DNA of 20,000 nucleotides from an uncultured virus (IMG/VR IMGVR_UViG_3300032213_002933) (lineage: Duplodnaviria > Heunggongvirae > Uroviricota > Caudoviricetes). The position numbers were made by a program, and so were the translations under genes. Of the stretch, positions 1 to 20,000 are shown in pieces. Location: the IMG/VR virus record IMGVR_UViG_3300032213_002933. The stretch is one strand, 5' to 3'. The notes under the pieces were generated by a model. That model made no database searches and was not told the DNA's origin. It saw only the letters and a program-made list of their open reading frames with translations. Within the stretch, counting starts at the first letter, position 1, and each line of letters opens with the position of its first letter.

Positions 1-1355
1 GAATATGGATTTTCTACTCCATACTTCTTAAGTAGTTCTACTTGAACTTCTCCATATCCCCTGTCAACATAAATGTGCTTAGGATTAAATGCCCGATTTA
101 ATTCAATAATTCTATCTACAGCTTTTGTCAAAGTATATTCTGATCTGGGTATTTCTTCCCTATAACAGATTCTACTCTTGCCTCTAAATCTAGTGTCTTC
201 ATAGTTTTCTGCACATGTTTCTACTATGACTATATTTGTTCCCGCGCCATATTTATCCCAGTCGACTCCAATTGTATGGAAAGATCTAGCTGAAGTAATT
301 TCAGGAGTGTAATCCCAAGATGGCGAAATAAAAGCTCTGTCAACAAATTTTCTCGGATAAACACCTTCAGAGTCTTCACCCCAGTCAGCTTCTATTTCGT
401 GACGATATCCACTTGGGGAATATTGTTCTCTAAATTCTTCTTCTTGTTCTTTAGAAAAATATGGATTGCAATAGCTGGGAAACCAGAACTCTGTAAATCG
501 TGGAGATCTACACCATTCCCAAAATCTTTCTCTACGACCGGTAGGAGTAGAGGCGCCAATCATGACTTTATCAGGCTGATCTTCTGCTGTTTTCTGGAGC
601 ATGGCGTACAGTGCGTCAAGGTCGTCTGCGTGCATATAGTCCATTTCGTCAAGAACAATTAAGTGTGCTTCCTGACCACGAGCAACGTCACTCTTTCCTC
701 CGGACTTCATTCCTGAAGTAAAGAATCTAATTGTTGATCCATTTGAAAACTGAATCATGAACTGTGGACTCGTAACTTTTCTACTGATAGAGTTAGTTAC
801 AACTTCATTCTTAGAAGCTATTCTTAGTATCTCTTGATAGATAAGTTCAACTTGAGTTTTCATTGGCGCGATAACCAATGATCTTCCGTCTTTATGGGTA
901 TAACTGTAGTGCAGTAGCATTATTGCTAAACTAAATGTTTTACCTAAACGACGACCAGCTCTAAGAACTTTTCTTAATCCTGGATCTCTTAAAATTAATA
1001 TTTGGTATACTCTAAGTTCAGCTCCAAGAAATTGCTTAGCCCATACTACTGGATCTCTCGAAATATGTAACTGCCTTTGGTGCTCAGCGCTAACGCCTGC
1101 CGCTAATAAGTCAAGATCCATTTCAAATGGCTCATCGACAAGTAAAGCTAATTCCCTATTAGTTAACTTTCTTTCAATTACCGGAGTTCCGTCGGTCCAT
1201 GAAATATGATTTAGTTTATTTTCAAAAACCCATTCAATTCTATTTATCTGCTTTATCAGCTCAGGATCCTGATCTTTTATTATCTCAAATAAATCTTCTC
1301 TTGAAAGACCTTCTAGTGCTTCTCTGAATTTTTGCGTTTTATTAAAAATACCCAT
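1..1355 (-). CDS. terL: Phage terminase large subunit (3' end runs off the window)
   Basis: Manual translation from ATG at 1355 (MGIFNKTQKFREALEGL...) is open to position 1. It has Walker A RAGRRLGKT, VIAP..Q, ARGQEAHLIVLDEMD (Walker B), coupling motif GASTPTG, and nuclease-domain motifs IGVDWDKYG and IYVDRGYG. Absent from the ORF track because no stop falls in the window. Confidence 0.95.
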   Translation of the reverse strand, partial: MGIFNKTQKFREALEGLSREDLFEIIKDQDPELIKQINRIEWVFENKLNHISWTDGTPVIERKLTNRELALLVDEPFEMDLDLLAAGVSAEHQRQLHISRDPVVWAKQFLGAELRVYQILILRDPGLRKVLRAGRRLGKTFSLAIMLLHYSYTHKDGRSLVIAPMKTQVELIYQEILRIASKNEVVTNSISRKVTSPQFMIQFSNGSTIRFFTSGMKSGGKSDVARGQEAHLIVLDEMDYMHADDLDALYAMLQKTAEDQPDKVMIGASTPTGRRERFWEWCRSPRFTEFWFPSYCNPYFSKEQEEEFREQYSPSGYRHEIEADWGEDSEGVYPRKFVDRAFISPSWDYTPEITSARSFHTIGVDWDKYGAGTNIVIVETCAENYEDTRFRGKSRICYREEIPRSEYTLTKAVDRIIELNRAFNPKHIYVDRGYGEVQVELLKKYGVENPY

Positions 1356-1357
1356 AA

Positions 1358-2788
1358 TCACCCATAATGTGCTGCCATCATAGCGCCCTCTGCTCCGAGA
1401 GCACTTCTTGCATTAAGTCTAGAATTTTGAATTGCCTGAACTCCTCTAGATCTAGAGGTTGCTGCTGCTTCTGTGTCTTTATATCCCATTCCAAAAGCTG
1501 GTTTAGCTATTGATCCTTGTAAAGACTTGTTAGCGTCTTTTGCTAAGTTTATCCCACTTTTAACAACTTCGCCAGCCATTTGACCAATATCATATATAAA
1601 TGATGCTGCCGCAAGCACTTGAATGCCAGGTATAGCCAATGCTGCGCCTCTTGTCGCTAACATTTTTCCAGCGCCAGAAACTGCTAATTTGCCTGTAGCA
1701 CTAGCGCCAAGTTCTCTAAATAAAACTTTACCACCAGTACCTCGCAAAAGATTTATGCCCCCTTCGGCACCTTTGAAAAGTTGTCCTCCAAATTTTAGTC
1801 CATCATCACCGAATGCTTTTGCAAACGCACTACCAAATGCATTTTCTGCCCTCGCAGCACCCTCTAATGCTCTTCCAGTTAAACCACTAACACCACCAAA
1901 TCCTTGAGCACCTCTTGCATATCCTGCAAGGTATGTCGTACCAGCTCCAGATAGCGACGATGCGTACATATTACCTCTTACGCCGACTTGCCCTGCATTT
2001 TTCCCAGTAACTGCATATCTCATCGCATCATCGGAAAACGAAGCACCGTATGATATATTACTATATGGGGCAGTATACCCTGCTCCCATGCCAGTACTTC
2101 CCCTTATAACAGTGGGCTTAGTGAAGGTGGGATTATTCATTTTGCCTAACTTACCTAGGGCATCGTCTGCTTTAGCCAATTTTCTGGCTGCTCTTGAACT
2201 ACCCTTATTAAAGGCTTTAGCCTCTAGCATATCTACTCTTCTACCTGCGCTTATACCTGACAATAACCCTGGCCCAAAAGCAGATTCCCCTTCCTTGAGT
2301 TCTATCCCCATATTTGCTATTGCTTTTTTTCCAGTTTTAGTATTTCCTATAAAACCAGATGCCCCAAAGGGTGTATAGGCTTTCTCAGATGAGTCTGCAA
2401 AAATGCTAAGTGAATGATATCTTCCTAGGTTCCTAGGCCTTAGACTTGCATTATTCAATCTAGATGATCTAAGGAATGGACTTTTTCTTGCGTCTCCAGT
2501 AAGACTTGCCATTGTTTGATTTCTTTTTGCTCCACCAAAAAACTGTTTAGTGGCAGATTCATAACTATTCATGGATCCAGATTGTAAAGTTCTAAATTTG
2601 GCTGCTCTTCTGGCGTCTACTCCCTTGCCCAGCATAGATGGATTGTCCATATATCCGCCACGCAATAGGGTACTGGAACCCCTCTTGGAACTAAAGCCGG
2701 CTGATGCAGCTAGTCCTGGCATAGAATCTGACATGCGGGACCATAAGGGGGCCTCAGGCGTGTCTATGGGAATATCTCCTTCGAGCAT
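1358..2788 (-). CDS. Gly/Ala-rich hypothetical protein, probable virion (internal/ejected) protein, 476 aa
   Basis: Long ORF ending 2 nt before the terL start. Low-complexity G/A/S/R composition, a hydrophobic segment (AALAIPGIQVLAAASFIY) and C-terminus AAATSRSRGVQAIQNSRLNARSALGAEGAMMAAHYG. The virion role is inferred from composition and context. Confidence 0.7.
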   Translation of the reverse strand: MLEGDIPIDTPEAPLWSRMSDSMPGLAASAGFSSKRGSSTLLRGGYMDNPSMLGKGVDARRAAKFRTLQSGSMNSYESATKQFFGGAKRNQTMASLTGDARKSPFLRSSRLNNASLRPRNLGRYHSLSIFADSSEKAYTPFGASGFIGNTKTGKKAIANMGIELKEGESAFGPGLLSGISAGRRVDMLEAKAFNKGSSRAARKLAKADDALGKLGKMNNPTFTKPTVIRGSTGMGAGYTAPYSNISYGASFSDDAMRYAVTGKNAGQVGVRGNMYASSLSGAGTTYLAGYARGAQGFGGVSGLTGRALEGAARAENAFGSAFAKAFGDDGLKFGGQLFKGAEGGINLLRGTGGKVLFRELGASATGKLAVSGAGKMLATRGAALAIPGIQVLAAASFIYDIGQMAGEVVKSGINLAKDANKSLQGSIAKPAFGMGYKDTEAAATSRSRGVQAIQNSRLNARSALGAEGAMMAAHYG

Positions 2789-2792
2789 TGAC

Positions 2793-3452
2793 TTAGTATC
2801 CTCTTCTTGAATTATGCATACCTAGGACAATGTCGCCAGATGCACTTAATTGACTAGCTGTTGATGATGATGATGAATAGGGTGATTGTCTAAAAAATTC
2901 TTGATTATTAGTAATATGTCCGCCTATAACTGCGGCAGACGGCAATGTCCCACCCATTGCCGCTCCAGCTATTCCACCCATTAGTCCACCAGCAATTTTT
3001 CCAGCCCTGCCCATTGAAAGTGCGCCGCCTATTGCTCCACCTAACGCTGAACCAGTAACTGCGCCAGCAGCTCCGCCCATTGCTCCCGTAACGGCTGAAG
3101 TAGCTAGCATCCCAGTTCCTCCACCTGGGAATCCGGCATGCGTTGCCATAAAATCACCCGGCGCAGAAGCTTGAAGCATTCCTCCTCCAACTCCACCCAT
3201 CATGCTTCCAACTAAGGTTCTAGCATTTAGATCTCTTCCAGTGAAATACTGGTCTGCATTTTCGTCTCCAAAGGCTGCACCTAGTGCTGCATCCTTAGTT
3301 GCCGGGCCAACTTTTGAGCCAACGCCCAGAGCTAACGCACCGACACCTAAAGCTCCCATCGCAGTTCTACTGGACAGAATTGAAGCTGGAGCTCTGCCTA
3401 ATTTTTCCGCAGCACCTATCCCCACCCTTTTCCCAAAGTTTAATATTCCCAT
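2793..3452 (-). CDS. Glycine-zipper protein, probable membrane-interacting virion protein (~219 aa)
   Basis: ORF track 2793..3458. ATG at 3452 is preferred because GGAGG lies just upstream. Long GxxxG runs (GAMGGAAGAVTGSALGGAIGGALSMG; AGGLMGGIAGAAMGG). Confidence 0.7.
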   Translation of the reverse strand: MGILNFGKRVGIGAAEKLGRAPASILSSRTAMGALGVGALALGVGSKVGPATKDAALGAAFGDENADQYFTGRDLNARTLVGSMMGGVGGGMLQASAPGDFMATHAGFPGGGTGMLATSAVTGAMGGAAGAVTGSALGGAIGGALSMGRAGKIAGGLMGGIAGAAMGGTLPSAAVIGGHITNNQEFFRQSPYSSSSSTASQLSASGDIVLGMHNSRRGY

Positions 3453-3454
3453 TT

Positions 3455-6400
3455 TCACCCTCCGTAAAGGTGGTTGTATTTATTATTGCCCATTTGTGTG
3501 TGGCCTATTTTTCTATTGTCTAGATTTCCGACCACTCCAGCTGTAACTAGGGGATCTCTTCTGGCAGAATTTAGAGATGGTACCGAAGAGCCATAATTGC
3601 TTGATGAGTTTTGGCGAAATGATTCAGTCGGTTGTTGTTCTAGGGTTTCGTTATATGAGTCTGTTTCTTTTTTTCTCTTACCTATATAGTAACCTCCAGC
3701 GAGCGCCGTTAAACCTAATGCTGCTATTCCTGCTGGACCTTTAAACTTATGATAATTTTCCACTGCCGTTGATAGTGGCGTTTGCCTTCTGCCAGATTTT
3801 AGATTGGTTATGGCTCTATTTAGTAAGTTGCTATCTTCAGACAATGCCTTTCCAACCTTAGAAGCGTCTGTCATAGCTGCCTCGTTCGCAGCCCTTAATC
3901 TACCCCTAGCTTGATCTCCACCGGCATCAATTACCTTCTTATCATATACATGCCCGAGAGCTAGAGTGTCACCTGCCTCGCCAAGAATATTAGCCTGAAG
4001 ACTAGATGTATCGTTAGCTATGTCCATTCCATTTTTACTTATAGCTTCTGTCATGCTCTCAACGACGGCTTGTGATTCTGTTGTATTTTCTCCAAAGCTG
4101 GCAATGCCTACACCACGCTCTTCTATGGACGCAATCATCGATTCAATTATGTCTGGTTTTTCCATACCTTTATATGTTTCTTTAAACATTGCTGCTTGCG
4201 TATGAAGCTCATCCATATCTAAAGAGGTTATTTTATTTTTATAATTATCTGTTTCGATAAAGTCTGTGTGTAGTTGTTCTGCAATAGATCTTGCTGTCAA
4301 TCCAGATTCGTCCTGACCTTCTTTCCATACGAGGTTTAAGGTTTTGAACATCTTGCCTTGATCTTTTCTTTCTGCAACGCTGAAAGACACGGCAAGGTTT
4401 CCTTCTGCAATTTTTTCTCCCACGCTTACTGCGCTAGATGCTGATAATGACGGTGGTGACACGCTTAAGCTTTTAAAATAATCATAATCTAAAAGAATTT
4501 TCTTAGCCTGACCTTGTTCTCCCGCTAATCTAAATGATGATTGTTTCTTATAATGGCTAATGCCAAATTGAGAAGTAACATCTGCTATTTGATCATTTGC
4601 GGCGTAAGCAAACCTCTCTGTTATTTGTGCTGATAGGCCAGCCCCTAGATCTTCAAACCCTCCTAAGCTGGCCTTGGTGTGAACTTGAGTTGCTAGTGAT
4701 GAAGTTCCGCTAGCCAATATATTGCTTATAACAGTTTCTTTCACTCCTAGGAATCCATACTTATTCCCAGCAGCTAGGGCTGATTGTGCGTGTGTAGTAA
4801 GTCTTGCACTAACTTTGCTTGCGTCATCAAAGTTGCCAAGGTTTAATCCAGAACTGAAATTCATTTTTGCTTCAAAAGATCCATTATTTCTCATAATATC
4901 TCTAAAGTGCATTTTACTTGGAGTGTCTGCAAAGTTCTTATAAAGATCACCAACACTATCTACATATTTTTCTGCATTGACCTCTGTAGCTTCGGTTAAT
5001 CCTAAAGTTCTGTTCATCATGCCCATTGCCGAGTTCTGTTCGACTGTAATACCAAGGGACATTATTCGTTTTTCTGCTGCATTATATCTAAACTTTTGAC
5101 CATATGCATCTATCTCTTCTAGGTTTAAACCATTTCTAGCATCTGCCATCAATCCCCTTAGATGATCCTCAGCTTTAGTTCTTTCCAGAACCATTCCCTC
5201 TTGTGCTGCTCCAGTAAATAACTTAAAATTACCTTTATCAAATTTTATAAATCCTTGAGAAATGTTGTTATTCATCTGAGTTTGCACTAGAGATTTATTT
5301 GCGGAATCTTCAAGCAGATCTCCTGCTAAGATATCTTGAAGTGAAATAGTAGCTCTAACTCCCGATATACCTTCTCCTTCAGCATACTTCATAGCTGTAT
5401 CCGTTAGGAATTGTGGATCTGCAATATTTGTTACTGCGGTTGTTGCCGCTGATTTAAAAACAGTTTTCCTCGCCACATCTAATAATTGAGCAGGGGCTTG
5501 AGCAGATACGTTACTTGGATCACGGAAATCTAACTTACCTGTATGCATGTACTTTAAAATGTAGTCTTGAAGCATGGTGTCAGTTTCAGCGATGTGCGAT
5601 CCTTTAAATATCTGTTCAAATATTTGAGGGGCGTGCTGTTCATCTGCCATTAAATCTAATAAATTAGTATTCATAACAAAATTTTCTACACCGGCGTATG
5701 TTGCTTTGCCGCCAGTTGTTACATCTGCTAAAGACTCTGTCGAGAAGAATTTCTTAATATACTCTTCTCCACGAACAACTGAATCTGGTTCACTACCTAT
5801 AGCCTGCTGAGCCTTATCAGTTATATAGGCCCTACCTAGTTCTAGCGTATCTATAACAAACGATAGATCTTCATTTTTCCTCTCAAGGAAAGTGGATACC
5901 AAATCTTTTAATTCAGTGCTAGATTGATACCCTTTCATTCCACTCATAGTTCTTATAGATTGTGTGATGTCAAAGTTGACGTTGTGTCCTGTTACCTGGT
6001 CAGCTTCATTTAGATGCGTAAAGACTTTTTTCATATTTTCTAAAAATTCTTCTTCACTATTTACAACGGTACCCATGTCCTCTGACCTGGAAAGAAATCC
6101 ACTTAGTGTATCACTAAGCTGTGGACCAGCTAAGATTCCTCCCAGCCTAGGAGAGTTATATCCAAATTTTTCTACAGTCTTAGCCATATCATCTAAATTT
6201 GCTCTTTGAGCAAGTGATATTGATCTAACCTGTGAACCAGATCCAAGTCCAGTTGTTTCAACGTCAAACGTTATTATTTTTTTTGCACTTCCGTCTGCAT
6301 TGGGCGTAAAATCTAATAACTTACTCATACCTTGAGCATCTCTGTCTTTCATCTTTCCTATCTGAAAAAGATTTCTTTCAAGGTCCTTCGATGACATAAT

Positions 6401-6952
6401 ATTTGTTGTACCAAATTTTATGTCTGCGATTGAATTAGATGTTGGGTCAATGTTGAATATTGTTTTGTTTAACATGACCTGAGCGGGGTGTTCCAATCCT
6501 TGGTCAACTTCAAACATTGCAGGAGTTCTATATGGACTTGACGACGGCATATGCTTACTGGGAAGTCCCGCATTGGAAAAAAGGTCTTCTATTTTTAGAA
6601 CTGACCCAGCAAATACATTCTCAAGTTTTTTTCTTGATTGCAAATTGAGTATACTTAAATCTATTGATCCGGTATTTCGCATCATATCAACATCTAGATT
6701 TTTAGCAAATGATCTCCTAACGTTTTTTATGTCAGAAAGTTCCTCATAATACTGATTCTCAAAATCCTTATACCTTGTCATGAAAGCGTCTTTATCACCA
6801 TATAATTGTTCCGCAAAAGTTTTATCAATTATTCTTTCGCCAATTCCGGCATTTTCGGGCCTACCTGCGGCTGTATGAGTCGATCTAAATAAACCTTTTT
6901 GTATATTCTCAATTAGACCTTGAAATTTTTCGTGAATAGGTTTTGCTGCCAT
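3455..6952 (-). CDS. 1165-aa protein with internal DEDDh 3'-5' exonuclease (DnaQ-like) domain and C-terminal hydrophobic segment
   Basis: ExoI IITFDVETTGL (~6250-6275), ExoII VTGHNVNFDI, VIDTLELGR, ExoIII SHIAETD (~5580-5600). Near the C-terminus: GPAGIAALGLTALAGGYYIGKRKKE. The start overlaps the upstream stop (TAATG). Confidence 0.8.
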   Translation of the reverse strand: MAAKPIHEKFQGLIENIQKGLFRSTHTAAGRPENAGIGERIIDKTFAEQLYGDKDAFMTRYKDFENQYYEELSDIKNVRRSFAKNLDVDMMRNTGSIDLSILNLQSRKKLENVFAGSVLKIEDLFSNAGLPSKHMPSSSPYRTPAMFEVDQGLEHPAQVMLNKTIFNIDPTSNSIADIKFGTTNIMSSKDLERNLFQIGKMKDRDAQGMSKLLDFTPNADGSAKKIITFDVETTGLGSGSQVRSISLAQRANLDDMAKTVEKFGYNSPRLGGILAGPQLSDTLSGFLSRSEDMGTVVNSEEEFLENMKKVFTHLNEADQVTGHNVNFDITQSIRTMSGMKGYQSSTELKDLVSTFLERKNEDLSFVIDTLELGRAYITDKAQQAIGSEPDSVVRGEEYIKKFFSTESLADVTTGGKATYAGVENFVMNTNLLDLMADEQHAPQIFEQIFKGSHIAETDTMLQDYILKYMHTGKLDFRDPSNVSAQAPAQLLDVARKTVFKSAATTAVTNIADPQFLTDTAMKYAEGEGISGVRATISLQDILAGDLLEDSANKSLVQTQMNNNISQGFIKFDKGNFKLFTGAAQEGMVLERTKAEDHLRGLMADARNGLNLEEIDAYGQKFRYNAAEKRIMSLGITVEQNSAMGMMNRTLGLTEATEVNAEKYVDSVGDLYKNFADTPSKMHFRDIMRNNGSFEAKMNFSSGLNLGNFDDASKVSARLTTHAQSALAAGNKYGFLGVKETVISNILASGTSSLATQVHTKASLGGFEDLGAGLSAQITERFAYAANDQIADVTSQFGISHYKKQSSFRLAGEQGQAKKILLDYDYFKSLSVSPPSLSASSAVSVGEKIAEGNLAVSFSVAERKDQGKMFKTLNLVWKEGQDESGLTARSIAEQLHTDFIETDNYKNKITSLDMDELHTQAAMFKETYKGMEKPDIIESMIASIEERGVGIASFGENTTESQAVVESMTEAISKNGMDIANDTSSLQANILGEAGDTLALGHVYDKKVIDAGGDQARGRLRAANEAAMTDASKVGKALSEDSNLLNRAITNLKSGRRQTPLSTAVENYHKFKGPAGIAALGLTALAGGYYIGKRKKETDSYNETLEQQPTESFRQNSSSNYGSSVPSLNSARRDPLVTAGVVGNLDNRKIGHTQMGNNKYNHLYGG

Positions 6953-7668
6953 TATTCTTTAATTTCTGAACTCGGTATTTCTATATAGTCATCTTTATCA
7001 TAAATTCCAAGCTTTTGCTTTAAGAGCTTTTCTCTTTGATTCTCTATTGACTGAACTTTGAACAATATGTCAGATATAGCTTGTGCGCTGTCCAGTTGAG
7101 TTTGACCAACTTTAGCTTTAGCCTCTCTGGTTGCAAGCAATTGGTTTCTTAAATCTTTTCTGCGTCGATGAAGTCTATCTTCAAGTTCTACTGCAAGGTG
7201 AAGTTCTTTTTTCAAGATTGGCATTCCGTCATTATCCACGCCAATAATATTTTCTTGAATGAAATGCTCTTTAGCTAGAAGCTTGGTCTTGCGAATGTAT
7301 TGAACTTCTTGATCCACTAGATCTCTAATCATAGAAACTTCTACAAGATTGTCTGGATGTACATCTAACTGCTCCATATATTCTGCTGTGAATTGCGAAA
7401 CAATAGACATTTCTATCGGACATGGTTTTCCGCGAGGAGCTAGATTTTCTTTTAACAGTGGGCAAGTATCCGCAAATGTGCATTTAGATGCTTCACAGTT
7501 CATAGGAATTGAAGAAAACATTGATGTCCTAGTTTTCTGCGGCCGAACTAAGTCAACGGCCTTTTCTCTTTGCTCATCTGTCCATGTTTCAGGAAAAAAT
7601 AAATCTGGTCTCAAGGATTCAAAATTATTTAAAAATTTACTTTTATCACTTTTTTCAATATTACCCAT
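6952..7668 (-). CDS. Putative terminase small subunit with four-Cys cluster, 238 aa
   Basis: Helical protein with C-x4-C-x5-C-x13-C, then a segment (IIGVDNDGMPILKKELHLAVELEDRLHRRRKDLRNQLLATREAKAK) resembling the hairpin-plus-helix oligomerisation region of TerS proteins. Co-oriented upstream of terL. Function is inference. Confidence 0.5.
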   Translation of the reverse strand: MGNIEKSDKSKFLNNFESLRPDLFFPETWTDEQREKAVDLVRPQKTRTSMFSSIPMNCEASKCTFADTCPLLKENLAPRGKPCPIEMSIVSQFTAEYMEQLDVHPDNLVEVSMIRDLVDQEVQYIRKTKLLAKEHFIQENIIGVDNDGMPILKKELHLAVELEDRLHRRRKDLRNQLLATREAKAKVGQTQLDSAQAISDILFKVQSIENQREKLLKQKLGIYDKDDYIEIPSSEIKE

Positions 7669-7831
7669 TTAAATCTATCCATTCAGTACTGTATGAACTA
7701 TCGGAATAAAACTTTTGTATAGTTACGCTTTTACAGTAACTGCAGTAGCTGTCTCTGATGAGACAGTCGTGGTTAAAGTCAAAGAGCTCGCTGACAACTT
7801 CAGTTTTTTCATTACATCTCGGACAGTTCAT
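7661..7831 (-). CDS. Small Zn-ribbon protein, 56 aa (not in ORF track)
   Basis: Manual translation MNCPRCNEKTEVVSELFDFNHDCLIRDSYCSYCKSVTIQKFYSDSSYSTEWIDLNG*. Two CxxC motifs; overlaps both neighbours and fills the gap exactly. Confidence 0.75.
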   Translation of the reverse strand: MNCPRCNEKTEVVSELFDFNHDCLIRDSYCSYCKSVTIQKFYSDSSYSTEWIDLNG

Positions 7832-8231
7832 CTAAGGCTCTCATTAAGCTTTTCTGAAGCTTGCCTGCTAGCTCTGCGTTTTGTGCTGCGTTAAAAAATA
7901 TGCCAACTTCTCTAATCTCATCAGAAGTTAAATATGAAGACAATTTATATCTAGACCCTTTGCAGACGTCACAATAGAAATCTCTTTCTTCTATGAAACA
8001 GGTGCACTTCTCAATTATGTCAAAAAACTCTAAAGAGTCTGCGAGTTCAAACCATTTATTTTTGAACAACTTCTTTATTTGCTCTTTGTATGCTCTTAGC
8101 TTTTGCTGGTCATTAGACAACAGCGTTCCCATATCTAATGATTGCTTCATTAAATCATTTATACTTTTATATAAAAAATTTGCTAACTGAAAGTCCCCAT
8201 TGATATCTGTGAATTTTTTCCAATCATTCAT
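7812..8231 (-). CDS. Hypothetical protein with CxC...CxxC motif (~139 aa)
   Basis: ORF track 7812..8240 (TTG); ATG at 8231 is preferred. Contains EKCTCF...FYCDVCKGS. Confidence 0.75.
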   Translation of the reverse strand: MNDWKKFTDINGDFQLANFLYKSINDLMKQSLDMGTLLSNDQQKLRAYKEQIKKLFKNKWFELADSLEFFDIIEKCTCFIEERDFYCDVCKGSRYKLSSYLTSDEIREVGIFFNAAQNAELAGKLQKSLMRALDELSEM

Positions 8232-8236
8232 TTTGG

Positions 8237-8392
8237 TCAATTCTTTTTGTATATTTTAATTGATTTTTTTAAATCTTTTTTTATTTTTTTAAGCTCTTTC
8301 TTTTTTTCGCTTATTGTATTTTTTAAGATTATATTTAAATCTTTTCTTGTTGGGCCATATTCAACTTCTTTATCTTTTTTCATAGTAAACAT
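8237..8392 (-). CDS. Small Lys-rich hypothetical protein (~51 aa; alternative start 8383)
   Basis: Manual translation MFTMKKDKEVEYGPTRKDLNIILKNTISEKKKELKKIKKDLKKSIKIYKKN*. Co-oriented and fills the gap between ORFs. Confidence 0.55.
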   Translation of the reverse strand: MFTMKKDKEVEYGPTRKDLNIILKNTISEKKKELKKIKKDLKKSIKIYKKN

Positions 8393-8443
8393 ATTACATC
8401 CTTTACATATTTCATTTTATAATTACTTATAATTCATTATACA

Positions 8444-9433
8444 TTAATATCTAGCGTTAGACTGTCTTCCGGGTGAAGCGCCCTCGCCTCTTCTATTACT
8501 TGCAACACCTGCTGCAACAGCTAGCCCTAAACCTATTCCTATCTTTGAGTTTCTGCTCATTTTACTAAATTTTTGCATCATACTTCCCCCTCTTAATGCT
8601 CCTGAGCCAGAATTTTCTGCAGCGTTGAGCAGTGGTCGCGGAGGGCCATGCATTGCGCCTAGAGGTGCGTGCGGATTCACTGGACCATGCATTACGCCCT
8701 GAGCACCGTTCATTCCAGTCCTACCAGCTCTACTGTTAGCTATATTAGCCCTGACGCGGTCTCCCACTATTTTGCTATACTCTGCTCTTCCGGGGCCGTG
8801 CATTCCGGGCATGGACATTCCTTGTTTAAAACCACCAGTTCTACCAGCTCTACTAGCTTCTATGTTTCCCATGACTCGCTGACGTCGTCCGGCTAACATT
8901 TCCTGTCTTTTGCCCGCCAGAGCATCGGCCCTAGATGCTCCAGCGCCAGATCCTGCTCTTGCTCTGTTAGCATCGAGGTTTTCAAGAATTCTTGCTCTTT
9001 GAGCTGCTCGACCCCTATTAACTCCAGCTAGCTCTGCTCTTCCCGGACCATGCATTGGCCCTGGTGCCATTCTAGTACCCGGCATCGCTCTTGAGCCTCT
9101 TCCCTCTAGGCCTCCACCTACGGGCCTAGCGCCTCTACCGGGGGCTCCCCTTGTCCCCCTAGTAGATAGGCCAGGATCTGCTGCTGCCAATTTAGCCTGT
9201 CTCCTTGCCTCTAGTACTGGGCCATAATTAGAAAAACTTCCTGATCCTCCAGGGCGGACATTGCCGTGAAGTCCTTTGTATTCGGTTTTTCCAAAAGCAC
9301 TATTAAATTCCCCCAATAAGGCTTGGTCGCCACCATGGACGCCTGAACCTGATCCTATAAATACTCTCGGACGAGAACCTACGTCTTTATTTACGTTACC
9401 AAGTGGAAGTCTAGCTCCAGGAATAAATCCCAT
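8444..9433 (-). CDS. Gly/Arg-rich, probably disordered repeat protein with C-terminal hydrophobic segment, 329 aa
   Basis: AGGAG RBS upstream. Repeats MHGP x4, MHGPGRAE x2 and SRAGRTG x2. C-terminal IGIGLGLAVAAGVASNRR. Confidence 0.75.
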   Translation of the reverse strand: MGFIPGARLPLGNVNKDVGSRPRVFIGSGSGVHGGDQALLGEFNSAFGKTEYKGLHGNVRPGGSGSFSNYGPVLEARRQAKLAAADPGLSTRGTRGAPGRGARPVGGGLEGRGSRAMPGTRMAPGPMHGPGRAELAGVNRGRAAQRARILENLDANRARAGSGAGASRADALAGKRQEMLAGRRQRVMGNIEASRAGRTGGFKQGMSMPGMHGPGRAEYSKIVGDRVRANIANSRAGRTGMNGAQGVMHGPVNPHAPLGAMHGPPRPLLNAAENSGSGALRGGSMMQKFSKMSRNSKIGIGLGLAVAAGVASNRRGEGASPGRQSNARY

Positions 9434-9484
9434 TTGTTTCTCCTAAGAATATAATAATTTGAGATAACAATAAGAATTATAAAG

Positions 9485-10900
9485 TTAAATTAGCGTATCT
9501 ACCGGCTGCTTTATTTTTCTTACTGGTTTTTGAAAATCAAAGATAAAGTTATCGTTAAGATAGTCAATATAGAATATAGTACCTTTTGGAATATTGCTAT
9601 TAACAATTGTTTTAGCAAGTGGCGTTTCTATGACATCCCTTCTGACTTGGGATATTCCTCTTGCGCCCTTTATGGTATCTACACCCTTCTCTATCAGGGC
9701 ATTTATAACATTGTCAGTATATGCCATTGACAATCCTCTTTTAGAAAGCTTTTCTGCTATAACTGACATTTCTATTTCTGCGATCTTTTGACAATCTTCC
9801 TGATTAAGGTGATTGAAGACAACTATTTTATCTAATCTATTGATAAATTCCGGCTTAAAGTATTTATTGATAGCTTCGTGAGTATTTTTTTCAACCATCG
9901 ATCTTAATGGTGTTTCTTTTGTGTCTCGCTTAAAAGTAATATTTTTAGTAAAACCTGTACCAGTAGCAATCATATGATCAACTGTTTTGTCATTTCCTAA
10001 GTTAGTTGTTAAAATTACTATTGTATTTCTAAAACTAATATGCTCCCCCTTCGAGTCGGTAACTATGCCATCGTCGAATATTCTAAGGAAAGTATTCCAA
10101 ATATCCTGATGGGCTTTTTCCACCTCATCAATCAGCACTACTGTGTAGGGATTCTTTTTTACTTGGTTAGTTAGCTGACCACCTTCGTCATGCCCAACGT
10201 AACCGGGAGGAGAACCCAGTAGCTTGGCATTCTCGTGCTTATGCTGGAATTCTCCACAGTCTATTCTTACCATCGGACTTTCATCCCCAAACAGGTAATG
10301 ATGAAGAGTATTTGCTAAATGGGTTTTTCCAACTCCAGAACTCCCGGCAAAAAGGAAAACACCTAGCGGACGGTTAGGATCATTAAGATCAGCCTGTGAC
10401 CTAAATAGCGCTGCATTGATTTCCTCAATTGCTTGATCCTGTCCAATAATATTATTTTTTAAATGGTTCTCTATCTCAGAAAATTTTTGTTTAGTAAGTT
10501 TTTTACTTTTTGGCAAGGGCTTTGCTTGCTTCGTCTGAGCCTGCTTTAAAAATTCTTTGACTCTTTTAATATCATAATCTGCTTCGGAATTGGAATCACT
10601 CTTAGTGGGATTGGTGGAGTAGGCAATGTTTAACCAGTAATCTAAATCCAGCCCTGGGTTAAGCATAATAGATCCCGCGTATACGGCCTCTAGAGCCCGC
10701 TCAGCGCCCTCTCTCGACATAGATGAGAGTGCAGCAGCAACATCGGTATTTAGGTTGTAAACGACGTATTGGAGAATTCTTTTACGAAGGTCTTTGGCTG
10801 ACTTATTTTTCTTAACAAATTCCTCTATGTCGGAAACCGCAAGAACTTTGAATTTTACACTAGTGCCGAGTTCAGGTATAAAGATTTGATAAATATTCAT
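9485..10900 (-). CDS. ClpA/ClpB-like AAA+ ATPase (second nucleotide-binding domain only) with unrelated N-terminal domain
   Basis: IIGQDQAI, RPLGVFLFAGSSGVGKT (Walker A), LLGSPPGYVGHDEGGQLT (GYVG pore loop), VVLIDEVEKAH (Walker B), FKPEFINRLD, GARG. Start ATG 10900 has GAAAGG upstream; the track starts at GTG 10921. Confidence 0.9.
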   Translation of the reverse strand: MNIYQIFIPELGTSVKFKVLAVSDIEEFVKKNKSAKDLRKRILQYVVYNLNTDVAAALSSMSREGAERALEAVYAGSIMLNPGLDLDYWLNIAYSTNPTKSDSNSEADYDIKRVKEFLKQAQTKQAKPLPKSKKLTKQKFSEIENHLKNNIIGQDQAIEEINAALFRSQADLNDPNRPLGVFLFAGSSGVGKTHLANTLHHYLFGDESPMVRIDCGEFQHKHENAKLLGSPPGYVGHDEGGQLTNQVKKNPYTVVLIDEVEKAHQDIWNTFLRIFDDGIVTDSKGEHISFRNTIVILTTNLGNDKTVDHMIATGTGFTKNITFKRDTKETPLRSMVEKNTHEAINKYFKPEFINRLDKIVVFNHLNQEDCQKIAEIEMSVIAEKLSKRGLSMAYTDNVINALIEKGVDTIKGARGISQVRRDVIETPLAKTIVNSNIPKGTIFYIDYLNDNFIFDFQKPVRKIKQPVDTLI

Positions 10901-10940
10901 AAAATGCCTTTCTGACGACACGTTCCCTTATATAGAATAT

Positions 10941-11023
10941 TATAAGTATACGTTGCTATATAAGTATACAGGATATAGTTGCTATATAAGTATATAGTAA
11001 AGGGGGGAAGGGGGGAAGGGGGG
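10941..11023. repeat. Direct repeats GTTGCTATATAAGTATA x2 plus (AAGGGGGG)x3
   Basis: 17-mers at 10952-10968 and 10978-10994, partial copy TATAAGTATA at 10941-10950, perfect octamer triplet at 11000-11023. Confidence 0.9.
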
Positions 11024-11062
11024 ATCATGGCTAGCTTATCACAGCGTGTCAACTTTTGTCAA
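11024..11062 (-). promoter_or_regulatory. Tandem sigma70-type promoters facing the Clp ATPase gene
   Basis: Minus strand: TTGACA(11052-11047)-17 nt-CATGAT(11029-11024) and TTGACA(11062-11057)-18 nt-TAAGCT(11038-11033) with TGn extension. Confidence 0.55.
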
Positions 11063-11220
11063 CGTGACTTTGGATTATAATCTTCAATACTTGGATGTTC
11101 TTCTATGCACGGACCAGAAAACGCCCAATATTTAATTAAATCCATGGGGGTTTGAAATCTATTGCTTAATAGGTATAATGCTAAATGAAGTTCTTCATTT
11201 TTAGTTACTCGCTTGCTCAT
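11059..11220 (-). CDS. Small hypothetical protein, 53 aa (not in ORF track)
   Basis: AGGAG RBS followed by MSKRVTKNEELHLALYLLSNRFQTPMDLIKYWAFSGPCIEEHPSIEDYNPKSR*. Confidence 0.7.
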   Translation of the reverse strand: MSKRVTKNEELHLALYLLSNRFQTPMDLIKYWAFSGPCIEEHPSIEDYNPKSR

Positions 11221-11242
11221 TAATACTCCTAGGTGTTATAAT
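11213..11242 (+). promoter_or_regulatory. sigma70-type promoter for the recA-containing unit
   Basis: TTGCTC(11213-11218)-18 nt-TATAAT(11237-11242) with extended -10 TGn, located at the strand switch. Confidence 0.5.
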
Positions 11243-11292
11243 ACTGATTTAATATATAAACAATATTATATCACCCCAGGAAGAGCTACGTA

Positions 11293-11526
11293 ATGCTGCA
11301 GAAGTCAGACCTTATTGGTATTGTTGATCAGAACTTGCAATTGCAACATCAAAAAATCTTAACTCACTTAAATCAAGTAAGATGCTCTTCATCTCAGTAC
11401 GAAATCTTGAAAAAGAATCTCTTACTGGAAATGCGCCGTTTTGAAGCGGAAGCTGATATAATGATATCTGACGCTGAGTACAGAAGTACAGATGAACACA
11501 CACAAGGAAAGCTTTTTGATGACTGA
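11293..11526 (+). CDS. Hypothetical protein, 77 aa (helical)
   Basis: ORF track; overlaps the recA start and follows the putative promoter. Confidence 0.65.
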   Translation: MLQKSDLIGIVDQNLQLQHQKILTHLNQVRCSSSQYEILKKNLLLEMRRFEAEADIMISDAEYRSTDEHTQGKLFDD

Positions 11527-12565
11527 GGATTTAGAGCCCGCTGTAAAAAATGTTGAATTCGATAAAGCAACTGGAGAAATACTCCCCTCCGCAAAGAAAA
11601 TTTTAAAAGAAGAATCTAAGACACTTGAGATAGCAATAGCTCAACTGCAGAAGCAATACGGTGCTGGCTCAGTTGTGCGACTTGGGTCAACTAACATTAA
11701 GCCATGGGATTCAATCTCTACTGGCGCATTGACACTTGACAATGCTCTTGGAATTGGTGGTTTCCCGCGCGGGCGCGTAGTAGAAATCTACGGACCTGAA
11801 TCATCAGGTAAATCCACCATAGCTTTAGCTACAGTAGCCAAGGCTCAGCAAATGGGCATCACATGCGCTTACATCGACGCAGAGCACGCACTTGACCCAG
11901 TGTACATGCAAGCCGTAGGCATCGACCTAGACAATCTCTTGTTGGCACAGCCAGATTATGGCGAACAAGGCTTTGACATCGCAGACAGACTTTTGCGCAC
12001 TGGAGAGGTCGGATTAATCGTTATCGACTCAGTTGCAGCACTTGTTCCAAAGGCAGAGCTTGATGGCGAAATGGAACAGGCTCACATGGGCTTACAGGCA
12101 CGCATGATGGCAAAAGCTATGCGTAAGATTACTGGACTCGCCGCTCAGCACAACACTCTTATTATATTCATTAACCAATTACGAAATAAAATTGGAATTA
12201 TGTTTGGCAATCCCGAAACCACTCCTGGTGGATTCGCCCTCAAGTTTGCAGCGTCTGTTCGTATTGACGTCCGCAAGAAAGAAGACTTGAAGGATAAGTC
12301 AGGCAATCCAATTGGAGTAAAGATCAAAGCTAAGGTTATTAAGAATAAGATGGCACCCCCAATGAAGATTGTAGAGTTTGATATTATTTATGCTCAGGGC
12401 ATTGATGAGTATGGTTGTATCTTTGACCTAGGAATAGATAAGGGTGTTCTTGCACAAAAGGGCGCATGGGTTTATTATAACAATGAAAACTTTGCGCAGG
12501 GTAGAGACAACGCTATTGAGAAGCTAAAGTCAAATCCCGAGATCGTTGCCGCAATCAAGAAGTAG
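11519..12565 (+). CDS. recA: Recombinase RecA (phage-encoded)
   Basis: STGALTLDNALGIGGFPRGRVVEIYGPESSGKST, YIDAEHALDP, IVIDSVAALVPKAE, IFINQLRNKIGIMFGNPETTPGGFALKF, KNKMAPP. Start 11519 (AAGGA upstream) is preferred over 11492. Confidence 0.97.
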   Translation: MTEDLEPAVKNVEFDKATGEILPSAKKILKEESKTLEIAIAQLQKQYGAGSVVRLGSTNIKPWDSISTGALTLDNALGIGGFPRGRVVEIYGPESSGKSTIALATVAKAQQMGITCAYIDAEHALDPVYMQAVGIDLDNLLLAQPDYGEQGFDIADRLLRTGEVGLIVIDSVAALVPKAELDGEMEQAHMGLQARMMAKAMRKITGLAAQHNTLIIFINQLRNKIGIMFGNPETTPGGFALKFAASVRIDVRKKEDLKDKSGNPIGVKIKAKVIKNKMAPPMKIVEFDIIYAQGIDEYGCIFDLGIDKGVLAQKGAWVYYNNENFAQGRDNAIEKLKSNPEIVAAIKK

Positions 12566-12567
12566 AT

Positions 12568-12741
12568 ATGGACTTCAATCCAACTACATGTGAAGATTGT
12601 CGCTATCCGGCGAACTTCATTATCACACCCCTGCCTCGAAAAACTAACCGACAATTTTTTTCTGTGAAGTGCAGAGATTGCGGTGACTCTTGGAATGAAT
12701 CCCCTGATGAGGATGACAGTAACCCTGTCGAAGAAATATAA
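12568..12741 (+). CDS. Small Zn-ribbon protein with acidic tail, 57 aa (not in ORF track)
   Basis: MDFNPTTCEDCRYPANFIITPLPRKTNRQFFSVKCRDCGDSWNESPDEDDSNPVEEI*. Starts 2 nt after the recA stop. Confidence 0.75.
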   Translation: MDFNPTTCEDCRYPANFIITPLPRKTNRQFFSVKCRDCGDSWNESPDEDDSNPVEEI

Positions 12742-12795
12742 CTTATATCTTAACTGATAGGTACTATATCCATAAGCGCTACTTAAGGTGGATTT

Positions 12796-13086
12796 ATGGA
12801 TTTTGTTCGACGGATATTAGATCTTTTTAAAAAAGAACAGATAGCTGGAACTAGTCAATTTACTTCCTTCGTCCATGTTTCTGATGTTACGAGTTCTGAA
12901 TTTGTCGTCACGGTTCACACAGATGAAACTGGGTATTTAATATTCTCTATCTTTAGCCCCGATGAGTGGGCCATGATTGTGGATGTCTGTGAATTGACTT
13001 CCCGCGATATTAAAGAGGTTGTCCGTGAGATTTCAGATGATGAGAATATTACCAATATTGCCATTGATCCTAGGGATATAGATTAA
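12796..13086 (+). CDS. Hypothetical protein, 96 aa
   Basis: ORF track; AAGGTGG upstream; the stop overlaps the next ATG (TAATG). Confidence 0.7.
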   Translation: MDFVRRILDLFKKEQIAGTSQFTSFVHVSDVTSSEFVVTVHTDETGYLIFSIFSPDEWAMIVDVCELTSRDIKEVVREISDDENITNIAIDPRDID

Positions 13087-15473
13087 TGGCTGATGACTAT
13101 ATATATAAATTAAATCCCATAAAAGGGTGGATGTTCAAAGGTGGTCCTAGATCCTCACCAGTAGCTCCTTTTACTGGAGCCTATAAGGGAGATAATTCCT
13201 TAAATATGGGTTGGAAGATTCACTTTGATTTAAAAAGTACTTTATCGCTCGAGGATTCTTTAAAGCAAGCTGGAATGGATACTTCTCGTAACATTATTGA
13301 TTCATCTAAATTTAAATCTGTTGCGCAAAGATATGTAAGTTATTCAGGTGGTAACTTATCAGATAAGGAAATTGCCCAAGGTATTTATGACACTATAAAC
13401 TTTGGAAGAAGACAACTCCCAGGCGGTATCGAGTATGAGCAGTTATTTCCAAAAATTACTGATATTTTCGATACGGCTGATGTACTCAAGTCTCAGGGTA
13501 TGGATTTCAAGTTTGGCCCTAATACTTATGGAAACTGGACGGCTTATCCATCTTCGCTAGAAAGAAGAGATAAACTAATCGCTTCTCTGGAGTCTTCCAT
13601 GGGTTCTAGGCTAGAAGAGGCTAAGAATATAGAATCTGCTGGATCTGACTTATTGAGCCGATATACTAAAGGTAGATTTACCAGTCAATACATGAAACAG
13701 ATTCCAGAATTTATGAAACATTCTTGGAGCGCAGTTCTTTCTGATGATGAATTCCAAAAGCTGCCACCTCTCCAGAGGATTCAGGAACGAGTTTTTAGTA
13801 GCGCAAAAAAATTTCCTGACACATTAAAGAAATTTTTAGCTAGCGAACCTATTTTAGAAGAAATGATGTTTGGCCCAAAGGGGTATGTTAGTCCATATGA
13901 AGATATTCCGTCGCTATTAAAAGCGCGTGGCATTTCAATTGATATTCCGGGAAGAGCTGCGATAACACCCATAACTCCACATGCAACAGCTGTCACATCA
14001 AGCAACATACCGAATACCCCTCAATTAAAACAGCCTCCTCAGCCAGTCATTCCAATAACAAAACATGCCGAGACCGTATTGCCGGTAACTCAACAGGGTA
14101 AACCATTAATGAACATACCTGGCCATGGCCAAGTTATTGATCCGATTGAGATAGCCACAAGACGCGCCAAAAGACAAGCAGACTTAGACGAAGCTTTTAA
14201 TCCAATTCAGATTAATCAGAGGGTAAATGCTCAACGCAAAGCAGCGTTGCCACTAAAGAAGGCTAATAAAGCTCAACGACGTGCTGCAAAGAATGCAAGA
14301 GCTTTAGAGCTGCAGAAGCAAAAAGAAGAGGGTTCTAAACTCGCACGTGCAGAAGCTGAAAGGCTAAAGGCTGAAAGAGCTGCGCAACAAGTAACTCAAC
14401 CAACAACTGTTTCTTTGTCCGGTGCCGCAAAGGATGAGAGTACTCTAAGTGTTACAGGAGAAGTTAGATCAAAACCTATCTATGTTAATCCGGTAACAAG
14501 ACAAAGAGAGGGTAAGCCTGAGTTTGTCGGCAATCGTAAGGGCAGATTAAAGGTCGGGCAAACTCGAGAAGGATCTATGGATGCGATTAGAGTAGCTGGA
14601 TTTGAAATAAGTATTGACGGAGCTCCATCTCGTTCTCTTTTGTATAACCCAACTATAGACGCGCCCACATATGAAGCTTATGGTTCAATCAGTGATGGAT
14701 CTAGGAAGAAAACTGGAATGTCTCATGGAGAAGCTGTTGATTACATCAGTAAGAGGGTTCGAAACGATGGTGGAACAGTTGGAAACACTAAGTCTCTCTA
14801 TGGATTTGACGAGCAGGTAAAGAAGCTCATTGATGACGGTATTGTTTCTCGAGGTGATGTCATTGATATTCTTAAAGGAAAAAATCAAGCTAATGAATTT
14901 GGAAGAATCTTACCAAGAAGCGCAGGCGCCGGAATAGTGACTCCTCCCGGTCAACTAACAGGAATGGGTAACATTGTTGACCTTCCCAAAAATGCCCAAC
15001 AATTAATCTCAGGTCTAGGCCTTGAAGATGATATGAGACTTTCATATGGTGAAGCTTTGCTGCAATCATCGCGAATGGATCAACAAGGTGGCATTCTTAG
15101 TACAGGCAAGCAAATACAACTGGGAGGAAGACTTAACCTTGCAGATAAACAGGCGATGATGGTTGATCATGAAAAAATACAAACAGCTGCTCGTTTAGCT
15201 AGAGAAGAAGAAAGATTGGCTCCGATAAGGGCTGAAAGGGTTCAAGCAGTTATTAATCGGGGTAGTTCTCAAGTAGGCGAAACAATTTTTCACTCTCCAC
15301 TCGCACCTGCTGCTGAACAGGCTGAAGAAGTTGTTCGTAAGGCTCCCATCTCTAGGAGAACTATGGAAAAGATGATGTCTTCTAACATGCTTGCCGCAGG
15401 AGTTGCTGCGGGTGGTTTGGGGCTTCTTTATGCTTCAAACAAGATAAGAGGCGAAAGAGAAGTTGGACGTTAA
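13086..15473 (+). CDS. 795-aa multidomain protein: N-terminal putative OspF/RamC-N-like lyase domain, Pro/Gln linker, coiled coil, C-terminal hydrophobic segment
   Basis: GWKIH...LKSQGMDFKFG...GNWTAYP...GSD...GRF; P/Q-rich linker; A/E/K/R helix; tail MLAAGVAAGGLGLLYASNKIR. The CDS is solid and the domain call is tentative. Confidence 0.7.
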   Translation: MADDYIYKLNPIKGWMFKGGPRSSPVAPFTGAYKGDNSLNMGWKIHFDLKSTLSLEDSLKQAGMDTSRNIIDSSKFKSVAQRYVSYSGGNLSDKEIAQGIYDTINFGRRQLPGGIEYEQLFPKITDIFDTADVLKSQGMDFKFGPNTYGNWTAYPSSLERRDKLIASLESSMGSRLEEAKNIESAGSDLLSRYTKGRFTSQYMKQIPEFMKHSWSAVLSDDEFQKLPPLQRIQERVFSSAKKFPDTLKKFLASEPILEEMMFGPKGYVSPYEDIPSLLKARGISIDIPGRAAITPITPHATAVTSSNIPNTPQLKQPPQPVIPITKHAETVLPVTQQGKPLMNIPGHGQVIDPIEIATRRAKRQADLDEAFNPIQINQRVNAQRKAALPLKKANKAQRRAAKNARALELQKQKEEGSKLARAEAERLKAERAAQQVTQPTTVSLSGAAKDESTLSVTGEVRSKPIYVNPVTRQREGKPEFVGNRKGRLKVGQTREGSMDAIRVAGFEISIDGAPSRSLLYNPTIDAPTYEAYGSISDGSRKKTGMSHGEAVDYISKRVRNDGGTVGNTKSLYGFDEQVKKLIDDGIVSRGDVIDILKGKNQANEFGRILPRSAGAGIVTPPGQLTGMGNIVDLPKNAQQLISGLGLEDDMRLSYGEALLQSSRMDQQGGILSTGKQIQLGGRLNLADKQAMMVDHEKIQTAARLAREEERLAPIRAERVQAVINRGSSQVGETIFHSPLAPAAEQAEEVVRKAPISRRTMEKMMSSNMLAAGVAAGGLGLLYASNKIRGEREVGR

Positions 15474-15515
15474 TACTTAACGGCATTTTTTTTTCAAACT
15501 CGCCGGTATAAAAAC

Positions 15516-15560
15516 AAAAGAGACGCTTCCTGCCTAATGAGCAGAGAGCGTCTCTTTTTT
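15516..15560. terminator. Bidirectional intrinsic terminator between convergent genes
   Basis: AAAAGAGACGCT-TC-CTGC-ctaatga-GCAG-AG-AGCGTCTCTTTTTT, with A-run before and T-run after. Confidence 0.85.
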
Positions 15561-15574
15561 CGTTTGGTTAACGA

Positions 15575-15793
15575 TCAGTAGTCGTAACCCGATTCCCAAC
15601 CTATTTCATCATAGGATTCATTTGAAGATGAAAAGGCCATTTCGAAGTCAGTTCCTTCGAGGCTCGTATGGGCCATGCCACCGAAGGGGTTGACCCACTG
15701 GAAGCAGTCTGGACATCTCATGTTGGAACCAAGGAGTTCCTCAGCGACGATAAATTCTGATGCACAGTGTGGACACTCTATAAATGAATTCAT
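15575..15793 (-). CDS. Small Zn-ribbon protein (MJ0042-like spacing) with acidic tail, 72 aa
   Basis: IECPHCASEFIVAEELLGSNMRCPDC; AAAGGA RBS upstream. Confidence 0.75.
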   Translation of the reverse strand: MNSFIECPHCASEFIVAEELLGSNMRCPDCFQWVNPFGGMAHTSLEGTDFEMAFSSSNESYDEIGWESGYDY

Positions 15794-15862
15794 TTTTTAT
15801 CCTTTGATGTGTTAAGCATTAGCTGGTATGGGTTGATGTGACCCTTGTGGATCACGTCATTG

Positions 15863-15892
15863 ACTATATCCATTGCGGGCGGGTTGATGCAA
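15863..15892 (-). promoter_or_regulatory. Possible sigma70-type promoter for the 72-aa Zn-ribbon gene
   Basis: Minus strand TTGCAT-18 nt-TATAGT about 70 nt upstream of the start. Confidence 0.4.
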
Positions 15893-15899
15893 CTCGTAG

Positions 15900-16206
15900 A
15901 TAGTTATTTTAGAAAAAAAATTTCTTACGGGCGATTCTGTATAGGAAAAAATTTTGGACTGAAATGGATGAAAGGTGTTGCGAGTTTTTCTAAACTCGAG
16001 GGGCAAACGTTTCTAAACTCGAGGGGGTATAAACGTATATAGAATCTATATAAGAGAAAATATAGAAAAAAATTATAGGGGAAATATATAACCTTATATA
16101 GGTTTAATATATGGTAAAAATTAAGGAAAATTTATAGGGGGGAGATAGTGAGTATATATGTATACTTAAGACTTTTAACATGCCCACCCGGGTATGGGGT
16201 CTTAGG
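15900..16206. other. Non-coding A-tract/palindrome region; candidate genome terminus, packaging site or origin
   Basis: Repeated A4-8-TT tracts, direct repeat TTTCTAAACTCGAGGGG (15987-16003, 16010-16026), inverted repeat TATATAGA-A-TCTATATA (16036-16052), hairpin 16165-16206. Lies at a divergent strand switch. Confidence 0.45.
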
Positions 16207-16295
16207 TTGTCATACTCCGTCAGCGGAATGACGCTAAATACAACGGGGAGACTACGCGTGCCTTAAACAGCGTATTATGGTTCCTAGGAGGGATC
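16206..16295 (+). ncRNA. Structured leader element, copy A
   Basis: Near-identical to 16717-16800. Hairpins CGTCA/TGACG and TACGC/GCGTA, with flanking GTTGT/ACAAC pairing. Confidence 0.5.
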
Positions 16296-16643
16296 ATGTT
16301 CCAATTAATTAAAATGCTCTTAAGCGTCCTTACGCAGGAGCAAAAAGAAGGTATTTATGCAAGTCCAGTACTGCTGGCTGCTATAGAGGCAGTTCATGCA
16401 GTAGATGCTTCACCGGAAACATACACCAGTTTTTGGTGGGAAGCTACCTACTATGGCTCACCCTTGCAAGGTATGGCTCTATTAAAGGATGCTGCGTTCA
16501 TCTACTCTGTAGAGCAAGCCTTGGGTGCAGAGCAGGTTGCTATCTGGAATGCCTGTAACAGAGGTTCCATTTGGCAGTTCGTTGGTGTGCAGCAGCATAC
16601 CGTGGTGGGGGATACTCTCCGTCCGGTGTTCACACTGAAGTAA
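16296..16643 (+). CDS. Hypothetical protein, 115 aa (cassette 1)
   Basis: AGGAGG RBS; followed by a terminator hairpin. Confidence 0.85.
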   Translation: MFQLIKMLLSVLTQEQKEGIYASPVLLAAIEAVHAVDASPETYTSFWWEATYYGSPLQGMALLKDAAFIYSVEQALGAEQVAIWNACNRGSIWQFVGVQQHTVVGDTLRPVFTLK

Positions 16644-16659
16644 GCAGTAAGTAGAAGGT

Positions 16660-16715
16660 GTGTTTCCCTTGGGGTCTTCGGATCCTGAGGGAAACACCTT
16701 TTTTGAGGATAGACC
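16660..16715 (+). repeat. Cassette-boundary element 1: terminator hairpin + TTTTTTGAGGATAGACC
   Basis: GTGTTTCCCTTGGGGTC-TTCG-GATCCTGAGGGAAACAC followed by the conserved motif at 16699-16715. Confidence 0.9.
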
Positions 16716-16716
16716 A

Positions 16717-16800
16717 TTGTCCTTCGTCAGCGGTATGACGTTAAATACAACGGGGAGATACGCGAGCCTTAAAGTGCGTATAACATTCCTAGGAGGAATC
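16717..16800 (+). ncRNA. Structured leader element, copy B
   Basis: TTGTCCTTCGTCAGCGGTATGACGTTAAATACAACGGGGAGATACGCGAGCCTTAAAGTGCGTATAACATTCCTAGGAGG, a duplicate of copy A. Confidence 0.5.
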
Positions 16801-17031
16801 ATGAATGCAATTAACTTTATCAAGCAGTATAAGTACGCAATATTGGTGGGCTTGTTGGTGTTCGCACCTACTAGCGCTCTGATATTTGGATTGTTCGGAT
16901 TCATTTCCGGATTCTTGAATTGGGGTCTTCTGATCCTGGTTGCTCTTACCTTTGCAGGTTTGCAAGGATATGACTCTTTCAGGAACTGGATGAGTAATAA
17001 TGATGAAGAAGAGTACGACTTCTTCAACTAA
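16801..17031 (+). CDS. Small membrane protein, 76 aa (cassette 2)
   Basis: AGGAGG RBS before ATG 16801; long hydrophobic stretch and acidic tail DEEEYDFFN. The track start 16660 lies inside the terminator. Confidence 0.85.
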   Translation: MNAINFIKQYKYAILVGLLVFAPTSALIFGLFGFISGFLNWGLLILVALTFAGLQGYDSFRNWMSNNDEEEYDFFN

Positions 17032-17083
17032 TCCATTTAATTAATACAATGGGGTGATGGTCCACCTCTTTAATGAAGAAGGT

Positions 17084-17149
17084 TGTTTCCTCTGGGGCTT
17101 TTGCCTTGGAGGAAACACCTTTTTTGAGTATAGGCCAAAGGGTCTATCC
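17084..17149 (+). repeat. Cassette-boundary element 2
   Basis: TGTTTCCTCTGGGGC-TTTT-GCCTTGGAGGAAACA, motif TTTTTTGAGTATAGGCC (17120-17136), then AAAG-GGTCTAT hairpin. Confidence 0.9.
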
Positions 17150-17172
17150 ATATCTCTAGAAAGGGGATTCTC

Positions 17173-17835
17173 ATGGTTAAGAAAGTATTGCGTTGGACTC
17201 CTGTTACTTGTGTTATATTGTTCATTCTCATGTTTGTGGGAATGACACAGGCACAGTGTGTTACGGAAGGGGCATACAGCTACTGTGACAGTACCTTATG
17301 GGTAGCTAATAGTAGCAGCTTCGGCATCGCTGACATCATGGCCTTGTTTGGTCATGTTAGTGTCATGCACTTGCTGTGTAATGGAGCTGCTCTATTATTG
17401 TTTGCGGTACCAGCAGAACTAATCTTGGGAAAGAAGAAGTTCATTGCTAGTCTTGTTCTAGTAATGATGGCCCAGGTTATCATTGGTGAGTTAACTCGCA
17501 CCAACGGATTGGGTGCCAGTGGATGGCTTTTTGCTACGCCGGGACTCATGCTCGGAGCTTCCATGTGGAAGATCTGGGAAGAGGGTGAAGAAGTAGGCTT
17601 TATGTCGTGGCCTACATTCTTGTTTGCTGCATCCGTGGGTATGGTTGCTATGGATGTAGCAGCTGTCGGTGATGCCGATGGCGTTGGCCACCTAGCCCAT
17701 ATCTCTGGGTTTCTTAGTGGTCTAGTGTTTGTTATTGCGGGACTTCCGTTCCTTGCAATGACAATTCGGGATGGTTTTCGTGCCTGGAAGAGAGAGCGTG
17801 CATGGCGCAAGAAGCGTTCACTTATGGCAGCATAG
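17173..17835 (+). CDS. Rhomboid-family intramembrane serine protease, 220 aa (cassette 3)
   Basis: FGHVSVMHLLCN (HxxxxHxxxN), ELILGKKKF, GLGASG (catalytic Ser in GxSG), VGHLAHISGFLSG (catalytic His in AHxxGxxxG); multiple transmembrane segments. Confidence 0.88.
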   Translation: MVKKVLRWTPVTCVILFILMFVGMTQAQCVTEGAYSYCDSTLWVANSSSFGIADIMALFGHVSVMHLLCNGAALLLFAVPAELILGKKKFIASLVLVMMAQVIIGELTRTNGLGASGWLFATPGLMLGASMWKIWEEGEEVGFMSWPTFLFAASVGMVAMDVAAVGDADGVGHLAHISGFLSGLVFVIAGLPFLAMTIRDGFRAWKRERAWRKKRSLMAA

Positions 17836-17843
17836 CACAGGTT

Positions 17844-17907
17844 GTTTCCCCTGGGGTCTTCGGACTCTGGGGGAAACTTCTTTTTTGAGGATAGACCCAT
17901 GGTCTGT
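17844..17907 (+). repeat. Cassette-boundary element 3
   Basis: GTTTCCCCTGGGGTC-TTCG-GACTCTGGGGGAAAC, motif at 17881-17897, then CAT-GGTCTGT hairpin. Confidence 0.9.
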
Positions 17908-17964
17908 ACTTGGGTGTGTGTTGTAGCCCTGTCAATCCTGACTAAAGCAACAAAGGAGGCCATC

Positions 17965-18159
17965 GTGCCTAATTATCAGAGAAGAAGGCGTACTCTTGGT
18001 GCGCTTATTATATTTGCATTTATGCTTACTGTGATGCGCTGGCAAGGATACTACGGGTTAATGCCTGTAGCTCCTTGGATATGGTCCATTGCAATCTCAT
18101 TTATTGCAACTCTAGTTGTGTTGCGCATGTGGGTTTTAATTAACCGTTACATGTGGTAA
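17965..18159 (+). CDS. Small two-TM membrane protein, 64 aa (cassette 4)
   Basis: AAGGAGG RBS then GTG 17965: MPNYQRRRRTLGALIIFAFML...WIWSIAISFIATLVVLRMW. Confidence 0.8.
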   Translation: MPNYQRRRRTLGALIIFAFMLTVMRWQGYYGLMPVAPWIWSIAISFIATLVVLRMWVLINRYMW

Positions 18160-18178
18160 TAAATTTATTAATTGAGTT

Positions 18179-18252
18179 TTTCCCCGGGGATTGGCAGAGA
18201 TGCTGGTCCTCGGGGAAACTTCTTTTTTGAGGATAGACCAAAGGGTTTATCC
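18179..18252 (+). repeat. Cassette-boundary element 4
   Basis: TTTCCCCGGGGATTGGCA-GAGA-TGCTGGTCCTCGGGGAAA, motif at 18223-18239, then GGATAGACC-AAAG-GGTTTATCC hairpin. Confidence 0.9.
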
Positions 18253-18279
18253 ACGATACCTCGGAAAGGAGGTGAAAAC

Positions 18280-18510
18280 ATGGAACTTCAAGACCGTGAA
18301 GTCTGTTGTTATGTCTGCGGACGGGCAACAGATCACTGGGCTGAGCACGACGACTTGGTCGGGCTCGGCCTAGCAATCTACACGGATGCTGGTGTCGAAT
18401 GGACCGATTTTGGTCGATTCGTCAAGAACCGGCACCCAGAGATGGCAAGCAGGGTTGATGCCTTGCTCGCTGATCTAATTAACATCCGTATTAGCTTCGA
18501 CAGGAGCTGA
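18280..18510 (+). CDS. Small putative Zn-binding protein, 76 aa (cassette 5)
   Basis: AAGGAGGTGA RBS before ATG 18280; CCYVCGRATDHWAEH. Confidence 0.85.
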   Translation: MELQDREVCCYVCGRATDHWAEHDDLVGLGLAIYTDAGVEWTDFGRFVKNRHPEMASRVDALLADLINIRISFDRS

Positions 18511-18522
18511 TATGGTAACGCT

Positions 18523-18588
18523 GTTTCCCCTGGGGTCTTCGGGCCCTGGGGGAAACTTCTTTTTTGAGTATAGGCCGTTGGTCTACTC
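18523..18588 (+). repeat. Cassette-boundary element 5
   Basis: GTTTCCCCTGGGGTC-TTCG-GGCCCTGGGGGAAAC, motif TTTTTTGAGTATAGGCC (18560-18576), then GTT-GGTCTACTC hairpin. Confidence 0.9.
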
Positions 18589-18609
18589 TAATCCTGAAAG
18601 GGGATTGTA

Positions 18610-18828
18610 ATGAGAAAGAAATATTCAACAAACTGGGATACAGTTTTGTATCCCAAATTAAATACTGATCTGGGACATTTCAATGTCTTAGACTGGGAAA
18701 TGGACAAAATTGCATGCGTGTCGTGCACTGCTGTCCTTGTATCCCAAGGAAGCGAAATCTGCCACTCATTCATAGGGAAAGATCTTATTTGCCCTATCTG
18801 TGAGTTGGTTATTGACGACGCACAGTAA
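18610..18828 (+). CDS. Small Zn-finger protein, 72 aa (cassette 6)
   Basis: GAAAGGGG RBS; CVSC...CPIC. Confidence 0.75.
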   Translation: MRKKYSTNWDTVLYPKLNTDLGHFNVLDWEMDKIACVSCTAVLVSQGSEICHSFIGKDLICPICELVIDDAQ

Positions 18829-18841
18829 ACAAGCAGGGTGT

Positions 18842-18920
18842 GGCCTCGGGGAATTTGCCCCGGGGCCTTGTGCCTAAACTTTATTTTTTGACGATAGACC
18901 TCGGAACTAACGAAGAGGTT
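18842..18920 (+). repeat. Cassette-boundary element 6 (divergent hairpin)
   Basis: GGCCTCGGGG-AATTTG-CCCCGGGGCC, then AAACTTTATTTTTTGACGATAGACC (18877-18900), then GACCTC...GAGGTT hairpin. Confidence 0.8.
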
Positions 18921-18932
18921 GGAAAGGTTGTC

Positions 18933-19133
18933 ATGAGTAAGAATTTGAAGAAATCAAGGCGTCGGTGGCAGTCTGCCGGATATTGCCGGTGCGATGAATG
19001 TGACCAGCATAAGTATGACTGTGTTACATCATATCACCCAACATGGGTGATCCTTTGCCCAGAATGCTGGGAATGGATTTACATCCATGACCGACAGGGA
19101 GACAGAAGGCAGGATCGCCTCCCTGGCTTTTAG
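18933..19133 (+). CDS. Small Zn-finger protein, 66 aa (cassette 7)
   Basis: GAAAGG RBS before ATG 18933; CRCDEC...LCPECW. Confidence 0.8.
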   Translation: MSKNLKKSRRRWQSAGYCRCDECDQHKYDCVTSYHPTWVILCPECWEWIYIHDRQGDRRQDRLPGF

Positions 19134-19151
19134 AGTTAGGGAGTTATTAAC

Positions 19152-19251
19152 AGGCCTCAGGTCTGGTGCTCGAAAGAGTGCTAGGCCTGGGGTCTTTTTT
19201 ATTATCAAAGTTTATTTTTTGAGGATAGACCCCTGAACAACCGAAGGGGTC
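19152..19251 (+). repeat. Cassette-boundary element 7 (terminator and motif separated)
   Basis: AGGCCTCAGGTCTGGTGCTC-GAAA-GAGTGCTAGGCCTGGGGTCT-TTTTT, then AAAGTTTATTTTTTGAGGATAGACC (19207-19231), then GACCCCT...AGGGGTC hairpin. Confidence 0.88.
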
Positions 19252-19263
19252 AGAAAGGTAGTC

Positions 19264-20000
19264 ATGAAAGTTTCAACCACCACCAGTAACCGTCCAAAGG
19301 AGGACGCCATGAAGCAATCAACCAATACCGGTAAAGTTTATGCCGGTTCAGGCTCACGTAGCCTCAAGCTAGATGCGGAAATGTTCACTCGGGTGTTTAA
19401 TCGCCTAATTGAAATGATTCGCGAAACCAAGCCAGCCATGCTTATCACGGGTATGGCTGAAGGTTTTGACGAAGCTCTGGCATTGGCAGCCATGGCTACG
19501 CAAACGCCATTGAAGGCCATGATCCCATTCAAGGGATACTGTAACCATTACTGGGGTAAGAATTCTGTCACCGGTAAGAATCGCCTGGATGAGTGCAGGC
19601 AGATAGTTGCCTATGCCCAGTCTACGGGAGGGGTGGAATACATTTGCTCCGACTGGAGAGGTCCTGATGGCCGTTATGCAATGTTCCACCGTAATGAGGC
19701 GATGGCCAATGCCTGTGATAAGGCATGGATCTGGGATCCCAGCAGTAAGGGCACTGCTCAGTTCTATAACTATTGCGTGGCTAACAAAATCCCGCATTAC
19801 ATCATCAAATTCAACGATGGGGAAGGCCCTGGGGATACACCTCAGACGCCAACCCCAGAAGGTCCAAAGGAGGACAAAGCAATGAAGAAATACCTAGTTA
19901 AGTACACAGACGGCACTGAAGAGGTGATCGTCACGGACAAGGGAATCCTTGGATTAACCCAAGACCTCAAAGATGCAGGAAAGGGTTGTTCTATCAAAAC
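19264..20000 (+). CDS. SLOG superfamily (YspA/DUF1273-like) protein with further C-terminal domain; runs off window (cassette 8)
   Basis: Manual translation is open to the end: VYAGSGSRS...LITGMAEGFDEALALAA...AMIPF...MFHRNEAMANACD...SKGTAQ, matching the YspA-type G.R, SGMAxGxD, RNxxM and GT motifs. Alternative start 19309. Not in the ORF track. Confidence 0.8.
   Translation, partial: MKVSTTTSNRPKEDAMKQSTNTGKVYAGSGSRSLKLDAEMFTRVFNRLIEMIRETKPAMLITGMAEGFDEALALAAMATQTPLKAMIPFKGYCNHYWGKNSVTGKNRLDECRQIVAYAQSTGGVEYICSDWRGPDGRYAMFHRNEAMANACDKAWIWDPSSKGTAQFYNYCVANKIPHYIIKFNDGEGPGDTPQTPTPEGPKEDKAMKKYLVKYTDGTEEVIVTDKGILGLTQDLKDAGKGCSIK

Follow-up and report, generated by a model that had tools for sequence, protein, structure and literature searches.

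A repeated 5' leader on recombining one-gene cassettes of a large uncultured freshwater phage

Described leaders and mobile cassettes

Hairpins that occlude the Shine-Dalgarno sequence or the start codon control translation, and the mRNAs of small membrane toxins such as tisB carry ribosome-standby leaders. Among phages, RegA and gene 43 of T4 exemplify translational operators. In the pistol ribozyme, a pseudoknot arises when the hairpin loop base-pairs with a strand further along the RNA. Mobile regulatory cassettes are represented by the promoter-early stem-loops (PeSLs) of T4-type phages, small terminator/start-signal repeats that flank small genes of unknown function (PMC2839356, PMC4122927).

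The leader described here lies within a 20,000-nucleotide window, the whole stretch of DNA that was analysed. The window is phage DNA, with a large terminase at 3-1361 on the minus strand, and it also encodes a ClpB-like AAA ATPase, RecA and a rhomboid-family protein, while the majority of the remaining open reading frames (ORFs) have no Pfam or PHROG family. The closest cultured large terminase, from a Moorella phage, shares 37% identity, with others at 30% or less, and related virus records reach 193-194 kb at approximately 92% estimated completeness. The source is a large uncultured freshwater phage of about 195 kb.

As in PeSLs, a stem-loop terminator is joined directly to a start signal between small genes, and relatives gain, lose or replace genes exactly at the cassette repeats. 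Unlike PeSLs, the joints in the window are without a sigma-70-like promoter, the phage is not T4-type, with its nearest cultured large terminase at 37% (the Moorella phage), and the conserved box is the 5' arm of a covarying hairpin on the sense strand. Some cassettes here carry an extra structured leader of 80-150 nt, which is not known to be a feature of PeSLs. The layout of this leader recalls that of tisB-like mRNAs, with a long structured 5' UTR, a hairpin over the Shine-Dalgarno sequence and AUG, and an upstream single-stranded, purine-rich stretch, and the downstream genes are likewise mainly small membrane proteins; tisB has in addition an antisense RNA, a processing step and toxicity, and the likeness is in layout alone. 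As with the RegA and gene 43 operators, an RNA element at the ribosome site is common to several early genes, but there is no sequence likeness, the leader is much longer, and no regA-like gene was found.

Cassette row and leader copies

From about position 16150, the + strand consists of one-gene cassettes in a row, each ordered as a terminator hairpin (15-20 bp, G+C-rich), a T-run, a GAGKATAG box, a leader, a ribosome site and a small gene. Over the two strands of 15500-20000, 14 terminator-like hairpins were counted, while shuffled sequence gives an expectation of 3.7. No sigma-70-like promoter was found at the boxes or joints; three such sites occur in 4.5 kb (7.0 expected), none of them at a joint. 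The features of the row, all on the + strand, are as follows.

16150..16167, +: first-cassette hairpin GAGTATA-TATG-TATACTT, counterpart of the box hairpin, upstream of copy A
16203..16295, +: leader copy A, without the GAGGATAG box (given as 16207-16295 in the original prediction)
16218..16233, +: P1 of copy A, CGTCA-GCGGAA-TGACG, pairs invariant
16234..16252, +: linker of copy A, near-invariant, with Shine-Dalgarno-like GGGGAG, unpaired in box-containing folds
16253..16274, +: P2 of copy A, TACGC...GCGTA closing the loop CCTTAAA
16277..16297, +: P3 of copy A, whose 3' arm contains half of the Shine-Dalgarno sequence and extends as far as the AU of the start codon
16296..16643, +: gene A, 115 aa, without a family match
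16660..16704, +: terminator hairpin of 17 pairs with a T-run, closing cassette A
16705..16724, +: box GAGGATAG and hairpin H5, GAGGATAG-ACCA-TTGTCCTT, at the 5' terminus of leader B
16725..16740, +: P1 of copy B
16741..16758, +: linker of copy B, TTAAATACAACGGGGAGA
16759..16780, +: P2 of copy B, TACGCG...TGCGTA
16785..16799, +: P3 of copy B, the ribosome-site hairpin, ATTCCT-AGG-AGGAAT
16801..17031, +: gene B, 76 aa, encoding a membrane protein with two helices from the 'NW[GP]' superfamily
17084..19270, +: further short-leader cassettes
17084-17117, 17844-17877, 18179-18218, 18523-18556 and 19152-19195, +: terminators of the further cassettes
17126, 17887, 18229, 18566, 18890 and 19221, +: box starts of the further cassettes
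16705-16724, 17126-17150, 17887-17905, 18229-18252, 18566-18585, 18890-18920 and 19221-19251, +: box hairpins in the window (such hairpins also occur at L048-L059)

Upstream of the row is an AT-rich region containing a 17-nt direct repeat, TTTCTAAACTCGAGGGG, at 15987-16003 and 16010-16026. It is followed at 16037-16138, over about 100 nt, by five WTATAGR motifs on the + strand (23 window-wide, 15.5 expected), two of which read TTATAGGGG and loosely resemble the box core. The region 15987-16138 may act as promoter or operator for the entire cassette row.

Both leader copies were found in the window letters and by MAFFT alignment where the original prediction had placed them (16207-16295 and 16717-16800). 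They are identical at 67 of 78 core positions (85.9%) and share the block CGTCAGCGG through the ATG, and a repeat search of the window recovered from them a 37-nt stretch at 92% identity (family D10). A covariance model built from three copies of the leader gave two strong matches in the 20-kb window, namely copies A and B (E 3e-29 and 6e-27). A third match (E 0.03), at 17029-17119 in the gene-B 3' UTR, is probably chance. Each copy terminates in AGGAGG-N4-ATG, the start of a different ORF. Copy A joins first-cassette sequence at 16202/16203, a joint also visible in a relative's contig, in L149 and in G001, and this copy has lost the box. An ESM Atlas look-up with gene B found no named relatives.

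The weak third match falls at an extra hairpin between the gene-B stop codon and the terminator (17050-17072, GGGGTG-ATGGTC-CACCTC), which is also present in L001 at 1848-1866. At the same place in L139 (minus strand, approximately 385-410), a different sequence is likewise paired. Two small reading frames in the leader were considered and set aside. One starts at an ATG in the 3' arm of P1; it has no ribosome site, and a 1-nt indel shifts its frame in copy B. The other, GUG-CCU-UAA, begins 7 nt after GGAG in the A-type leader (16248-16268), and copy B has GAG in place of GUG.

The leader is strongly conserved, more so than the genes that follow it. Between the window and L139, the leader of gene A is 97.4% identical and the coding sequence 77.5%, with differences at 44 of 116 third codon positions. 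For gene B, the corresponding values are 100% and 85.7% against L149, and 92.3% and 81.1% against G001. Identity extends about 18 nt into gene A. The pattern fits strong constraint, although recent spread or gene conversion of the module could look alike. A functionless hitch-hiker, cassette DNA recently spread along with its recombination joints, would be in keeping with the invariance of P1 and P2, the narrow lineage range and the mosaic copies, such as the G001 leader, a mixture of A-type and B-type states. We consider this explanation unlikely, since the leader shows 2 differences in 78 nt against approximately 38% at neighbouring synonymous sites, and a long leader of one kind or another stands before every gene-B-family homolog seen.

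Among the matches listed, this leader type is known from seven places: the two window copies, one virus record and four metagenome loci. A 16-mer core retrieved 5 loci from viral contigs, 1 of them true, and at least 119 from metagenome contigs, of which 4 of those listed are true (L149, L139, L211 and L217). A gapped pattern joining the 5' end to the ribosome site retrieved 0 loci, and one joining core and loop retrieved 9, with 1 true. There were 0 leader matches in 185,579 species genomes, no leader match by blastn against cultured phages, and no gene-A homologs in viral contigs. A gene-B-family profile returned 7 loci, all previously recovered except L267, itself unrelated. The cassette motif occurs at 33 loci on 22 viral contigs, some of them false, and cassettes were listed from 20-kb pieces of ten related records.

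The places where the leader is found trace a mosaic of cassettes. In G001, the leader type is present once, solely ahead of the gene-B homolog, and the L149 leader equals leader B at 76 of 76 positions. In L139 and L211, the leader precedes gene-A homologs, with a different, longer leader in front of the gene-B homolog of L139; the leader locus of L217 is cut off. Another gene replaces cassette A in L149, in G001 and in a relative's 9.9-kb contig. This contig comes from one RNA-library run, carries no start, end or strand information and is possibly DNA carry-over. Compared with the window, whole cassettes are replaced in it, the joints being 16202/16637, 17136/17842, 17898/18165 and more. The original prediction of one leader ahead of two unrelated genes thus holds in that the genes are different, but not in the sense of independent recruitment, as the leader rides on recombining cassettes that are swapped among relatives. 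To judge from the joints, the duplication is cassette shuffling of the PeSL kind, in which recombination at repeated cassette joints would place one leader before both gene A and gene B.

Within the same row, the rhomboid-family membrane protein (Pfam PF01694, E 1e-13) occupies its own cassette at 17173-17835 and is conserved in G001.

Box hairpin and the longer leaders of relatives

In 37 distinct cassettes, the GAGKATAG box forms the 5' arm of a hairpin that follows the terminator T-run. The inner pairs of this hairpin vary by cassette, for instance TAGGAG/CTCCTA, TAGGGG/CCCCTA and TAGACC/GGTCTA. The sense strand folds better than the antisense strand in 33 of the 37 cassettes (mean -9.4 versus -6.5 kcal/mol), 28 of 37 box hairpins beat their shuffles at z<-1.64, and 39 of the 312 pairs are G.U. 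The stability of the sense strand together with the G.U pairs therefore points to a hairpin in RNA, or in the non-template strand, rather than in duplex DNA. Transcripts may start at the hairpin's first G (GAGGAUAG) or be cut there, or the hairpin may be part of a single-stranded DNA promoter. The presence of a box hairpin after every terminator bears on how transcripts start or are processed.

The same observations weigh on a DNA-level explanation, in which the inverted repeats of the leader would serve a DNA-binding regulator as operators or belong to a promoter specific to the phage. Both P1 and P2 form perfect or near-perfect palindromes situated just 3' of a conserved promoter-like box, and a standard promoter was not found. 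However, H5, P3 and the P2 of the longer leaders contain G.U pairs that form on the sense strand only, and the leader is fused to a ribosome site, which makes a purely DNA-level role quite unlikely.

The window leader is one member of a wider leader family whose lengths range over 100-170 nt. In relatives, longer leaders of approximately 138-166 nt span the distance from box to ATG (L248, L249, L250, L252, L253, L256, L258, L259, L139 and L127). The 11 distinct longer leaders have their first 20 or so and last 20 or so nucleotides in common with the window leader, comprising a 5' start, GAGGATAGRYCATTGTCCTT, and a ribosome-site module, TTYCTWGGAGGRATCATG. As judged from the alignments, the shared 5' end is the box hairpin, and the shared 3' end is a hairpin that contains the Shine-Dalgarno sequence and AUG. 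A global alignment of the window leader with the longer ones is convincing at both ends, whereas the middle 55 nt are not, so the window leader is best described as a short variant with its own middle. The window-leader model matches the longer leaders weakly (E 0.01-0.5), through P1 and P3. Seven longer-leader loci gave 0 matches to Rfam at E<=1.

Eleven distinct 3' modules were aligned for a covariation test. In the longer-leader hairpin GTTCAG-TACGTTAAG-CTGAAC, three pairs are changed on both sides (8 cells), with several G.U variants and an invariant loop, and its score was reached by 1 of 500 shuffles; a small hairpin preceding it shows one-sided changes alone. The 9-nt loop UACGUUAAG is invariant in 11 of 11 longer leaders and is complementary to an upstream AACGUA. 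A pseudoknot between AACGUA and UACGUU was considered and rejected: the strands are invariant, and the 3-nt linker looks too short. TTAAR motifs recur in the loops of the longer leaders, in UACGUUAAG and also in GCGUUAAAG. The longer-leader hairpin is a better-supported candidate RNA motif than that of the window, and the evidence for an RNA fold is good in the longer leaders and the box hairpin, not in the P1 and P2 stems proposed earlier.

The common ribosome-site module is followed by 17 distinct proteins. Ten are of the two-helix membrane-protein superfamily that includes gene B, two are gene A, two are Cys-rich proteins of 101-102 aa, two are unrelated larger proteins, and one is a 45-aa ORF that is probably spurious. 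Altogether, the leader family stands ahead of at least five unrelated gene families, with several copies per genome. With its covarying hairpin and invariant loop, the wider family is a candidate new cis-regulatory RNA of an abundant group of uncultured freshwater phages.

Predicted fold and possible roles of the window leader

Four hairpins, H5, P1, P2 and P3, make up the RNAalifold consensus of six sequences and also the minimum-free-energy fold of the three box-containing copies. In the consensus, P1 is CGUCA/UGACG, P2 is UACGC(G)/(U)GCGUA and P3 is UUCCU-AGG-AGGRAU, which copy A extends as far as the AU of the start codon. Between P1 and P2 runs an 18-19-nt linker, UUAAAUACAACGGGGAGA(C), that is predicted to be unpaired and is almost invariant. 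Paired cells account for 96.1% of the four-hairpin fold, against 34-57% with the partners slid. P3 has two one-sided changes that keep pairing (G.U to A-U and U.G to U-A), and H5 has a single double change, G-C to U-A, in G001. The covariation sought in P1 and P2 is absent: 5 of 5 P1 pairs and 5 of 6 P2 pairs are invariant in a small, shallow sample of six sequences. The invariant pairs therefore neither support nor contradict the predicted fold.

Differences between the copies had been said to spare the stems. They do so for CGTCA/TGACG and TACGC/GCGTA, but TTGT/ACAA is broken in G001 (TTAT), and variable columns are not depleted in the four helices (4 of 36 paired versus 7 of 42 unpaired, Fisher p 0.53). 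The proposed upstream pairing of GGGGAG is compatible with all six sequences as CUYC/GGAG, yet it competes with H5. In copy A, which is without the 5' arm of H5, an ACUCC-GGGGAG pairing is predicted instead, so the window copies need not fold alike at their 5' side. Relative to dinucleotide shuffles, the folding energy with the box is not exceptional (z -0.46, -0.70 and -1.15); without the box, copy A reaches z -2.58, and the other two copies -0.68 and -0.32.

No Rfam family matched the window at gathering score, in line with the candidate new motif of the original prediction. At E<=10 with permissive filters, the region 16100-16900 gave one chance match of 12.6 bits to an unrelated family. 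The leader resembles the pistol ribozyme in having a hairpin of 5 bp and a 6-nt loop, after which comes an A/U-rich linker. This likeness had been noted from the start, but a covariance-model match to pistol is absent both at gathering score and at E<=10, and neither copy has a GCGGWA complement downstream, in agreement with the earlier observation that the loop-complementary pseudoknot strand is lacking. A pistol-like self-cleaving ribozyme is favoured solely by the likeness of the first hairpin plus UUAAAUA, and an exonuclease-blocking RNA by the consideration that a structured 5' end could slow 5' exonucleases. With Rfam families, ribozymes included, unmatched at E<=10 apart from the chance match, and no strand complementary to the P1 loop within the leader, we regard either activity as highly improbable. 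Among the activities first suggested (cis-regulatory, nuclease-blocking or catalytic), the cis-regulatory one is borne out by the leader position and by conservation exceeding that of the genes, while the catalytic one finds no ribozyme match. A cis-regulatory RNA is the best reading because the leader is non-chance, lies on the transcribed strand, is absent from Rfam and is more conserved than the genes.

We therefore lean, with slightly more confidence than doubt, towards the copies being one type of cassette-borne, modular, cis-acting 5' UTR that controls the translation or stability of early-gene mRNAs. If the whole element is transcribed and P3 forms, it would sequester the Shine-Dalgarno 3' half together with the spacer and sometimes the AUG, and ribosome entry would be lowered or delayed. 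The upstream part, perhaps together with a factor bound there or a ribosome on standby at the GGGGAG strand, would set how often P3 opens, and H5 may shield the 5' end. The ribosome site has a predicted mean unpaired probability of 0.32 in 10 leader mRNAs and 0.50 in 23 short-leader cassettes (Mann-Whitney p 0.005), an indicative comparison as the sequences are related rather than independent. In copy B, P3 has just 6 bp, and the prediction leaves the AUG 65% open. Should the leader control translation, the phage cassettes would carry post-transcriptional control besides start and stop signals, and any gene entering a cassette would inherit the same timing.

The conserved linker could instead serve a trans-acting factor, with an RNA-binding protein of phage or host, or a small RNA, binding UUAAAUACAACGGGGAGA and/or the TTAAR loops to switch translation of a small early-gene regulon. 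Consistent with such an operator, the 18-nt linker is almost invariant and predicted to be unpaired between two hairpins, the TTAAR loop motifs recur in the longer leaders, and several copies per genome precede at least five unrelated gene families. A candidate binding protein was not found, most proteins of this phage being without a family, and conservation alone does not separate an operator from the cis-only model; we hold the operator to be doubtful, and more improbable than probable.

In a small-molecule riboswitch, P1, the linker and P2 would form the aptamer and P3 the expression platform. The layout, a conserved core followed by a Shine-Dalgarno hairpin, fits in general terms, and with no Rfam match the class would be new. 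P3 is predicted in all copies but is weak in B. Against this stand the absence of covarying stems in the six sequences, a downstream set of small proteins from at least five unrelated families without known function and with no metabolic theme, a core interchangeable with structurally different longer leaders ahead of the same gene family, and a very narrow distribution (0 matches in the 185,579 species genomes). A riboswitch is accordingly very unlikely.

A broader and decidedly tentative proposal is that the leader and its longer relatives constitute an undescribed class of phage regulatory RNA, a plug-in sensor module on recombining cassettes. Its invariant strand, UUAAAUACAACGGGGAGA here and the UACGUUAAG loop in the longer forms, might bind a phage factor, a standby ribosome or a ligand, thereby timing the translation of small membrane proteins and other cassette genes.

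The short-leader cassettes of the row offered two further observations. An ORF at 19264-19998, which runs past the window end, belongs to PHROG 289 and has a GTP-binding domain; in L049 and L051 it continues, behind a short-leader cassette, as a protein of at least 1149-1470 aa, reaching the ends of the 20-kb pieces. In the short leaders (17140-17175, 18575-18612 and others), the ribosome site AAAGGGGAU lies in a small predicted hairpin, such as AAUCC-UGAAAG-GGAUU. Since short leaders show such hairpins too, placing the Shine-Dalgarno sequence in a hairpin seems to be a general habit of the cassette system.
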